A stretch of DNA of 64,000 nucleotides. Origin: an uncultured Clostridia bacterium. Lineage in GTDB: Bacteria > Bacillota > Clostridia > TANB77 > CAG-508. The position numbers and the translations under genes were made by a program. The stretch is taken from NCBI GenBank assembly GCA_934169775.1, contig CAKPOI010000004.1:13853-77852 (forward strand), written 5' to 3'. Positions 1 through 64,000 of this stretch are shown one piece after another. The stretch's first letter is position 1; each line of letters starts with the position of its first letter. The notes under the pieces were generated by a model. That model worked only from the letters and a program-made list of their open reading frames with translations, ran no database searches and was not told where the DNA came from.

Positions 1-1568
1 AGCATTGGTTCTATATATTGATTTTTAAATAAGTCTGCATGTGTAAATCCTAATCTTTTTATTTCTTTTTCTATTAGTTCTTTTCCTTTTTCTATGTTTT
101 CTTCTCTTAGTGCTTTTTTGAACCAGGCTTTTATTTTGTTTTTTGCTCCTGTGCTTTTTACAAATTTTAGCCAATCTCTGCTTGGTCCTTTTGAATTTTC
201 TGATGTTAGTATTTCTATTATATCTCCACTTTTTAGTGGTGTTATTATTGGCATCATTTTACTGTTTATTTTGCAGCCTGTCATATGATTTCCTACTTCT
301 GCATGTACACTGTATGCAAAATCTATTGGTGTTGCCCCTCTTGGTAGTACTTTTATTGCCCCTTTTGGTGTAAATACATATACTTCATCTACAAATAATT
401 CTGTTCTTAATGTGTCTAAAAATTCTTGTGGGTCTTGCATATCTTTTTGCCATTCTAGTGTTTCTCTTAGCCAGGCTAATTTGTCTTCTTCTACTTTGAC
501 TGATTGTTTTTTTCCAAAATAACTTGCTTCTTTATATGCCCAATGTGCTGCTATTCCGTATTCTGCTACTCTATGCATGTCCCATGTTCTTATTTGTACT
601 TCAAATGGTGTTCCTTTTTCTCCTAATAAAGTAGTATGTATTGATTGATACATATTTGGTTTTGGTACTGCTATATAGTCTTTAAATCTTCCTGGCATTG
701 GGCTATACATTTCATGTACTACTCCTAATGCTGCATAACAGTCTTTTACTGAATTTACTAATATACGTAATGCAAATAAATCATATATTTGATCTAGTGT
801 TTTGTTGTCTCTTTTCATTTTTCTGTATATGCTATACAAGTGTTTTGCTCTTCCTGTTACTTCCGCATCTATATGTTGCTTTTTTAGTTGTACTCGTATA
901 TCTGCCATTATTTTTTCTATGAATTGTAGTCTTTCTTCTCTTTTTTTGTTTATTCCTTCTACTAATTCATGATATTCTTCTGGATATAAATATTTAAATG
1001 ATAAGTCTTCTAGCTCCCATTTCATTGAGTATAATCCTAACCTATTTGCTAGTGGAGCATATATTTCCATTGTTTCTTTGGCATTTGCTATTTGTCTATC
1101 TCTTTTTAGGAATTTTAGTGTTCTCATGTTGTGTAGCCTGTCTGCTAATTTTATGATTATTACTCTTATGTCTTTTCCCATTGCTAAAAACATTTTTCGG
1201 TAGTCTTCTACTTGTCTTTCTTCTACTGATACAAAATTCATTGTACCAAGTTTTGTTACTCCTTCTACCATGTCTGCTATTTCGTCTCCGAATTGTTTTC
1301 TTATATCTTGGTCTGTTACTTCTGTGTCTTCTATTACGTCATGCAATAATGCTGCACATATTGTGCTGTCATCTAATCCTACATCTGCTAGTATGTACGC
1401 TACATTCATTGGATGTATTATATATGGCTCTCCTGAATGTCTTTTTTGGTCTTTGTGTTTTTCGTTTGCCAAATTGTATGCTTTCATTATTAATTTTGTG
1501 TCTACTCTCCTTGAATGTTGCTTTCTTTTTGATATTATATCTTGTATTGTTATTTCTTTTTCTTGCAT
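1..1568 (-). CDS. relA: RelA/SpoT-family bifunctional (p)ppGpp synthetase/hydrolase; C-terminal part runs off the window
   Basis: Absent from the ORF track because no stop lies in the window. My translation of the minus strand from ATG 1568-1566 gives MQEKEITIQDIISKRK..RHSGEPYIIHPMNVAYILADVGLDDSTICAALLHDVIEDT (HD hydrolase), ..GRAKHLYSIYRKMKRDNKTLDQIYDLFALRILV..MPGRFKDYIAVPKPNMYQSIHTT (synthetase), ..VFTPKGAIKVLPRGATPIDFAYSVH (TGS). The frame is open to base 1. recJ-relA synteny is typical of Firmicutes. Confidence 0.9.
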   Translation of the reverse strand, partial: MQEKEITIQDIISKRKQHSRRVDTKLIMKAYNLANEKHKDQKRHSGEPYIIHPMNVAYILADVGLDDSTICAALLHDVIEDTEVTDQDIRKQFGDEIADMVEGVTKLGTMNFVSVEERQVEDYRKMFLAMGKDIRVIIIKLADRLHNMRTLKFLKRDRQIANAKETMEIYAPLANRLGLYSMKWELEDLSFKYLYPEEYHELVEGINKKREERLQFIEKIMADIRVQLKKQHIDAEVTGRAKHLYSIYRKMKRDNKTLDQIYDLFALRILVNSVKDCYAALGVVHEMYSPMPGRFKDYIAVPKPNMYQSIHTTLLGEKGTPFEVQIRTWDMHRVAEYGIAAHWAYKEASYFGKKQSVKVEEDKLAWLRETLEWQKDMQDPQEFLDTLRTELFVDEVYVFTPKGAIKVLPRGATPIDFAYSVHAEVGNHMTGCKINSKMMPIITPLKSGDIIEILTSENSKGPSRDWLKFVKSTGAKNKIKAWFKKALREENIEKGKELIEKEIKRLGFTHADLFKNQYIEPM

Positions 1569-1645
1569 TTATGTTTCATCCCCTTTTTATTTTGAGATTA
1601 TTTCTCTTTTATGCACAAATTCTAAGCGTTTTGTATGATTTCATT

Positions 1646-3343
1646 TTATACTGATTTCATTATGTCTTTTAAATTTATTTGTAACATATCTATACCATTA
1701 AAATGATTTATTTCTAAAACTCCTACTACATCTATTTTGTCTCCTATTCTGTAGTCTTCTGCTAAGTTTCCCATGTTAAATCCTATTGCATTTATTATTG
1801 TGTTGTTTTCTCTTAATGTTAATTTTAGATGTTTTCCTTCTGATAATGCTCTTATCGAATCGATTTTTAGATTTTTTATTGCAAATATTGGCATTTTGTT
1901 GCCTTCTCCAAATGGTTCTAATTGTTTTAGACTTTCTACCATTTGTTTGTTTATCTCATTTAGTTCTATTTTGCTGTCTATATATATTACTGGCACTATT
2001 TCTTTTATGTTTGATTCTTTGGCAATTTGTTCTACTTTTTGACTAAATTTTTCTACCATGTCTTTTTTTAGTGTTATTCCTATTGCCATACTGTGTCCGC
2101 CAAATCTTTCTATTGTATCTGTGCATTTCATAAGTGCTTCGTGTAAATCAAATCCTGGTATGCTTCTTCCTGAACCTTTTGCTAAATCGTCTTCATAACA
2201 TAGTAATATACTTGGTTTAAAATATAGTTCTGTTATTTTTGATGCTACTATTCCTATTACTCCATGGTGCCACCCTTCTCCTGCTACTACTATTGTGTTT
2301 TTTTCTTCGATATGTTCTTTTTGTATTAAGTTTAATGCTTCTTCATATATGTTTTTTTCTGTTTCTTGTCTTATTCTGTTATATTCATTTAATTCTGCTG
2401 TTAGTTTATTTACTTCATTTATGTCTTTTGATAAAAATAGTTTTAGTGCTTTTTCTGCATGTCCCATTCTTCCACATGCATTTATTCTTGGGGCTACTCC
2501 AAATGATATTGCTCCTGAATCTATTGTTTTGTATCCTGATGATATTAATAATGACCTTAACCCCATGTTTTTGGTTTGATTTACTAGCATTAACCCTAAT
2601 TTAGCTATTACCCTGTTTTCATCTCTTAGTGGCACTATGTCTGATATTGTTCCTACACATACTATGTCTAAGTATTTTAGGTATTCTTCTTCTGATAAGT
2701 TTAATTCTATTGATAGTGCTTGTATTAGCTTAAATACTACTCCAACTCCTGCTAGGTCTCTGCATGGATATTGATTGTCTTTTCTTTTGGCATCTACTAC
2801 TGCTAGTGCTTTTGGTAATTCTTCTGCTACTTCATGATGATCTGTTACTATTGTTTCTAATCCTATGTCATTTGCGTATTTTATTTCTTCTATTGCTGAT
2901 ATTCCACAGTCTACTGTTATCATTAATTTGTATTGTTCGTCTGCTATTTTCTTTACTGCTGGTTTGTTTAGTCCATATCCTTCTTCTAGTCTGTTTGGTA
3001 TATAATGGTCTACATGCAAATTGTTTGCTTCTAAAAAGCTTTTTAGTACTGTTATACTTGTTATTCCGTCTGCATCATAGTCTCCATATATTATTACTTT
3101 TTCTTGTTTTTCTATTGCTTGTTTTATTCTGTCTACAGCTTTTCTCATGTCTGGCATTAAGTATGGGTCATGGAAGTCTTTTCTTGTTGGATATAAAAAT
3201 ACTTTTAACTGTTCGTGGTCTGTCATATTTCTGTTTACTAGTATTGTGGCTAATAGCTTGTTTATCTGTTCTTTTTCTTCTAGCTCTTTTATCTTTTTTT
3301 CTGTTTGCTCATTTGTTTCGTATATTTGCCATTTTTTTGTCAT
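1646..3343 (-). CDS. recJ: single-stranded-DNA-specific exonuclease RecJ
   Basis: 565-aa ORF with DHH motifs (IIYGDYDADGITS, ITVDCG, VTDHHEV) and a DHHA1-type GGH motif (RFGGHSMAIG). Confidence 0.93.
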   Translation of the reverse strand: MTKKWQIYETNEQTEKKIKELEEKEQINKLLATILVNRNMTDHEQLKVFLYPTRKDFHDPYLMPDMRKAVDRIKQAIEKQEKVIIYGDYDADGITSITVLKSFLEANNLHVDHYIPNRLEEGYGLNKPAVKKIADEQYKLMITVDCGISAIEEIKYANDIGLETIVTDHHEVAEELPKALAVVDAKRKDNQYPCRDLAGVGVVFKLIQALSIELNLSEEEYLKYLDIVCVGTISDIVPLRDENRVIAKLGLMLVNQTKNMGLRSLLISSGYKTIDSGAISFGVAPRINACGRMGHAEKALKLFLSKDINEVNKLTAELNEYNRIRQETEKNIYEEALNLIQKEHIEEKNTIVVAGEGWHHGVIGIVASKITELYFKPSILLCYEDDLAKGSGRSIPGFDLHEALMKCTDTIERFGGHSMAIGITLKKDMVEKFSQKVEQIAKESNIKEIVPVIYIDSKIELNEINKQMVESLKQLEPFGEGNKMPIFAIKNLKIDSIRALSEGKHLKLTLRENNTIINAIGFNMGNLAEDYRIGDKIDVVGVLEINHFNGIDMLQINLKDIMKSV

Positions 3344-3450
3344 TTCTAACTTCGTTCCTTTCGTACTTTTTTATGCTTTGCTTTTTTTATTTTATTGTTC
3401 TTATTTCTCGCTTCTTATTTTTTTCTTTTACTATTTTACTATATCTAAAA

Positions 3451-3481
3451 AAAAATAGCAATGTTTAAGTTGCTATTTTTT
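3451..3481 (-). terminator. intrinsic terminator hairpin after the AAA-35 gene (copy 1 of a duplicated terminator)
   Basis: aaaaatagcaa-tgtttaag-ttgctattttt. On the minus strand the stem is followed by a long U run (A run at 3446-3455 on +). It lies 42 nt after the stop at 3523. Confidence 0.6.
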
Positions 3482-3522
3482 ATCTATATAAGTGTAAATT
3501 TTATTAATGTTGGCTTTTGCTA

Positions 3523-5190
3523 TTATATTATTTGCATTTTTACTTCTTTGCCTTTAAATGCAAATACCATTTTTGTTATGTTTGTATATCCTTTTTCTTG
3601 TAAATCTTCTTCGTATTTTCTTTCTTCTATTTGTTTCTTTGCATTTTCTATCATATCTTCTATTGTTTTTTCTTCTTTATTTTCTAATACTTTGAATTCC
3701 ATTATAAAACTGTTTCCATTTTTGTCTTTTGGCTCTAGCATTATATCATATCTTCCATATCCTGATTCTCTATTTGATTTTACATAGTAACTATCTTTTA
3801 GTCCTACTAACATTCCTAATACAAATGCATGATAAAAGTTTTCTGCTGTGTTTTCTCCTACATCCATATAACTGAACATTTGGCGTACTAATATTTCAAA
3901 TTTCTTTTCAAATTCTTTTAAATTTAATGTTATTAAGTCTTTTAATATTGTGTTTAAATTGTTTCCTATTACTTTATCATTAAACCATTCTCTTACTATG
4001 GTTTGGAATAAGAATTTTATTTCATAATTTGGTATTTTTACTTTGTATATTCCTGTTGCTAAATCTACTACTTCTGTTACTTTTAAATATCCTGTTCCTA
4101 ATAATAGTCCCCAGATATTTTCTTCGTTTTGCTCTATTCCTACTATTACTGTGTCTAAATTTATTGGTACTTCTATTTCTTCATCTCGTAATAATTGCTC
4201 TATTTTTTCTTTTACTGTTACACTATTTTTTAGTATTAATTTTATTAAGTCATTTGAACTTGTGTTTACCCAGTATGGTACTAATTCTTTTCTATTTAAA
4301 TAATTTAATATACTCCATGGATTATATATTCCTTTTGTATTTCCTATTGTATATCCATCATACCATTTTTTTATTTCTTCTTTTTGGTCTTGAACCTCAA
4401 AGTCTTGTATAATTTTATCCATTTCTTTTTCTGTTATCCCAAAGTCATCACTGAATTCGTCATCTAATACTGTATATACGTCAAAGTTGTTTGCTCCACT
4501 AAATATACTTTCTTTGGCTACTCTTGATACTCCTGTTAATACCGTTTTTTCTAAGCATATGTTATCTTTGAATGTTGTTCCATAAAATGTTTTGAAAAAT
4601 GATATTCCTTTTTCATAATAACCATTTACATATGCTGTTTGTAAAGGTACATCATATTCATCTAAAAATAACATTACTGGCTTATCATAATATCTGTTTA
4701 AATATTTACTTAGTGTTTTTATACTATTTCTTAATACTATTTCATCTTCTTTATATGATAATATTTCTTTTATTTGTTCTTTTTCAAATGGATATATTTT
4801 GTCACTATCTAATAAGTAAATGTGTTCTAAATACATATCTGATATTGCTGTTTTTAGATTTAATATCATATTTTCATAATTTACTTCTGCTACATCTTTT
4901 AGTGTTAAATATATACATGGATAATATCCTAGCTTTGATGTGTATTTTTCGTCTTGCTCCATTATTTTTAATCCTTCAAATATTTCTTTACTGTCTTTTT
5001 TTGTGCAGTCAAAATAGTATCTTAACATACTCATATTTAGTGTTTTTCCGAATCTTCTTGGTCTTGTTACTAATATTACTGATGCCTCATTGTCTATTAT
5101 GTCTTTTATATACATCGTTTTGTCTATATAATAATTTTTTCTTATTCTTAATGCTCTAAAATCACTTTGTCCTATTCCTATTCCATACAT
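3523..5190 (-). CDS. AAA-ATPase-like (AAA-35) N-terminal domain fused to a PD-(D/E)XK nuclease-like C-terminal domain; function unknown
   Basis: 555-aa ORF. N-terminus IGQSDFRALRIRKNYYIDKT..VILVTRPRRFGKTLNMSMLRYYF is the characteristic start of the predicted AAA-ATPase family. The C-terminal segment SGYGRYDIMLEPKDKNGNSFIMEFKV fits a PD-(D/E)XK core (D..E.K). Confidence 0.8.
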   Translation of the reverse strand: MYGIGIGQSDFRALRIRKNYYIDKTMYIKDIIDNEASVILVTRPRRFGKTLNMSMLRYYFDCTKKDSKEIFEGLKIMEQDEKYTSKLGYYPCIYLTLKDVAEVNYENMILNLKTAISDMYLEHIYLLDSDKIYPFEKEQIKEILSYKEDEIVLRNSIKTLSKYLNRYYDKPVMLFLDEYDVPLQTAYVNGYYEKGISFFKTFYGTTFKDNICLEKTVLTGVSRVAKESIFSGANNFDVYTVLDDEFSDDFGITEKEMDKIIQDFEVQDQKEEIKKWYDGYTIGNTKGIYNPWSILNYLNRKELVPYWVNTSSNDLIKLILKNSVTVKEKIEQLLRDEEIEVPINLDTVIVGIEQNEENIWGLLLGTGYLKVTEVVDLATGIYKVKIPNYEIKFLFQTIVREWFNDKVIGNNLNTILKDLITLNLKEFEKKFEILVRQMFSYMDVGENTAENFYHAFVLGMLVGLKDSYYVKSNRESGYGRYDIMLEPKDKNGNSFIMEFKVLENKEEKTIEDMIENAKKQIEERKYEEDLQEKGYTNITKMVFAFKGKEVKMQII

Positions 5191-5245
5191 GTTTACAGTC
5201 TCCTTTCTTTTCTAAATCTTTTTTCTTATTTTACTACATAATGCA

Positions 5246-5276
5246 AAAAATAGCAATGTTTGAATTGCTATTTTTT
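5246..5276 (-). terminator. intrinsic terminator after the secreted-protein gene (copy 2 of the duplicated terminator)
   Basis: aaaaatagcaa-tgtttgaa-ttgctatttttt, nearly identical to 3451-3481. It lies 51 nt downstream of the stop at 5327. Confidence 0.6.
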
Positions 5277-5326
5277 GAGGACTTTTATGTTTTTTATTGC
5301 TTGCTGTTAATGTTAATTTTGTGCTT

Positions 5327-5983
5327 TTATAGGCCTTCTCCACATACTACTACGGCACGAGAACCATTATCTTTTCCATATGAATTACTACTGCCGTCAT
5401 TATTATTAGAATAAAGTACACCAAAACATCCTCTCCTAAGTATCGGAGCACCTGCAGATGGATATTGAGTATTTACTCCAAATTTTCCAATTCCATCTCC
5501 TGCTTTTGAAACATATGATTCATATTTATTATAATATCTAGCATCTGCATTAAATATAACATTCATATTTGAGTTTGATGCTGGATATATTCCAGCAACA
5601 TATTCAAGACTTTCGTGTCCTAATTGCTTTATTCCTGATTCATTTCCTGTTGTTGTATCATTTGTACTTGTTGTTATTGTTCCATATTTAGAATATGATA
5701 AAATTCCTGCTGTCCCAAATTCTGTACTTAATGCCATATGGCAATCTATTCCATTTCCTGTTGTATCTACATATTTATCATCAAAAGTTACTGTTTTTCC
5801 TAATGTTCCATTTTGTGTTTCCATTCTTCTAATTGCTTTAAAATAGTTATTTGGTGTAGTATTGGTTAGACTTTTTCCTCCTTTATTTGCTTGTAATCCT
5901 GCATTTGCTTTATTTGGCATAACTATTATTGCCATAATAGTTATTATTGATATTATTAATATATTTCTAATTTTTATATTCAT
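5327..5983 (-). CDS. secreted hypothetical protein (Sec signal peptide), co-transcribed with the pseudopilin-like gene
   Basis: 218-aa ORF. N-terminus MNIKIRNILIISIITIMAIIVMPNKANA looks like a signal peptide with an A-x-A site. It is G/S/T/N-rich and starts 19 nt after the upstream gene. I recognise no family. Confidence 0.65.
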   Translation of the reverse strand: MNIKIRNILIISIITIMAIIVMPNKANAGLQANKGGKSLTNTTPNNYFKAIRRMETQNGTLGKTVTFDDKYVDTTGNGIDCHMALSTEFGTAGILSYSKYGTITTSTNDTTTGNESGIKQLGHESLEYVAGIYPASNSNMNVIFNADARYYNKYESYVSKAGDGIGKFGVNTQYPSAGAPILRRGCFGVLYSNNNDGSSNSYGKDNGSRAVVVCGEGL

Positions 5984-6002
5984 TTTTTCTTCTTCCTTCC
6001 TT

Positions 6003-8192
6003 TTAATCTATTGTACCTTGAACTTCATATTTACTCATCCAGTATCCTGCTAGTTGTTTACCTGCAAATGTAAAACTTTCTGGTATTACATAGCCGTAGT
6101 CCGCTGTTGTTTTTGATGTTGGTATAAATTTAACTTTTGCTATATTGTATTTTTCGTACAATTCTTCGTCTTCATTGTATTCATATCTTGGTACATATGT
6201 CCAATATGAAATTAGTTCATTACCACTTGCATCTGTTCCTTTTGTTACTATATTTGCCCATTTTTTGTTTTCATAATCATACCAGTTGTTAGGCATATTT
6301 GTTGCATTTCCTTTGCTGTCCAATTTTATTTTTTCTCCTATTTGCTCATTATTTCCTTGGTCATCATATGTGACATAATATGTGCAGTCTGGATTAAATC
6401 CACTTAAATCTACTTTTATTATATTTACTGGTAAATCTGTTGTTTTCATTGCTCCAACCATTCTGTTATTTTCTTCACTATATAAACAAATTTCATTTTC
6501 TTTATTATTGTCTAGATTTTTTATTTTATATGGTAAGCTTATACCTGTTTTACTCTTTTCACCATTTACATATATAGTATATGTCCCACTTGGTTTTGTT
6601 GTTGTTACTTCATATTCTGAATTTGCTACAGTGAGTTTAACTTCTTCTAAGTCTGATTTTTCGCTAAATTGTACTTCATATTTACTCATCCAATATCCAG
6701 GTAAAACTTTTTCATTAAATGTAAAACTTTCTGGTATTACATATCCATAGTCTGCTGTTGTTTGTAATGTTGAAATAAATCTAACTTTTGCTATATTGTA
6801 CTTTTCGTATAATTCTTCGTCTTCATTGTATTCATATCTTGGTACATATGTCCAATATGTTACATTATTTTCGTTTACAGTTACTAAGTTTGCCCATATT
6901 TTTTCTTCATAATTATACCAATTTACTGGTGCTGATATTTTGTCCATTCTTCCTGCTATTGTTTCTTTTCCATTATTATCATATGTTACATAATATGTTT
7001 TTTCTTTATCAAATCCACTTGTGTCAACATTTATAACACTTTTTGCCATTTTTCTTTCTCTTCCAACCATTCTGTTATTTGTTTCGCTATATATGCATAC
7101 ATCATATATTTTGGTTGCTTTTAAGTTATCTATTTTATATTCTGTGTCTAAACTTTGGTGTTCCTTATATTTTACTCCATCTAAATATATTGTATACAGT
7201 CCACTTGGATTTGTTGTTCCGACTTGTATTGCTTGTTCTAATGATTTTGTTTTTAATTGTTCTAATCCATTTGTTTCTGAAAATTGTACTTCGTATTTGC
7301 TTACCCAATATCCTTTTAATTTTTTATCTGCAAATTTAAACCCTTCTGATAATTCGCATGAACTTACATCTACTTCTCGATCACCTGAATCTGTTGACAT
7401 TGTGCATTTGTCATTTAAATCTACAAAATATGCTTCTGCACTACTGCTTCCTGCATTGTATTTATATCTTGGTACCCATGTCCAATACGTTACATCACTT
7501 TCTGTTACTGTTACTACATTTCCCCATATTTTGTTTTCATAATTATGCCATCCTGTTGTTGGCTTTTCTACTTTGTCTATTCTTCCATATATTGTTTCAT
7601 TATTTCCGTTTTCATCATATGTTACATAATATGTGGCTTCTGGATTAAATCCACTTAAATCTGGTTCATAATAGTATAAATTTCCTGTTTTGGTATATTC
7701 ACTTTCTGGTATATCATATTTTGGTGTATCATCACCTTTATTATCATCTTTTCCAGAATCTTCTGTGTAGCCTGTAACATTTAAGTTACTGTCTACTGTT
7801 ATTACCACATCTTTTGATAGTTTTGATACTCTTTTTTGGTATGTTATCGCTCCTGGAAATTTGTCTTCTTCATCTCCTAATGCCTCTCCTATTATGGCAT
7901 CTTTGTCTTTTTGATTTCCGTAATTTTTTCGAATTGCTTCTAGTGTTTTGCTTACTGTTACTTTGTCTCTTTCTCCATTGTTTTCTGTAATTACTTCCAT
8001 TAGTGCTACTTTTACTTCTTCTGTTTTTTGGGATATTACAGTCTTTTCTTTTGATTCTGAAGCTCTTTTTAGTATTCCATTATCTCCTGTTAAAGCTGCA
8101 ATTGCTACTCCTGCTAGTATTAATAGAATTACTATTGTAATCACGAGTGCAATTAATGTGATTCCTTTTGCCCCTTTTTCTTTCCTTAACAT
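6003..8192 (-). CDS. large surface protein with a prepilin/pseudopilin-like N-terminal helix and three tandem ~215-aa repeats
   Basis: 729-aa ORF. N-terminus MLRKEKGAKG-ITLIALVITIVILLILAGVAIAALTGDNGIL resembles a class III signal (charged leader, G, hydrophobic helix). Three repeats each contain SGF(N/D)..TYYVTYD..G..W(H/Y)(N/D)YE.K.W(G/A)N.VT..YWT(W/Y)VPRY(K/E)YN..GYW(V/M)SKYEVQ. Confidence 0.8.
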   Translation of the reverse strand: MLRKEKGAKGITLIALVITIVILLILAGVAIAALTGDNGILKRASESKEKTVISQKTEEVKVALMEVITENNGERDKVTVSKTLEAIRKNYGNQKDKDAIIGEALGDEEDKFPGAITYQKRVSKLSKDVVITVDSNLNVTGYTEDSGKDDNKGDDTPKYDIPESEYTKTGNLYYYEPDLSGFNPEATYYVTYDENGNNETIYGRIDKVEKPTTGWHNYENKIWGNVVTVTESDVTYWTWVPRYKYNAGSSSAEAYFVDLNDKCTMSTDSGDREVDVSSCELSEGFKFADKKLKGYWVSKYEVQFSETNGLEQLKTKSLEQAIQVGTTNPSGLYTIYLDGVKYKEHQSLDTEYKIDNLKATKIYDVCIYSETNNRMVGRERKMAKSVINVDTSGFDKEKTYYVTYDNNGKETIAGRMDKISAPVNWYNYEEKIWANLVTVNENNVTYWTYVPRYEYNEDEELYEKYNIAKVRFISTLQTTADYGYVIPESFTFNEKVLPGYWMSKYEVQFSEKSDLEEVKLTVANSEYEVTTTKPSGTYTIYVNGEKSKTGISLPYKIKNLDNNKENEICLYSEENNRMVGAMKTTDLPVNIIKVDLSGFNPDCTYYVTYDDQGNNEQIGEKIKLDSKGNATNMPNNWYDYENKKWANIVTKGTDASGNELISYWTYVPRYEYNEDEELYEKYNIAKVKFIPTSKTTADYGYVIPESFTFAGKQLAGYWMSKYEVQGTID

Positions 8193-8246
8193 TATATAAT
8201 CTCCTCTCTTGTTATTATTTTTTACAGGCTGTTTCTGTATAATTTT

Positions 8247-8275
8247 AGTATAGCAAATTTATTATCCATTTTCAA
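8247..8275 (-). promoter_or_regulatory. sigma-A-type promoter for the pseudopilin-like operon
   Basis: Minus strand TTGAAA (8275-8270), 17-nt spacer, TATACT (8252-8247), about 55 nt upstream of the ATG at 8192. Confidence 0.45.
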
Positions 8276-8289
8276 TATTTAAAATTATT

Positions 8290-8328
8290 TGTAATATATT
8301 TGTAATTTTTTTGTAATTTTTTTGTAAT
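8290..8328. repeat. four phased TGTAAT direct repeats (11-bp period) in the divergent intergenic region
   Basis: TGTAAT at 8290, 8301, 8312 and 8323. This is exactly one helical turn apart, immediately upstream of the -35 box at 8270-8275. Confidence 0.6.
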
Positions 8329-8431
8329 TTTTAAATATTTTCTTCTTTTTTGGAGATACTATTAATAAAAAGCTTTGCATATTATTTTTAATTAATAAAT
8401 GCGTATAAAGCATGAAAGGAACGTGTTTTAA

Positions 8432-9205
8432 TTGAAAAATAGAAAAAAATCTTGGTATATTATCATAACTGTTATTTTATTGTTTGCTTGTATATTGGCT
8501 TTTATGTTTTTTAAGAATAAAATTACAGGAAAAAACGAAACTTCAAAACAAGAAAATCAAACTGAACAAAATCAATATAAGGCAGAAAAAGCAGCTGCCT
8601 CAGAACAGAATTCAACAGATAATAGTAAAAATACTAATAAATCTATTGAGCAAAATAATAGTGTAGCAAATAGTCAAATTGATGAAAGTACATCTAATAG
8701 TTCTGGTTCTTCTAATAGTTCTTCTGACGATCTAGGTAAACAATATGTAGAAACTCAAATTGCTACTTTTACAACAAAAATTTATACAAAAGATGAGGCT
8801 AGACAAAATAATATGCAAATTACTGCTTCTAGGTTGAATAATCATGTTGTGAAAAATGGTTCTACTTTTTCTTTTTGCAATACTTTAGGGCCTTCTTCTA
8901 CTAAAAATGGCTACAGAGAAGCTGATATTTTTGACAATGATGGTAATAAAAAGAAAGGCCTTGGTGGTGGTAATTGCCAAATTAGTAGTACTCTTTATAA
9001 TGCTGTTTTGTCTGTTCCTTCTCTTTCTGTTATTGAGCGTCATGAACATAGTAATAATGTTCCTTATGTAAAAAAAGGTAAAGATGCTGCTGTGGCCTAT
9101 GGTAGTTATGATTTTAAATTTTCTAATAATTCTGGTAATGATATAAAGTTAGTTTTTAATGTTTCATCTGACTATGTTACTGCTACAATTTATAAATTGG
9201 AATAA
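8432..9205 (+). CDS. VanW family protein (membrane-anchored, low-complexity linker)
   Basis: 257-aa ORF with TTG start, N-terminal TM helix and S/N/Q-rich linker. VanW-type core: FSFCNTLGPSSTKNGYREA..GLGGGNCQISSTLYNAVL..ERHEHSNNVPYVKKGKDAAVAYGSYDFKFSNN. Confidence 0.85.
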   Translation: MKNRKKSWYIIITVILLFACILAFMFFKNKITGKNETSKQENQTEQNQYKAEKAAASEQNSTDNSKNTNKSIEQNNSVANSQIDESTSNSSGSSNSSSDDLGKQYVETQIATFTTKIYTKDEARQNNMQITASRLNNHVVKNGSTFSFCNTLGPSSTKNGYREADIFDNDGNKKKGLGGGNCQISSTLYNAVLSVPSLSVIERHEHSNNVPYVKKGKDAAVAYGSYDFKFSNNSGNDIKLVFNVSSDYVTATIYKLE

Positions 9206-9219
9206 TTTTTGTTATACTT

Positions 9220-9268
9220 GTATCTTATGATTTTAACTTGATTGGTTTTAATTTATAAGATACTTTTT
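9220..9268 (+). terminator. intrinsic terminator after vanW
   Basis: gtatcttat..loop..ataagatac followed by ttttt. Confidence 0.6.
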
Positions 9269-9325
9269 ATTATATTTACTGTTCTATGTTTTCTCGTTTT
9301 GCATATATTTTATTGGTGAATTAAT

Positions 9326-10831
9326 TTGAGAAAAGCAAAAATTTTTATAATAAATGGTATAATTTTAACATCATCTTCACTTTTGATACGTGGAGTAAGT
9401 CTTATTTTTAGTATATATGTTGCGAATAAAGTTGGTCAGGAAGCAATTGGAATTTTTAGCTTAGTTATGTCTGTTTATAGTTTTGCAATTACATTTGCAA
9501 CTTCTGGAATTGGCCTTGCGTGTACATGTATAGTATCTGATGAGTTTGCTAAAAATAATTATGAAAAAGGTCTTAAATCTGTAAAAGTGTGCATATTTCA
9601 TGCTTTGATTCTTGGCATTTTTGCAAGTCTTGCTCTTATTTTTATTGCCCCTGTGGTTTCTGGAAATTGGTTAAAAGGTAGTGTTTCTAATATGCCTATT
9701 TATTCGATTTCGTTAGGATTGCCTCTTATTAGTGTGTCTGCTGTTATTAATGGATATCTTACAAGTATTGGAAAATCATATAAATGTGCTGTTGCTCAAT
9801 GTCTTGAATTAACTGTAAAAATCGTTGCTACTTTTTTCTTGCTTAATTTTTCTATTTCTAAAGGAATTGATGCAATTTGTACTAGCTTAATTATTGGTGA
9901 TGTTATTTCAGAAGTTTTTTCTTTTTCTTTAAATTTACTTTTTTATTTTTTAGAAAAGAGAAAATTTCGTTTTTCTCGTGGATCTTATGAAGATTTGAAT
10001 AAAAGAATTTTTAAAATATCTTTTCCTGTTGCAATAACTTCTTACATTCGTTCTGGCTTGTCTTCTTTAAAGCAATTTTTGATTCCTGCTCGACTTCAGG
10101 CTTCAGGACTTAATTATTCCTTGGCTATTTCTAAATATGGCTTGATTAATGGTATGGTTATGCCTGTTGTTATGTTTTCTAGTTTTTTTATTAACTCTTT
10201 TAGTAGTTTGCTTATTCCTGAATATGCTAGATTGCTGTCTGGTAAGAATTTTAATAGAATGAAAACTGTTTGCTATAAGATTTTTTATGTTACTTTTGCT
10301 TTTTCTTTTTTAGTTGCTTCTATATTTTTGTTTTTTGCGAATGAGCTTAGTTTAATGATTTATAAGAACTTGGAAATTGCTTCTTTTTTAAGAGTGTTTT
10401 CTTTTTTGATTGTTTTTATGTATATTGATAATATTATTGATGGTATTTTAAAAGGCATTGGTAAACAGTTTGGTAGTATGACTATAAATATTTGTGATTT
10501 AGTAATCACTATTTTAATTATATTTTTTGTTGTTCCTAAATTTAGTATAACTGGTTATGTGCTTAGTATTTTTATTAGTGAGATTTTTAACTTTTTTGCT
10601 AGTTTTATTTTACTAAAAAAGAGTATTAATTTTAAATTTGAATTTCTGTCTTTCTGTATAAAACCTTTTATGGCTAGCTTGTTTGCCTTTTTGGTTGTTA
10701 AACTTTTTTCTATTTCTTTTGATAATTTTTATATTTCTTCTATTTTTAGAATTGTCTTTTTTGCTATTGTTTATGTCCTTGTAGTGCTTTTGGGGACGGA
10801 GTTAAAAAGCATCATTAAAGATCAAAAATGA
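9326..10831 (+). CDS. spoVB: MOP/MurJ-superfamily flippase, stage V sporulation protein B-like
   Basis: 501-aa polytopic membrane ORF with TTG start. The N-terminal region GIILTSSSLLIRGVSLIFSIYVANKVGQEAIGIFSLVMSVYSFAITFATSGIGLA is typical of SpoVB/polysaccharide-biosynthesis (MATE-like) proteins. Confidence 0.75.
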   Translation: MRKAKIFIINGIILTSSSLLIRGVSLIFSIYVANKVGQEAIGIFSLVMSVYSFAITFATSGIGLACTCIVSDEFAKNNYEKGLKSVKVCIFHALILGIFASLALIFIAPVVSGNWLKGSVSNMPIYSISLGLPLISVSAVINGYLTSIGKSYKCAVAQCLELTVKIVATFFLLNFSISKGIDAICTSLIIGDVISEVFSFSLNLLFYFLEKRKFRFSRGSYEDLNKRIFKISFPVAITSYIRSGLSSLKQFLIPARLQASGLNYSLAISKYGLINGMVMPVVMFSSFFINSFSSLLIPEYARLLSGKNFNRMKTVCYKIFYVTFAFSFLVASIFLFFANELSLMIYKNLEIASFLRVFSFLIVFMYIDNIIDGILKGIGKQFGSMTINICDLVITILIIFFVVPKFSITGYVLSIFISEIFNFFASFILLKKSINFKFEFLSFCIKPFMASLFAFLVVKLFSISFDNFYISSIFRIVFFAIVYVLVVLLGTELKSIIKDQK

Positions 10832-10840
10832 AGTTTGATG

Positions 10841-10924
10841 TTTTTTGAGTCCGGCCCCAAAAGTATTAAAATTTTAATGAATTTGAAATTGAGTAGTTGA
10901 TGATTATTTTTGCTCCGTCCACAA
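10841..10924 (+). repeat. two copies of the GC-rich TCCG-N-CCCCAAAAG hairpin motif (dispersed intergenic repeat family)
   Basis: ttttttgagtccggccccaaaag (10841-10863) and tttttgctccgtccacaa (10907-10924). Related copies occur at 28734-28785, 36271-36335, 39145-39166 and 42978-43040. Confidence 0.7.
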
Positions 10925-11001
10925 TTCATTACCTATTGATTTTATTGTTGTTTTATTTTATAATTACCTTGTAGAGATTTATGTGGAAAGGAGGTTGTTT
11001 T

Positions 11002-11718
11002 ATGCAAAATTATGACGAAAATATTAATCAAAATAATGAAGAATATAATAATGTAATTATTGATAAGAGTACTGAAAATAAAATTTTTGGTAAGACTTTT
11101 TTTTGGATGTTCTTGGGACTTTTGGGTAGTGCTATTGTTGCCGCTTATACTTATTATTCTGGACTTATAGTAAATATTGTTGTAGGTGGTTCTTGGGGTG
11201 CTCTTTTAGTTTTGGAACTTGCAGTTGTTATTATTTTTAGCTTATGCTTTAGAAAGCTTTCTCCTACTGCTGTTGGCATCTTGTATTTTCTGTATTCAAT
11301 GATTAATGGTGTAACTTTATGTACGATTTTTGCTGTTTATGAATTGAATTCTATTATTTCTTTGTTTGTTGTGTCTGCTTTGATTTTTGCCGCTTTAGGT
11401 TACATTGGATATAAAACAGATAAAGATTTGAGTAGTTGGGGCACTTACATTACTGTATTTTTGATTGCTGGTCTTATTCTTAGTATTTTAAATTTGTTTA
11501 TCTTTAAAAGTACTGGTCTTGATCTTATTTTGGATTGGATTATTCTTGCAGTATTTTTTGGTGTTACTGTTTATGATACTAATAAGATTAAAGTTTTAGA
11601 AAATGACCCTAGTATTGATACTAATAAAGTTCATATTTATTGCGCTATGCAATTATATTTAGATTTTATTAATATCTTTTTACGTATTCTTTCTATTTTT
11701 GGAAAGAGAAGAGATTAA
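11002..11718 (+). CDS. Bax inhibitor-1/YccA family membrane protein
   Basis: Seven-TM ORF ending ..VYDTNKIK..IYCAMQLYLDFINIFLRILSIFGKRRD (BI-1 signature tail). I place the start at ATG 11002, preceded by AAAGGAGG 7 nt upstream, rather than the track start 10981. Confidence 0.85.
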   Translation: MQNYDENINQNNEEYNNVIIDKSTENKIFGKTFFWMFLGLLGSAIVAAYTYYSGLIVNIVVGGSWGALLVLELAVVIIFSLCFRKLSPTAVGILYFLYSMINGVTLCTIFAVYELNSIISLFVVSALIFAALGYIGYKTDKDLSSWGTYITVFLIAGLILSILNLFIFKSTGLDLILDWIILAVFFGVTVYDTNKIKVLENDPSIDTNKVHIYCAMQLYLDFINIFLRILSIFGKRRD

Positions 11719-11769
11719 AATTTCTTGATTAAGGATAAGCTAAAAATAATAGTAAACAATGATTAGTTG

Positions 11770-11800
11770 TAGAGTAGGTTTTGCAGCCTACTCTATTTTT
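11770..11800 (+). terminator. intrinsic terminator after the BI-1 gene
   Basis: tagagtagg-ttttgcag-cctactcta followed by ttttt. Confidence 0.65.
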
Positions 11801-11811
11801 AGAGTTGTTTT

Positions 11812-12109
11812 TTATTTTATCAGTAATATTTTTTTCATTTCAATTATATCGTAAAATGGAATATTAATTCCTTTTTTAGCTAGTTTTATAACGTTCATTG
11901 AAGTTTCTATGATTTCTTTTTTTAAAGTTTCAGTTATTTCTACATCCTGCATTTTATTTTGGTATTTACTTTCTATATATTTTTCAGTTGTTGGAAAAAT
12001 ATTTTGTATTAGAAATGCTTTTTCCTTCCCTAATACTTTTCCGAAAACAAAGTTATAAACTTTGTTTTTAACTTTTTTCTTATTTTCATATATTGTTTTA
12101 TACTTTCAT
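11812..12109 (-). pseudogene. ~98-aa hypothetical ORF with an apparent 1-nt frameshift directly after its start codon
   Basis: Minus strand has GAGGT, 5 nt, then ATG AAA GTA TAA. Removing one A gives an open frame MKYKTIYENKKKVKNKVYNFVFGKVLGKEKAFLIQNIFPTTEKYIESKYQNKMQDVEITETLKKEIIETSMNVIKLAKKGINIPFYDIIEMKKILLIK to the stop at 11812. The span is 298 nt, i.e. 99 codons plus 1. No family recognised. Confidence 0.35.
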
Positions 12110-12121
12110 TTTTACCTCATT

Positions 12122-12299
12122 TCTAACAAAAAATCCACCTTCGAAAAGGTAGATTTTTTAACATTTGTCCACCTACGCATTTATTTGTCGCAAGTAGGGT
12201 TGCGAGTAACATTTGTACACCTATGCACTTGTACCCCGCAAATAGGGTTGCGGCTAACATTTGATTTGGACAAGATACTAATCATGTATCTTTATTATT
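12122..12299 (-). ncRNA. candidate structured RNA (riboswitch-like leader or sRNA) built from tandem 48-nt pseudoknot-like units and ending in an intrinsic terminator
   Basis: A near-consensus promoter lies upstream. The RNA has a 5' hairpin (12292-12272), units at 12254-12207 and 12206-12159 plus a partial unit at 12271-12255, and a terminator AAAAAAUCUACC-loop-GGUGGAUUUUUU (12159-12128). Details are in the findings. Confidence 0.45.
12159..12271. repeat. 2.3 tandem copies of a 48-nt unit
   Basis: + strand taacatttgtccacctacgcatttatttgtcgcaagtagggttgcgag / taacatttgtacacctatgcacttgtaccccgcaaatagggttgcggc / taacatttgatttggac. The period is exactly 48 nt. Confidence 0.85.
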
Positions 12300-12305
12300 A
12301 TATTC

Positions 12306-12335
12306 ATTATAACCTTTTTTATTACTGAAAGTCAA
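12306..12335 (-). promoter_or_regulatory. near-consensus sigma-A promoter driving the structured RNA
   Basis: Minus strand TTGACT (12335-12330), 18-nt spacer, TATAAT (12311-12306). Confidence 0.55.
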
Positions 12336-12424
12336 TATGTTTCTTCTATTTTCTCACGATAAAATATTAATAATTAGTGTAAAATGGTTTCGCAATATAT
12401 AAAATAAATTATCGACACTAATTT

Positions 12425-12919
12425 TTATATTTCTTTTACACCATCATCTATAAGATAACACATTTCTTCATGTGCTGAAATGTTATCATTAATTTTATTA
12501 ACATCTAATTTTATGTATTTAATTGTTCCATTAGCCAAAAGATTTCCTTGTAAATCCAATATTGAAGATTCAACTGTAAAAAATTTTGAATTTTCTTTTA
12601 CTAGTATCCCTTTTCCTATTAAATCTTGTTTATATGGAACTGGTTTTCTGTATTTTGTATCTAATGATATTGTAACTCCAAATTCTTCTTCATTTTGTTT
12701 TTTAGCCCAAAGAGCACGTAGTCCCATTTCATCCAACATTGCTGTTATTAGTCCTCCATGTACTCTTCCTGGATAACTTTGATGTTCTTCTCTATATTGG
12801 AATTTTGTCATTACACTTCCATCTTCCATGTTATAGAATGGTGCTCTTAAACCATACTTGTTGTCTAATCCGCATATTATGCACATTTTACTGTTTCTTT
12901 GTTTGCTTATTACTTTCAT
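12425..12919 (-). CDS. PaaI-family hotdog-fold thioesterase
   Basis: 164-aa ORF with N-terminal Cys pair (CIICG) and the YPGRVHGGLITAMLDE motif typical of PaaI/4HBT thioesterases. Confidence 0.82.
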   Translation of the reverse strand: MKVISKQRNSKMCIICGLDNKYGLRAPFYNMEDGSVMTKFQYREEHQSYPGRVHGGLITAMLDEMGLRALWAKKQNEEEFGVTISLDTKYRKPVPYKQDLIGKGILVKENSKFFTVESSILDLQGNLLANGTIKYIKLDVNKINDNISAHEEMCYLIDDGVKEI

Positions 12920-12950
12920 TTTTATTTTTCTCCTTTTTGGAATTTCAAAT

Positions 12951-14009
12951 TTATTTTTCTATTTTTCCTCCGCCAATAACAATATCATCAATATAAAATA
13001 CTGCTGATTGTCCAGGTGTAATTGCTCTTTGTGGTTCATCAAATACTACTTTTATTGTGTCATCTGATTTTTGATTTATTTTAGCTTTTGCCATTTTTGA
13101 TGAGTATCTTGTTTTTACATCTACTTCGATTGGTTGTTCTATTTTGTCAAATAATAATAAATTTATATCTTTTACTAAGATTTCTTTTTTGTATAGCTCG
13201 CTTTCTTCTCCAACTATTACTTGATTTTTTAATGGGTTAAATCCTATTACAAATAGTGGAACTTTGTATGATATGCCTAAGCCTTTTCTTTGGCCTATTG
13301 TATATTTATATAATCCTGTATGTTTGCCTAGTATTTCTCCTTTTGTGTTTACTATGTTTCCTGTTTTTGGTTTTAAATCTGAATTATTTTCTAAAAACTT
13401 TTTATAGTTTCCATCTGGCACAAAACATATATCTTCACTGTCAGGTTTATTTGCTACTTTTAAATTGTTTTTTCTTGCTATTTTTCTTATTTGTTCTTTA
13501 TCTTCAAAGTCTGCAAGTGGGAATAATACATGTTCTATTAATTCTTTTGGAATATTCCATAATACATAGCTTTGGTCTTTTTTTCCTGCTTTTGATTTTT
13601 TTAATACCCATCTTCCATATTTTTCGCTATATTCTGTTTTAGCATAATGCCCTGTTGCTATATAGTTACAGTCTAGTTCTTTTGCTTTTTCCCACATGTA
13701 TCCAAATTTCATATACTTATTGCATTCTATACATGGATTTGGTGTTTGGCAATTTGAATAACATTCTATAAAATCTTGTATAACATGTTTTCTAAATTGT
13801 TCTTTGCAATCATATGTAAAATGTGGTATTCCTATGGATTTGCATACATTTTTTGCGTCTATATATGTGTTTATATTACAACAACTGCTTCCTGCAAATA
13901 GTTCTAATGTCATTCCTATTGGCTCATATCCATTTTCTTTTAATAGTAATGCTGATACACTGCTGTCTACTCCTCCACTCATTCCTAATAATACTTTTTT
14001 GTTTTTCAT
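12951..14009 (-). CDS. mnmA: tRNA 2-thiouridine(34) synthase MnmA
   Basis: PP-loop VLLGMSGGVDSSVSALLL plus catalytic Cys regions. The track ORF starts at 14030. I prefer ATG 14009 (MKNKKVLLG), preceded by AAGGG. The start is ambiguous. Confidence 0.9.
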   Translation of the reverse strand: MKNKKVLLGMSGGVDSSVSALLLKENGYEPIGMTLELFAGSSCCNINTYIDAKNVCKSIGIPHFTYDCKEQFRKHVIQDFIECYSNCQTPNPCIECNKYMKFGYMWEKAKELDCNYIATGHYAKTEYSEKYGRWVLKKSKAGKKDQSYVLWNIPKELIEHVLFPLADFEDKEQIRKIARKNNLKVANKPDSEDICFVPDGNYKKFLENNSDLKPKTGNIVNTKGEILGKHTGLYKYTIGQRKGLGISYKVPLFVIGFNPLKNQVIVGEESELYKKEILVKDINLLLFDKIEQPIEVDVKTRYSSKMAKAKINQKSDDTIKVVFDEPQRAITPGQSAVFYIDDIVIGGGKIEK

Positions 14010-14033
14010 TTTTTTACCCTTTTCTTTCATTTT

Positions 14034-14501
14034 TTAATGGCAGCAATCTATATTTCCGCTTCCTGTTTCAACTTCTTTATTTAACATATCTTCTAATGTG
14101 TGCCATGCAAGTAATGCACATTTTACTCTTGCTGGCATATTAGATACATTTCTAAATGCAATTGCATCTTCTAATTTTTTTAGTTGTTCTTCATCAGTTG
14201 TCTCTCTTTTTATCATTTCTATAAATGTTTTTATTATTTCTTTGGCTTGTTCTATTGTTTTACCTCTTAATGTGTCTATCATTATAGAGGTTGATGCTTG
14301 TGATATTGCACATCCGTGTCCTAAAAATGCCATGTCTTCAATAATATTGTCTTTTACTTTTAGTTCTAATGTTATTTCGTCTCCACAGTTTGGATTATGT
14401 CCTACTTCACAGTAATTTGCATCTTCTAACTTTTTCTTGTTATATGAATTCATACTGTGTTCCATTATTAAGTCATTATATACTTCTGTTAAATCTTCCA
14501 C
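14034..14501 (-). CDS. sufU: SUF-system Fe-S cluster scaffold SufU (NifU/IscU-like)
   Basis: 155-aa ORF with NPNCGDEITL, GHGCAISQASTS and ARVKCALLAWHT motifs, downstream of sufS. Confidence 0.9.
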   Translation of the reverse strand: MEDLTEVYNDLIMEHSMNSYNKKKLEDANYCEVGHNPNCGDEITLELKVKDNIIEDMAFLGHGCAISQASTSIMIDTLRGKTIEQAKEIIKTFIEMIKRETTDEEQLKKLEDAIAFRNVSNMPARVKCALLAWHTLEDMLNKEVETGSGNIDCCH

Positions 14502-14565
14502 TATTCTTCTTCCTTCCTTTTGATTTTCTTGTTAATTGCTTTTTTCTATTTTTGAAAATTAATGT

Positions 14566-15789
14566 TTAATTTGTTTTTATAAATTTTTCAAACATCTTAT
14601 AAGCCTTATTTAAAGCAGAAACTAGCCTGTCTACATCTTCTTTAGTATTGTAAAAATAGAAACTTGCTCTACATGTAGAATCAATTCCTAAGAATCTCAT
14701 TAATGGCTGTGCACAGTGATTTCCAGAACGTACACAAACATTTTCTGAGTCAAGTATACTTGCTACATCATGTGGGTGTACTCCTTTTATATTAAATGAT
14801 ATTACACTTGAATGGTTTTGAGCATTTGGTGTTAGATATAATGTTAAATATTTTAGTTTTGAAAGTTCTTGTCTTGCATACGAAATTATTTCATTTTCTT
14901 TTTCTTGTATTTTATCATATCCTATTTTTTTAATATAATCAATTGCTGCTCCTAATCCTATTACTCCTTCAACATTTTGTGTTCCGGCTTCAAATTTGTT
15001 TGGCAATGGTGCAAATGTAGTTTCTTGTTCATAAACATATTCTATCATATCCCCACCCATTAAAAATGGTGTCATATTGTTTAGTATTTCTCTTTTTCCA
15101 TATAATACACCTATTCCAAGTGGTGCTAGCATTTTGTGCCCTGAAAATACTAAAAAGTCTGCATCTAATTCTTGTACATCAATTTTCATGTGTGGTATGC
15201 TTTGTGAGGCATCAACAATTACTATTGCTCCTTTTTTGTGTGCATATTTTATTATCTTTTTTACATTATTTATTGTTCCTAATACATTTGATACATGTGT
15301 TATTCCTACTATTTTTGTTTTGTCTGTTATTTTGCTTTCTATTTCTTCATCAGATATTTCATAGTTTTCGTTTATATACATATAGTTTAGTTTGCTTCCT
15401 GTTGCTTTTGTTACTTTTTGCCATGGTACTAAATTTGAATGGTGTTCCATTATTGAGATTACTACTTCATCATCTTTTTTTAGGTTGTCCATTCCATATG
15501 AATATGCTATTAAATTTAAACTTTCTGTTGCATTTTTAGAAAATATTATTTCTTCTCTGTGTTTTGCATTTATAAATTCTGCTATTTTTGTTCTTGTGTT
15601 TTCATATTGTTCTGTTGCTTCTATACTTAATGAATATGCTCCTCTATGTGGATTTGCATTGCTGTTTTCATAATATTTTTTTATTGCTTCTATTACTTCT
15701 TTTGGTTTTTGGGTTGTTGCTCCACTGTCTAAATATGCTATATCTCTATTTTCTAATAATGGAAAATCTTTTTTTATTTCTTCTATCAT
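14566..15789 (-). CDS. sufS: cysteine desulfurase SufS
   Basis: 407-aa class V aminotransferase. PLP-lysine region FLVFSGHKMLAPLGIGVLYG and catalytic RSGNHCAQPL. Confidence 0.93.
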   Translation of the reverse strand: MIEEIKKDFPLLENRDIAYLDSGATTQKPKEVIEAIKKYYENSNANPHRGAYSLSIEATEQYENTRTKIAEFINAKHREEIIFSKNATESLNLIAYSYGMDNLKKDDEVVISIMEHHSNLVPWQKVTKATGSKLNYMYINENYEISDEEIESKITDKTKIVGITHVSNVLGTINNVKKIIKYAHKKGAIVIVDASQSIPHMKIDVQELDADFLVFSGHKMLAPLGIGVLYGKREILNNMTPFLMGGDMIEYVYEQETTFAPLPNKFEAGTQNVEGVIGLGAAIDYIKKIGYDKIQEKENEIISYARQELSKLKYLTLYLTPNAQNHSSVISFNIKGVHPHDVASILDSENVCVRSGNHCAQPLMRFLGIDSTCRASFYFYNTKEDVDRLVSALNKAYKMFEKFIKTN

Positions 15790-15807
15790 TTAAAATCCCT
15801 TTCTTTT

Positions 15808-16899
15808 TTAATCTAGCCTTTTATCAATTTCATTTAAGATTTCATTTTTTAAATTTTCATCAGAAATTCTTTCAATAATCTTATTAAATTTAGATTTTAC
15901 AATCAATTTAACTGCTTCTTTATAGCTAATACCTCTAGTCATAATATAGAATAATTGTTTTTCATCGACTTTGCCAGATGCTGTTGAATGATTTCCTTCT
16001 ACATCTTCCTCTGTGCACAAAAGCATTGGTAGTGCTATTGATTTTGCTTTATTTGATAAAAGCATACAATATTCGTTTTCATTTCCTTTTGCTTTTTTTG
16101 CACCTTTTTTAAAATCAATTGTTCCCTTAAAATTCTTTTTCGCTTCGTCTTTTAATGCTCCTTGAACATCTATATCAATATTTGTTTTTTCTCCTTTTAG
16201 CTCTGCAATATAATTTAAGTCTTTCTTTTGGTTATTAATTCCTAAATAAATTGATTTTAAATCATTTTGTGCATTTTCTCCTATTATGTTTGAATAATAA
16301 TTAGATACACTTGTTTTTGCTCCAATATCTATAATTGTGTAATTTACTTTTGAGTTTTTTTCTAATTTGTTTTCTATTGCTTCAAAATTATTAGATTCTT
16401 CATTTAATAAATTTACAATTGTTACATTTAGTTGTGCATTTTCTTTTGCTATTGTTCTTATTATTCCATTATGAAAGCACTTTTCTGATGTTTTGGATTT
16501 GTATTCAATAATTACATTTGTGTTTCCATTTGCTATTATTTCTATTTGATTTATTAAGTTTAAATTGTTGTTGTCAAAATCATATATTATTTTTATAGTT
16601 TCTTTTTTTGTACTTGTTTGTATTTTTATTTTACTGTTTGCTGTTTCATAATTTAATTCTTCTACTATTTTTCCTATTCCATAAGTTAGTGGTTCAGTTG
16701 ATGTATTGTTTTCAATTTTTGTGTCTAAATCTTCTTTTGTTTGTGATGCATCTTTTTCTGTATTGCTTGTTTCTTTAATGATTTGAACATTTTTAAATTC
16801 AGCAATTTTCTCTGGCATTTCAAGTTCTACTTCTATATTATTAATTAGAAAATTTCTTGATGTTCTTACTGGTGTTTCATTTATTCTTAATTTTTCCAT
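15808..16899 (-). CDS. sufD: Fe-S cluster assembly protein SufD
   Basis: 363-aa ORF between sufB and sufS. The C-terminal ..EEDVEGNHSTASGKVDEKQLFYIMTRGISYKEAVKLIV is typical of SufB/SufD beta-helix proteins. Confidence 0.85.
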   Translation of the reverse strand: MEKLRINETPVRTSRNFLINNIEVELEMPEKIAEFKNVQIIKETSNTEKDASQTKEDLDTKIENNTSTEPLTYGIGKIVEELNYETANSKIKIQTSTKKETIKIIYDFDNNNLNLINQIEIIANGNTNVIIEYKSKTSEKCFHNGIIRTIAKENAQLNVTIVNLLNEESNNFEAIENKLEKNSKVNYTIIDIGAKTSVSNYYSNIIGENAQNDLKSIYLGINNQKKDLNYIAELKGEKTNIDIDVQGALKDEAKKNFKGTIDFKKGAKKAKGNENEYCMLLSNKAKSIALPMLLCTEEDVEGNHSTASGKVDEKQLFYIMTRGISYKEAVKLIVKSKFNKIIERISDENLKNEILNEIDKRLD

Positions 16900-18299
16900 T
16901 ATCCAATTGCCCCCTCTAATTCTAAATTTATTAAATTGTTCATTTCTACTGCATATTCAACTGGTAGCTCTTTAGAAATAGGATATGCAAATCCTCTAAC
17001 AATCATTGCTTTGGCATCTTCTTCTGATAATCCTCTGCTCATTAAATAAAATATTGTTTTGTCACTTATTTTTCCTATTTTTGCTTCGTGCGAAAATTGT
17101 ACTTCATCTGTTCTTATGTCATTTACTGGTATTGTGTCAGATCTAGATATGTCATCTAACATAAGTGATTCACAGCTTACACTGCATTTTGAATTTTTGG
17201 CACTTTCATTTATTCTAACTAGTGCTCTATATGTGCAAGCTCCTCCGTCTTTTGATATTGATTTAGAGTTTACTACAGATGATGTGTTTGGTGCATTATG
17301 GATTACTTTAAATCCTGTGTCTAAATTTTGTCCTCCTCCTGCAAATGTGATTCCTGTATATTCTGTTTTTGCTCCTTCTCCATTTAATATGCTCATTGGG
17401 TATAACATTGAGATTTTTGAGCCAAATGATCCTGTTACCCAGTCTATTTGTGCATTTTTTCCTACTATTGCTTTTTTTGTATTTAAGTTCATCATATTTT
17501 TTGACCAGTTTTCTATTGTTGAATATCTTAAATATGCATCATCTTTTACATATAGTTCTACACATCCTGCATGTAAGTTTACTTTATTATATTTTGGTGC
17601 TGAACATCCTTCTATAAAATGTAAGCTTGCTCCTTCGTCTACTATTATTAGTGTGTGTTCAAATTGGCCTGATTCTGGTGAGTTTAGTCTAAAATATGAT
17701 TGCAATGGTATGTCCAATTTTACTCCTTTTGGTATATACACAAATGATCCTCCTGACCATACTGCTGCATGTAATGCTACAAATTTGTGGTCATTTATTG
17801 GTACACATTTCATAAAATGTTCTTTTACTATTTCTGGATATTCTTTTACAGCTGATTCCATATCTGTGTATATTACGCCTTGTTTTATTAGATCTTCTTT
17901 CATGCTGTGATATACTACTTCTGAATCATATTGTGCTCCTACTCCTGCTAGTGATTTCTTTTCTGCTTCTGGTATTCCTAGTCTATCAAATGTGTTTTTT
18001 ATGTCTTCTGGTACATCTTCCCAGTCTGAGTTTAGTTGTGTTTTTGGTTTTACATATGTTGCTATTTCGTCCATTTTTAGTTCTGATAAATCTGGTCCCC
18101 ATGTTGGCATTTCTAGCTTATTGTATGTTTCTAAGGCTTTTAGCCTTATTTCTAACATCCATTCTGGTTCGTTTTTTTGTTTTGATATTTTTCTTACTAT
18201 TTCTTCATTTAGCCCTTTTTTCATTTTGAATTCATAGTTGTCTTTATCTTTTATATCATAAATATTTCTATTTATTTCTTCTATTTTAGTTTTAGCCAT
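16899..18299 (-). CDS. sufB: Fe-S cluster assembly protein SufB
   Basis: Highly conserved SufB sequence (FEHTLIIVDEGASLHFIEGCSAP, FYLMSRGLSEEDAKAMIV). Start placed at ATG 18299 (MAKTKIEE) behind AAAGGAAAG. The 17 upstream codons in the track ORF lie inside a repeat element. Confidence 0.93.
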   Translation of the reverse strand: MAKTKIEEINRNIYDIKDKDNYEFKMKKGLNEEIVRKISKQKNEPEWMLEIRLKALETYNKLEMPTWGPDLSELKMDEIATYVKPKTQLNSDWEDVPEDIKNTFDRLGIPEAEKKSLAGVGAQYDSEVVYHSMKEDLIKQGVIYTDMESAVKEYPEIVKEHFMKCVPINDHKFVALHAAVWSGGSFVYIPKGVKLDIPLQSYFRLNSPESGQFEHTLIIVDEGASLHFIEGCSAPKYNKVNLHAGCVELYVKDDAYLRYSTIENWSKNMMNLNTKKAIVGKNAQIDWVTGSFGSKISMLYPMSILNGEGAKTEYTGITFAGGGQNLDTGFKVIHNAPNTSSVVNSKSISKDGGACTYRALVRINESAKNSKCSVSCESLMLDDISRSDTIPVNDIRTDEVQFSHEAKIGKISDKTIFYLMSRGLSEEDAKAMIVRGFAYPISKELPVEYAVEMNNLINLELEGAIG

Positions 18300-18323
18300 T
18301 TTCTTCTTTCCTTTCTCAGCTTT

Positions 18324-18441
18324 AGTTGGAAAAGAATTAAATTTTGGCAAGGCAACTTTTATTTAAAAGGCAATGGCGCATACTCCGTGTATGTAACATA
18401 AGTTTTAAATGAAAGTTAACGTAGCCAAAATTGTAATTATT
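18324..18441. repeat. ~118-nt imperfect palindromic intergenic element, copy 1 (between sufC and sufB)
   Basis: agttggaaaagaattaaattttggcaaggcaa...gttaacgtagccaaaattgtaattatt. The second copy is at 41756-41877. The outer stem AATTTTGGC/GCCAAAATT is conserved, and the inner stems differ by compensatory changes. Confidence 0.8.
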
Positions 18442-19195
18442 CTCCAACCACTTTCTGTTTTTTGTATTGTGCATATCCTGTTTCTTCAATCTCTTCAGCA
18501 AGTTCTGCTGTAGATGTTTTTACAATTTGTCCATTTACTAAAACATGTACATAATCTACTTTTAAATGATTTAATATTTTAGTGTTGTGTGTTATTATTA
18601 AAACTGCATTTTCATAATTTTTATACATTTCTATTCCTTTTGAAACTGTTCTTATTGCATCTACATCTAGTCCAGAGTCTGTTTCATCTAGTATTGCTAG
18701 TTTTGGATTTAGCACTAACATTTGCATTATTTCATTTTTCTTTTTTTCTCCTCCAGAAAATCCTACATTTAGGTTTCTTTCTATCAATTTTGGATTCATG
18801 TTTAATTCTTCTACATATTTTTTTACAGTGTCTTTGAATTCAAATATTTTTACTGGTTTTTCTGTTATTTTATTTTTTGCATATTTTAAGAAATTCATTG
18901 TTGAGATTCCTGGTATTTCCTCTGGTAATTGAAATGACATAAATATTCCTTTTTTGGCAATTTGGTCTGTGCTTAAATTGTTTATATTTTCTCCTTCAAA
19001 TTCTACTGTTCCACTTGTTTTAGTGTACTCTGGATTGTTTAATATGACATTTGCAAGTGTTGATTTTCCTGCTCCATTTGGTCCCATTATTACATGGATT
19101 TCTCCTTTTTTTATGTTTAAGTTTAATCCTTTTAGTATTTCTTTTTCTCCTGCGTTTACGTGTAAGTCTTTTATTTCTAATAAATTTTCACTCAT
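18437..19195 (-). CDS. sufC: Fe-S cluster assembly ATPase SufC
   Basis: ABC ATPase with Walker A GPNGAGKST, signature FSGGEKKKNE and Walker B LAILDETDSGLD. Start at ATG 19195 (MSENLLEIKDL) rather than the upstream GTG at 19240. Confidence 0.93.
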   Translation of the reverse strand: MSENLLEIKDLHVNAGEKEILKGLNLNIKKGEIHVIMGPNGAGKSTLANVILNNPEYTKTSGTVEFEGENINNLSTDQIAKKGIFMSFQLPEEIPGISTMNFLKYAKNKITEKPVKIFEFKDTVKKYVEELNMNPKLIERNLNVGFSGGEKKKNEIMQMLVLNPKLAILDETDSGLDVDAIRTVSKGIEMYKNYENAVLIITHNTKILNHLKVDYVHVLVNGQIVKTSTAELAEEIEETGYAQYKKQKVVGE

Positions 19196-19306
19196 TTTAT
19201 GATTCAATCCTTTCTTTTTATTAAAATTTTTTGTAAGCACGTTCTTTAATTTATTGTATTGTTTTTTATATTTTAAAAAGTTCGAAGAACTTTCTAGAAT
19301 ATAAAA

Positions 19307-19780
19307 TTAATTAGTTTTTTCTATATTTATTTTATTAACATTTGTTTTTCTTTTTATGCAACTCCTACATTTTTCTTGGTTTATATCATAGTTACAATTT
19401 AATTCTCTTAGTCCTAATACATTATGTACATATTTTGCTAATTTATTTATTGTTTCATCTGTCGTTACTAATTTTATTTTTTCTGCTTCTTCTTTTGCGG
19501 CTTCTTCTTCTAAATTTAATACATCTTTTAAAAATAAATATACTATGTCATATGCTTCTAATATTTTTTGTGCTAGACTTTCTCCTTGTTTCGTTAATTC
19601 TATTGTTCCATATGTTTCGTATTTTATTAGTTTTTCTTCTTTTAAATTGTTTAATGCTTTGTTTACACTTGGTTTTGTGCAATTCATTTTGTTTGCTATA
19701 TCTGTTACTCTAATATTGCCATTTTGTTTTTGTAACACATACATTGTTTTTAAATATTCTTCTTGTGACTTTGATATCAT
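19307..19780 (-). CDS. DtxR/MntR-family metal-dependent transcriptional regulator
   Basis: 157-aa ORF. SQEEYLKTMYVLQKQNGNIRVTDIANKMNCTKPSVNKALNNLKEEKLI (wHTH) followed by a dimerisation region, typical of iron/manganese-dependent repressors. It has a C-terminal Cys-rich tail. Confidence 0.85.
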   Translation of the reverse strand: MISKSQEEYLKTMYVLQKQNGNIRVTDIANKMNCTKPSVNKALNNLKEEKLIKYETYGTIELTKQGESLAQKILEAYDIVYLFLKDVLNLEEEAAKEEAEKIKLVTTDETINKLAKYVHNVLGLRELNCNYDINQEKCRSCIKRKTNVNKINIEKTN

Positions 19781-19809
19781 TTTTTCTCCCTCTTATTTTT
19801 GTTAATCTC

Positions 19810-19852
19810 GGCTAACATTATACATCTTTTAATTTTGTTTGTCAAGGCTAAC
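19810..19852 (-). promoter_or_regulatory. consensus sigma-A promoter of the DtxR-type gene, bracketed by two GTTAGCC boxes (candidate operators)
   Basis: Minus strand gTTAGCC-TTGACA (19845-19840), 17 nt, TATAAT (19822-19817), then gTTAGCCg. GTTAGCC is the core of the DtxR/IdeR-type operator half-site. Confidence 0.55.
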
Positions 19853-20058
19853 TCTTCTATATTTATGCAATTTTAGCTTTGCTATAATATGTAAAAAAAG
19901 CTGAGATATTAAAAATGAGACTACTTTTTAGCAGCCTCAGTTTTAATACCTTAGTTTTTTTCTATTAATAATATTAATTCATTTGCTCTTTTCTTTACAA
20001 GCATTTCTAATAATTTTATTCTTTTCTCTGATAAATTATATATTTTATGTTTTTTGTC

Positions 20059-21927
20059 TTATTCTTCACATTCTTCAAATTGAGAATTGTATAGTTCTGA
20101 ATAAAATCCATTTTTAGCAAGTAATTCTTCATGTGTTCCTTGTTCTACAATGTCCCCATGATTCATTACTAATATTAAGTCTGCATTTTTTATGGTTGAT
20201 AGTCTATGTGCTATTATAAAACTTGTTCTACCTTTCATTAAGTTATCCATTGCAGATTGTATTTGTTGTTCTGTTCTAGTATCTATTGAACTTGTTGCTT
20301 CATCTAGTATTAGAATTTTTGGATCTGCTAATATTACTCTTGCTATTGTTAATAATTGTTTTTGACCAGCTGATATATTAGTTGATTCCTCATTGATTTT
20401 AGCATCATATCCTTTTGATAATGTTTTTATATAATGATGTATATGTGCTGCTTTTGCTGCTTCTATTACTTCTGAATCTGTAGCATCTGGTTTACTATAT
20501 TTAATATTTTCTTTTATTGTTCCTCCAAATAGCCATGTATCTTGTAGTACCATTCCAAACATTTTTCTAAGTTCTCCACGTTTGAAATCTTTTATATTAT
20601 GTCCGTCTACTAAGATTTCTCCACTGTTTACATCGTAAAATCTCATTAGCAATTTTACCATTGTTGTTTTTCCAGCTCCTGTTGGTCCAACAATTGCTAT
20701 TTTTTGTCCGTCTTTTACATTTGCATTAAAGTCATTTATTATTATTTTTTCTGGATCATATCCGAATTTTACGTTTTTAAATTCTATATTTCCTTTTAAA
20801 CCTTCTGTTGATACTGGATTTTTTACATCTTCTATTTCTTCTTTTTCTTCTAAAAATTCAAATATTCTTTCTGCTGCTGCAATCATTGATTGTATTGTGC
20901 TTGATATTTGTGCCACTTGACCTATTGGCTGTGTAAATTGTTTATTATATTGTATAAAACTTTGTATGTTTCCTACTGTTATTCTTCCGTTTACTGCAAA
21001 ATATCCTCCTAATATTGCTACAACTACATATCCTACATTTCCAACAAAATTCATCAATGGATACATTAGTCCTGATAAAAATTGTGAACGCCATCCAGAT
21101 TTGTATAATTCTTGATTTTCTTTTTCAAATTCTTTTATTGCTTGGTTTTCTCTACCAAAAACTTTTACAATATTATGTCCTCCATAAACTTCTTCAACTT
21201 GCCCATTTACATGTCCTAAATACTCTTGTTGTTTTACAAAGTATTTTTGTGATTTTCCTATTACATTTTTTAATATTATTGCTGATATTGGTAATATTAA
21301 TAAACTTACTACTGTCATTTCCCAGCTTATTGAAAACATCATTACTAATATTCCTATTATTGTACATATTGATGTTATTATTTGTGTTATACTTTGGTTT
21401 AGTCCTGTGCTTAGTGTATCAACGTCATTTGATATAATTGATAATACTTCTCCATTTGTTCTTTTGTCAAAATATTTCATTGGTAATTTGTTTATTTTTT
21501 GTGTTAATTCATTTCTGATTTTATATGTTACTTTTTGTGCTACTCCTGCCATTATATAGCTTTGTATCATTGAAAATGCTGCACTTATAACATATAAGCC
21601 TAATGCAAATAAAATAATTTGGCCTATTTTTGTAAAATCTATTCCTCCTGTTTGGTTTATTTTGTTCATTAGCCCTGTATATATTTCTGTTGTTGCATTT
21701 CCTAATATTTTTGGCCCTACTATACTAAATATTGTACTTCCTATTGCAAATATCATTACTATTATTATTGCTATTTTATAGCTTGAAAGTCTTTTGGCTA
21801 ATTTTTTTGTTGTTCCTTTTACATCTTTTGCTTTTTCTGCTGGTCCTTGACTTCCATGTGGTCCTCCCATTGGTCCATGACCTTTCATTTTTGGAGGTGT
21901 TTTTGTTTCTTGATTACTCATGTTCAT
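20059..21927 (-). CDS. ABC exporter, fused permease/ATPase subunit (heterodimeric multidrug/lipid exporter type)
   Basis: 622-aa ORF with six-TM domain plus NBD: Walker A GPTGAGKTT, signature ISAGQKQLL, Walker B ILILDEATSSID. It overlaps the upstream partner gene by 14 nt. Confidence 0.9.
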   Translation of the reverse strand: MNMSNQETKTPPKMKGHGPMGGPHGSQGPAEKAKDVKGTTKKLAKRLSSYKIAIIIVMIFAIGSTIFSIVGPKILGNATTEIYTGLMNKINQTGGIDFTKIGQIILFALGLYVISAAFSMIQSYIMAGVAQKVTYKIRNELTQKINKLPMKYFDKRTNGEVLSIISNDVDTLSTGLNQSITQIITSICTIIGILVMMFSISWEMTVVSLLILPISAIILKNVIGKSQKYFVKQQEYLGHVNGQVEEVYGGHNIVKVFGRENQAIKEFEKENQELYKSGWRSQFLSGLMYPLMNFVGNVGYVVVAILGGYFAVNGRITVGNIQSFIQYNKQFTQPIGQVAQISSTIQSMIAAAERIFEFLEEKEEIEDVKNPVSTEGLKGNIEFKNVKFGYDPEKIIINDFNANVKDGQKIAIVGPTGAGKTTMVKLLMRFYDVNSGEILVDGHNIKDFKRGELRKMFGMVLQDTWLFGGTIKENIKYSKPDATDSEVIEAAKAAHIHHYIKTLSKGYDAKINEESTNISAGQKQLLTIARVILADPKILILDEATSSIDTRTEQQIQSAMDNLMKGRTSFIIAHRLSTIKNADLILVMNHGDIVEQGTHEELLAKNGFYSELYNSQFEECEE

Positions 21928-24259
21928 TACCTCCTTTGTTTAAGTTTAGTTCTTCTTCTGATAGTTGTGATAAAGCTATTTGTTTGTATGTTTCATTATT
22001 TTTTATTAGTTCTTCATGTGTTCCTTTTCCTACAACTTTTCCATCTTCTAGCACTATTATTTGATCTGCATTTAGTATTGTGTTTATTCTTTGTGCAACG
22101 ATAATTACTGTTTTATTTTTTGTTTTTTTAGCAAGCTCTGCTCTTAATATACTGTCTGTTTTAAAATCTAGTGCTGAAAAACTATCATCAAATACTAATA
22201 TTTCTGGGTCTATTGCTATTGCTCTTGCTATTGATAGCCTTTGTTTTTGACCTCCTGATACATTGCTTCCTCCTTGTGCTATTAGTTCTTTGTATTTTTC
22301 TGGTTTAGATTCTATAAATTCTGTTGCTTGTGCTATTTGTGCTGCTTCTATCATTCTTTCATCTGACATTTCTGGATTTCCATATTTGATATTTGATTCT
22401 ATTGTTCCAGAAAATAGTATTCCTTTTTGTGGAACAAATCCTATTATTTTTCTTAAATCTTTATTAGCTATTTTTTTTATATCCACTCCATCTATTAATA
22501 AATTTCCAGATGTTATATCATAAAATCTTGGTATTAAATTTACTATTGTTGATTTTCCGCTTCCTGTACTTCCTATAATTGCTGTTGTTTTTCCTGGCTC
22601 AGCTGTAAATGTTATATCACTTAATACTTCCTCATCACTGTCTGGATATCTAAATGATACATTTTTAAATTCTACTATTCCTTTTTTATTTTGATCTAAT
22701 TTTTGTGGTTCATTACTGTCTTTTATTGCTTCATCAGTTTCTAATATTTCATTTATACGGTTTGCTGATACTGATGCTCTTGGTAACATTATTGATACCA
22801 TTGATATCATTAAAAAGCTCATTACTATTTGCATTGTATATTGGATAAATGCCATCATATTTCCAACTTGCATTGTTCCATTATCTATTCCATGTGCTCC
22901 AACCCATACTATTAATAAAGATATTCCATTCATTATTAGCATTAATGTTGGCATCATAAAGCTCATTGCTCTATTTACAAATAAGTTTGTTTTGGTTAAG
23001 TCTGTATTTGCTTTGTCAAATCTATTTTCTTCTTTTTTCTCTGTATTAAATGCTCTTATTACTGGCAATCCTGTTAAAATTTCTCTTGCTACTAAGTTTA
23101 GTTTGTCTATTAATTGTTGTAATTTTTTAAATCTTGGCATTGCTATAATAAATAGTGTTCCAACTACAAATAGGATTGCTAAAATTGCTACACCTATAAT
23201 CCATGCCATTGAATTATTACTTTGTCTTAATACTCTTAAAAAGCCTCCTATTCCTATAATTGGTGCATATACTAATACTCTAAATAAGATTGCTATTAAT
23301 CCTTGAATTTGTTGGATATCATTTGTTGAACGTGTAATTAATGATGCTGTACTGTACTCAGAAAATTCTTTGTTTGAAAAGCTTAATACTTTTTTGAATA
23401 CTTTTTCTCTTAGAGTTTTTGCTAGTCTTGCTGCAACTCTTGCAGATAAGCACATTATTGAAATTGCTGATACCATTATTATAAATGATATTCCTAACAT
23501 TTTTAGTCCTGCCATTATTATATATTGATTTTGTATTTTGTCTGTGTCCATTCCTATTGCTTTATATTCATTTTTTACTTCTTGTATTGCTGCTTGCTCT
23601 AAAATACTTTCTTGCATGTCATTAATTTTTTGATTTATATTTTCTAACATTTTGTCTAATTGTTCTTTTGGCATTTGTTTTATTATTTCAATTAAATTCA
23701 TATTTTGCATTGCTTGTATTTGTTGTTCTTGCATTTTTTGTGCAGTTATGTTTTGTGTGCTAGTTGTGCTTTGTTCCATTTGATTTGTTTTTATTGCTTC
23801 TACCATTTGTTGTTTTAATTGTTCTGATGTTTCTTCGTTTTCTAACATACTTAATACCATTAATGGTTTTGCCATTATATTGTTTAATTCTTCTTGTTCA
23901 TTTTTGTTTGTTTTTTTCTGTTTATATAATGCCTCATTTTCTAGTGCTGGATATTTTTTTACTAATTTTTCATATTCTTTATTGTCTAAATTTTCTTTTG
24001 ACATTTCTTCATATGATGATAAGATTTTGTCATCATCTTCTGTAAAGATTAGTAAATTTTCTATTTCACTTTTTCTTATTACTTCTGGTGCAACATTTTC
24101 TATTCCTCCATTTTGGATTCCTATATTTACTATTTTTGATGTATAATCTGGTAGTGTTAAGTCTCCTGCTGCTTGAACTATTAATAATAGTACTATTGCT
24201 ATTACAGATATCCATGATTCTTTTAAATTTTTTAATACTTTTAACATTTCTTTTTGCAT
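21914..24259 (-). CDS. ABC exporter, fused permease/ATPase subunit with a ~190-aa Q/E/M-rich insertion after TM1
   Basis: 781-aa ORF with Walker A GSTGSGKST, signature VSGGQKQRL and Walker B ILVFDDSFSALD. A long low-complexity segment lies between the first two TM helices. Confidence 0.9.
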   Translation of the reverse strand: MQKEMLKVLKNLKESWISVIAIVLLLIVQAAGDLTLPDYTSKIVNIGIQNGGIENVAPEVIRKSEIENLLIFTEDDDKILSSYEEMSKENLDNKEYEKLVKKYPALENEALYKQKKTNKNEQEELNNIMAKPLMVLSMLENEETSEQLKQQMVEAIKTNQMEQSTTSTQNITAQKMQEQQIQAMQNMNLIEIIKQMPKEQLDKMLENINQKINDMQESILEQAAIQEVKNEYKAIGMDTDKIQNQYIIMAGLKMLGISFIIMVSAISIMCLSARVAARLAKTLREKVFKKVLSFSNKEFSEYSTASLITRSTNDIQQIQGLIAILFRVLVYAPIIGIGGFLRVLRQSNNSMAWIIGVAILAILFVVGTLFIIAMPRFKKLQQLIDKLNLVAREILTGLPVIRAFNTEKKEENRFDKANTDLTKTNLFVNRAMSFMMPTLMLIMNGISLLIVWVGAHGIDNGTMQVGNMMAFIQYTMQIVMSFLMISMVSIMLPRASVSANRINEILETDEAIKDSNEPQKLDQNKKGIVEFKNVSFRYPDSDEEVLSDITFTAEPGKTTAIIGSTGSGKSTIVNLIPRFYDITSGNLLIDGVDIKKIANKDLRKIIGFVPQKGILFSGTIESNIKYGNPEMSDERMIEAAQIAQATEFIESKPEKYKELIAQGGSNVSGGQKQRLSIARAIAIDPEILVFDDSFSALDFKTDSILRAELAKKTKNKTVIIVAQRINTILNADQIIVLEDGKVVGKGTHEELIKNNETYKQIALSQLSEEELNLNKGGNEHE

Positions 24260-24290
24260 GATTTTTTAGTAATCATACATTCCTCCTTCC

Positions 24291-24897
24291 TTATTTAATA
24301 ATTCCGTATTTTAGATATTCTAGTTGTTTTAAGTAATTTTTTCTTGCTTCTTCTTTTGATTTATATTTGAATCTCATTACAATTGCTTTCGTTGTTATTG
24401 TAAATAAGATTTTTTCTACAATTTCAAATTCTTCTTTTGAATTTATTTTTAACTTTGACGTGTCTATATATTCATAAAAGTCTTTTATTTTTTTTGGTTT
24501 TTCGTCTATAATTTTTTTGAAAATTTTGCTGTCCTCACTGGTTTTTAAATTTTCAAATATTTTTTTATAGAATTCCATGTCCTCATTTTTTATTAAATTA
24601 GTATCGACATAGTCATACATTGCTATAAATATTTTAAATATGTCTCCTTTTGATTTTATGACGTTTTCTTCCATTTGTGCATTCATTTCTTTAAAATGAA
24701 TATTTAAAATATATCCGCAATAAATCTTCTTTGCTGTTGAAATATTGATAAAAACTTCCTCTTGCAATTTCTGCTTCTTCTACTATATTTTTTATTGATG
24801 TTTGTTCAAATGGTACTCTTTCAAATTCTTTTTTGGCTGCTTTTATTATTTTGTTTTTCTTTTCTTCTGGTAATTTTAAGAATGTTTCTTTGGGCAT
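24291..24897 (-). pseudogene. TetR/AcrR-family regulator split by a frameshift
   Basis: The 68-aa ORF 24691-24897 carries the HTH (FERVPFEQTSIKNIVEEAEIARGSFYQYFNSKEDLL) and stops 9 codons later. The ligand-domain frame (..GYILNIHFKEMNAQME..) continues in the +1 frame as ORF 24291-24767. The switch point is near 24715-24725. Confidence 0.7.
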
Positions 24898-24971
24898 TTT
24901 TTCACCACCTTTTGCTTATAGTTTGGTTAAATGTATTTATTATTTTTTTACAAATAGTTTGAAGTCATAAA

Positions 24972-25009
24972 ATGACACCGTGTCATCATTATAAGTGACA
25001 TGGTGTCAT
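24972..25009. promoter_or_regulatory. two 15-bp palindromic operators upstream of the TetR gene
   Basis: ATGACACcGTGTCAT (24972-24986, perfect palindrome) and GTGACATgGTGTCAT (24995-25009). Centres are 23 bp apart, 75-110 nt upstream of the TetR start. Confidence 0.7.
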
Positions 25010-25081
25010 TTGTCAATATGATTATTGTATCTTTTTTGTAAATTTTTTGTGAACTATTTCTATAAATGATATCCTTTGCAT

Positions 25082-25771
25082 TTATAAAATTTCTAAAATT
25101 TCTTCTATTTTAGAGATAGTATAATATTTAATTTGCTTTGTATTTTCTTTATCCTCTAACCTATAAAAAGAATTTTTTTTATTATTTCCACTTTCAGTTG
25201 GATTATAATAAATTGCCTGAAGTCCAGCAGTTAATGCTCCTTCTATGTCTCTTGCAAAGTTGTCTCCTATCATTATACATTCTTCTGATTTGTTTTCACC
25301 AATTGCTTGCATAAAAGCTTCTTTAAATGGCTTTCTTTTGGTTTTTTCTGCTGCATATACTTCTGTAAAATATTTTAAAATATTTGCTTTTTCTAATCTT
25401 TTGACTTGTTGGTTTTTAAACCAGTCTGTTAAACAAACCATTTCGTATTTGTTTTTTAGTTCTCCAAGTGTTTTTATTGTTGCCATACTTATCTTTTCTG
25501 GTGCACATTCTCCCCATTTTTCTATAATTTTGTCAATAAATTCTTTGGGATATGTTTTGTCTGTATATTTGTTTATAAAGTTTATCATGTTTTCTTTGTT
25601 AAATGAATAATATTCATTTTCGTATGCAGCCATAGCTTGTTTGATTTTGTTAAATTCCTCGTCTGAGCATTCTATTTTTAATTCTTTTAACACATCATAT
25701 ATTTTATTATAATATTCGTTCTTCCATGGTATTAGTGTATTATCTATGTCAAATATTACTCTTTTTATCAT
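25082..25771 (-). CDS. HAD-superfamily hydrolase
   Basis: 229-aa ORF with motif I VIFDIDNTL and motif IV IMIGDNFARDIEGA. Confidence 0.85.
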   Translation of the reverse strand: MIKRVIFDIDNTLIPWKNEYYNKIYDVLKELKIECSDEEFNKIKQAMAAYENEYYSFNKENMINFINKYTDKTYPKEFIDKIIEKWGECAPEKISMATIKTLGELKNKYEMVCLTDWFKNQQVKRLEKANILKYFTEVYAAEKTKRKPFKEAFMQAIGENKSEECIMIGDNFARDIEGALTAGLQAIYYNPTESGNNKKNSFYRLEDKENTKQIKYYTISKIEEILEIL

Positions 25772-25791
25772 CTTATTTCCTCACTAATTTT

Positions 25792-26442
25792 TTACATTTT
25801 TCTGAATACTCCTGCTACTTTTCCTAAAATTTCACATGTTGGTACTATTATTGGGTCCATTGTACTGTTTTCTGGTTGTAAACGGATATGGTCTTTTTCT
25901 TTGTAAAATGTTTTTACTGTTGCTTCATCTTCTATTAATGCTACTACAATTTCTCCATTATTGGCATTATTTTGTTTTTTTACTAATATGTAGTCTCCAT
26001 CTAATATTCCTGCTTCTATCATGCTTTCTCCTCTAACTGTAAGCATAAAGCAGTCTGAATTTCCTACAAAGTCGATTGGAATTGGAAATGTATCTGTTAC
26101 ATTTTCTACTGCTAATATTGGCATTCCTGCTGTTATTTTTCCTACTACTGGTACTTCTACTAATTCTTTTTGTGTATAAAAGTCTTTGCTTGATGTTTTT
26201 TTGGTTTCTCCTGTACTTCCTTTTAATAATCTTAGTGTTCTTCCTTTTTTGTCTTTCTTTTTTATATATCCTTTTTTTTCTAGTCTTTCTAAGTATCCAT
26301 GTACTGTTGCTGTTGAACTTAAGCCTACAGCTTGTCCTATTTCTCTTACTGATGGTGGATATCCATCTGTCATTATTTGTTTTTCAATAAATTTTAATAT
26401 TGTTTTTTCTCTTTTATTTAATTCTTCTTTTTTTCTAGGCAT
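25792..26442 (-). CDS. lexA: SOS repressor LexA
   Basis: w[37 protein letters not shown], cleavage-site region [12 protein letters not shown], and S24 peptidase core [22 protein letters not shown] 26442 preferred over GTG 26451. Confidence 0.9.
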
Positions 26443-26528
26443 TTTCCCCACTCCATTCTCGTTTTTTCACATTGTATCATACAAACAAATAAATGTCAAA
26501 CAAAAGTTTTATTTTTTTATAAAAAATT

Positions 26529-26577
26529 AAAGAACCTTAATTACTAAACTTTTGTTGTTTAATAATTAAGGTTCTTT
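26529..26577 (-). terminator. intrinsic terminator after rny
   Basis: 15-bp stem aaagaaccttaatta / taattaaggttcttt starting 2 nt after the stop codon, followed on the minus strand by a U run. Confidence 0.7.
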
Positions 26578-26578
26578 T

Positions 26579-28120
26579 TTATTTTGCGTAATCTACTACT
26601 CTTGTTTCTCTTATTACATTTACTTTTATTTGACCTGGATAGTCCATTTCATTTTCAACTCTTTTTGATACTTCTCTTGCTAATACTGTCATTTGGTCAT
26701 CAGATACTTTTTCTGGTTTTACTATAATACGTACTTCTCTTCCTGCTTGTATTGCAAATGATTTTTCAACTCCGTTGAATGAATCTGCTATCTCTTCTAA
26801 GTTTTGTAGTCTCTTGATATATGCTTCTAGTGTTTCTCTTCTTGCTCCTGGTCTTGAAGCTGAAATTGCATCTGCTGCTTGAATTAATACTGCTTCTAAT
26901 GTTTGTGGTTCTACATCTTCATGATGTGCTTCCACAGCATTTATTACTAATGGATTTTCTTTGTATTTTTTTAGTATTTCTACTCCGATTTCTACATGTG
27001 TTCCTTCCATATCGTGATCTAATGCTTTTCCTATATCATGTAATAATCCTGCCCTTCTAGCTAATTTGGCATCTAACCCCAATTCTTCTGCCATGATTCT
27101 TGCTAAATTTGAAACTTCTATAGAATGGTTTAATACATTTTGTCCGTAACTTGTCCTATATTTTAGTTTTCCTATTAGTTTTACAAGGTCTGGATGTAAT
27201 CCTATAACTCCTGTTTCTAATACTGCTCTTTCTCCTTCTGATTTTATAGTTTCTTCTAGCTCTTGTTTTGCTTTTTCTACAGTTTCTTCAATTTTTGCAG
27301 GATGTATTCTTCCATCATCTATTAATTTTTCTAATGCTATTTTTGCAACTTCTCTTCTTAATGGGTCAAATCCTGATAATACTACTGCTTCTGGTGTATC
27401 ATCAATGATCAAGTCAACTCCTGTTAATGTTTCTAATGCTTTTATGTTTCTTCCTTCTCTACCAATAATTCTTCCCTTCATGTCGTCACTTGGTAGTGCT
27501 ACTATTGATACTGTTGTTTCTTGAGAGTGATCTGCTGCACATTTTTGAATTGCATATGTTAATACTTCTTTAGCATTTTTCATTGATTCTTCCTTTGCTG
27601 TTCTAGCAGCCGTTCTGATAATTTCTGCTTTTTCTGAAGCAACCTCTTTGTCTACTTCTGATAAGAGCTTTTCTTTTGCTTGCTCTTTTGTTAATGATGC
27701 TATTTGTTGTAGTTTTACTATTTCATCATCATACATTTTTTGAATTTCTTCTTTTTGGTCTTCTAATTCCTTTATGTGTCTTTCTACTTCTTGTTCTTTT
27801 TTCTCAAAGTTATCTGAACGTCTATCAAGATTCTCCTCTCTTTGAATTAATCTTGACTCTTGTCTTTGTACTTCGCCTCTTCTTTCTTTAATCTCTTGAT
27901 CTAATTCTTTTCTGCTTGCCATTATTTCTTCTTTGGCTTTAATTATTTCTTCTTTTTTTAAGTTTTCTGCTTCTATTTTTGCCATATCAATAATTCTTTT
28001 AGCTTCTTCTTCAGCATTTCCTACTTTAGATTCTGCAATCTTTTTGCGATATATTACCCCTATTATCGCTCCAATTACAAGTGAGATTAAGACAGCGGCT
28101 ACTATGACTCCAATGTTCAT
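26579..28120 (-). CDS. rny: ribonuclease Y
   Basis: 513-aa ORF with N-terminal TM anchor, long coiled coil, KH domain ([15 protein letters not shown]) and HD domain ([22 protein letters not shown]). Confidence 0.93.
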
Positions 28121-28270
28121 AAGTATACACCTCTTTCTTATTTAATTTTCAATGTACGAATAAAATATATATATTTACTTTTTAGATATATTTTTTCTTA
28201 CCTCTTATATTTTACATTTATTCTTTCTAACTGTCAATACTTTTGTACGAACTCTATAAAAAAACTTTTC

Positions 28271-28299
28271 TTGACTTTATGACAACTTAGTGTTATTAT
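28271..28299 (+). promoter_or_regulatory. sigma-A-type promoter for the small membrane-protein gene
   Basis: TTGACT (28271-28276), 17 nt, TATTAT (28294-28299). Confidence 0.45.
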
Positions 28300-28336
28300 A
28301 TGTATATACAAACAATATGCTATGGAGGTATTTTTA

Positions 28337-28690
28337 ATGAAGAAAGAAAGTTTAGCAGCACTAATTTTTCGGATAATCATTACTGTTATGATGATTGAAA
28401 TTTTTAATTTTCTAGAAGTTCCTTTAAATCCTGATAACTGTCAATGCTATCAGGCTGTGCTAATTTATTTAGCTCTAAATGGACTTCTTGGTACTATTAA
28501 ATATGGTATTAATTTGAATTGCTTACCAGATTTTTTATCCGCATTGTTTGATATTATTTCTGCACTCATTATAGCTTTGGTTGCAATGAATAATTACCAT
28601 TGTATTAGTGCAATGGTAATTGCTGTCTTTACAATTTCTTTTGACTTAATGAGGATTAGACATTTTGCCTCATGTCACCTGCCTGAGTAA
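28337..28690 (+). CDS. small hypothetical membrane protein
   Basis: GGAGG lies 8 nt before ATG 28337. About 117 aa with 3-4 predicted TM helices. No recognisable family. Confidence 0.5.
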   Translation: MKKESLAALIFRIIITVMMIEIFNFLEVPLNPDNCQCYQAVLIYLALNGLLGTIKYGINLNCLPDFLSALFDIISALIIALVAMNNYHCISAMVIAVFTISFDLMRIRHFASCHLPE

Positions 28691-28733
28691 TTCGGGTAGG
28701 TGTTTTTTGTACTCAGGACAGATGAATGCTTTA

Positions 28734-28782
28734 GGGACGGAGGAAAAAACACTGCACAAGGTAGTGTTTTTTCCTCCGTCCC
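28734..28782. terminator. perfect 20-bp hairpin (bidirectional terminator) built from an inverted pair of the TCCGTCCC motif
   Basis: gggacggaggaaaaaacact-gcacaaggt-agtgttttttcctccgtccc, between the convergent genes 28337-28690 (+) and ileS (-). Confidence 0.7.
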
Positions 28783-28806
28783 CAAAGTAGTGTTTTTTAG
28801 GAATTT

Positions 28807-31800
28807 CTAAAGCACTTCTAAACAAATTTTTAAGTTTTCACCATTTATATTTGTATCAGTATATTCTTTATTAGGTTCATTATATATAATATTATCTGCT
28901 AATGTGTCATGTTTAATGTTTGCTTCAAATTTTTTGATTACTTCTTCTAGTTTTTCATTTTCTGATACATATAGGTTGATTCTATCTAAAACTTCAAATC
29001 CACTGTCTTTTCTCATGTTTTGAACTTTTGACAAAATTTCTCTTACATATCCTTCTTCTTTTAGCTCTGGAGTTATGTGTGTATCTAATACAACACCCAT
29101 TTCTCCTTCTCCACTAAATGCAAATCCTTCTTTTCCATGCATTGTTATCAATAAATTGTTTGCATCTAGACCTATTTCAGTTCCGTCTATTTCTATATAT
29201 TCAACTTTTCCTGCTTTTACTGTTGTTGCTAATTCCATTTGATTTTTCTTTGCTATTTCTTCTTTAATTTTTGGAATTAACTTTCCGTATTCTTTTCCTA
29301 AAACTGGTAAGTTTGGCTTGATTTCAAAGTTTACATAGTCTGACATTTCTGCACCTAGTTCTATTTTCTTTACATTCAATTCTTCTTTTACTATATGTGC
29401 ATAATATTCTGGTAATGTATCTACTGATATTAGCATTTCTGATAGTGGTTGTCTGTTTTTGATATTTGCTGCATTTCTTGCACTTCTTCCTAGTTTTACT
29501 ATTTTATATGCTAAATCCATTTCTTTTTCTAGTTTTTTGTCAATTGCTGATTCTTCTACTTCTGGCCATAAACATAAGTGTACACTTTCTGGAGCTATTT
29601 TGTCTAATCCTACTACTAGATTTTGATATATTTCTTCTGCCATAAATGGTACAAATGGTGCTATTACTTTGCTTAGATTTGTTAGTACTTTATATAGTGT
29701 TACATATGCTCCTATTTTTTCGTCATTTAATTCTTGTGCCCAGAATCTTTCTCTGTTTCTACGTACATACCAGTTTGATAATGTGTCTGTAAATTCTTCT
29801 ATTTGTAAGGCTGCTGCTGTTATGTTATATTCGTTTAATTTGTCGTCTACTTCTTTTATTAATGTGTTTAATTTTGAAATTATCCATTTATCCATTATAT
29901 TTGTTATTTTGTAATCTGCATATTCTAATGGATTGAATTTATCTATTTCTGCATATAATACATAGAATGAGTATACATTCCATAATGTGCTTAAAAATCC
30001 TCTTTGTGTTTCTTGTACATTGTTTATTCCTAGTCTTGTTGGTAGCCATGGTGCACTTACTGTGTAGAAATGCCATCTTGTAGCATCTGCTCCCACTGTG
30101 TCTAGTAGTGTCATTGGGTCTACACCATTTCCTTTTGATTTTGACATTTTTTGTCCATGTTCGTCTAATACATGTCCTAATACTATACAGTTTTCAAATG
30201 GTGTTCTTCCAAATAATGCTGTTCCTATTGCTGTAAGTGTATAGAACCATCCTCTTGTTTGGTCTACTGCTTCTGATATAAATCCTGCTGGGAAATTGTT
30301 GTCAAACATTTCTTTATTTTCAAATGGGTAGTGCCATTGTGCAAAAGGCATTGAACCTGAGTCAAACCAGCAGTCTATTACTTCTTTTGCTCTTTTCATT
30401 TTTTTACCACATTTTGGACATTTTAGATATACATTGTCTATATATGGTTTGTGTAATTCTATATCTTCTGGGCAGTCTATCGCTTTTTCTTTTAATTCGT
30501 CTATACTTCCTATACATTCTTGATGTCCACATTCTTCATCTTCACATGTCCATACTGGCAATGGTGTTCCCCAATATCTATCTCTTGAAATTCCCCAATC
30601 TATTACATTTTCCAAGAATTTTCCGAATCTTCCTGTTCTTATTGTGTCTGGATACCAATTTACTTTGTTGTTATTTGCTACTAATTCGTCACGAAGCTTG
30701 CTCATTGCAACAAACCAACTTTCTTTTGGATAATATAATAATGGTGTATCACATCTCCAGCAATGTGGATATGAGTGCATGTGTTTTTCTTTGCTAAATA
30801 GTTTGTTTTCGTTTGCTAACCATTTGCATATATCTTCATTGCAGTCACGTACAAATTTTCCTGCCCATGGTTCTACTTCTGGTACAAATTTTCCTGATTT
30901 ATCTACTAAATTTACAAATGCTATTCCATTTTGTTTTGCAACTAAGCTGTCATCTTCTCCATATGCTGGTGCTATATGTACTATTCCTGTTCCGTCTGTT
31001 AATGTTACATAATCTCCATGAATCACTTCAAATGCTTTTCCTTCTACTTTTGCAAAAGGCATTAATTGCTCATATTTTGTTCCTAGCAAATCTTCACCTT
31101 TAAATTCTTTTATCACTTCATATTTTTTGTCTTTTAATATTGTTGGTATTAAGTCTTTTGCTAATATATATGTTTCTGTTTTGCTTTCTTCTTCATTTTT
31201 ACTTACATCTACTTTTACTTCTGCATACATGTATGATTTGTTTACACATAATGCTAAGTTTGATGGTAATGTCCATGGTGTTGTTGTCCATGCTAATATA
31301 TATGTATTTTCTGGTATTTCTTCCCCAGCTATTTTTTGTCCTTCTTTTACTTTGAATTTTGCTATACATGTTAGATCTTTTACATCTTTGTATCCTTGTG
31401 CTACTTCGTGTGATGATAATGCTGTTCCACATCTTGGGCAATATGGCATTACTTTGTGTCCTTCATATAATAAGCCTTTTTCCCACATTTGCTTTAATGC
31501 CCACCATACTGATTCTATATAATCATTATGATATGTTACATATGGATTTTCCATGTCTACCCAATATCCTACTTTGTTTGTCATTTCTTCCCACATGTGT
31601 ACATATGTGAATACACTTTCTTTGCATTGCTTTACGAATTTTTCTACTCCATATTCTTCTATTTGTTCTTTTCCTGATATTCCTAGTTTCTTTTCTATTT
31701 CTAGTTCTACTGGTAATCCATGTGTATCCCATCCTGCTTTACGGATTACTTTGTATCCTTTCATTACTTTGTATCTTGGGATTATGTCTTTCATTACTCT

Positions 31801-31983
31801 TGTTTCGATATGTCCTACGTGTGGCTTTCCATTTGCTGTTGGTGGCCCATCATAAAATGTGAAATATCTTTTTCCTTCGTTCATGTTGAAGTTTTTGTGA
31901 ATTATGTCTTTTTCTTTCCATAATTCTGCTACATCCCTTTCCATTCCTACAAATCCGTTTTTTAATTCTACTTTTTTATACAT
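28807..31983 (-). CDS. ileS: isoleucine--tRNA ligase (long, type-2-like form)
   Basis: HIGH-region [17 protein letters not shown] motif KMSKSKGN and CP1 editing domain. Start at ATG 31983 ([11 protein letters not shown]) behind AAGGGGGA, rather than the track start 32037. A T-box leader lies upstream. Confidence 0.95.
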
Positions 31984-32082
31984 AGAAATTCCCCCTTTTT
32001 CTTGTACTTTTACTTTTTTTTGATATCTTTTGCTCATACCTTTGCTTGTTCTAAAATTTGTTTTTACAAATTTTTTAGTTGT

Positions 32083-32155
32083 TTTATATTATAGGAAGTT
32101 TGGATAACTTTCTTTTGAAAATAAAATATTTTCACTTTATATTGCGAAACTAAAA
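32083..32155. repeat. 64-nt module shared with the glmM leader (copy 1), between the T-box terminator and ileS
   Basis: ttttatattataggaagtttggataactttcttttgaaaataaaatattttcactttatattgc versus 35317-35380 at about 85 percent identity. It contains the palindrome TGAAAATA-TTT-TATTTTCA and, on the minus strand, TATAAT. Confidence 0.75.
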
Positions 32156-32183
32156 AGTTTCATATTGTTTCCTATAATATGAC

Positions 32184-32430
32184 AAAAAAGCTATTGCATC
32201 CATATAGGACGAAATAGCTTTACTTCCGCGGTACCACCTAATTTAATAATCTATCTTTTTGTTGATTATTCTCTCTTTGTTCTTTAACGCAGATTTACGT
32301 CTTTACTTATTTTCTTTTGATTTCAGTAAAGAAACATAAGGTGATAACATGTTATTTTTACTTACCAAATTTTCAGCTTCCTTTGGCTCTCTTTTAGATA
32401 TTACATAATATGTGTTGTCCTTATTGTGTT
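32184..32430 (-). promoter_or_regulatory. T-box riboswitch leader (Ile specifier) of ileS
   Basis: Minus strand has stem I base ATAAGG/CCTTAT with specifier AUC followed by A (32345-32342), the AGAGAG..GGAAGCUGAAA distal elements, the T-box sequence AGGUGGUACCGCG (32238-32227), and a terminator AAAGCUAUU..AAUAGCUUUUUUG (32221-32184). Confidence 0.85.
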
Positions 32431-32457
32431 TTTTCTTATTTTTCTTTTAATGGTAAC

Positions 32458-32485
32458 ATTATATCACATTTTTTTGGTTTTTCAA
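32458..32485 (-). promoter_or_regulatory. sigma-A promoter upstream of the T-box leader
   Basis: Minus strand TTGAAA (32485-32480), 16 nt, TATAAT (32463-32458). Confidence 0.5.
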
Positions 32486-32732
32486 GGGATTTTTATATTT
32501 TTTTCTTACAGCTTGTTAGTTTTTACATTTTTTGGTGATTTTTTGCTTTTTATATTGTATTTCTTGGTATAATAATATTTCTGTGTTGCTATATTCTAAT
32601 TTTTTATTTCTACTTATGGTTTTATTTTTTTCTACTACTTTTTTTGCATAAAAAAATTATAATTTCACATATTAAATTTATAATAACTTTTAAAAGATTT
32701 TATTTCAGCTGATTCTGTACTTGTAGGAAGGA

Positions 32733-33425
32733 ATGGTATTAAATATGAATCAAATTTTAATGAGTAATAATGATGATAAAAATAATTATGCAGAAAATTT
32801 TGATGAAGATATAAAGAATAAGGTTTCTTTAAAATATAATGCAAAAAGGCTAAAATATATTTTTGCTTTTTCAATTTGTTTTGTGTTTATACTTCTTTCT
32901 TTTTTTGTGTATCATTTATTTATGTTAAATGGAAATAAAAAAAATAGTAATCTTATTGCTTATAATTATAAGACTTTAAAATTATATGCTAATGATTCTA
33001 TTTTTATGGATTATAAAGATTTGTCTGATAAAAATTATTATTCTGAGAAATTTGTTATTGGTGAGATCAAGATTCCTAGTATTGATATTTCTTATCCTAT
33101 TTTTTCTGTGCTTGATGATGAGACTTTAAAAGTTTCTCCTTGTATTTTTTATGGTAAAATGCCTCCTGAAAAGTCTAATTTATGCATTGCTGGGCATAAT
33201 TATAATAATAGCTCTTTTTTTGGTAATATTTACAAATTAAAAAAAGAAGATAAAATCTATATTTATGATAATAAAAATCATGAATATGTTTACTCTGTTT
33301 TTGCTAATTATGAAGTAAAAACAGATGATTTATCTCCTATTTTTTATAATAATTTTAGTGAATTAACTTTAGTTACTTGTAATAATTTTAATAATAATCG
33401 TATCATTATTAAAGCAAGTTTGTAA
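32733..33425 (+). CDS. sortase family transpeptidase
   Basis: N-terminal TM anchor, catalytic His (LCIAGHNY), TLVTC Cys motif and a downstream Arg (NNRIIIKA). An alternative start is at ATG 32745. Confidence 0.85.
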   Translation: MVLNMNQILMSNNDDKNNYAENFDEDIKNKVSLKYNAKRLKYIFAFSICFVFILLSFFVYHLFMLNGNKKNSNLIAYNYKTLKLYANDSIFMDYKDLSDKNYYSEKFVIGEIKIPSIDISYPIFSVLDDETLKVSPCIFYGKMPPEKSNLCIAGHNYNNSSFFGNIYKLKKEDKIYIYDNKNHEYVYSVFANYEVKTDDLSPIFYNNFSELTLVTCNNFNNNRIIIKASL

Positions 33426-33445
33426 TTTTAGAAGTATGTAATATT

Positions 33446-33784
33446 TTACATCTTTTTCCATAGCCACTCCATGCTGTCATCTACACTTTTTATACCTTTT
33501 TCTTTTGCTTCTATATCATCTACCCATAAGTATCCAAAAAAAGATATTCCTACAAATATGAAATCTATAGCTAGGCATCTTGATAATACTGGTAGTAAAT
33601 CTTGATATTCTTTTGGTAATACAAACATATGTATACCATGAATAATCAATAGTACTAAACATGCAAATAATGGTATTGCTGCTATATAACTTTTCTTTAA
33701 TTCTTGTGATAAAAATATTAATAAAATAACTATAACCAACATTAATACTAGTGTTAGTGGATTTGATATATCAAAAACAAACAT
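33446..33784 (-). CDS. small hypothetical membrane protein
   Basis: 112-aa ORF with three predicted TM helices. No family recognised. Confidence 0.5.
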   Translation of the reverse strand: MFVFDISNPLTLVLMLVIVILLIFLSQELKKSYIAAIPLFACLVLLIIHGIHMFVLPKEYQDLLPVLSRCLAIDFIFVGISFFGYLWVDDIEAKEKGIKSVDDSMEWLWKKM

Positions 33785-33923
33785 TATAAAATATCCCCTT
33801 TCTCTTTCGTTTCTTTACTATTTACACTATAACATTTTTTATTCTTTCATTCAAGTAGTTTTTGTTTACATTTTGGTTTCATTATTGTTTCAAAATAATT
33901 ACATTAGAATTTTTTATGTATTT

Positions 33924-35288
33924 TTACATCATATTTTTTTCTATTAATTGTGCCATTTCTTTTGCTTTTTTAGTTATGTCTTGCTGATTTTCTCCTTCTA
34001 TCATTACTCTTACTAGTGGCTCTGTTCCAGATGGTCTTATTAAAATTCTTCCATTTCCTGCAAATTCTTTTTCTAGTTCTTTTATTGCTTTTTGAATTTC
34101 TTGGTTTTTGTTGTAATCATATTTCTTTTCTGAATTTACTTTAGCATTTACCAATACTTGTGGATATAGTTTTATTATTTCTGCTAATTCTGAGGCTTTT
34201 TTGTTTGATTCTAGTACTGCTTGAATTAGCATTATTGATGTTAATATTCCATCTCCTGTAGGATTATAATCTAATAAAATAATATGTCCTGATTGTTCTC
34301 CTCCTAAATTGTATTCATTTTTTAGCATTTCTTCTAATACATATCTGTCTCCTACTTGAGTTTGTTCTAAATTTAATCCATTTTTTTCTGCATATTTGTG
34401 TAATCCCAGATTGCTCATTACTGTTGCTACTATTGTATCTTTTGATAGTTTTCCTTTTTCTTTTAAATAATTAGAAATTATTGCCATGATTTTGTCACCA
34501 TCAATTAGATTTCCTTTTTCGTCAACAGCTAAACATCTATCTCCATCTCCATCATATGCAAATCCCATACTTAATTTGTTTTCTACAACATATTTTTGTA
34601 GAAATTCTATATGTGTTGAACCACATTTGTCATTTATGTTTATTCCATTTGGGTTGTTGTTTATTATTTTGTATCTTATTCCTAATGATGTGAATATTTT
34701 TTCTGCTACTTTATATGTTGCTCCATTTGCTGTGTCTATGCCTATTACAAAGTCTTCTTTGTTTATTTTATCCATGTTTGTGTCAAAGTTTTTTCTAAAA
34801 AAATATACATATTCATCTATTAAATCTTCACAGTTTTCATATACTCCAATTTTGTCTCTTACTGCTGTTAGTTCTTCAATTTTTCCTGATTCCATTACTT
34901 CTTCAATTTCTTCTTCTAATGAATCTGGTATTTTCATTCCTTTGTTACTAAAGAATTTTATTCCATTAAATTCAAATGTGTTGTGTGATGCTGATATTAC
35001 AACACTTGCATCTGCTTTTAGTTTTCTTGTTAGATATGCTACAGCTGGTGTTGGTATTACACCTAATAATTTTACATTTGCTCCATAACTTAAAAATCCT
35101 GCTACCATTGCACTTTCTATTAGTGTTCCTGATAATCTTGTGTCTCTTCCTATTAAAATTGTTGGTACATGGTCTGTGTGTTTTGATAATACATATGCTC
35201 CTGATTTTGCAACTTTATATACCAATTCTGGTGTTAATTCTGTGTTGGCTATTCTTCTGATTCCATCTGTTCCAAAATATTTTCTCAT
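33924..35288 (-). CDS. glmM: phosphoglucosamine mutase
   Basis: MRKYFGTDGIRR start, active-site SASHN and GDGDR motifs. Start at ATG 35288 behind AAGGGAA (track start 35306). Confidence 0.93.
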   Translation of the reverse strand: MRKYFGTDGIRRIANTELTPELVYKVAKSGAYVLSKHTDHVPTILIGRDTRLSGTLIESAMVAGFLSYGANVKLLGVIPTPAVAYLTRKLKADASVVISASHNTFEFNGIKFFSNKGMKIPDSLEEEIEEVMESGKIEELTAVRDKIGVYENCEDLIDEYVYFFRKNFDTNMDKINKEDFVIGIDTANGATYKVAEKIFTSLGIRYKIINNNPNGININDKCGSTHIEFLQKYVVENKLSMGFAYDGDGDRCLAVDEKGNLIDGDKIMAIISNYLKEKGKLSKDTIVATVMSNLGLHKYAEKNGLNLEQTQVGDRYVLEEMLKNEYNLGGEQSGHIILLDYNPTGDGILTSIMLIQAVLESNKKASELAEIIKLYPQVLVNAKVNSEKKYDYNKNQEIQKAIKELEKEFAGNGRILIRPSGTEPLVRVMIEGENQQDITKKAKEMAQLIEKNMM

Positions 35289-35316
35289 ATAACTCATTCC
35301 CTTCATGACATCCTTT

Positions 35317-35380
35317 TTTTATATATTAGGACAGTTGCATAACTTTCTTTTGAAAATAAAATATTTTTACTTTGTGTTGC
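35317..35380. repeat. 64-nt module shared with the ileS leader (copy 2), immediately upstream of glmM
   Basis: ttttatatattaggacagttgcataactttcttttgaaaataaaatatttttactttgtgttgc. Confidence 0.75.
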
Positions 35381-35389
35381 TTTATTTTT

Positions 35390-36175
35390 CTAGTAACTTC
35401 TTATATACATTTTTATTTTTTCTTTAAATGATAGTTTTGATTCATATGGTCTATCTATTTCTATCTTTTTGTTTGCTAATGCTAATTTTGGATTTTTTGT
35501 TGTTAGTTCTTCTACTTTGTCTTTGCCTATTATTCCTTCTATTTCTGCTAGTGCTTCTCTCATTTTTGGATATATTGTTCCTTGTCTATGTACATCACTT
35601 CCTAAAAAATGTATAGAGTGGTTTTCTAGAAGTTTTCTTACTATTAGTTGTGATTTTCTTCCATATTGTCCTAATATGCTTCCATAGTTTGCTTGCATAT
35701 AACATCCTTTTTCTATTAATTCATATACAAATTCTGGCTCCTTTTGGATAAATTCATATCTCTCTGGATGTGCTATTACTGGTATTAGTTTATTCTCTTG
35801 TAATGAATATATGACTTGATATAAATTCATTGGCTCTTCATCTAATGGTAAGTCTATTAGTACATAACATGTATTGTTTATTGTTGATGCTTTTCCTTTT
35901 TCTAATAATTCCATCATGTTATCTGTTATATATATCTCATTTGCTAAATATATTTTTATATCTATTCCTTTTGATCTTAAGTTTTCTGTTATTGCATTTA
36001 CCCACATTTCTCTTTCTGGTGTGTCTGTTTCGTAATATCCTTCTTTGTAATGTGAAGTTAATACTATTCCTTCAAATCCTGCTTCTTTTGCTTCTTTTAT
36101 TAGATTGATTGTTTCTTCTATATTTCTAGATCCGTTGTCTATGTTTGGTAATATATGTGTATGAAAATCTATCAT
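35390..36175 (-). CDS. CpsB/YwqE-type PHP-domain protein-tyrosine phosphatase
   Basis: MIDFHTHILPNIDNGS start, with ..LTSHY.., ..IAHPERY.. and ..GSDVHR.. metal-binding motifs. Confidence 0.88.
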   Translation of the reverse strand: MIDFHTHILPNIDNGSRNIEETINLIKEAKEAGFEGIVLTSHYKEGYYETDTPEREMWVNAITENLRSKGIDIKIYLANEIYITDNMMELLEKGKASTINNTCYVLIDLPLDEEPMNLYQVIYSLQENKLIPVIAHPERYEFIQKEPEFVYELIEKGCYMQANYGSILGQYGRKSQLIVRKLLENHSIHFLGSDVHRQGTIYPKMREALAEIEGIIGKDKVEELTTKNPKLALANKKIEIDRPYESKLSFKEKIKMYIRSY

Positions 36176-36270
36176 CTTTGGTCTTCCCTTTCTTCTTTCT
36201 TTTAATGTTACCGTTATAGTATATATGTTTGAAAAAATTTTTTCAATACTTTTTTGAAATTTTTTGAGTG

Positions 36271-36335
36271 TTTTTGGAACCGGACTTAAAAAGTGTCATC
36301 TAATTTTGGCTCAATGACTTGGAGACGAAGCAAAA
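36271..36335 (-). repeat. bipartite copy of the TCCG-N-CCCCAAAAG element (reverse orientation)
   Basis: tttttggaaccggacttaaaaag (36271-36293) and ttggagacgaagcaaaaa (36319-36335). The reverse complement aligns along about 70 nt with 42978-43040. Confidence 0.7.
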
Positions 36336-36515
36336 ATTATTAATTTCTTCTTCAAAAACATTGCTTTGTGTTAAAATTTTAGTTTATTTTTCACTTTTTT
36401 TATGCTATAATTATTTTAGAAACTCATAAGATAAAAGGTACATTAAATTTTCTAAATAATTTATTACTTAAAATTTATTTAAGCTATTCTGTGCCTTTGG
36501 AAAGGATCCTCAATT

Positions 36516-37052
36516 ATGGATAATTTGTTAGTTAAAATTGAAAATGACAAAGATTTTATGAATATTATTAGTGATATAATTGAAAATAAAACAGTACAAG
36601 AAATGAAAAATTATAGACAACATTACCAGACTTCATGTTTTGAACATTGTTTAATTGCTTCTTATTTTTGCTATTTGTATTGTAAAAAACATCATTTAGA
36701 TTATTTTTCTTGCACTAGAGCTGCTATGCTTCATGATCTTTTTTTGTATGATTGGAGAAAGCGTCTTAATGGGAGAAAGGGCTTACATGCTTTTACTCAT
36801 CCTATTACCGCTTATGAAAATGCTAGTAAATTGTTTAATTTGAATGATAAGGAAAAAGATATTATTTTAAAACATATGTGGCCTGTTACTTTTTTTCGTT
36901 TTCCTAAATATAAAGAGAGTTTTGTTTTGACTTTTGTGGATAAACGATGTGCTTTAAATGAGGCTGCTTTTCAGCTTCGTAAAAAATTTAGTAATAAAAA
37001 AATTCTTCGTTTTGCTTATTTGTTTTTTGGTTTGTTTATTTTGAAATTGTAA
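36516..37052 (+). CDS. HD-domain phosphohydrolase-like protein
   Basis: 178-aa ORF with H..HCLIASY and AAMLHDLFLYDW (HD doublet) motifs. The C-terminus is hydrophobic. Confidence 0.75.
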   Translation: MDNLLVKIENDKDFMNIISDIIENKTVQEMKNYRQHYQTSCFEHCLIASYFCYLYCKKHHLDYFSCTRAAMLHDLFLYDWRKRLNGRKGLHAFTHPITAYENASKLFNLNDKEKDIILKHMWPVTFFRFPKYKESFVLTFVDKRCALNEAAFQLRKKFSNKKILRFAYLFFGLFILKL

Positions 37053-37080
37053 CTTTGAAAATTAATCAATTATTTTCCAA

Positions 37081-37139
37081 AAAAACTAATAGGGTTATAA
37101 TAAAAATTATTATATTCCTATTAGTTTTTATTAACTTTT
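37081..37139. terminator. bidirectional terminator between convergent genes
   Basis: aaaaactaatagg..loop..cctattagttttt, with an A run before and a T run after. Confidence 0.65.
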
Positions 37140-37148
37140 TATTCTTTT

Positions 37149-37889
37149 TTAATTTTTCAATATTAATTCAAAGTTATAATCACATATAAAAAACACACTT
37201 GTATTCAATACATAAATTTGTTTTTCATTTAGTAATAAATTATTTTGAATATCTAATACATCAAACTCATTTATTGAATTATATATTTCTTTTATTGATT
37301 TTAAATCTTCCAAATTGCTAGTTATATAATTCGCCTTTTTTATATTACTAATTATAATCTCATTAAAAACATCTTTAGTAAATTTATTGATTTTTGTGAT
37401 TTTTGCTTCTTTTCCCACTATTTCTTTATATTTTCCTTTTTTCACTAATTCAAAATCAACTTTTCTTTTTATATATTCCTCATCTGGAAAACTCTTAAAA
37501 TGCTTATAAGGTTCTAACATCGGATAATTTATATACAATTTTCCATTTTCTGTACTTTCTGAAAAATAATCTAACATAAGTTTTATTCTTTCTTCACTAT
37601 ATCTATTATCCTGTGGGTCATAATCAAAAATTAGTATAATATCTGAAAATTTTTCATCTAAAATTGGATTATCCGAATCTTTTTCTTTTAGTTTTTGCAA
37701 TAAATCAATAGAATCCATTTCATCTTCATTTCCTAAAAAGACTTTTTCATATAACTCATATATATTAGTTCCATACACATAAATTTCTCGTTCCACTTTT
37801 ACTTTGTACTCTTGCAATAGCTTTTCTACCAACTCTACTTCTCTTTTTGCACCTTCAACTATTAATAATATTTTTGTTTTATTAGCCAT
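37149..37889 (-). CDS. RloB/DUF4276-like (Toprim-like) protein, partner of the upstream AAA ATPase
   Basis: ILLIVEGAKREVELVEKLL (conserved Glu), ILIFDYDPQD (DxD-like) and LYINYPMLEPY follow the E...DxD...Toprim-like pattern of RloB/DUF4276 proteins. ATG 37889 overlaps the ATPase stop by 8 nt (ATGGCTAA). The track start is GTG 37901. Confidence 0.65.
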   Translation of the reverse strand: MANKTKILLIVEGAKREVELVEKLLQEYKVKVEREIYVYGTNIYELYEKVFLGNEDEMDSIDLLQKLKEKDSDNPILDEKFSDIILIFDYDPQDNRYSEERIKLMLDYFSESTENGKLYINYPMLEPYKHFKSFPDEEYIKRKVDFELVKKGKYKEIVGKEAKITKINKFTKDVFNEIIISNIKKANYITSNLEDLKSIKEIYNSINEFDVLDIQNNLLLNEKQIYVLNTSVFFICDYNFELILKN

Positions 37890-38970
37890 CAAATTCCCCA
37901 CTTCTATATAGTTTTTCTAAATTATGTCCCTCTCTTAATTCTCTATCAGTACTATTGACAATTGATGTTAATCTTTCAGTATTTAATATAAAGAAGCAAT
38001 CTGGTCTCATAATTCTATTACTTAATAAACTTGTATTATGTGTTGTAGTTACTGTTTGACAATTATTAATATTTTCTAACATTTTTATTATTTTTTCTGA
38101 TAGTTCATAATGATAAAATGCATCAAACTCATCTATATACAAGAAAGCCAATTTTTCTATATTTCTAAGCCATATAAATAACTTTACTAAAGCTTTTGTT
38201 CCGCTTGATATAGACGTTATAAAATCTATTGATTTTTTATGTTGTAAATATATTTCTTTCTTTCCTGTTGGTAAAGTTTTTAATTCTAATTTTTCATTAA
38301 TATCAAATTTATTCAAAAATCTTTCTAACTCTTTAACCTGATTTTTTTCTATTATATCTTCTATATATATATTATTTTTATTTTCCAACAAGTTATTTCC
38401 ACTTATAAAACTCATTCCAGAAATAAATTCATATAACTTTTTTAGTATGTTTGATTCATCTAATGGAATATTATTGACTATATAGTTAAGTATACTTACA
38501 TTATTTTCTAGTGTTTCCCAATTCAATGTTGATGCATTTATTAATTCTATATTTCCTAGATTTTTCTTTTTACTAATATGATTATACGTAAATATATGAT
38601 TTTGATTTATTTCCAATGTTTCAAGTGTTAATCTTGCATCTTCTCCTTTTTTATATTCATACACAATTTCATTATTATCTATTTCAAAAATATATTTAAA
38701 TCTTGCTTCTTTTTTATTTGAGTCTGCATTTATATAATTTTGGTCTAATATTAAAAAATTCGGAATTCTTACAAAATTGTCTTTTATATCCATTAACGCT
38801 GTTCCTAAATTAGTCTTTCCTACTGCATTTTTGCCATATATTATTATATTATTTAGTTTTTTGTCTTTTACACAATTACTATTAAACTTATAATCTCGTA
38901 CATCTGAAAAATCTAATGAAACTATATTTTTAAAATTTTTATATCCTTCTACTTCAAAATACTTTATCAT
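37882..38970 (-). CDS. AAA_15/AAA_21-type (ABC/SMC-like) ATPase, candidate defence ATPase
   Basis: Walker A GKNAVGKT, signature-like SSGTKAL, Walker B LAFLYIDEFDAFYH and H-loop TTHN. 362 aa. Confidence 0.8.
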   Translation of the reverse strand: MIKYFEVEGYKNFKNIVSLDFSDVRDYKFNSNCVKDKKLNNIIIYGKNAVGKTNLGTALMDIKDNFVRIPNFLILDQNYINADSNKKEARFKYIFEIDNNEIVYEYKKGEDARLTLETLEINQNHIFTYNHISKKKNLGNIELINASTLNWETLENNVSILNYIVNNIPLDESNILKKLYEFISGMSFISGNNLLENKNNIYIEDIIEKNQVKELERFLNKFDINEKLELKTLPTGKKEIYLQHKKSIDFITSISSGTKALVKLFIWLRNIEKLAFLYIDEFDAFYHYELSEKIIKMLENINNCQTVTTTHNTSLLSNRIMRPDCFFILNTERLTSIVNSTDRELREGHNLEKLYRSGEFDG

Positions 38971-39011
38971 AATCTCACTCCTTTATCGTAATTTTTTTAC
39001 GGATTTATTAT

Positions 39012-39040
39012 ATTATATCCTAACCGTATTTATTTTACAA
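39012..39040 (-). promoter_or_regulatory. own sigma-A promoter of the ATPase/RloB-like pair
   Basis: Minus strand TTGTAA (39040-39035), 17 nt, TATAAT (39017-39012), about 40 nt upstream of ATG 38970. Confidence 0.5.
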
Positions 39041-39139
39041 CCTTTTTGCAAAATTTTTAATATGTTTTTTAAGATTCATTAAGGACAGAGAAAAAATATA
39101 TTTTTTACTCTGCCCTTAATTTTTTTTAATAAATCCAGT

Positions 39140-39170
39140 AATGCTTTTTGACTCCGTCCCCAAAAGCATT
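39140..39170. repeat. single copy of the TCCGTCCCCAAAAG hairpin, abutting the stop codon of the SLH gene
   Basis: AATGCTTTT-tgactccgtcccc-AAAAGCATT: a 9-bp stem with the conserved GC-rich loop. Confidence 0.7.
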
Positions 39171-40230
39171 ATTTTATTGATTTGCAATAGTTACTTAACA
39201 TGGCTGCTGCTTCTGCCCTTGTTGCTGTTCCTTGTGGATTCAAGTATCCTTTTGATCCATTTATTATTTTGTTTCCTACTGCCCAATTCATTCCCCATTT
39301 TGCATAGCTTGAGATTTTATTACTATCTTTAAACCCTGAAAAATTTGCTATTACAGCTTTATATTTTCCTTTATAGTTACAATATTGATTTAATATTACA
39401 GCTAATTGTTCTCTTGTAATTGGGTCATTTGGTCCAAATTTTCCATTACTATAACCACTTACAATTTTGTTCTTTGCTGCCCATTTTACTGCTATATAAT
39501 AATATTCATTTGTGTCTTGTACATCTGAAAATTTGCTTGTTCCTGAGACATATGGTCTATTTTCCATGTTATGTAACATTGTTACTAGCATTCCTCTTGT
39601 TACTTTATCATTAGGTGAAAATGTATATGAGTTAGTTCCTGAAATCATTTTATTTTCATAAGTATATTTTACAGCTGAATAACTCCAGTCATCTTTTGGT
39701 ACATCTATAAAAGGTATTCCATTTGAATTTTTTACTGTATCTTTTATTTTGAATGAATTATATACTGCATTTTCATCATTAGCAGATGTTCCATTTGGAT
39801 CTACTGACATAAATAATAGCATATATGAGTAATTATCTGATATGAAGTGATAACCAATTGTATAAATCGTTGTATTTGATGATGTACTTTGTAATTCTAT
39901 TTTTACACCTTTGCAGCTATTATGTTCTATTGCTTTTTTACTTTTTACTTTATAATTAAGTTTTGTGAATTGATTTGCTAAAAGTTCAATATATGTATCA
40001 TCTATTACTATAGATTTACTTTCTGCTGATGCTTGTACTGATATTGCTTTTCTTGTATCTGATGTTTGCACTAAAATTTTGCTTGATAAATTGTCTATTT
40101 CACTATTATAGCTACTTGGCAATGTTATACTAAATGCTTCTTTGTTATATGTTGCGGCTTTTGATGTAGTAATGTTTAAAATTATAAATGCTACAGCTAT
40201 TATTGCTGTTATTAAAAATTTCTTTTTCAT
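39169..40230 (-). CDS. secreted protein with three C-terminal S-layer homology (SLH) domains
   Basis: Signal peptide MKKKFLITAIIAVAFIILNITTSKA. Three SLH repeats: FIDVPKDDWSYSAVKY..TRGMLVTML, FSDVQDTNEYYYIAVKW..TREQLAVIL, FKDSNKISSYAKWGMNW..TRAEAAAML. Confidence 0.85.
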   Translation of the reverse strand: MKKKFLITAIIAVAFIILNITTSKAATYNKEAFSITLPSSYNSEIDNLSSKILVQTSDTRKAISVQASAESKSIVIDDTYIELLANQFTKLNYKVKSKKAIEHNSCKGVKIELQSTSSNTTIYTIGYHFISDNYSYMLLFMSVDPNGTSANDENAVYNSFKIKDTVKNSNGIPFIDVPKDDWSYSAVKYTYENKMISGTNSYTFSPNDKVTRGMLVTMLHNMENRPYVSGTSKFSDVQDTNEYYYIAVKWAAKNKIVSGYSNGKFGPNDPITREQLAVILNQYCNYKGKYKAVIANFSGFKDSNKISSYAKWGMNWAVGNKIINGSKGYLNPQGTATRAEAAAMLSNYCKSIK

Positions 40231-40245
40231 TATTATTCCCCCTAT

Positions 40246-41676
40246 TTACTTTTTCACTTCCTTTCCTAATTTTTTATTGATAATATTTTTAATATATGAA
40301 ACACTATTTTTGTTTATTATTATTGCAAATACTATTACTACTAGAAGTATAATTGCTGATATCATAGTGTTTCTTAAGTAATATGTTATAATTGTAATTA
40401 TATATATTAATATTGATAACATTATTAAAACTTTATTTACTGTAAAGTTTACATATTTTTTTACATCTATCCATCTATATATAAACATTGCTGCATATGC
40501 CACTAATGTTGATATTGATGCTGCATATAATCCTATCTGTTTTATTAATACTACATTTACTACTATATTTATTACTGCCGCCATTACTGATGTTTTCGCT
40601 ATTTCTTTTGTTAATTTTTTTGCTACATATACTGACCCCAAAAAACTTACTAATATATTAAATATTGAACCTATTATTAAAATTGGTATTTGAAAATATG
40701 CCTCATTAAATTTTTCATTTATTAATATATTAAACACAAATGGCATTATTGCTATTGTACCTAAACATAAACTTCCAAAAAATCTAATAACAAAATCTAA
40801 TATTTCGCTAAAGAATTCATCTTTATCTTCTGAATTTATATTTATTGATGCTGATTCTGTCCATGTTAGATTAAATACACTGTATAATGTTGTAAATACT
40901 CCAGAGAACTTATTTGCTGCTGAATATATTCCATTTTGTGCTACTCCTAATATTGTTGATATTATTGTTCTGTCTGATGCACTTACAATCCACCATGATA
41001 TCATATTTGGTATTAGTGGTACCGAATATTTTATTATTTCCTTCAATACTTTTTTGTCATATTTCTTTGGCTTTATATACTTGTTTAGCCTTTTGGCTAT
41101 AAAAATATATACTGCACATAGTAAATTTGATATCGCTGTTGCTGCTAACATTCCATATGCTCCCCAGTGAAATGCTACTATGAATAGTACATTTAATACT
41201 ACTGTTATTGCACCTGTTATAAAACTTCCTATTGCATATTTTGTGTTGTCCCCTAGACCTCTGCATATTTGTAATAATACTGTTGAAAATATTCCCATTA
41301 ATAAATTTGCCATTAAGTAATATTTGTATTGGTTATGTATAAATGAACTTAAAACTAAAAATATTAAAATACATATTAGTGTTTGTATTAGTGTAAATCT
41401 TAAAATTGTTGTTATTAATGTTGTTTGTTTTTCTTTATCTTCTCTACAGTCTATTAAGTATCTAAATATTCCTTGCTCTATTTGCAATGTTGCTATTGGC
41501 AATAGTAAACTCGTTAATGTGTTTAGTAAATCTACTACTCCATATTCTTCATTACTTAATACTGCTGTATATACTGGTAATAAGAAAAATGTTATTAATT
41601 GTGTACATATTTTTCCAATAGAAACTATTGCTGTATTTTTTAGTAGTTCTTTTCCTTTACTCACTGTAAAATTCAA
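40246..41676 (-). CDS. Wzx-type oligosaccharide flippase (MOP superfamily)
   Basis: 476-aa polytopic membrane ORF with the typical polysaccharide-biosynthesis-protein N-terminus (KNTAIVSIGKICTQLITFFLLPVYTAVLSNEEYGVVDL). The TTG start is uncertain. Confidence 0.82.
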   Translation of the reverse strand: MNFTVSKGKELLKNTAIVSIGKICTQLITFFLLPVYTAVLSNEEYGVVDLLNTLTSLLLPIATLQIEQGIFRYLIDCREDKEKQTTLITTILRFTLIQTLICILIFLVLSSFIHNQYKYYLMANLLMGIFSTVLLQICRGLGDNTKYAIGSFITGAITVVLNVLFIVAFHWGAYGMLAATAISNLLCAVYIFIAKRLNKYIKPKKYDKKVLKEIIKYSVPLIPNMISWWIVSASDRTIISTILGVAQNGIYSAANKFSGVFTTLYSVFNLTWTESASININSEDKDEFFSEILDFVIRFFGSLCLGTIAIMPFVFNILINEKFNEAYFQIPILIIGSIFNILVSFLGSVYVAKKLTKEIAKTSVMAAVINIVVNVVLIKQIGLYAASISTLVAYAAMFIYRWIDVKKYVNFTVNKVLIMLSILIYIITIITYYLRNTMISAIILLVVIVFAIIINKNSVSYIKNIINKKLGKEVKK

Positions 41677-41705
41677 TCCTCTCTATTTGCGTTTTATGAA
41701 TAAAA

Positions 41706-41877
41706 TTTAACGCCGCCAAAATTATAATTATTTTTCAAACTTTTTTCTGCATTTCAGTTGGAAAAGAATTAAATTTTGGCAAGGCAAACAAATTTAAAAT
41801 TTATGAGGCGTACGCTTTGTACGTTGATTAAATTTTAAATGAAGTTTAACGCCGCCAAAATTATAATTATTTTTCAA
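41706..41877. repeat. imperfect palindromic intergenic element, copy 2, with a 33-nt duplicated end
   Basis: The full copy is at 41756-41877. Its 3' end tttaacgccgccaaaattataattatttttcaa (41845-41877) is also present at 41706-41738. Confidence 0.8.
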
Positions 41878-42910
41878 CTAGTACTTTGTCCAGTTTTAAA
41901 AAATGCATATTCGCATCCTCTTTTTGTTTATCTATATTATAAGTTCTAATCAAATCTTCTTCTTTTATTAAGTTCATATCAAAGTCATTTATTTTTCTTA
42001 TATCAATAATTGGTGTATCTAATTCCATATCTTGTAATACATGTAAAGTTTTGTCACTATATAAAACAGGTAATATACTTTTTCCTAATACTAGGCCTAT
42101 TATATTTGCATGGAATCTGCCTCCAACAATTAATTGTGAATCTGCCATTATGTTTAAAGCTTCTTCAATATTTCCATTATAATAATATTTTTCTATATGT
42201 TGTTTTTGTTCTTCTGGTATTTTAGTATAAATTCTTTCTATTTCTTCTTCATCATGTTCTACTTTGCAGAATGACATTAAACAAATTTCGTAATCTTTTT
42301 TTATTAAAAATTCTATTAATTCTAACATTTTTTCTTCATATTGTTCTTGATATTTTTCAGATATTTTATCTTTTGGTGATATTATCGATATTATTGCTCT
42401 TTTTCTGTTAGTATTTTTTATATTTGATGTATCCATTGAAAATACTATGTCTGATGCTTGTCTTGCATTTGGTAAATCTTTAAATAAATTGTATGAATAT
42501 TTATCTCTAAAGCACACATCTTCAACTTTGCTTAGCATATTGTGTATATTGTTATAGTATTCTTGTGTTTTATATGGTCCAAAATTTATTCCTAGTACAT
42601 ATCTTTTATTTTTTCCTAGTGAAAAATCTCTTTTTGCATCTTCTTTTTCCATAAACATGCTGCCACCAATTGTTACAACTGAATCATAATGATTAGCCAA
42701 ATATTTTTCCCATTGGAATTTTTTTAAGGTTTTAAATAAATATTTATTATTATATACTTTTAAGTTCTTAGTGCTATATCCTTTTTCTCCTTCTGATATT
42801 GCATAAAATTTATGTTGTGGATATCTATTTGTTAGGATATTTACAAATAAGTCATCTCCTAAATTTTTTGCTAAATATGCATCTACATATATTTTCAATT
42901 TTAATATCAT
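41867..42910 (-). CDS. polysaccharide pyruvyl transferase family protein (CsaB-like)
   Basis: 347-aa ORF with LGDDLF.., ..TIGGSMF.. and ..VGGRFHANIIGLVLGKSILPVLYSDKTLHVL, matching the PS_pyruv_trans pattern. Confidence 0.78.
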   Translation of the reverse strand: MILKLKIYVDAYLAKNLGDDLFVNILTNRYPQHKFYAISEGEKGYSTKNLKVYNNKYLFKTLKKFQWEKYLANHYDSVVTIGGSMFMEKEDAKRDFSLGKNKRYVLGINFGPYKTQEYYNNIHNMLSKVEDVCFRDKYSYNLFKDLPNARQASDIVFSMDTSNIKNTNRKRAIISIISPKDKISEKYQEQYEEKMLELIEFLIKKDYEICLMSFCKVEHDEEEIERIYTKIPEEQKQHIEKYYYNGNIEEALNIMADSQLIVGGRFHANIIGLVLGKSILPVLYSDKTLHVLQDMELDTPIIDIRKINDFDMNLIKEEDLIRTYNIDKQKEDANMHFLKLDKVLVEK

Positions 42911-42977
42911 TCCTTTCTCAAGTCACAAATTCAATTCCAAAAATCAAATTTCAGTAATTCATTTTTTGTTGGTAATG

Positions 42978-43040
42978 TTTTTGCTCCGCTCCCAATGTAC
43001 TCAAAAAGCATTAGTGCTTTTTGAGTCCGTCCCCAAAAGC
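42978..43040 (+). repeat. bipartite copy of the TCCG-N-CCCCAAAAG element directly after the GT2 stop codon
   Basis: tttttgctccgctcccaa (42978-42995) and ctttttgagtccgtccccaaaagc (43017-43040). Between them, CTCAAAAAGCA-ttag-TGCTTTTTGAG forms an alternative 11-bp hairpin. Confidence 0.7.
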
Positions 43041-43041
43041 A

Positions 43042-44034
43042 TCATCTCTTTCTGATATTATTTAAAACTATAAATAATTTTACCATAAATTTTCCTTTTA
43101 AGAAAAAATATTTTATGGCTAATTTCATTTTCTTATCAGTTACATTTTTCTCTAATTCTTTTAGTTCTTCTTTGTATTCTTTTTTTGATATAATTTCTTG
43201 TAATTGTTTATCTTTTTCTTTTTTTGTTGCTGGATTATTTGCTTTATATATGTCTATTATTTGGTTATAATAAACTCTAGCAAATCTATTATATATATAG
43301 CTCATATTCCAATTTTTTTCTTTATAAATGTTTTCTAAATATTTTGTTAATGCATATTCTATATCAAATTTATTTGCTCTATATTTTGAGTTTAGCCCTA
43401 ATTCTCCATCTGTATATATGTATAAAGCTTCATTTATATAGCTTGCTTTTTCTATATTTTTAGTATAATCTAAATTAAATAAAAAATCTTCTCCTAATTC
43501 ATATTCTTTATTGAATCTTACTTTATTTTCTTTTATAATTTCTGCAATAAAGAGTTTATTCCATAATTGATTGTATAAATATTGTTCTTTTAATGTTTCT
43601 ATATATTCTTCTATGTTTTTTGTATTTGTTATATTTTCGTTGTTATTTATTAGTACTTGTTTTTTTTCATATACTGTTTTATATCCACAAGTTACTAGCT
43701 GAGTTTTATTTTGTAATAAATTTTCTAACATTTTTTCTAGATATTCTTTTTCGTATTTGTCATCTGAATCTAAAAATGTTATATAATTTCCTGTTGCATT
43801 TTCTAGTCCTGCATTTCTTGCTTCACTTACATTTGCAATTTCTTGATATATGTATTTTATTCTATTATCATTGAATTTTTTTATTATTTCTTCAGCTTGT
43901 CCTTTTTTTCCGTTTTCTATAATTAGCAATTCCCAGTCTTGATATGTTTGATTAATTACAGATTCTATTGCTTTATATAATATTTTATCTGCATTATATG
44001 TTGGCAATATTATTGATATTTTGTTTTCTTTCAT
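43042..44034 (-). CDS. family 2 glycosyltransferase
   Basis: ISIILPTYNADKILYKAIESVINQTY, FLDSDD (DxD). Confidence 0.88.
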   Translation of the reverse strand: MKENKISIILPTYNADKILYKAIESVINQTYQDWELLIIENGKKGQAEEIIKKFNDNRIKYIYQEIANVSEARNAGLENATGNYITFLDSDDKYEKEYLEKMLENLLQNKTQLVTCGYKTVYEKKQVLINNNENITNTKNIEEYIETLKEQYLYNQLWNKLFIAEIIKENKVRFNKEYELGEDFLFNLDYTKNIEKASYINEALYIYTDGELGLNSKYRANKFDIEYALTKYLENIYKEKNWNMSYIYNRFARVYYNQIIDIYKANNPATKKEKDKQLQEIISKKEYKEELKELEKNVTDKKMKLAIKYFFLKGKFMVKLFIVLNNIRKR

Positions 44035-44173
44035 TTTAATTTTATTCCTTTCTTGCTTTGCTCAATAGTCTATATGACTGCAATTCTTTTACTAATTATA
44101 TTCTTTTCTAGTGTCATAGACTTGTTAGGAATTTTTTGCGATTGCAGATTGGTATAATATTCATTAATTCAAA

Positions 44174-45247
44174 TCAAAGTTCTATTATTTTTTTTACTTT
44201 AGGAATTTTTCTTATTATAAGTGTTATTATTAAGCTTAGTGTAAGTACTGTTATAACTTTAACTATTCTAAATGTTAATGATAATTGTTCTGTATATATG
44301 CTATTTACTATTCGTATTATTATAATATGGATTAAGTATATTCCCAAAGAATTTTTTGAAATTGTCTCTATGATTTTATTATACCATTTTTCTTTGCTTT
44401 TGTAATTATATGTGGCTGCAAATATTCCAATTAATATTAATGGCATAAATATGCTTCCATAACTAAAATTCTGCATATATGTTTTATTTTGAAGTTTTGA
44501 TGTAATAACTGCAAATATAAAAGCTATTACCCATGATGTTATTCCTATGATAATCCATTTAATTCTTATTTTTTTATCTTCAAATTTTTCTTTATTTTCA
44601 AATAAATATCCACCTAACATGAAAAATATTAAGAAATTTCTGTTATATAATATTTGAAATTTGGATATATATGTTGTTATTAAATTTATTGTGTTACATT
44701 CAATTTTTGTGTTTATTAAATCTGATATCAAATTTAATAAATTACATCCCATTGTAAATATTAATATCACTACAAATAAGTAATTGTATACTTTTTGCTC
44801 TTTATCATGTACTATTTTTATTATTGGATATATTAGATATAGTGATATTAGGTTTTGTAAAAACCATAATACCCCTGTATATTTATTGTTAATATCTGTT
44901 ATAAATATATTTTTTATTATTTCTGATATTTTTAATTGTTCATTATATATTAATTTTGTTCCTATTGTTAATATTACTGACCATAATATTAATATAGCAA
45001 ATATTTTTAATGTTTTTAATAAATGTTTTTTTAAGTCAAATTCTTTTTTATTTATTACTAAATACCCATTTACTAAAATAAATATTGCTACTCCTTCACA
45101 TATTATTCTAAAAAAATACTGAATATATGATGAAATATTATTATTTTGTATAAAGTCTAATTTAAATAATTGTGAATGTAATGCTATGACCATTAATATT
45201 GCTAGTGTTTTTAATAAATCTATATTGGCATATCTCTTTTTTTCCAT
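44174..45247 (-). CDS. acyltransferase family 3 membrane protein (sugar O-acyltransferase)
   Basis: 357-aa 10-TM ORF starting NIDLLKTLAILMVIALHS, typical of acyltransferase_3. Confidence 0.82.
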   Translation of the reverse strand: MEKKRYANIDLLKTLAILMVIALHSQLFKLDFIQNNNISSYIQYFFRIICEGVAIFILVNGYLVINKKEFDLKKHLLKTLKIFAILILWSVILTIGTKLIYNEQLKISEIIKNIFITDINNKYTGVLWFLQNLISLYLIYPIIKIVHDKEQKVYNYLFVVILIFTMGCNLLNLISDLINTKIECNTINLITTYISKFQILYNRNFLIFFMLGGYLFENKEKFEDKKIRIKWIIIGITSWVIAFIFAVITSKLQNKTYMQNFSYGSIFMPLILIGIFAATYNYKSKEKWYNKIIETISKNSLGIYLIHIIIIRIVNSIYTEQLSLTFRIVKVITVLTLSLIITLIIRKIPKVKKIIEL

Positions 45248-45270
45248 TTTGAGTTTTGTTCCTTTCTTGC

Positions 45271-46422
45271 TTAGTCTAAAGGTTCACTCTTATATTTTTC
45301 AAATATTGTTTTATATGGTAGTACTTCATTATCATTGTTTAAAATATTTGTATATGTGAAGATTGATGTAAATCCTATTACTATACATATATATGTTATT
45401 GTTTTTATTGCTTTAGCTGTAATGTCTTTGTTTATTTTTTGTTTGATTTTTTGTGCTATCTTTTCATATTTTGTTATATTAAAGAAATATGGTATTGATA
45501 AGATTTGGAATGCACTAAAATATATCATTATTCTCATAAATTGAGTGTGTATTACACCTGATACAGTAAATAATAGTGTTAATCCCTGGATATTTAATAA
45601 TGTTATTTCTTCTCTTTCAATTTTATCATTGTTTTTCCTTTGATAATAATAAATAATACTCATCCATACATATATTATTAAATTTCTTGCTATTGTTATT
45701 ATTGATAAGTCTCCTTGTGCAAATTTTCCTGTTAAATAAATATTAAATCTAGTATTTTCTATTATTGGTGAAATTATTGCCATTATGTTTTTATTTAATA
45801 TTAAGATTAATATGCTTATAGGTAGTACCCATTTTATATTGATTAAGTTTTTTCTTGTTAAGAATATGATTGCAAAACATATTATACTTGATGAATGCAT
45901 TAAGAATGCTAAAATTGCGCATATTGTAAATAATATGTAAGCTTTTTTTCTGTTTTCATTCATTAAGAATTGGTATCCTAATAATATAAATGCTACTGCC
46001 ATATATTGTCTTATTAGATTTAGTGTTCCAAAAAAATATCCTCCTAGGAAAAATATTATTATGCTTAATATTGTATTTGATGATTTTTTGTACATTACTT
46101 CGAAAAATATTGATAATATTATTAGTGATGTTACTATAAATAATAAATATGAATCATCTGTAAAAATTAAACATATATAATCTATTATTTTGAATCCTAT
46201 TTCTAAGTCTTCTACTTCTATTCCTTCTCTGATCATATCATAATTTGCCACATATCTTTTGCCATAGTCTGTTCCTACATTGTATCTTAATGCTGAAACT
46301 AGTAGCATTGGTAGTACTGCTATTATTAATAATGTTATTTTGGTTTTTTTGCTCTTGGCTTTTGTTTTAGCTAACCATATGAATAATATAGTGAGAAAAA
46401 AACTTATTATATATATATGCAT
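45271..46422 (-). CDS. EpsG-family polysaccharide polymerase-like membrane protein
   Basis: 383-aa polytopic ORF. The ALRYNVGTDYGKRY loop after TM2 is characteristic of EpsG. Confidence 0.75.
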   Translation of the reverse strand: MHIYIISFFLTILFIWLAKTKAKSKKTKITLLIIAVLPMLLVSALRYNVGTDYGKRYVANYDMIREGIEVEDLEIGFKIIDYICLIFTDDSYLLFIVTSLIILSIFFEVMYKKSSNTILSIIIFFLGGYFFGTLNLIRQYMAVAFILLGYQFLMNENRKKAYILFTICAILAFLMHSSSIICFAIIFLTRKNLINIKWVLPISILILILNKNIMAIISPIIENTRFNIYLTGKFAQGDLSIITIARNLIIYVWMSIIYYYQRKNNDKIEREEITLLNIQGLTLLFTVSGVIHTQFMRIMIYFSAFQILSIPYFFNITKYEKIAQKIKQKINKDITAKAIKTITYICIVIGFTSIFTYTNILNNDNEVLPYKTIFEKYKSEPLD

Positions 46423-46491
46423 TTATTTTCTTCCTTCCTTAATTTGTATAAATCTAACTAAAAATATAATTTATTAAGCTTATTAAAAATT

Positions 46492-47493
46492 TTAATTTAT
46501 TCTACTAGTTTTTTTACTATATATATACCATGACATTTTAAAGATGTTTAATCCGAAAAAAGATAATATAATAGCTATTTTGTCTCTTTTGGGAGTATCT
46601 TTGTATCTTAGGACTTCTTTTCTTTTTTCTTTTATTTTTTTAAATATTTCTTTTTCCATTTTTTTATCTCTTGGATTTGTGAATAATAATAGTCTTAATA
46701 TTCTAAAATTTGCATATAAATCATATCTATTTATTGCTTGTTTTAAGTCTGGATATTCATTTTTTAAATATCTTAACATTTCTTCTGTATTTTTTATATA
46801 GTCTAATTCGTTTTTATTAAACCCTTTTATTTTTGATATTGAATTTAGTCTTGTACAATAAAAATAGCATTTTTTGTTTCCTGTTGCTATTTTGTCACAT
46901 TTTTCAATTAGTTTGTATGTTGTTGCTGTATCTTCATATACTACTCCTTTTGGATATCTTATATTGCTAAATAGTTCTGTTTCATATAATTTAAAACATG
47001 CTGATACATCACTTTTTTGTGCAAATAATATTTTGTAAAATAATTCTTTTTTAGTTAGTACTTCTATATTTTCAGTATATTCTGTAATGCTGGCTTCTTT
47101 TTCTGTGTTTACTCTTTGTGTTTCACAGGTTGACATTTTTGTGTTGTATTTTTTTATCAATTTGTACATATATTCTACATAATCATTAGTTACATAATCA
47201 TCTGAGTCTATAAATGTTATATATTTTCCTTTTGCTATATCTATCCCTGCATTTCTTGCATCTGATAACCCCCCGTTTTCTTTATGTAGCACTTTTATTC
47301 TGTTGTCTTTTTCTGCATATTGCTCACAAATTTGTGGGCAGTTGTCTGGTGAACCGTCATTTACCAATATGATTTCTAAATTTTGATATGTTTGATTAAG
47401 TACACTGTTTATGCATTTTTTCAAGTATTTTTCTACTTTATATATTGGTATTACTATTGTTATTAGGTCTTCTTCTTTATTATCCTCTTCCAT
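46492..47493 (-). CDS. family 2 glycosyltransferase
   Basis: ITIVIPIYKVEKYLKKCINSVLNQTY..ILVNDGSPD..FIDSDD. Confidence 0.88.
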   Translation of the reverse strand: MEEDNKEEDLITIVIPIYKVEKYLKKCINSVLNQTYQNLEIILVNDGSPDNCPQICEQYAEKDNRIKVLHKENGGLSDARNAGIDIAKGKYITFIDSDDYVTNDYVEYMYKLIKKYNTKMSTCETQRVNTEKEASITEYTENIEVLTKKELFYKILFAQKSDVSACFKLYETELFSNIRYPKGVVYEDTATTYKLIEKCDKIATGNKKCYFYCTRLNSISKIKGFNKNELDYIKNTEEMLRYLKNEYPDLKQAINRYDLYANFRILRLLLFTNPRDKKMEKEIFKKIKEKRKEVLRYKDTPKRDKIAIILSFFGLNIFKMSWYIYSKKTSRIN

Positions 47494-47644
47494 TTTCTGT
47501 TTTTCCTTTCCATAATGCCTTATGTTTAAATTTTTGATTTTTTATGCTTAGACTCTTGATTAGAGTGGATATATCCTATTAGCTAAAATTCTTTTGCAAT
47601 TATATTATTATCTTGCTTGGAAATGTTTTATATATATTAATGCT

Positions 47645-48436
47645 CTAAAAGCTTTTTTCGTATTTTTTTCCTGCAAATTTTGCCATTAAAAATGAACTTC
47701 CTTTTTTTACCCAGTCTATTTTTTGCATGTCCATTACTTTTGCTTCTTCATATTTTAATTGATTTTTGTTTATCCATACATCTAATAGTAATTCTGATAT
47801 TCTTCCATAAAATCTTGCGTGAAAGCTGTCATATTGGCTTGCATCTATTCTTTTTTCTAATTCAAATAAAATGTCGAATAGCCATGCACAGTATTCTTCT
47901 AGTATTTCTTTTTTCATTATGAACATGTTGAACATATGTGCAGATGTTCTTTTGTGTAATTTGTCAAATTCTTGTAAATATTCTGGATATTTTTCTTCTA
48001 TTATTTTTCTTGTTTCGTTTAGTGGTTCTACATACATTGTATGTTCATAATGTGAATATAAATTTTCTATATAATAGTTTCTTTTTTGTGGTAATATTAT
48101 ATCTGCTTTTTTTAGTTTTTCTTCTACTTGTTCTTCTGTTAATACTATTTTGAATTTTTCTGCTTCTTCTTTTGGCATTTTTTTTGATGCTGTAAAATAT
48201 CTTCTATAGTGTACTAATCCTATATATTTTGCATCTAAATTTTTCCATGCCCAATATAATCCTGTTAATTCACAATAATTTGGATTTTTTGTTGATATGT
48301 TTTCTCCAGTATTGTCTGGTGTGTATCCTTCTATTTTTTCTTTTCCTTCTGCTCCTACCTGTACTGGCATATATATCTTTTCTTCTGGTTTTTGATATCT
48401 TTTGTGTGATGCTATAATTATCTTTATTTTATCCAA
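47645..48436 (-). CDS. DUF4422-domain protein (putative glycosyltransferase, frequently linked to glf)
   Basis: IIIASHKRYQKPEEKIYMPVQVGA..NPNYCELTGLYWAWKN..IGLVHYRRYF is the DUF4422 pattern. Confidence 0.78.
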   Translation of the reverse strand: MDKIKIIIASHKRYQKPEEKIYMPVQVGAEGKEKIEGYTPDNTGENISTKNPNYCELTGLYWAWKNLDAKYIGLVHYRRYFTASKKMPKEEAEKFKIVLTEEQVEEKLKKADIILPQKRNYYIENLYSHYEHTMYVEPLNETRKIIEEKYPEYLQEFDKLHKRTSAHMFNMFIMKKEILEEYCAWLFDILFELEKRIDASQYDSFHARFYGRISELLLDVWINKNQLKYEEAKVMDMQKIDWVKKGSSFLMAKFAGKKYEKSF

Positions 48437-48505
48437 TTTTTTCTCTCCATTTTTTCTTTTTATTTTTGTTTTTTCTACCTAATTTTATATCATATATCAT
48501 GAAAA

Positions 48506-48542
48506 AAAGCAATACAAAAAAACTAATTTAATGTATTGCTTT
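48506..48542 (-). terminator. intrinsic terminator after glf, splitting the glycan locus into two transcription units
   Basis: aaagcaataca..loop..tgtattgcttt. On the minus strand it is followed by a U run (A run 48502-48508 on +). Confidence 0.65.
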
Positions 48543-48625
48543 TAGCTTTTATTATTATATATTTTTATATTGCTATATTTTTTATTTGAACTTTTTTTAA
48601 TAATATTTGTAGGTCTTCTTCATCT

Positions 48626-49750
48626 TTATAATACTTTTTTACATAAGTCTAATGCTTCTTCTATAACTTTGTCCATGTCATAATATTTATATTGACCTAA
48701 TCTTCCTCCAAATATAACTTTGGTGTCATTATCAGCTAATTTTTTGTATTTTTCATATAATTGGTTATTTCTTTCATTGTTTATTGGATAATATGGTTCT
48801 TTTTCTTTATTCCATGTATCTGGGTATTCTTTTGTAATTATTGTTTTTTCTAATGCTTTTCCTTCTGGCATTTTTCCTAGACTTGCACCATATTCAAAGT
48901 GTTTATGTTCTATTATTCTTGTATATGGTACTTCATATTCTGTATAATTTACTACTGCATTTCCTTGATAGTTTTCTTCGTCTAGTTCTTCTGTTTCAAA
49001 TCTTAAACTTCTATATTCTAATTCTCCAAATTGATAGTCATAATATTTGTCTATTTGTCCTGTAAATATTATTTTTTCTGCTATATTTTCTAGTTCTTTT
49101 CTATTTTCAAAGAAATCACAGTTTAGTTTTACTTCTATCCCTTCTAGCATTTTTTCTATTATTTTTGTATATCCACCTACTGGTATTCCTTGATATAGAT
49201 TGTTGAAGTAATTGTTGTCATATATAAATCTTACTGGTAGTCTTTTGATTATGAAGCTTGGTAATTCTGTTGCTTTTTGTCCCCATTGCTTTTCTGTGTA
49301 TCCTTTTACTAGTTTTTCGTATATTGTTTTTCCTACTAAACTTATTGCTTGTTCTTCTAGGTTTTTTGGTTCTTTTATTCCCGCTTCTCTTTTTTCTTGT
49401 TCTATTTTTTCTTTTGCTTCTTTTGGTGTTACTACTCCCCATAGTTTGTTGAATGTGTTCATGTTAAATGGCATGTTGTATAGCTCGTCCTTATATCTTG
49501 CTACTGGTGAGTTTGTGTATCTATTGAATTCTGCAAATTGTTTTATATATTCCCATACTTCTTTGTTACTTGTGTGGAATATGTGTGCTCCGTATTTGTG
49601 TACATTTATTCCGTCTTTGCTTTCTGTGTAGATGTTTCCTCCTACATGTTTTCTTCTGTCTATTACTAATACTTTTTTTCCTTTTTTGTTTGCTTCATAT
49701 GCGAATATTGCTCCGAATAAACCTGAGCCTACTACTAAATAGTCGTACAT
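48626..49750 (-). CDS. glf: UDP-galactopyranose mutase
   Basis: MYDYLVVGSGLFGAIFAYEANKKGKKVLVIDRRKHVGGN FAD fold and conserved C-terminal GRLGQYKYYDMD. Confidence 0.93.
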   Translation of the reverse strand: MYDYLVVGSGLFGAIFAYEANKKGKKVLVIDRRKHVGGNIYTESKDGINVHKYGAHIFHTSNKEVWEYIKQFAEFNRYTNSPVARYKDELYNMPFNMNTFNKLWGVVTPKEAKEKIEQEKREAGIKEPKNLEEQAISLVGKTIYEKLVKGYTEKQWGQKATELPSFIIKRLPVRFIYDNNYFNNLYQGIPVGGYTKIIEKMLEGIEVKLNCDFFENRKELENIAEKIIFTGQIDKYYDYQFGELEYRSLRFETEELDEENYQGNAVVNYTEYEVPYTRIIEHKHFEYGASLGKMPEGKALEKTIITKEYPDTWNKEKEPYYPINNERNNQLYEKYKKLADNDTKVIFGGRLGQYKYYDMDKVIEEALDLCKKVL

Positions 49751-49772
49751 TTTTTCGTTCCTCTTTTCCTCT

Positions 49773-51068
49773 TTATCTTCCTATTGAATAATATTCTATT
49801 CCTGTATTTTTCATTTCCTCTAAATTATAAATATTTCTTCCATCATAAACTAATGGTGTTTTCATTAATTTTTTATATTCATTTGGATTTATACATTTAA
49901 TTTCATTCCATTCTGTAAATATAAAACATACATTGGCTCCTTCTAAAGCTTCCTTTGGTTCTTTTACATATGTTATTGGAGCATTTGGAAATTTCTTTTT
50001 AAAGTTTTCTTCTGCCACTGGATCATATGCATATATATTTGCTCCATTTTCTAGAAGTAGTTTTATGTTTTCTATGGATGGGGCTTCTCTTAAATCATCT
50101 GTTCCTGCTTTAAATGCCAGTCCTAACACTGCTACTTTTAATTTATTGAATGTTATTAATCTATCACTTGCTTTTTTGTACAACTTTATTCTTTGGTCTT
50201 GATTTACATCTACTGCTGCTCCTACTGTTCTTAAATCATAATTATTTTGTTTTGCTAAATATCTTAATGCTTTTGTATCTTTTGGAAAACAGCTTCCTCC
50301 ATATCCAATACCTGCATGTAGGAAATTTGCACCTATTCTATCATCATAACTCATTCCTTTTGCTACATCTTCTATATCTGCACCTACTAATTCACATAAG
50401 TTAGCTATATCATTCATATATGATATTTTTAATGCTAGAAAATCATTTGATGCATATTTTATCATTTCTGCACTTCTTCTGCTTACAGATACTATTGGTA
50501 GCTCAAATGGCTCATATATTTTCTTTAAAACTGCTTCTGCTTCTTTGCTTTCTGTTCCTATTACTATTCTTTTTGCATGTAATGTATCTCTAACTGCATT
50601 TCCTTGTGCTAAAAATTCTGGGTTGCTTGCTACTTCTACTTTTACATCATTTACTAGAAAATCTTTTATGAATTGTTCTACTTTATCATTTGTTCCTATG
50701 GGTACAGTTGATTTTACAACTACTAAGCAGTCTTTTTCTATACTTTCTGCTATTTGTCTTGATACTGTTGCTATAAAATTCAAATTAGCTGAGCCATCTG
50801 GCATTTCTGGTGTTCCTACTCCTATAAATATTGCATCAGCATCTTTATAAGCTGATTTATAGTCTGTTGTGTAATGTAATCTTCCACTTTTATTGTTCTT
50901 TTGCATTAGCTCTTCTAGCCCAGTTTCATAAATTGGTGATATTCCTCTTCTCATAATTTTTACTTTTTCTTCGTCAATGTCTACACATGTTACATCATGT
51001 CCTTTTTCTGCAAAGCATACTCCTGCTACTAAACCCACATAACCTGTTCCTGCAACAGCTAATTTCAT
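49773..51068 (-). CDS. ugd: UDP-glucose 6-dehydrogenase
   Basis: MKLAVAGTGYVGLV NAD fold and catalytic GGSCFPKD. Confidence 0.93.
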   Translation of the reverse strand: MKLAVAGTGYVGLVAGVCFAEKGHDVTCVDIDEEKVKIMRRGISPIYETGLEELMQKNNKSGRLHYTTDYKSAYKDADAIFIGVGTPEMPDGSANLNFIATVSRQIAESIEKDCLVVVKSTVPIGTNDKVEQFIKDFLVNDVKVEVASNPEFLAQGNAVRDTLHAKRIVIGTESKEAEAVLKKIYEPFELPIVSVSRRSAEMIKYASNDFLALKISYMNDIANLCELVGADIEDVAKGMSYDDRIGANFLHAGIGYGGSCFPKDTKALRYLAKQNNYDLRTVGAAVDVNQDQRIKLYKKASDRLITFNKLKVAVLGLAFKAGTDDLREAPSIENIKLLLENGANIYAYDPVAEENFKKKFPNAPITYVKEPKEALEGANVCFIFTEWNEIKCINPNEYKKLMKTPLVYDGRNIYNLEEMKNTGIEYYSIGR

Positions 51069-51112
51069 TTTAATTCCTTCTTTCTTTTAGTTTACTAATT
51101 TATAATGTTAAT

Positions 51113-52141
51113 TTATATTTTGTAAAAATCTTTATACCATTCTGCAAATTTTCTTAATCCTTCTCTTAGTGGTGTGTTTGGTTTAAATCCAAAATCTTTC
51201 TCTAATGGTGTTGTATCTGCATATGTTATTGGCACATCTCCTGGTTGCATTGCCACTAATTCTTTATGTGCTTCAAAATCATAATCTTCTGGTAATACTT
51301 TAGCTCTAATTAGTTCTTCTTGTAATATATTTACAAATTCTAGTAAATTTTCTGGATTGCTGTTTCCTATATTATATATTTTGTATGGTGGTATTGGTAA
51401 GCCATCTTCTCCATTTTTCTTTTCTGGTGCTTTTTGCATTACTCTCCATACACCTTCTACTATATCATCAATATATGTGAAGTCTCTTTTGCAATTTCCA
51501 TAATTGAATATTTTTATTGTTTCACCTGCTAATAATTTATTGGTAAATCCAAAATATGCCATATCTGGTCTTCCTGCTGGTCCATATACTGTAAAGAATC
51601 TTAATCCTGTTGATGGTATGTTATATAATTTTGAATAACTATGTGCTAATAATTCATTTGATTTTTTTGTTGCTGCATATAATGATACCGGATTGTCCAC
51701 TTTATCATCTGTTGAATATGGTACTTTTTTGTTTGATCCATAGACCGATGAACTTGATGCATATACTAAATGTTTTACTGGATAGTGTCTGCAACATTCT
51801 AATATATTATAAAATCCTATTATGTTTGATTCTATATATACATCTGGATTTGTTATACTATATCTTACTCCAGCTTGTGCTGCTAAATTCACTACTATTT
51901 CTGGTTCATATTCTTTAAATATGTTTTCTAATGTTTTCTTATCTGCTATATTGCCCTTTATAAATACAAAATTTTTATTTTGTTCTAATTCTTTTAATCT
52001 TGCTTCTTTTATTTTTATGTCATAATATTCATTCAAATTGTCTATTCCTACTATTTGTATTTCACTATTTTCTTTTAATACCTTTTTGGCTAGATTTGAA
52101 CCTATAAATCCTGCTACTCCTGTTATTAAATATGTTTTCAT
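51113..52141 (-). CDS. NAD-dependent epimerase, UDP-glucuronate 4-epimerase-like
   Basis: ITGVAGFIGSNL, YASSSSVYG, YAATKK (YxxxK) and TGLRFFTVYGPAGRPDMA. It lies adjacent to ugd. Confidence 0.85.
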   Translation of the reverse strand: MKTYLITGVAGFIGSNLAKKVLKENSEIQIVGIDNLNEYYDIKIKEARLKELEQNKNFVFIKGNIADKKTLENIFKEYEPEIVVNLAAQAGVRYSITNPDVYIESNIIGFYNILECCRHYPVKHLVYASSSSVYGSNKKVPYSTDDKVDNPVSLYAATKKSNELLAHSYSKLYNIPSTGLRFFTVYGPAGRPDMAYFGFTNKLLAGETIKIFNYGNCKRDFTYIDDIVEGVWRVMQKAPEKKNGEDGLPIPPYKIYNIGNSNPENLLEFVNILQEELIRAKVLPEDYDFEAHKELVAMQPGDVPITYADTTPLEKDFGFKPNTPLREGLRKFAEWYKDFYKI

Positions 52142-53577
52142 TCAGTTTGCTCTCCTTTTAATTTTTTTAAAATTTGTTTAATATATTTTAATCCTTGTGT
52201 TATACAATACTTAAATGTATCATTTAATAATATTAAAGTCAATAATAATGCAATTACTATATAAACAATAAATCCTATAACAGCATTTTTTATAATTATT
52301 CCACATAATAAAAATGTTATTAAAATTAGTATAATATAAATATACTCTTTTAAAGCAAGTCTATACTGTTTAAAATCCGTTTCACCTATAATAATCCATA
52401 CTATATTAGTTACTAATGTTGCCAAAGCTATAGCCTCTATTGATTTGTTTATGTTATAAAAAGTGACATTTAGTATTACTGATAATACTACTACACTTAC
52501 CATTATTAAAAAATATTTATTTTGCCTTTTGTATGCTTTATATAAATTAATTTGTATACATCTTATTATTATTGATACATATTGTGCCGCAAATAAAAGT
52601 ATCATTACAGTTATTGCATCATTGTACTTTTCTATCCATAAATTTATAGCAAATTTTGCACCAAATACAACACTAACTATAAAAGCTGAAAAAATTAAAA
52701 TAATTTTCTTTATTGGTATAACTTTTTCTACTTCTTTATTATTACATAAATAATTGTACATAACTGTACTTATAGGTGTTACAAACACATTCATTAAATT
52801 TTCTATACTTACAGCAAATGAATAAAAAGCAAATTTCACTGTACCTAATAAATTTTGTACAAACAATCTATCTATACTTGTAAATATTACATTACAGAAA
52901 TTTCCTATCATTAAGAAAAAGCCTGATTTAACATCTTCTATTAAATATTTTTTATTGGACTTTACTTTCTCTTTTTTAAATAGCTTTCTATTTTCTATTT
53001 CTATTATTACCCAATAAATAAAATATGCTACTATATATGCTATTATATAAGTATAATAATTATCTGTTTTTATTAATAATAGTAATATTAAATTTATAAC
53101 AAATATCAACAATGTATTTATATTTGTAAAAGTTGAATATTTTTTAAATTCACCTACTGCCTGGTATAAATTTCGTAAATAATTTCCAACATTTATTGGT
53201 AAAATTACTATTGAACAAAAAAATAGCATTTCATTTTTCAAAGAAATTGATATTATTATAGCTATAATAGTAATTGCAAATTGAAAAATTTTAAATGTCC
53301 TAAATTCACCCAGTATTTCTTTACTATCTACGCTTTTAATATTCTTTCCACCATATTTTAAATACATTCCATCTGCAAATCCAAAATGCAAAATTCCTAT
53401 ATATGTAATATATAATTGAAATAACTTTATGTTTGCATAACTTTCTACAGATAGTAGTTTTGGCAAAACAAATCCTGTGAATAAACTAATTATTAAGTTG
53501 ATTATATTTGCTATAAATACATTTAACATTCCTTTTTTTAAACTCATTTGCCTTATACTCCAAACCTTTTTAGCCAT
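52138..53577 (-). CDS. second Wzx-type flippase (MOP superfamily)
   Basis: 479-aa 12-14-TM ORF within the glycan operon. It has a 4-nt overlap with the epimerase gene. Confidence 0.78.
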   Translation of the reverse strand: MAKKVWSIRQMSLKKGMLNVFIANIINLIISLFTGFVLPKLLSVESYANIKLFQLYITYIGILHFGFADGMYLKYGGKNIKSVDSKEILGEFRTFKIFQFAITIIAIIISISLKNEMLFFCSIVILPINVGNYLRNLYQAVGEFKKYSTFTNINTLLIFVINLILLLLIKTDNYYTYIIAYIVAYFIYWVIIEIENRKLFKKEKVKSNKKYLIEDVKSGFFLMIGNFCNVIFTSIDRLFVQNLLGTVKFAFYSFAVSIENLMNVFVTPISTVMYNYLCNNKEVEKVIPIKKIILIFSAFIVSVVFGAKFAINLWIEKYNDAITVMILLFAAQYVSIIIRCIQINLYKAYKRQNKYFLIMVSVVVLSVILNVTFYNINKSIEAIALATLVTNIVWIIIGETDFKQYRLALKEYIYIILILITFLLCGIIIKNAVIGFIVYIVIALLLTLILLNDTFKYCITQGLKYIKQILKKLKGEQTE

Positions 53578-54398
53578 TGTTCGAAATCATAATAATTTAT
53601 TATATCTTGATTTACTTTTCGATATGGCTTGTTTATAAATTCTTTTATCTCATTTATATTATCTTCTCCTAATATAAAAATATTATCATGATTATAAAAA
53701 TCATAATTCTTTATATCAGTATTATTTGTTATTAATTTTCTTTCTAAAAACAATGCTTCCATAGGTCTTAATGAAAGTCCTACTTGTCCTTCTTGATTAT
53801 AGTCTAATATACATTTGGATTCTGCAATCATTTTTAAATACTCATCATAAGAAACATAATCTTTTTCATTTTCTATAATTTTAAAGTTTGTTTGTATTCC
53901 TTCTTCTTTTAATTTTTTTTCTAAATCTACAATATCTTTTTTTCTTGTTTTTGGTCTTCCCAAAAATAAGACATCATATTTATTTTGTTCATTTTGAATT
54001 TTAACATTTTTTGTATAGAATTGTGGATTATATTTCATATTATATTTTTTTGCATCATTTTTATCAAAAGTCCAAAATTCATCTATATTTTTGTCATTTA
54101 AAATGTATTTATTATTATCATCAATGTAATTCCAAAAGTATACAATTACTTTGCCTTTTTTTTGCTTTCTTTTTATTTTTTTAGCTATCCTGTCACTGTA
54201 TAAACTCTCAAATATTATAAATTTATCATACTTATTTATTTCATATTTCCATTTACCTAATATAAAAATTTTAACTTTTTTTAACATTTTAAATAAAACT
54301 TTATCTGTATTTAAAAAATACATTTCCTTTATATTATATTTTTTTGGTATCTTATTAAAAAAATATATATCATTTTTATTTTTCAATATAATATACAT
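53553..54398 (-). CDS. hypothetical glycan-locus protein, possibly a glycosyl/phospho-transferase
   Basis: 281-aa soluble ORF. The C-terminal half (YDVLFLGRPKTRKKDIVDLEKKL..LDYNQEGQVGLSLRPMEALFLERKLITNN) looks like a Rossmann-type sugar-transferase half-domain. The family is not confidently recognised. Confidence 0.55.
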   Translation of the reverse strand: MYIILKNKNDIYFFNKIPKKYNIKEMYFLNTDKVLFKMLKKVKIFILGKWKYEINKYDKFIIFESLYSDRIAKKIKRKQKKGKVIVYFWNYIDDNNKYILNDKNIDEFWTFDKNDAKKYNMKYNPQFYTKNVKIQNEQNKYDVLFLGRPKTRKKDIVDLEKKLKEEGIQTNFKIIENEKDYVSYDEYLKMIAESKCILDYNQEGQVGLSLRPMEALFLERKLITNNTDIKNYDFYNHDNIFILGEDNINEIKEFINKPYRKVNQDIINYYDFEQWLKRFGV

Positions 54399-54890
54399 CT
54401 AATTAAAATCCTTTCGTAATAAATACTTTCTTTTTTCATAATAATTCATGTTTTTAGTAAAATCACATTTATTTTTCTTTTTTTCATAATATTCTTGAAT
54501 TGTCTCTATTTTTTTTGCTGGTATACCTGCAACTACTGTATTGGGTTCAACATCTTTTGTCACTACTGCTCCAAATCCTACAATACTATTTTTTCCTATT
54601 GTTACACCTGGCATTATTGTAGCATTCATTCCAATATTAACATTTTCTTTTATTATTATCTTTCCAAAATAATCCGCATTTTCTAGTAATCCCATTTTTC
54701 TTAGAGTCCATAATCCACCATCATGAGTTATGAAATTCACATTTGAAGATATCCTAACATTATTTTCAATTTCTATTAAATATGGTTCACTACCAAAATT
54801 CACATTTTTTCCTATTTCTATTCCATTTCCTAGTTGTACACCTTTTTTTTTCAATATATACTTTTTAATTTTTTGTTTTATACCAAACAT
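54399..54890 (-). CDS. hexapeptide-repeat (LbH) sugar O-acetyltransferase
   Basis: Left-handed beta-helix repeats (IGKNVNFG, VNIGMNATIMPGVTIGKNSIVGFGAVV). Confidence 0.85.
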   Translation of the reverse strand: MFGIKQKIKKYILKKKGVQLGNGIEIGKNVNFGSEPYLIEIENNVRISSNVNFITHDGGLWTLRKMGLLENADYFGKIIIKENVNIGMNATIMPGVTIGKNSIVGFGAVVTKDVEPNTVVAGIPAKKIETIQEYYEKKKNKCDFTKNMNYYEKRKYLLRKDFN

Positions 54891-54910
54891 ATTTCCTCCA
54901 CATTATTATT

Positions 54911-55810
54911 TTAATGTATATTAATTCTAAATTTAGGATTTTTATACAGATTATTTCCTAAAACTCCTATATCATCTATTCTAAAATTATTTTTCCATAC
55001 AACATATTGTAAAGAAATTTGATCTCTTAAACTTTTTGTTGAAATAAATTCCTTCCACCAATCATCTAAAATTTTCTTGGCCACTGGATTTTTTAAATCT
55101 GTAACTATTATAGTTGCCTCAAGCATACCAAATTTTTTTGGAAAACCTTGTTGTAAATATCTTTCAACCTGTTTCTTCATTTCAGAATAATTGCCTTTTT
55201 TCTTAACTTTACACACTTCTATTTCATCACATATACAATCTCTAAATTGATGTTTATGCATTGCTATTCCAGTTTTATCATTAATAGAATATGTCAATTC
55301 TGTTAAATCAGACATAACTTTGACATTACCATCAATATATATACTATAATCATAATCTTTAAAAAGTTCACCTGGATGCATTTTTAAATATCTATTCTTC
55401 AAAATATTGTTATAATTATTTCTTACATTTTCAGGAATTCCCTTTATGTTCCAATATTTGCTCTTTTGATTTGTACTATCTGTAAATAAATAAAAATCTA
55501 TATTGTCAACATTAATAAAAGGTTCTAATATTTCTTTATCATAATTTCCAGTAATACATGTATATACCGCAATTTTTGGTTTTGTTTGTTTTTCTTTTAC
55601 CTTAAAATTATTTTCTTTTTCAATATTTGAAAACTTTAATATTTTTTTATTTTCCAATATCTTTTTTATTAATTTATATATTTGCATTTTTTTTAGCATA
55701 TTTTTTACTTGTAAAATTTTTTTTCCTGTTGCATATTCTTTGCTTTTTTTTAATTGTATATTTTCTAAATTTAGTTCTTCTATTTTCTTTTGGTATTCTT
55801 TTTCATTCAT
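54911..55810 (-). CDS. DUF616-domain glycosyltransferase-like protein with N-terminal coiled coil
   Basis: IAVYTCITGNYDKEILEPF..FYLFTD..KNRYLKMHP.. matches the DUF616 (TOD1/MUCI70-like) pattern. Confidence 0.72.
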   Translation of the reverse strand: MNEKEYQKKIEELNLENIQLKKSKEYATGKKILQVKNMLKKMQIYKLIKKILENKKILKFSNIEKENNFKVKEKQTKPKIAVYTCITGNYDKEILEPFINVDNIDFYLFTDSTNQKSKYWNIKGIPENVRNNYNNILKNRYLKMHPGELFKDYDYSIYIDGNVKVMSDLTELTYSINDKTGIAMHKHQFRDCICDEIEVCKVKKKGNYSEMKKQVERYLQQGFPKKFGMLEATIIVTDLKNPVAKKILDDWWKEFISTKSLRDQISLQYVVWKNNFRIDDIGVLGNNLYKNPKFRINIH

Positions 55811-55812
55811 TA

Positions 55813-57189
55813 TTAAATTCCTTTCTTTAAAGAATTAAATTGCTCTGTTTCAGTTTGTGTTGCAGCATTAAGAAGTTTTACCTTTCTTCCTATTCTCAAA
55901 TTAAATAAAAACCATGTTAAGAAAATTATGCTAACTATATATACTATTGTATCTATTCTAATTAAAGATGAGAAAATCTTTTCACTTCTAAATTGATCTA
56001 TTACATTTAAAGCAATTAATCCATAAAATATTAAAAATTTATAATTTCCATTTCTAGCTTTTAAATATAAATATGAGAAAACTATACCAAATAATATTTG
56101 GAATACTATTACTCCCATTATTCCAAAGTCTTCGAGATATGTTTTTATTCCTGTAAAAACATTACTTTTTAATCCATTTCCAAAATCCACCCATTCACCT
56201 TGATATATATTATAATAATCAATTATATGAAATTTGTATAATATTTGTTGGATACCTATAAAAGTATTTTCTCCAAAATGTTTTTGTTCCACTTTTTGTT
56301 GATTAGTATTTTCTATATATTCATTAAAACATGGTAATGGTGATCCTAAGTAAAATGTAATATAATTTGCAAAATTATTTTTTGTACTTTGCCCTATTAT
56401 ACTTAATAAATTGTAAAATAATGGTAGTATTGCTGAAAGTAACAGGATTCCTATTAATAAAAACTTTATTAAATTTATTTTTTTCTTTTTTTCATAAATT
56501 ATTATAGAAAAAATTATACCTGCTACTATAAATCTCATTATTGCAGATCTTCCACCTAAAAGCATAGATAAAATGCACGAAGCAATTATTGGAATAATAA
56601 ATCTAAAATTGTATTTTAGTTTTTTATTAAAGCACATATTATTTATATATATGTATAAAAAAATAATTCCTATTACTGTAGAAACTCTATACATTTGAAT
56701 ATATAGAAATTTTATATTGGCTGTATCTTCACTATCATTATACATTGCTGAATTTACTTTATATGCATTAATGACTTTACTAAATCCTGTTGTGTGTGTT
56801 ATTTTACACATGTTTGCATATATTAAAATAAATGCTAATGCTATAAATAATGTACATATTAATATTTTTATATTGCTAACTTTTATTATTTCAATACTAT
56901 TAATATTTTTTTCTTTACTTTTTCGTTTTGTTTTTCTTTGTATAAGTCTTACTACAAATTCTCCTATTGCTATGCATACTATTGATATTATTACATAAAT
57001 AGCTGTATTTTTATCCAATTCAACATAATTCCACGAGTCTTCTAATTTATATGATATATATGCAGCTAATGTAGACAAAGCATATACTGATGATGATATA
57101 AATGTTATTGATAAAACATCTCTTTCAAATAAAAAATAGCTTATAATAGCTATTACTATTAGTACACAAAATAAAACTATATACCACAT
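55813..57189 (-). CDS. Wzy-type oligosaccharide repeat-unit polymerase
   Basis: 458-aa polytopic membrane ORF with a large loop, in the position expected for wzy. Confidence 0.7.
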   Translation of the reverse strand: MWYIVLFCVLIVIAIISYFLFERDVLSITFISSSVYALSTLAAYISYKLEDSWNYVELDKNTAIYVIISIVCIAIGEFVVRLIQRKTKRKSKEKNINSIEIIKVSNIKILICTLFIALAFILIYANMCKITHTTGFSKVINAYKVNSAMYNDSEDTANIKFLYIQMYRVSTVIGIIFLYIYINNMCFNKKLKYNFRFIIPIIASCILSMLLGGRSAIMRFIVAGIIFSIIIYEKKKKINLIKFLLIGILLLSAILPLFYNLLSIIGQSTKNNFANYITFYLGSPLPCFNEYIENTNQQKVEQKHFGENTFIGIQQILYKFHIIDYYNIYQGEWVDFGNGLKSNVFTGIKTYLEDFGIMGVIVFQILFGIVFSYLYLKARNGNYKFLIFYGLIALNVIDQFRSEKIFSSLIRIDTIVYIVSIIFLTWFLFNLRIGRKVKLLNAATQTETEQFNSLKKGI

Positions 57190-57190
57190 T

Positions 57191-57913
57191 TTATCTCTCC
57201 TTGTTTTTTTTATATTTATATATTTCTTTTGCGTAATTAACCCTATTTAGTAACATTTCTTGGAATGGTAAATGTTTAAAACTAGATGTATTTTGGCTAT
57301 GTCTTCTATATTTTATAAGTTTTTCATCTAGAAAATAATTTTTTCCGTTTAATTCTGCTATTATTCCAATCCATTCATCATGTAAATATATGTTATCAGG
57401 TATTGGTAAAATTTGTTCCTTTAATTCTTTTTTAAAAGCTATGCAACATCCATGATATGAATTTTTTATTAAATTTTTTATTACTCCTGTTTTTACTTTT
57501 CTATGTTCAGCAAAAGATTCATATATTACTTTATCATTTTCGTCAACTACAATGGCATCATGTTGAATTAATATATAATTATTGTTATTAAAACATTCTA
57601 AAACTTTTCTAACTTTATTTTCCATCCAAATATCATCCTGATCGGATAAAAAAATAATATCACCTGTTGTATTTTTTATTGCATTTTCAAAATTTTTCTT
57701 TAATCCTTTTTTTGGACCTTCTAATAATTTAATTCTTTTATCATTAAAGTTTTTTATAATTTCAACAGTCATATCTGATGAACCATCATCAGATATGACT
57801 AATTCGTCTCTATCATTTAAATTATTTAATATTGTATTTATTTGCTCTTTTATATATTTTTCTCCATTATATGAAGCCATTGCAACTGAGACTTTTTCTT
57901 TTCTATTTAACAT
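57191..57913 (-). CDS. family 2 glycosyltransferase
   Basis: VSVAMASYNGEKYIKEQINTIL..ISDDGSSD..FLSDQDD. Confidence 0.85.
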   Translation of the reverse strand: MLNRKEKVSVAMASYNGEKYIKEQINTILNNLNDRDELVISDDGSSDMTVEIIKNFNDKRIKLLEGPKKGLKKNFENAIKNTTGDIIFLSDQDDIWMENKVRKVLECFNNNNYILIQHDAIVVDENDKVIYESFAEHRKVKTGVIKNLIKNSYHGCCIAFKKELKEQILPIPDNIYLHDEWIGIIAELNGKNYFLDEKLIKYRRHSQNTSSFKHLPFQEMLLNRVNYAKEIYKYKKNKER

Positions 57914-59405
57914 TTTTTATATCTTTTCCTTTTCTTCCAAATAATTTAGGTGCAATATTTTTAAATCCTTTAAAATTTCTTACTAATTCATCTTTATTTG
58001 TTAAAGATTGTCCTATTTTATGAAGTATATATTTTGGTCTCAAGTAATATTTTTTTCTAGCATAATCACAGAAGTCAACTAATTCTTGTGATGTAATATC
58101 ATCTATGTGTAATACACAATTATCTGTTCCATCCTCTTTTAAATATTCTGAATATTTTTTATCTTCTAAATATCCCATTTTTACTGCATAATTATATGCT
58201 TCTGTTCCTGGATATGGATGTAATACATAAAATTGTGCTGTATCTGTATTTAATTTTATTGCAAATTTAAGAGTATTTGCCATTGTTTCTCTTGTTTCTC
58301 CTTTTGTGCCTACCATATAACAAGCATGTACTAATAGTTTAGCTTTTTTTGCATCTTTTACATATCTTTCTATTTGTTTTACTGTAGTGCCTTTTTTCAT
58401 ATTATTTAGCATTTCTTGATTTCCATTTTCTATTCCTGCAATTAGTAGTTTGCAACCTGCTTTTTTCATTAAAACCATTGTTTCATAATCTAAATTTACT
58501 CTTGCATTACATAACCATTTTATTTTTTTGTTAATTCCTTTTTCTATTAGCAATTCACATATTTTTCTTACTCTCTTTGTGTCAATTGTAAAAGTATCAT
58601 CTTCTATTACTATTTCTTTTATTGATGGCATTTCATTAACAATATATTCGAATTCTTCTACTACGTTCTCTGCACTTCTAGCTCTATATCTATGTCCATG
58701 CATAACTTGTGGGTATACGCAAAAATAGCATCTACATAAACATCCTCTTCCTGTAAAAATTTGTATTTCTGGATATTCAGAGGCAGCAAAGAAGTAATCT
58801 TTGGGGTCTAGATACTCATTAATTAATTTGGCTGCAAAAGGTATTTTATCTAAATCTTCAACTGGCATCATAGCTTTAGTTCTTATATATTTTCCTTCAA
58901 CATTTCGGTATACTATTCCATTAACTTCGTTTATATCTTTGTTTTCTTCTAAATTTTTAGCTAAATCTCTAACAATATAATCAAATTCGCCTATTGCCAC
59001 ACCATCTACCCTTTTATCTAAATCCAAAGTTTCTTCTGGCAATGCTGTTGGATGTGTACCTACAAGTAATACAAATGCTTTTGGGTATTTATCTTTTAAA
59101 TCTCCTGCAAATTTTGCATCATTATATATTGACGGTGTACTTGTATTTATTACTATTAAATTCAGTTCAACTTTTTTTTCTTCAATCCATTGAAATGCAT
59201 TTTCATGTGTCATTTTTTTGGCTGGAGCATCTAAAAAATATATATTATTTCCTGCTTCTTTGCATACTCCTGCTGCATATAATAGCCATAATGGATAGTA
59301 AATAACCCCACTATTTGTTATCATTGGGCTTCTTGCTTCTCTTGAAAATTTTCCATATTCCGCTTTAAAAGGCGGATTTACAAATAATATATTCATTATT
59401 CTCAT
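57903..59405 (-). CDS. B12-binding-domain radical SAM protein
   Basis: N-terminal Rossmann-like cobalamin-binding region followed by TGRGCLCRCYFCVYP (CxxxCxxC). Confidence 0.85.
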   Translation of the reverse strand: MRIMNILFVNPPFKAEYGKFSREARSPMITNSGVIYYPLWLLYAAGVCKEAGNNIYFLDAPAKKMTHENAFQWIEEKKVELNLIVINTSTPSIYNDAKFAGDLKDKYPKAFVLLVGTHPTALPEETLDLDKRVDGVAIGEFDYIVRDLAKNLEENKDINEVNGIVYRNVEGKYIRTKAMMPVEDLDKIPFAAKLINEYLDPKDYFFAASEYPEIQIFTGRGCLCRCYFCVYPQVMHGHRYRARSAENVVEEFEYIVNEMPSIKEIVIEDDTFTIDTKRVRKICELLIEKGINKKIKWLCNARVNLDYETMVLMKKAGCKLLIAGIENGNQEMLNNMKKGTTVKQIERYVKDAKKAKLLVHACYMVGTKGETRETMANTLKFAIKLNTDTAQFYVLHPYPGTEAYNYAVKMGYLEDKKYSEYLKEDGTDNCVLHIDDITSQELVDFCDYARKKYYLRPKYILHKIGQSLTNKDELVRNFKGFKNIAPKLFGRKGKDIKNVK

Positions 59406-59407
59406 TC

Positions 59408-60205
59408 CTATCTTTTATATTTTCTTAAAAATTTTTTGTATTTTTTTAATATATATTTTATGCCAAGTAAGTGCGATAAATTTATTTTACTAATTAATTT
59501 CTTTTTTGAAATTCGTTGATATATATGTATTATTTCAGCTTTTCTTAAGTGTACTATTTTATATCCACAACTTCTTGCTCTCATGCAATATTCAACATCT
59601 TCTGGAGAATAAAAAATTTTTTCATCAAGATTTCCTAATTTTTTATATGTTTCATATCTCATAAGCCAACAAGCTGAAATTAAATAATCGCATTCGAATT
59701 CATCTGTCAATTCTTCTATTGGATAAGATTCTAATTTTTGTCCTTTTTTACTAATTTTTTTTATTGGAAAAGCTTTTAATAGTTTTATTCTCCAATTTGG
59801 AAATTTCCTATATGGTATTTGCTTTTCTCCTTTTTCATTTTTCATTGATGGTCCTACTATTGCTACTTCTTCGTGTTTGTCAAGATATTTTGCTAGAATA
59901 TCTATTGCCTCTGAATTTATTATAGTATCAGAGTCTAAAATACAAATATAATCTGTATCTTCTCTTATTTGTTTTAATGCTATGTTTCTACTTTTAGTTG
60001 TTCCTTCATTGGTTGGCAGAAAAACAACATGTATATTGTTGTTTTTTTCATATTCTTTTAGTATTTTTATTGTATTATCAGTTGAACCATTATCAACTAT
60101 TGTTATTTGGGTACAAAAATTACAAATTGTATTTATTGATTCAATACAATTTGTAATGTACTTATCAGAATTCCATGTTAATATTACAAAAGAAATTTTT
60201 TTCAT
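59408..60205 (-). CDS. family 2 glycosyltransferase
   Basis: ISFVILTWNSDKYITNCIESI..VDNGSTDNT..ILDSDT. Confidence 0.85.
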   Translation of the reverse strand: MKKISFVILTWNSDKYITNCIESINTICNFCTQITIVDNGSTDNTIKILKEYEKNNNIHVVFLPTNEGTTKSRNIALKQIREDTDYICILDSDTIINSEAIDILAKYLDKHEEVAIVGPSMKNEKGEKQIPYRKFPNWRIKLLKAFPIKKISKKGQKLESYPIEELTDEFECDYLISACWLMRYETYKKLGNLDEKIFYSPEDVEYCMRARSCGYKIVHLRKAEIIHIYQRISKKKLISKINLSHLLGIKYILKKYKKFLRKYKR

Positions 60206-60894
60206 TAAATTGCTCCTTCTTTTTTGATAACAGACTCAATAGTCTTAAAAAATATTTTAACATCCAATTTAGGTGAAATGTTATCTATGTAATACAATTC
60301 CATTTCCATTCTTTGTTCATATGTTGTAGAGCTTCTACCATTAGCTTGCCAATATCCAGTAAGACCTGGTGTAATGCTTAAGAATTTTTCTTTATTCTCA
60401 CCATATTTTTCTAATTCTTCCTCAATTACTGGTCGTGGCCCTATTATTGATAAATCTCCTTTTATTATGTTTACAATTTGTGGTAATTCATCTAAGCTAG
60501 TTTTTCTTAGGAATTTTCCAACCTTTGTTATACGTGGATCATTTTGTAGTTTAAAGTTTTCTTTCCATTCTTTCATTTGTTCTGGTGTAAAATCATTTAT
60601 CATATCTTGTGCATTTTCATACATTGTTCTAAATTTGTACATTTTGAATTTCTTACCGTTTTTTCCATATCTTGTATGTGCAAAAAATACTGGCCCTTTT
60701 GAGTCTAGTTTTATTGTTATTGCTAGTATTAAAAAGATTGGTGATAAAATTATAAGTCCTATTATGCTTATTATTACATCAATTGCTCTTTTTATACCTA
60801 TATAATTTATTTTTTTTGCTTTTTTTGCGATTTTAGGTACTATAACAATGTCTCTACTTAATATTGCCTCTTGTGAATCAACATTAATATTCAT
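60205..60894 (-). CDS. initiating undecaprenyl-phosphate sugar phosphotransferase (bacterial sugar transferase family)
   Basis: KRAIDVIISIIGLIILSPIFLILAI..GPVFF..LDELPQIVNIIKGDLSIIGPRP..PGLTGYWQ. Confidence 0.9.
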   Translation of the reverse strand: MNINVDSQEAILSRDIVIVPKIAKKAKKINYIGIKRAIDVIISIIGLIILSPIFLILAITIKLDSKGPVFFAHTRYGKNGKKFKMYKFRTMYENAQDMINDFTPEQMKEWKENFKLQNDPRITKVGKFLRKTSLDELPQIVNIIKGDLSIIGPRPVIEEELEKYGENKEKFLSITPGLTGYWQANGRSSTTYEQRMEMELYYIDNISPKLDVKIFFKTIESVIKKEGAI

Positions 60895-60935
60895 TTATAT
60901 TTTCCCCCTTAAAGTTTATATAAATATCACTTTTA

Positions 60936-60964
60936 ATTATATATGCTGTTTACATTATTGTCAA
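60936..60964 (-). promoter_or_regulatory. perfect-consensus sigma-A promoter of the glycan operon
   Basis: Minus strand TTGACA (60964-60959), 17 nt, TATAAT (60941-60936), about 40 nt upstream of ATG 60894. Confidence 0.6.
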
Positions 60965-61109
60965 CCATTTTTCGACATATTTTTTGAAAACCTTTGATAC
61001 ATTTTTTTACATTTTTTGAAAACATAATTATTTTTTCTAGTTTAATAATTATGTTCTCAAATTTTTTCTTTATATTTTATTTTTATTATTGTTATTTCAC
61101 TGTTATTTT

Positions 61110-62396
61110 TTATTTATATCCAGTCTTTTTAGTAATTTGTTCGCTTATATTTTTTACTTTTTCAGAAGGTGTATAGTCTGTTTCTCCAAATGCTTCTTGG
61201 TGTAGCTGTGTTACATTTTTTTCTAATGTGACTGGCACCCCATACCATCTATCAATCGTTATTCCTTTTGTTGTATATGGCCATCCTATACTGTCTGTTA
61301 TTTTATAACTCATTAAACTTGGTGTTAATGCTAAAATTTCCCCTGATGATATATTAGTATATACTTTTGGTAATATGTTGTCTGCAAATTTGTTTATTTC
61401 ACCTATACTTTTTGTTTTTAATTTAGTTAGCATTGCTGTTAATACATCTCTCATACGTTCTGTTCTTTTGTAATCTCCTCCTGATGTGTAACGTATTCTT
61501 GAATATGCTACTGCTTGCACACCATTTAATGTTTGTTTTCCCGTTTTGGTTACATTTGGTGTTGATTTACCTGTTACTTTTGATGTTTCTACAATATAAT
61601 CATTTAAATATTTCATTTCTTGTTGTGATTCTATATTTATTTCTATTCCGCCTAGTTCATCTACTGCATCTGCTACAACATCAAAATTTACTGTTGCGAA
61701 TTCTGATATGTTTAAATCTAAATTTGTGTTTAATGTGTTTAAGGCTAATTGGGCTGAACCATAAGAATATGCATGTGTTATTTTGTCTAGCCCATGTCCT
61801 TGAATTTGTACATATGTATCACGATATACTGATATTAATTTTACTTCCTTTGTGCTGTTGTTTATACTTGCTATAATTATACAGTCACTTCTATTTCCTT
61901 TTTCTAATTCATGATTTCTGCTGTCTACTCCAAATAGTGCTATATTTCTATATCCTGTTAGATTTTCAGATACTTCTTTTGATATTCCTAATTCTTCTTT
62001 ATTTATTTCTACCTTTTGTAATTTTCCCAATTTGTTTTGAATATATCCATATCCAGCACTTACTATTCCTATCAATAATACTAATAGTACTATTACTGTA
62101 TTTCTAAATATATGTCTTTTCTTTTTTCTTGTTGTTTCCATTTTTCTTCCCCTTTTTGCATATTCATAATTTTCTTCGCCATTATTAAATTGTTCGTTTT
62201 TATTTAGTGATTCTTGTTGATAATTATTTTGGAATGCTTTTGGTGTCTCTTCGTCAGCTTCATTATTTCTTATTGATTTTTGTGTTTTTTCATCATTTCC
62301 ATTATCTCTTAAAGCTTTTGGTACTTCTTCTAAAACTTTGTCTTTTTTTAGAGCTTTTGGAACTTCGTTATTGTTCATAGAGTGTTTACCTGCCAT
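61110..62396 (-). CDS. LytR-CpsA-Psr (LCP) family glycopolymer ligase
   Basis: Long charged N-terminus, one TM helix, then the LCP core (NIALFGVDSR..RSDCIIIASIN..SVYRDTYV). Confidence 0.88.
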   Translation of the reverse strand: MAGKHSMNNNEVPKALKKDKVLEEVPKALRDNGNDEKTQKSIRNNEADEETPKAFQNNYQQESLNKNEQFNNGEENYEYAKRGRKMETTRKKKRHIFRNTVIVLLVLLIGIVSAGYGYIQNKLGKLQKVEINKEELGISKEVSENLTGYRNIALFGVDSRNHELEKGNRSDCIIIASINNSTKEVKLISVYRDTYVQIQGHGLDKITHAYSYGSAQLALNTLNTNLDLNISEFATVNFDVVADAVDELGGIEINIESQQEMKYLNDYIVETSKVTGKSTPNVTKTGKQTLNGVQAVAYSRIRYTSGGDYKRTERMRDVLTAMLTKLKTKSIGEINKFADNILPKVYTNISSGEILALTPSLMSYKITDSIGWPYTTKGITIDRWYGVPVTLEKNVTQLHQEAFGETDYTPSEKVKNISEQITKKTGYK

Positions 62397-62913
62397 ATTG
62401 TTTTTCCTCCTCTTTTTTTATTTTTTTGTATTCTCTGCTTGTCCTTGCCCAATATACTATTTTGGAAAATATCATTATTATTATTGTTCCAAATATTACT
62501 CCACATGTATCTATTCCAACATCAAATATTTTTGCAGTTCTGCCTGCTGAAAACATTTGATGAATTTCATCACTTATAGCATATAACATTCCTGCTGATA
62601 TTGGTAATATGTATTTTATTATTCTTCCTAATTTGAATGTTAAGAAAAATCCCATTAAATTAAAGCCTAATAGTGTATAAATACTAAAATGCGCCATTTT
62701 CCTCACAAAAGGCTGTAGTTTTTCTACTATTTGTTCTTTTCTTTTATCACTTAATTTTTGATATTCTGTGAAATTGTTTAAAACTTTTCGTATTACTCTT
62801 CCACTTGTGTTTCCAGATATTTCGCCATTTTGATTGGAAAAATAGAAAATTATTGCACATGTTATAGCGATAAGGAAAAGAAATATTATTCTAAATATTT
62901 TACTTTCTTCCAT
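62386..62913 (-). CDS. VanZ-like family membrane protein
   Basis: FVRKMAHFSIYTLLG and ISDEIHQMFSAGRTAKIFDVGIDTCG motifs. Confidence 0.75.
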   Translation of the reverse strand: MEESKIFRIIFLFLIAITCAIIFYFSNQNGEISGNTSGRVIRKVLNNFTEYQKLSDKRKEQIVEKLQPFVRKMAHFSIYTLLGFNLMGFFLTFKLGRIIKYILPISAGMLYAISDEIHQMFSAGRTAKIFDVGIDTCGVIFGTIIIMIFSKIVYWARTSREYKKIKKEEEKQYGR

Positions 62914-63045
62914 ATTTTATATGATATATTAAACCACATTACATAAAAAATTTATTTTATAAGCTTTTGTGTGTTGACCGATTTTCTTTAAAAAATCTTT
63001 GGTTTTTTATATCATATACTCCTTTCTTAAGTTATATTAGCTTTG

Positions 63046-63375
63046 TTATGAAGCCCATCTTATCATTCTAATGTCATTATATTTTTTTAGTACTTCTTTA
63101 TATTTTTGATAGTCTTCTTCCCATAATTCGTTTGGTACTTTGTCAAATGCTAAAAATATTTTTTCTGCTTCTGCTAAATAAATTACTTGCTCTTGTGGAG
63201 ACATGTTTTGATATTGTTTTGCAAATCTATATAGTTTATCTAACATTTGGTTTGCTTCAATAAATCCCCAAAAATCTTTTATTTGCATTCCTGCTAATTT
63301 TATTTGTACTACTGCAAATAAAATTAATGCAAATACTAAAAATATTAATATATACAATATCGTTAATAATCCCAT
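63046..63375 (-). CDS. small membrane-anchored hypothetical protein
   Basis: 109-aa ORF with one N-terminal TM helix. No family recognised. Confidence 0.45.
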   Translation of the reverse strand: MGLLTILYILIFLVFALILFAVVQIKLAGMQIKDFWGFIEANQMLDKLYRFAKQYQNMSPQEQVIYLAEAEKIFLAFDKVPNELWEEDYQKYKEVLKKYNDIRMIRWAS

Positions 63376-63390
63376 TTCTTGCCACCCTTG

Positions 63391-63966
63391 TTAATTGTTT
63401 TTATCTTCTAGTTTTTTTTCATTTTCTATTATTGTCATTATTATTTGTACTGTTTTTTCTAAGTCGTCATTTTTTATTACATAGTCGTATAATTTTGTTT
63501 TTGATTCTTCATATTCTAATCTATTTAGTCTTAATTGAATTTCCGCTTCTGTTAAATTGTCTCCTCTATTTATAAGTCTGTTTTTTAGTTCTTCTTTGTC
63601 TACTTTTAAGAATATTGTAACCAATTTTGTGTCATTTGCTAATTTTTTTATTAAATTTTCTGTTCCATTTACTTCTATATCTTTTACTATTATTTTTCCA
63701 CTTTGAATTTTTTCATTCATTAATTTTTTAGATGTTCCATAATAGTTTTCATGATGTAAGTCATATTCATAAAATTCATCGTTATTTATTTTGTCTTTAA
63801 ATTCTTCTTTTGTTATAAAGTGGTATTGTACTCCTTCTTCTTCTCCTGGTCTTGGATTTCTTGATGTATAAGATGGTAATGATATTACATTTTCCATCCT
63901 TTTTATTAACTCTTTTTTTATTGTATCTTTTCCTGCTCCTGAAACTCCTGATAATATTACTAACAT
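63391..63966 (-). CDS. guanylate kinase-like P-loop kinase
   Basis: LSGVSGAGKDTI P-loop and SYTSRNPRPGEEEGVQYHFI, a guanylate-kinase-type substrate motif. Confidence 0.72.
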   Translation of the reverse strand: MLVILSGVSGAGKDTIKKELIKRMENVISLPSYTSRNPRPGEEEGVQYHFITKEEFKDKINNDEFYEYDLHHENYYGTSKKLMNEKIQSGKIIVKDIEVNGTENLIKKLANDTKLVTIFLKVDKEELKNRLINRGDNLTEAEIQLRLNRLEYEESKTKLYDYVIKNDDLEKTVQIIMTIIENEKKLEDKNN

Positions 63967-64000
63967 ATCTATTCCCCTTTACATATATTTAATGTATTAA

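Follow-up and report, generated by a model that had tools for sequence, protein, structure and literature searches.

The window analysed here, a stretch of 64 kb, carries on its minus strand a candidate CptIN-type cassette (~12355-11808), and all its elements lie on that strand (Table 1). A sigma-70 promoter comes first, then a 5' hairpin and a 48-nt repeat present in 2.2 copies; an intrinsic terminator follows the repeats, and downstream of it lies the remnant of a toxin gene, cptN. The promoter and the hairpin had both been proposed in a first-pass annotation of this DNA, and both are confirmed. The promoter matches 11 of the 12 consensus positions, and the identical -35/-10 pair is kept 5' of the array at the homologous loci of both subgroups; transcription would start at ~12299. 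The hairpin appears in the MFE and centroid folds and is 91% paired over 42 relatives, with changes on both sides in 3 of its 7 pairs. It may act as a 5'-end stabiliser of the precursor. The fold of the whole RNA beats 200 of 200 shuffles (z = -4.25).

Table 1. Features of the candidate cassette, in order of transcription (positions in the window).
Feature	Position	Strand	Sequence or parts	Basis or remark
Sigma-70 promoter	12306..12335	-	TTGACT-18-TATAAT	11/12 consensus positions matched
5' leader hairpin	12272..12292	-	AAGAUAC-(7 nt)-GUAUCUU	MFE and centroid folds
Probable CptI antitoxin unit 1, 48 nt	12216..12263	-	S1 12253-12248/12241-12236; L1 C12247; S2 12246-12242/12224-12220; A-rich L2 12235-12225	repeat detection, pseudoknot covariation, collinearity with E. 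rectale CptI
Probable CptI antitoxin unit 2, 48 nt	12168..12215	-	S1 12205-12200/12193-12188; L1 C12199; S2 12198-12194/12176-12172; L2 12187-12177 = CAAAUAAAUGC	repeat detection, covariation, collinearity with E. rectale CptI
Partial third repeat	12159..12167	-	CAAAUGUUA	TRF, 2.2 copies
Intrinsic terminator, boundary of array and toxin gene	12128..12159	-	AAAAAAUCUACCUU-UUCG-AAGGUGGAUUUUUU	15-bp hairpin fold and U-tract
Toxin RBS and start	12107..12118	-	GAGGU 12118-12114; ATG 12109-12107	same as in the intact loci L099 and L034
Junction of 173-bp deletion	12101..12106	-	AAAGUA microhomology	three-way DNA alignment with intact L099 and L034
cptN remnant, residues 60-155	11812..12105	-		without start codon, N-terminal 59 residues and PISSK motif

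The exact 48-nt tandem period and the partial unit, also proposed earlier, were recovered by TRF (12159-12263, period 48, 2.2 copies, score 133), and both full copies are 77% identical. The two helices assigned to a unit, S1 (CCGCAA/UUGCGG) and S2 (CCUAU/AUAGG), form an H-type pseudoknot, and the stems are conserved and covary at the homologous loci. In 108 distinct homologous units, gathered by sequence only, the pseudoknot is paired in 96.2% of cells versus 28-47% in slid controls, and compensatory changes, which had been noticed in both helices between the two units, occur in 10 of the 11 pairs; the observed values were reached by 0 of 500 shuffles. Full-length RNAs are 96.8% paired, with 18 covarying pairs, and these conservation figures are biased upward because the pattern used to recruit the homologous loci fixed one (perfect) unit per locus, the covariation coming mainly from the unconstrained partner units. 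Among relatives the S2 loop strand occurs as CCUAU, CCUAC, CCUGC, CCUGU, CUUGU and ACCCA, and its partner always compensates. The unit junctions carry an AAAUG motif that is more than 90% conserved (alignment A2).

These data bear on two other ways of understanding the repeats. Direct repeats of 48 bp with an exact period adjoining a promoter could be iterons or operators, that is, binding sites for a protein at the DNA level. However, the compensatory changes are strand-specific, include G-U-compatible ones and preserve two interleaved helices, which is a signature of RNA, and the repeats sit 3' of the promoter and 5' of the terminator; an interpretation as a DNA element is already contradicted by the covariation pattern and retains almost no credibility. 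It is also very improbable that the transcript is an independent trans-acting sRNA whose C-rich loops (ACCCUA) seed on the Shine-Dalgarno regions of mRNAs. The RNA does have its own promoter and terminator, the downstream ORF is broken in the window and the loops are C-rich, but the nucleotides of the loops covary with a pentamer lying downstream and are therefore sequestered in S2 rather than exposed as free seeds. Moreover, the loop sequence varies among relatives, always with compensation by its partner, and the element shows a strict genomic linkage to cptN.

Regarding the 3' part of the RNA, the terminator stem is 95% paired among relatives, with double changes in 6 of 10 stem pairs. A simple terminator scan missed it because of the stem-composition rules of the scan; the fold and the covariation show that the terminator is real. 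It could derive from a third repeat that has degenerated, an ancestry which would explain the resemblance of its CUAC...GGUAG to the S2 strands. In its 3' arm the GGUGGA of the window is rare, and GGUAGA is what most relatives have there, including the closest of the matches listed. A closing helix around the array (UUGUCCA/UGGACAA) had been proposed as well. Most close relatives keep the complementarity (87.8% paired), yet its covariation does not go beyond that of shuffles and its variants mostly disrupt the pairing, so the helix is unproven. In the second subgroup a different complementary pair, CUAUAAUUAA/UUAAUUAUAG, flanks the array by eye, and single changes are uncompensated there too. 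In addition, the 5' hairpin and the closing helix overlap at two U residues (12273-12272).

The first-pass annotation had thus been right about the structure, a promoter-to-terminator non-coding RNA with tandem H-type pseudoknots, which covariation supports, but its functional proposal, a riboswitch-like leader or a novel sRNA, gives way to a CptI array. If the RNA were a riboswitch, the tandem pseudoknots would be ligand-binding aptamers in a cis-regulatory leader controlling the terminator and the downstream ORF, and the succession of promoter, structured repeats, terminator, RBS and ATG is a layout that transcriptional riboswitches have too. Furthermore, GGUGGA at the end of unit 2 is complementary to UCUACC in the 5' arm of the terminator in 95.6% of cells among relatives. 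However, this pairing, which had been presented as an expression platform, shows zero compensatory changes, and 500 of 500 shuffles do as well. The absence of a known riboswitch class, suspected from the beginning, was borne out by Rfam, which gave no match at gathering thresholds on the whole window and nothing meaningful at E<=10 on 11900-12500. The best matches at E<=10 were noise on the terminator (STnc240, a miRNA and a snoRNA). The element also shares with the preQ1-I/II, SAM-II, guanidine-III and tandem glycine riboswitches the presence of compact H-type pseudoknots 5' of a terminator, and L2 of CptI has an A-minor twist similar to the one in SAM-II (PMC4627078). It differs from them in having no Rfam match, no metabolite-related downstream genes and no covarying anti-terminator, and its binding partner would be a protein. 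Where a downstream gene is present in relatives, it is the CptN toxin and never a metabolic or transport gene (among the matches listed), the same units occur without a downstream gene and also beside recombinases, and the fold matches that of a crystallised protein-binding antitoxin. A riboswitch is therefore largely refuted and, in our estimation, extremely improbable.

The 700-bp gap that contains the element had been described as having no credible protein gene over it. Protein-coding sequence is present in the gap, in the form of the toxin remnant. The RBS and ATG reported there do exist, but the ATG opens only three codons before a TAA and is the start of a deleted toxin gene. In the intact loci L099 and L034, whose RNA region is ~96% identical, the equivalent ATG starts MKVENGKFYF..., and comparison with these two loci defines the deletion to the base. 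It removed 173 bp, codons 3-59 of cptN, including the PISSK that represents the catalytic Ser-Ser-Lys motif, and shifted the frame into a TAA stop at codon 4 (12100-12098). The CptN active-site triad has been described (PMC4627078). What is left of the gene shares 94% identity with the intact L034 CptN (residues 60-153, tblastn E=3e-47) and aligns with profile positions 55-150 of NCBIfam NF047359 (E=4.8e-22); its score of 78.4 bits misses the cut-off of 90 solely through the truncation.

The window locus lacks a toxin ORF that is intact and translatable and has the Ser-Ser-Arg/Lys triad. With the Ser-Ser-Lys motif gone and the frame shifted, the toxin is, judging by its sequence, dead, and the RNA of the window would therefore be an orphan antitoxin. 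For the locus to work as a toxin-antitoxin pair, a cognate CptN would have to be encoded elsewhere in the genome, and a tblastn search of the 64-kb window found no second cptN. From the sequence, then, the locus is a decayed member of the CptIN family and not a working pair.

The RNA element is present in at least 119 species-level genomes of gut Bacillota. Among the matches listed, a full-length ORF of 155-160 aa follows the terminator in 77 of ~130 arrays. Against NF047359 ('type III toxin-antitoxin system CptIN family toxin', cut-off 90) this ORF reaches 159-188 bits, and it matches the CptN of PDB 4RMO over 138 residues (phmmer E=3.2e-18). The CptIN model outscores the ToxN/AbiQ models by more than 140 bits on the relatives' toxin, NCBIfam and PDB being decisive for its identity, and Pfam and PADLOC weak. 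Membership of the ToxN/AbiQ family was considered and rejected (Pfam PF13958 ToxN_toxin, E=0.019, below cut-off; PADLOC AbiQ, E=5.5e-4; each in one of three relatives).

Altogether, the element is very probably CptI, the antitoxin part of a type III toxin-antitoxin cassette of the CptIN family. This family was described in 2012 (PMC3401426) and crystallised in 2015 (PMC4627078). The locus shows everything by which Blower et al. 2012 recognised such loci, namely a promoter, a tandem array, a palindromic terminator and a toxin (a remnant in the window), the -35/-10 promoter before the repeats being a preferred and not a strict criterion (PMC3401426). The period of 48 and the 2.2 copies fall inside the published CptI range of 40-48 nt and 1.9-3.4 copies (PMC3401426, Table 2), and homology of the downstream gene to CptN is found both in the remnant (94% to L034) and in the intact relatives. 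Furthermore, the units align collinearly with E. rectale CptI, and the alignment does better than 499-500 of 500 shuffles.

The likeness to CptIN of Coprococcus catus and Eubacterium rectale (PMC3401426; 4RMO, PMC4627078) extends from the layout of promoter, about two repeats, terminator and toxin to the plan of the unit. As in the crystallised CptI, each unit is H-type, with a 6-bp S1, a 1-nt L1, a 5-bp S2 and an A-rich L2 that includes AUAAAUG, and without a spacer between the 5' strand of S2 and the 3' strand of S1. As reported, cptIN is chromosomal only, and the same goes for the family of the window, for which a phage collection and IMG/VR gave no match; truncated toxins beside full repeat sets are also known in CptIN (PMC3401426). 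On the other hand, the unit is longer here (48 nt versus 45 nt in E. rectale), as are the single-stranded junction (14-15 nt versus 10-11) and L2 (11 nt versus 9), the catalytic triad is Ser-Ser-Lys instead of Ser-Ser-Arg, a conserved leader hairpin precedes the array and the toxin of the window has been inactivated by a deletion. The homology between CptN_Er and the toxin of the closest relatives among the matches listed is distant (phmmer E=3e-18 over 138 residues). ToxIN (Pectobacterium atrosepticum pECA1039; Bacillus thuringiensis) and AbiQ/antiQ (Lactococcus) belong to the same class, in which the toxin processes a tandem-repeat RNA into inhibitory pseudoknot units and a terminator sets the ratio of RNA to toxin transcript, as in CptIN. 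However, ToxI units have 34-36 nt in 2.8-5.5 copies, make use of triplex interactions and give a heterohexameric triangle on assembly, whereas CptIN forms a heterotetramer.

By analogy with E. rectale CptIN and ToxIN, an intact cassette of this type might work as follows. A constitutive sigma-70 promoter would drive transcription of the leader hairpin and the 2.2 tandem CptI repeats, and the intrinsic terminator would halt most transcripts while a minority reads through into cptN; in type III systems the terminator between repeats and toxin regulates the ratio of antitoxin to toxin transcripts (PMC3401426). CptN, an RNase A-like endoribonuclease, would cleave the precursor at the conserved A-rich junctions (ACAAAUG in the window), as CptN cuts after A45 at repeat junctions (PMC4627078), and the partial third repeat could supply the junction for cutting the 3' end of unit 2. 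Single pseudoknot units, which by analogy with 4RMO would end in a 2',3'-cyclic phosphate, would then stay on CptN and block its active site, giving a closed protein-RNA ring, and a drop in the supply of antitoxin RNA would leave free CptN to degrade cellular RNA. Junction processing, ring assembly, read-through ratios and expression of the RNA of the window are all predicted from these better-known systems.

The RNA of the window is most probably a recent, still intact remnant of such a cassette. A different question from its identity is whether it has a function today, that is, whether the CptI array was kept after toxin loss and neutralises in trans a cognate CptN that another part of the genome encodes or that arrives with mobile elements, as a form of anti-addiction or immunity. 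In the window, promoter, both pseudoknots and terminator are intact while the toxin has lost 173 bp. Toxin loss with the array kept is recurrent, since among the ~130 arrays of the matches listed 10 have a partial toxin and 28 have no CptN within 800 nt, so the toxin is truncated or missing from the 800 nt downstream in ~30%. Pseudoknot pairing in orphan arrays (92-95%) is close to that in arrays with an intact toxin (94%), but the recruiting pattern, which needs one perfect unit, favours intact arrays. Moreover, orphan antitoxins are expected as neutral intermediates because viable decay must lose the toxin before the antitoxin, and the remnant, still 94% identical to intact CptN and free of further disruption, points to a recent deletion. 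The high specificity of CptI/CptN pairs (PMC4627078) limits cross-protection, and the window contains no second toxin gene to be neutralised. On balance, a selected orphan antitoxin is unlikely.

Toxin-less arrays of mixed unit types adjoin large serine recombinases in 15 gut genomes (among the matches listed), and they too speak for selection of orphan arrays. Phage PhiTE reportedly escapes ToxIN by means of pseudo-ToxI decoys, which Blower and co-workers are said to have presented in PLoS Genetics in 2012. Such toxin-less, antitoxin-like repeat arrays, which could neutralise a type III toxin in trans, are the closest precedent for a functional orphan CptI array and for the recombinase-linked mixed arrays. 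The array of the window differs from them in having no phage context in the phage collection or IMG/VR, and decay of a former cassette is a simpler account of it than a decoy of this kind. We consider it rather unlikely that orphan arrays, the one in the window and the mixed ones, are kept as trans-acting immunity against CptN encoded elsewhere or brought by competing mobile elements. If they were, multi-specificity antitoxin arrays would be part of mobile elements and serve there as decoys (anti-addiction or anti-defence), and the mixed arrays at serine recombinases hint in this direction.

For annotation, the structured RNA of the window would be entered as an array of CptI antitoxin, and the 300 bp downstream of it, so far unannotated, as a cptN pseudogene. 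CptI-type antitoxin RNAs have no Rfam model, and scans will therefore go on reporting them as new RNAs of riboswitch-like appearance. Blower et al. 2012 (PMC3401426) reported that CptI sequences resisted alignment, and one CptI structure has been solved by Rao et al. 2015 (PMC4627078); the alignment of 108 units gives a large gut-associated CptI subfamily a consensus backed by covariation. Furthermore, the frequent truncated or absent toxins form a natural series for studying the decay of RNA-protein toxin-antitoxin pairs.

Concerning the genomic context, a mobile-element origin was looked for in the phage collection and the IMG/VR viral contigs, with no match, and an orthologous intact locus at the same chromosomal position was not found among the fetched loci. 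One weak match lay on a Megamonas plasmid, in a hypothetical protein. The cassette alone (11808-12355) is common to the window and the fetched loci, and the flanks differ, with the exception of an mnmA-like neighbour in L039.

The relatives of the element were recovered by a scan at one genome per species, using the pattern CGCAACCCTAYTTGCGN{8,18}TAGGTG, which returned at least 119 loci. Among the loci listed (L001 to L119), the hosts are almost all gut 'Clostridia/Clostridium sp.' MAGs from human, rabbit, mouse, chicken and ruminant, and the units are as a rule in tandem, with the 48-nt spacing seen in the window. Ahead of the arrays stand a promoter of the window type and a leader hairpin, and behind them a terminator; most of these loci carry, 3' of the terminator, an RBS and an ORF of 155-160 aa starting MKVENGKFYFIKDEFF... 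This gene is decisive for the identity of the window RNA. Three diverse ORFs scored 159-188 bits against the NCBIfam equivalog model NF047359 ('type III toxin-antitoxin system CptIN family toxin', cut-off 90 bits), and one of them matched the endoribonuclease toxin CptN of E. rectale (CptN_Er, PDB 4RMO) with E=3.2e-18; Pfam ToxN_toxin and PADLOC AbiQ gave weak matches only. A full-length CptN comes next after 77 of the ~130 listed arrays and a partial or fragmented one after 10, CptN is absent within 800 nt downstream of 28, and the remaining arrays are cut downstream by the contig end. The window locus belongs, as a decayed member, to the CptIN type III toxin-antitoxin family. The first-pass annotation had proposed a riboswitch-like leader or novel sRNA; what it observed is confirmed and that interpretation is replaced.

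Type III loci are defined by their layout, with a short palindromic terminator ahead of the toxin gene; this terminator sets how much antitoxin RNA is made relative to toxin mRNA (Blower et al. 2012, PMC3401426). In cptIN, repeats of 40-48 nt occur in 1.9-3.4 copies and toxins have 45-213 aa, and several loci combine complete repeat sets with truncated toxins (PMC3401426). Judged from its sequence, the window element is in line with all architectural criteria of a type III/CptIN locus. All the primary features annotated at first were found between 12335 and 12122 of the minus strand.

Features of the window element and of promoterless arrays in other genomes
Feature	Position	Strand	Remark
Promoter TTGACT-18-TATAAT	12335-12306	minus	11/12 matches; best promoter-like site in region
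Leader hairpin AAGAUAC/GUAUCUU	12292-12272	minus	read from sequence
48-nt direct repeat	12159-12263	minus	TRF: period 48, 2.2 copies, score 133
Unit 1 S1	12253-12248 / 12241-12236	minus	
Unit 1 L1	C12247	minus	
Unit 1 S2	12246-12242 / 12224-12220	minus	
Unit 1 L2	12235-12225	minus	
Unit 2 S1	12205-12200 / 12193-12188	minus	
Unit 2 L1	C12199	minus	
Unit 2 S2	12198-12194 / 12176-12172	minus	
Unit 2 L2	12187-12177	minus	
Terminator AAAAAAUCUACCUU-UUCG-AAGGUGGAUUUUUU	12159-12128	minus	read from sequence
Promoterless array	L119:2245-2420		
Promoterless array	L019:4367-4560		
Promoterless array	L110:2338-2530		
Promoterless array	L088 ~3743-3942	minus	
Promoterless array	L020:5555-5720		
Promoterless arrays			also in L021, L038, L042, L054, L073, L097, L103, L105, L022, L085

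The two full repeat copies are 77% identical, and for the 179-nt RNA the folding energy is -51.1 kcal/mol versus -34.1 +/- 4.0 for shuffles (z = -4.25), the window having a G+C of ~27%. No Rfam 15 family matched anywhere in the window at gathering thresholds, and at E<=10 the element region gave noise only. Upstream, on the same strand, lies a sufS-sufU-mnmA-thioesterase gene row, and a Bax1-I family gene (10981-11718) is convergent with the element. Between this gene and the cptN remnant, just 3' of the cptN stop and outside the shared cassette, a hairpin with G+C (AGAGUAGG-CUGCAAAA-CCUACUCU, 11771-11794) is probably a bidirectional terminator of the host locus and not of the cassette.

The tandem pseudoknot units annotated at first are well supported by covariation. 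Units were recruited with a sequence-only nhmmer profile, 108 distinct sequences being retained, and the pseudoknot was counted on their alignment (A2; helix S1 in columns 11-16/24-29, helix S2 in columns 18-21,23/43-47). Standard pairs fill 96.2% of cells, changes on both sides occur at 10 of the 11 pairs (138 cells), none of 500 shuffles reached any of four measures, and pairing falls to 28-47% when the 3' partners are shifted by 1-3 columns. Compensatory examples are CGCAA/UUGCG versus CGCCA/UGGCG and CGGAG/CUCCG in S1, and CCUAU/AUAGG, CCUAC/GUAGG, CCUGC/GCAGG, CUUGU/ACAAG and ACCCA/UGGGU in S2. This covariation comes mostly from the partner units, since the recruiting pattern fixed one unit per locus. 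A joint count of leader hairpin, the two pseudoknots and terminator, made on 42 full-length RNAs from the subgroup to which the window element belongs, gave 96.8% pairing and 18 double-change pairs.

The E. rectale antitoxin (CptI_Er) folds into an H-type pseudoknot of 45 nt, in which L1 is a single base and L2 (A27-G35, AUAUAAAUG) is long and A-rich (Rao et al. 2015, PMC4627078). Like it, the window units have a 6-bp S1, a 1-nt L1, a 5-bp S2 whose 5' strand joins the S1 3' strand without spacer, and an A-rich L2 with AUAAAUG. In a global alignment, CptI_Er, rebuilt from the primer given in PMC4627078, is collinear with the units for each element, better than 499-500 of 500 shuffles.

The toxin gene of the window is inactivated. 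A tblastn search with intact CptN found residues 60-153 at 12105-11824 with 94% identity and no second match anywhere in the 64-kb window, and this remnant matches NF047359 at profile positions 55-150 (E=4.8e-22). A three-way DNA alignment with the two closest listed loci (L099 and L034, ~96% identical to the window over the RNA region) revealed a clean 173-bp deletion right after ATGAAAG, at an AAAGTA microhomology. The frame is shifted to ATG AAA GTA TAA, and residues 3-59 are gone, including PISSK, which is aligned to LSSR, the catalytic triad in CptN_Er; the first start codon in the remnant frame is a Met 46 codons before the end. With no additional frameshift or stop in the remnant, the deletion looks recent. 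Over the RNA, the same alignment shows few differences from these two loci: a single base where unit 1 ends, the loss of 1 nt ahead of the terminator, one loop base, and a change of GGUAGA to GGUGGA in the terminator 3' arm, giving a G-U pair.

Regarding the secondary claims, a helix closing both units (UUGUCCA/UGGACAA) has complementary strands in the majority of close relatives (87.8% of cells), but its covariation does not exceed that of shuffles; its variants mostly break pairing, and it overlaps the leader hairpin by two bases. In a second large subgroup (B; e.g. L001, L012, L017, L101), with AAAAUGUGA junctions and a distinct terminator (AAAUGUGGGGUCUA...UAGAUCCCAUAUUU), the flanks of the two-unit array are also complementary (CUAUAAUUAA 5' of unit 1, UUAAUUAUAG 3' of the third AAAAUG), in the same relative position with another sequence, and single substitutions in this flank pair are not compensated. 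The proposed expression platform, in which GGUGGA at the end of unit 2 pairs with UCUACC, is kept in sequence (95.6% paired) with no compensatory changes, and 500 of 500 shuffles equal it. A ligand-sensing switch is neither required nor supported. The RBS and ATG within 20 nt are present, as the toxin's own translation signals. In homologous loci such as L010, L032, L033 and L061, the ATG within the partial third repeat (CAAATGTTA) shares its reading frame with cptN across the terminator, so that mechanical ORF calls there make the toxin 19-35 residues too long (MLIKIYLFGGRFFVRNEVK-MKVENG...). Wrong start-codon annotations, and RNA genes masked by ORFs, are likely to arise in this way.

Cassette architecture, RNA fold, and the homology and inactivation of the partner gene were observed directly. 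By analogy with the characterised family, the promoter would yield a precursor of leader hairpin and 2.2 repeats, most transcripts would stop at the terminator, and cptN mRNA would arise by read-through in intact relatives. CptN may then cleave the precursor at the conserved A-rich junctions, the partial third repeat (12167-12159) presumably providing the 3' junction of unit 2; AAAUG is >90% conserved in alignment A2. The 48-nt pseudoknots would stay bound and block the active site. In E. rectale, CptN cleaves after A45, leaving a cyclic phosphate, its active site comprises a Ser-Ser-Arg triad with Asp81, Ser85 and Tyr104, and the closed complex is a heterotetramer with two molecules each of CptN and CptI; CptI/CptN pairs are cognate-specific (PMC4627078).

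Across the 119 fetched loci, similarity is confined to 11808-12355 and has sharp limits, one ~20 nt 5' of the -35 box and the other at the stop codon of the toxin. Since this segment is shared and the flanks differ, the cassette is a discrete module at different chromosomal sites, and it behaves as a small, self-contained, relocatable one. Neighbour genes vary by genome, an mnmA-like neighbour occurring among the fetched loci only in L039 (65% identity). The cassette had no matches in the phage collection and IMG/VR, which is consistent with the chromosomal-only location of cptIN (PMC3401426); one plasmid gave a weak protein-level match. Novelty is restricted to membership of a large, gut-associated CptI subfamily with 48-nt units, whose consensus is backed by covariation and whose leader hairpin is conserved, the lack of an Rfam model for it, and the frequency of orphan arrays.

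The window RNA is an orphan antitoxin because its cassette can make no toxin. The simplest reading of the array is a recent, neutral stage of cassette decay, since cell survival requires the toxin to be lost first. A functional orphan conferring trans-immunity against a cognate CptN is unlikely: it is favoured by pseudoknot pairing being as intact in orphan arrays (92-95%) as in toxin-linked ones (94%), a figure biased by the recruiting pattern, but cognate specificity is tight (PMC4627078) and the 64-kb window holds no other cptN.

Retention of the array with loss of the toxin recurs among the ~130 listed arrays. Partial genes include L049 (internal deletion of residues ~32-133), L059 (only residues 133-158) and L001 (N-terminus missing), and roughly a dozen arrays with a promoter lack cptN entirely (L004, L026, L048, L040, L115, L075 and others). 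Moreover, 15 of the listed genomes carry CptI-type arrays without promoter, leader hairpin or CptN gene, each followed by a conserved terminator (aaaactattcc...ggagtagttttt), and 13 of them have the start of a large serine recombinase gene (Resolvase + Recombinase + Zn_ribbon_recom) less than 700 nt away. Such arrays may represent a recombination site or, carried on an integrative element, antitoxin decoys with several specificities. Five of the 15 have two 48-nt units of differing sequence types and then a third of the E. rectale CptI type, which has compensatory changes of its own (e.g. L019, ACCGC/GCGGU and CCAAU/GUUGG). In L019, L110 and L088, the promoterless array lies right after an intact cptIN cassette bearing different units.

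Follow-up and report, generated by a model that had tools for sequence, protein, structure and literature searches.

An accessory PDC-M12 gene pair encoding an ABC ATPase and a putative RloB/Toprim-like partner in an uncultured Clostridia bacterium

Organization of the gene pair

The window analysed here, a 64,000-nucleotide stretch of a contig from an uncultured Clostridia bacterium, contains two overlapping minus-strand genes, A and B, set among glycan, SLH, CpsB and GlmM genes. The genes and their associated signals are as follows.

37882..38970, minus strand: gene A, 362 aa, ATG start
37149..37889, minus strand: gene B, 246 aa counted from the ATG
37882..37889, minus strand: 8-nt A/B overlap, ATGGCTAA, combining A's stop codon with the ATG of B
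37895-37899: Shine-Dalgarno-like GGGGA before B, within A's invariant Gly-Glu-Phe codons
38978..38981, minus strand: Shine-Dalgarno sequence GGAG of gene A, 7 nt 5' of its ATG
39012..39040, minus strand: candidate sigma-70-type promoter TTGTAA-17-TATAAT of the A-B operon, scoring 10/12
About 39077-39120: terminator hairpin of the SLH gene, -21 kcal/mol, z -6.6 (folding)
37081-37129, both strands: bidirectional terminator hairpin, long and AT-rich, with a T-run on either side

Both reading frames and the overlap lie as the first-pass annotation of this DNA had described them, with B's ATG falling within the final codons and stop of A. If GTG 37901 is taken as the start, gene B encodes 250 aa. 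The overlap, together with the embedded Shine-Dalgarno-like GGGGA, points to translational coupling of the two genes.

The gene upstream of the pair, here termed the SLH gene, encodes an S-layer-homology-domain protein. The candidate promoter lies between the terminator hairpin of this gene and the ribosome-binding site of gene A, a position that is suggestive. A scan of the AT-rich stretch found 30 promoter-like sites against 24.5 +/- 4.1 in shuffles, so that the match alone is not significant. The earlier proposal of a dedicated promoter is sustained in sequence and position, and the site is a plausible candidate.

The bidirectional terminator proposed at the other end was borne out. It corresponds to inverted repeat I6, with 23-nt arms that are 91% complementary, and folds at -18.1 kcal/mol (z -5.0) on one strand and -20.7 kcal/mol (z -6.5) on the other, values that no shuffle equalled. 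The hairpin is common to gene B on the minus strand and a 178-aa gene on the plus strand. It was recovered by folding; a strict-rule terminator scan called no terminator.

Gene A encodes an SMC/Rad50-head ABC ATPase

Gene A contains the four ATPase motifs listed at first pass, namely the Walker A motif GKNAVGKT, the signature SSGTKAL, the Walker B motif LAFLYIDEFD and the H-loop TTHN. Across 34 homologues, G46, N48, K52, S255, G257, T258, D280, E281, F282, D283, H311, N312 and T313 are invariant, and the C-terminus, RPDC...RELREGHNLEKLY.SGEF, is highly conserved. The protein matches Pfam AAA_21 above the cut-off (6.7e-16), and among solved proteins its nearest relative by sequence is PARIS AriA (8ux9, E 1.4e-5, PDB profile search). 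Its AF2 model (pLDDT 87.9) gives Foldseek matches to SMC and Rad50 heads down to 8e-12. Gene A is therefore an ABC ATPase of the SMC/Rad50-head type.

In PADLOC, A matches the PDC-M12A model PDLC04426 over residues 1-361, covering profile positions 1-368 of 369 (E 5.7e-107). The AbiLi model PDLC02335 is matched at profile positions 49-283 of 326 only (E 2.6e-40), and the PtuA and HEC-01A ATPase models are matched weakly.

Gene B is predicted to encode a remote RloB/Toprim-like protein

The motifs previously noted in B (ILLIVEG-E, IFDYDPQD and INYPMLE) are all present. Residues E12, G13, F88, N121, P123, E126 and H130 are invariant across 56 homologues and D89 is nearly so; the putative catalytic motifs of the window's copy are intact. 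B matches the PADLOC PDC-M12B model PDLC04431 (E 2.8e-53), with residues 2-239 aligned to positions 5-256 of the 271-position profile, as well as four further PDC-M12B models. At E values up to 1, these were its only PADLOC matches, with none to AbiLii, AriB or HEC-01B. At 50% identity the B family falls into about 1,900 clusters, spread across phyla, plasmids and phages, and it is unnamed in Pfam and NCBIfam.

Similarity to known nucleases is more distant. B scores 14.9 bits against Pfam RloB, below the cut-off of 31.5, and 28 of the 56 family members give sub-threshold RloB matches, the best at 7e-6. Every other Pfam family is matched by two members at most. OLD-like_TOPRIM (PF20469) and DUF4435 gave no match to B in Pfam or PADLOC. 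When the B family was aligned by hhalign with a GajA sequence and with a 45-sequence GajA Toprim alignment, the probability was 6-11% and only the VEG motif was covered. A search for weak matches in the fetched loci that might bridge to RloB returned 89 HMM matches, all plain family members.

The AF2 model of B (pLDDT 94.6, pTM 0.91) offers a further view of its fold. Strands are predicted at residues 5-11, followed by E12; at 34-40; at 83-89, followed by D89-x-D91; and at 116-122, followed by NYPMxE126..H130, with a helical domain at 146-243. The order is strand-helix-strand-helix-strand-helix-strand, with a Glu after strand 1 and a DxD after strand 3. The Toprim fold, as delineated by Aravind, Leipe and Koonin in 1998, has a four-stranded strand-helix core in which a conserved Glu follows strand 1 and a DxD follows strand 3, and the predicted strand order of B is Toprim-like. 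The top match of the model in BFVD, a database of viral folds, is an RloB-like protein (probability 0.99). Against the PDB, Foldseek returned no significant match and no solved Toprim structure (best E 0.05, TM about 0.2), and a PDB sequence-profile search was empty.

These observations are mutually consistent in hinting that B may be remotely RloB/Toprim-like. The assignment made at first pass thus gains from the sub-threshold RloB matches, the predicted topology and the BFVD match, but the Pfam score and the lack of a solved structural match do not bear it out in full.

The pair belongs to the PDC-M12 family

On profile evidence, the pair belongs to PDC-M12, a catalogued candidate anti-phage system. 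Both proteins match their models at full length, and A and B are neighbours on one strand, with A first. The two-family cassette was named as candidate PDC-M12 by Payne et al. 2024 (bioRxiv 10.1101/2024.01.29.577857), with 272 instances in RefSeq v209, in a guilt-by-embedding screen whose PDC models derive from clusters with sequences lying within BREX, DISARM or type I restriction-modification systems. The authors' own word for the PDCs is 'untested', and our literature search for PDC-M12 found no experimental test and no main-text mention. The earlier reading of the pair as a defence candidate is upheld by these matches, with A additionally matching AbiLi and AriA. The accompanying suggestion of a new subtype rather than canonical AbiL holds in that B matches no AbiLii, AriB or HEC-01B model, but the type is already catalogued.

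The arrangement of the two genes is conserved. Of 80 loci, spanning Firmicutes, Actinobacteria, Chloroflexi, Proteobacteria, Mollicutes and one archaeon, 78 have gene A directly 5' of B. Among 34 non-redundant loci, B starts relative to the end of A's stop with an ATG at -8 in 26, an ATG at -11 in four and a GTG at -8 in one, and GGTGA, GGAGA or GGGGA is found 5' of the B start. The closest relative of the window's pair among representative species genomes is 56% identical, and metagenome assemblies carry identical and 98%-identical copies.

Genomic context and mobility

The pair is unrelated to the glycan and housekeeping genes around it, as had been noted, and 80 related species lack it near glmM. 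The presence/absence comparison suggested at first pass also located the following segment.

37113..38945: 1,833-bp segment present here and absent from the closest relative, L087 (flank alignment)

The segment begins at codon 9 of A, takes in B and includes half of the terminator hairpin, and the flanks align to L087 with just 16 bp separating them. In L087, 23 nt match A exactly, covering the G of its ATG and codons 2-8, and are joined to the hairpin's 3' arm. The candidate promoter sequence is also kept, while 19 bases including gene A's GGAG are missing. Read from this alignment, the L087 junction is a deletion scar, and the closest relative has lost the pair.

Elsewhere, the pair occurs on mobile elements. 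It is the only annotated cargo, besides rep and mob genes, of 4.0-kb mobilisable E. coli plasmids of the NZ_CP023904.1 type; among 5,426 complete E. coli genomes, 9 have this variant, none of them on a chromosome. Filamentous phages of Vibrio carry the pair as well. In some genomes it adjoins a type I REase, a type IV REase, an SspH-like gene or Gabija, and in one locus (L042) HsdR of a type I system lies directly upstream. The pair is thus an accessory, horizontally moving cassette.

Support from defence islands is modest, because in 36 non-redundant loci most neighbours of the pair are housekeeping genes and a minority are defence genes, and because no defence gene lies within 10 kb of the pair in the window.

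Several possible marks of an element were considered around the window's copy. Compositional anomaly was ruled out, with a GC content of 0.21-0.24 in the pair and 0.23-0.29 nearby. A search for terminal repeats or a target-site duplication around the pair found none and returned only AT-rich noise. A GC-rich motif was rejected as an element boundary: it is dispersed in four copies at gene ends in the window, and the 178-aa gene that such an element would enclose is conserved in relatives lacking the pair.

Discussion

We consider it probable that the locus is a translationally coupled PDC-M12 operon, an accessory mobile cassette that would act through an ATPase sensor/antitoxin and a nuclease effector. 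We infer complex formation, nuclease activity, a trigger, a substrate and an anti-phage phenotype by analogy with PARIS, AbiL and AAA:TOPRIM toxin-antitoxin pairs, from which the mechanism is drawn. A would probably multimerise and keep the small effector B inactive, serving as sensor and antitoxin in one. B would be a metal-dependent RloB/Toprim-like nuclease, with E12, D89/D91, E126 and H130 as putative catalytic residues. A phage-derived cue could induce an ATP-dependent rearrangement of A by which B is freed or activated, and active B may then cut tRNA or DNA, so that phage production stops or the cell dies in abortive infection.

The strongest competing account is that the pair serves mainly as a toxin-antitoxin or addiction module, stabilising whichever replicon or locus it is on, be it a small plasmid, an inovirus or, here, the chromosome beside the glycan locus, with any phage defence incidental. 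Its role as sole annotated cargo, besides rep and mob genes, of small plasmids and its carriage by filamentous phages fit this account, as does a mostly non-defence neighbourhood. Ernits et al. 2023 (PMC10440598) validated the NetFlax pair AAA(D29):TOPRIM_OLD(D44) of Clostridium algidicarnis, whose toxin is RloB-like, as antitoxin:toxin by toxicity neutralisation; in the same study, screening a related AAA-neutralised pair against phages yielded nothing. However, the closest relative dropped the pair by simple deletion and evidently survived, which argues against strong chromosomal addiction. Moreover, the family emerged from a screen of defence-embedded genes, some copies abut REases or Gabija, and toxin-antitoxin behaviour and abortive infection are not mutually exclusive. 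We therefore regard addiction as the primary role as unlikely.

It is less likely still that B is no nuclease and that its Toprim-like N-domain is a Rossmann-like fold that has degenerated or been put to another use, such as an adaptor binding nucleotides or proteins, with the ATPase acting alone or through another effector. The missing match to a solved structure, the low hhalign probability against OLD-Toprim and the sub-gathering RloB score of the window's B would accord with such a protein. Yet E12, D89, E126 and H130 are invariant or near-invariant and occupy Toprim loop positions after strands 1, 3 and 4, half of the family gives RloB matches, the top BFVD match is RloB-like, and no third conserved gene accompanies the pair. 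A housekeeping module for DNA repair or chromosome maintenance, pairing a RecF/RecN/SbcC-like ATPase with a RecR/Toprim-like partner, is very improbable: the fold of A does best match SMC and Rad50 heads and many copies sit among housekeeping genes, but the pair is absent from the syntenic site in 80 related species and deleted in the closest one, is patchy across phyla, rides 4-kb plasmids and inoviruses, occurs in so few E. coli genomes and matches no NCBIfam housekeeping family.

We also raise, tentatively, a bolder possibility, that PDC-M12B is a structurally distinct, RloB-derived nuclease class that no solved structure represents. With its short ATPase it might form a self-contained, toxin-antitoxin-like abortive infection system, set apart from PARIS, Gabija and Old by its trigger and its substrate. 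Such a system would be compact enough to travel as the sole cargo of 4-kb plasmids and filamentous phages.

[quoted passage not shown] We know of no solved structure, trigger or substrate for the RloB-type branch. The instance described here adds a clean natural pair of presence and deletion alleles in gut Clostridia, a conserved signature of translational coupling, and a high-confidence model of B that narrows the candidate catalytic residues to a few. The allele pair, the coupling signature and the model make the family easy to test. In this genome, two 'hypothetical' genes can now be annotated as a probable defence or toxin-antitoxin cassette.

Comparison with known systems

The window's copy shows no structural difference from PDC-M12 and represents a divergent Clostridia member. 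It stands alone, outside any BREX, DISARM or type I RM system.

RloA/RloB are ORFs linked to restriction in the type I RM loci of Campylobacter (Pfam RloB, PF13707). They likewise pair an ATPase with an RloB-like protein, although the similarity of B is under the Pfam threshold. The window's copy is without a neighbouring restriction system, whereas some relatives, such as that at L042, have one. NetFlax D29:D44 (WP_104409920.1, WP_185162150.1), in which the antitoxin is an AAA ATPase and the toxin an RloB homologue, is likened to the window's pair by description.

AbiL (AbiLi and AbiLii, from the Lactococcus lactis plasmid pND861) is also a two-gene operon, in which an ABC ATPase gene is followed by one for a small RloB/Toprim-like protein, and confers an abortive-infection phenotype (PMC13064643). 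A matches the AbiLi-type ATPase, whereas B gives no threshold-level match to an AbiLii-type RloB partner and represents another partner family. Canonical AbiL or PARIS membership was rejected, since B matches no AbiLii or AriB model.

[quoted passage not shown] The AriA structures 8ux9 and 8v45 are nearest to A by profile, but A, at 362 aa, is about 100 residues shorter than AriA (464 aa). Against the OLD family and PARIS as defined by domains, the AAA_15/AAA_21 ATPase is present here, while the OLD-like_TOPRIM (PF20469) or DUF4435 partner is not recognised in B. Gabija GajA and P2 Old follow the same ABC ATPase and Toprim logic, with the two domains fused in those proteins and split between two genes here.

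Locus architecture and assignment to PDC-M12

Both proteins of the cassette match a candidate phage-defence system in the PADLOC catalogue over their full length: gene A, the ABC-type ATPase, corresponds to PDC-M12A (E 5.7e-107), and gene B, its RloB/Toprim-like partner, to PDC-M12B (E 2.8e-53). A search of NCBIfam with the two proteins gave no match. The first-pass annotation, which had read the pair as an AbiL- or split-OLD-like ATPase and RloB/Toprim module, was essentially right, and each motif it quoted is found in the two proteins; its proposal of a new subtype does not stand, since PADLOC already catalogues this subtype as PDC-M12. The system was described as a two-family cassette, CAS_00072, with 272 instances in RefSeq v209 and "assigned as candidate PDC-M12" (Payne et al. 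2024, bioRxiv 10.1101/2024.01.29.577857). The final PDC models derive from clusters with sequences embedded in BREX, DISARM or type I restriction-modification systems, and the authors declare the 145 PDCs untested. Our literature search found no paper naming PDC-M12 in its text. PDC-M12 is thus far a large candidate family without a structural match.

The locus comprises the following features:

37882..38970, minus: gene A, ORF of 362 aa
37149..37889, minus: gene B, ORF of 246 aa from ATG, or 250 aa from a GTG 12 nt upstream
39040..39012, minus: promoter-like TTGTAA-17-TATAAT, score 10/12
37081-37129: long hairpin 3′ of gene B, T-runs on both strands
36516-37052, plus: gene for a 178-aa protein, next to gene B
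39169-40230, minus: S-layer-homology (SLH)-domain protein gene
39117-39193: hairpin stem AATGCTTTT/AAAAGCATT around GC-rich motif GACTCCGTCCCCAAAAGC

The gene A ATG is preceded by GGAG at 7 nt. The promoter-like sequence predicted for the pair is present between the SLH gene terminator hairpin and the gene A ribosome-binding site, but such sites occur at background frequency for AT-rich DNA (30 observed against 24.5 ± 4.1 expected), so only position argues for this candidate. The hairpin 3′ of gene B folds far better than shuffled sequences (z −5.0 and −6.5) and fits the proposed bidirectional terminator, common to gene B and the convergent 178-aa gene. The 178-aa protein has no Pfam or PHROG match. 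Its gene adjoins cpsB in relatives without the pair (84-96% identity in L087-L089, the close relatives) and is therefore part of the resident locus rather than of the cassette.

In small hairpins at gene ends, the loop region consists of motif GACTCCGTCCCCAAAAGC, which occurs four times in the window against 0.01 expected (10786-10803 minus; 10847-10864, 39150-39167 and 43023-43040 plus), with a looser copy near 36269-36292. It resembles a dispersed element of REP or terminator type, and at the end of the SLH gene L087 carries one further copy in tandem. The SLH-domain protein (counterparts at L087 7412-7957 and L089 6848-7906), a surface protein encoded where the glycan locus ends, evolves fast: it is 69-77% identical among close relatives (partial in L087), compared with 93-98% for the flanking GlmM, CpsB and IleS.

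Structure and conservation of the two proteins

Gene A belongs with the defence-associated ABC ATPases of the AAA_15/21 group, as indicated by its motifs, its fold and its matches to AriA and AbiLi. Across 34 non-redundant homologues, Walker A (G46, N48, K52), signature (S255, G257, T258), Walker B (D280-D283) and H-loop (H311-T313) residues are invariant, as is a C-terminal block, RPDC...T.RELREGHNLEKL..GEF. The AF2 model (pLDDT 87.9) matches SMC and Rad50 head domains, giving 246 PDB matches with E values no higher than 1e-3, the best being 8e-12. A sequence-profile search places the PARIS sensor AriA (8ux9, 8v45; E 1.4e-5) closest among solved proteins, and PADLOC AbiLi is also matched (2.6e-40).

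Among the expected Pfam families, AAA_21 is matched by gene A (6.7e-16), whereas gene B reaches RloB only below the cut-off (14.9 against 31.5 bits). The AF2 model of gene B is confident (pLDDT 94.6, pTM 0.91) and is arranged as follows:

residues 5-11: strand, leading to E12
residues 34-40: strand, preceded by a helix and followed by helices
residues 83-89: strand, leading to D89-x-D91
residues 116-122: strand, preceded by a helix and leading to NYPMxE126...H130
residues 146-243: helical domain

In an alignment of 56 family sequences, E12, G13, F88, G116, N121, P123, E126 and H130 are invariant and D89 nearly so. The glutamate after strand 1 and the DxD after strand 3 form what we take, from established fold knowledge rather than a computed superposition, to be the Toprim arrangement. 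Pfam RloB is matched by 28 of the 56 members (E of 0.1 or below; best 7e-6), every other Pfam family by at most two. A viral structure library yields as its best match an "RloB-like protein" at probability 0.99 and E 1.3e-3, with a TM of only 0.34-0.38. Against the claimed Toprim identity, Foldseek returned no significant match among solved structures, a PDB sequence-profile search was empty, and hhalign to the OLD-Toprim of Gabija GajA (6-11% probability) aligned nothing beyond KILLIVEGAKRE, which fell on the VEG motif of GajA. Support being weak but consistent, and solved structures unmatched, we call gene B remotely RloB/Toprim-like and probably a metal-dependent nuclease, not a demonstrated Toprim.

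Pairing and translational coupling

A scan with each species represented by a single genome placed gene B relatives at no fewer than 561 loci, in Firmicutes, Collinsella, Chloroflexi, a betaproteobacterium, Anaeroplasmataceae, Listeria, Enterococcus and a Methanomassiliicoccaceae archaeon. The family forms 1,871 clusters at 50% identity (E up to 1e-3); of the best 150, nearly all stand alone as proteins some 230-270 aa long. Gene A lies directly 5′ of gene B in 78 of 80 kept loci; the other two end at a contig edge. Gene B is intact beside a partial ATPase tblastn match in L003 (Collinsella stercoris DSM 13279; residues 305-361), L049 (114-361) and L064 (165-337), possibly because the A genes are decayed or frameshifted, or because the alignments are split.

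The reported stop/start overlap, ATGGCTAA, is confirmed. The gene B ATG lies 8 nt before the end of the gene A stop (ATGNNTRA) in 26 of 34 non-redundant loci, with ATG at −11 in four and GTG at −8 in one, and an SD-like GGTGA, GGAGA or GGGGA sits inside the invariant Gly-Glu-Phe codons of gene A. This conserved start position and embedded signal indicate, from sequence comparison, that translational coupling is a family trait, which may partly account for the extreme conservation of the gene A tail.

Loss from the closest relative

The window derives from an uncultured lineage of gut Clostridia, of the "Clostridium sp. CAG:389/440/575" type. Identical copies of the pair occur in the same context in several gut metagenome assemblies, and the pair is absent within 10 kb of glmM from all 80 related species examined. 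The closest relative, L087 (GlmM 97% identical), matches both flanks, with 16 bp between them in the alignment. It retains the promoter region and lacks 19 bp that include the SD and the first two bases (AT) of the gene A ATG (a small deletion between GATAAAG direct repeats). The next 23 nt match the last base (G) of that ATG and codons 2-8 exactly, and from there the sequence jumps to the terminator hairpin's 3′ arm. Missing are window positions 38945..37113, whose ends share imperfect AGGA(A)TATAA.AATTTT microhomology. This junction is a deletion scar; hence the common ancestor had the pair and L087 has lost it. At this site a short spacer of unrelated sequence is found in L089 and L088 (GlmM 93%).

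Other carriers and genomic neighbours

Carriers and neighbours in other genomes include:

L167, 4.0-kb mobilisable E. coli plasmid NZ_CP023904.1 (4,011 bp), 897-2796: pair, distant but strong PDC-M12 match (E to 1e-176)
L168, Vibrio phage 10N.239.311.H11_PE002 (PQ189311.1; filamentous, Tubulavirales), 7075-8941: pair
L042, 3414-6521: type I HsdR immediately 5′ of the pair
L015 (Clostridium ljungdahlii), 3554-6745: type IV methyl-directed REase immediately 5′
L048, 2037-4631: SspH-like gene 5′
L044, 8982-12778: Gabija GajA and GajB immediately 3′

Neighbours in 36 non-redundant loci are mostly housekeeping genes, in agreement with the remark that PDCs are less associated with defence islands (Payne et al. 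2024). In Vibrio cyclitrophicus filamentous phages, the pair is accessory cargo 3′ of the morphogenesis genes, with the same 8-nt overlap; the depositor's note tags the ATPase only, as "Paris_II AAA_21". The overlap recurs on NZ_CP023904.1, where rep, mobA and the pair are the only annotated genes. Of 5,426 complete E. coli genomes, 9 have this variant; in each it sits on a plasmid of roughly 4 kb, never on the chromosome. B-like genes occur on further 4.0-4.4-kb plasmids. The E. coli plasmids offer a convenient natural test system.

Proposed mechanism and comparison with known systems

The main rival to a defence function is that the pair acts on small replicons as an addiction or toxin-antitoxin module, which is compatible with an abortive-infection mechanism. 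For the latter, the parts list and conserved residues come from the analyses presented here, and three precedents serve as analogies from which we infer complex formation, activity, trigger and phenotype. Gene A multimers would keep gene B inactive until a phage cue led to its ATP-dependent release or activation by gene A; gene B would then cut tRNA or DNA, aborting the infection. In PARIS, an AriA hexamer restrains the Toprim tRNase AriB pending a trigger (PMC11464382). AbiL is the second precedent, its mechanism not yet established (PMC13064643), and the third is the AAA:RloB-like TOPRIM pair of C. algidicarnis, a validated antitoxin:toxin pair (PMC10440598).
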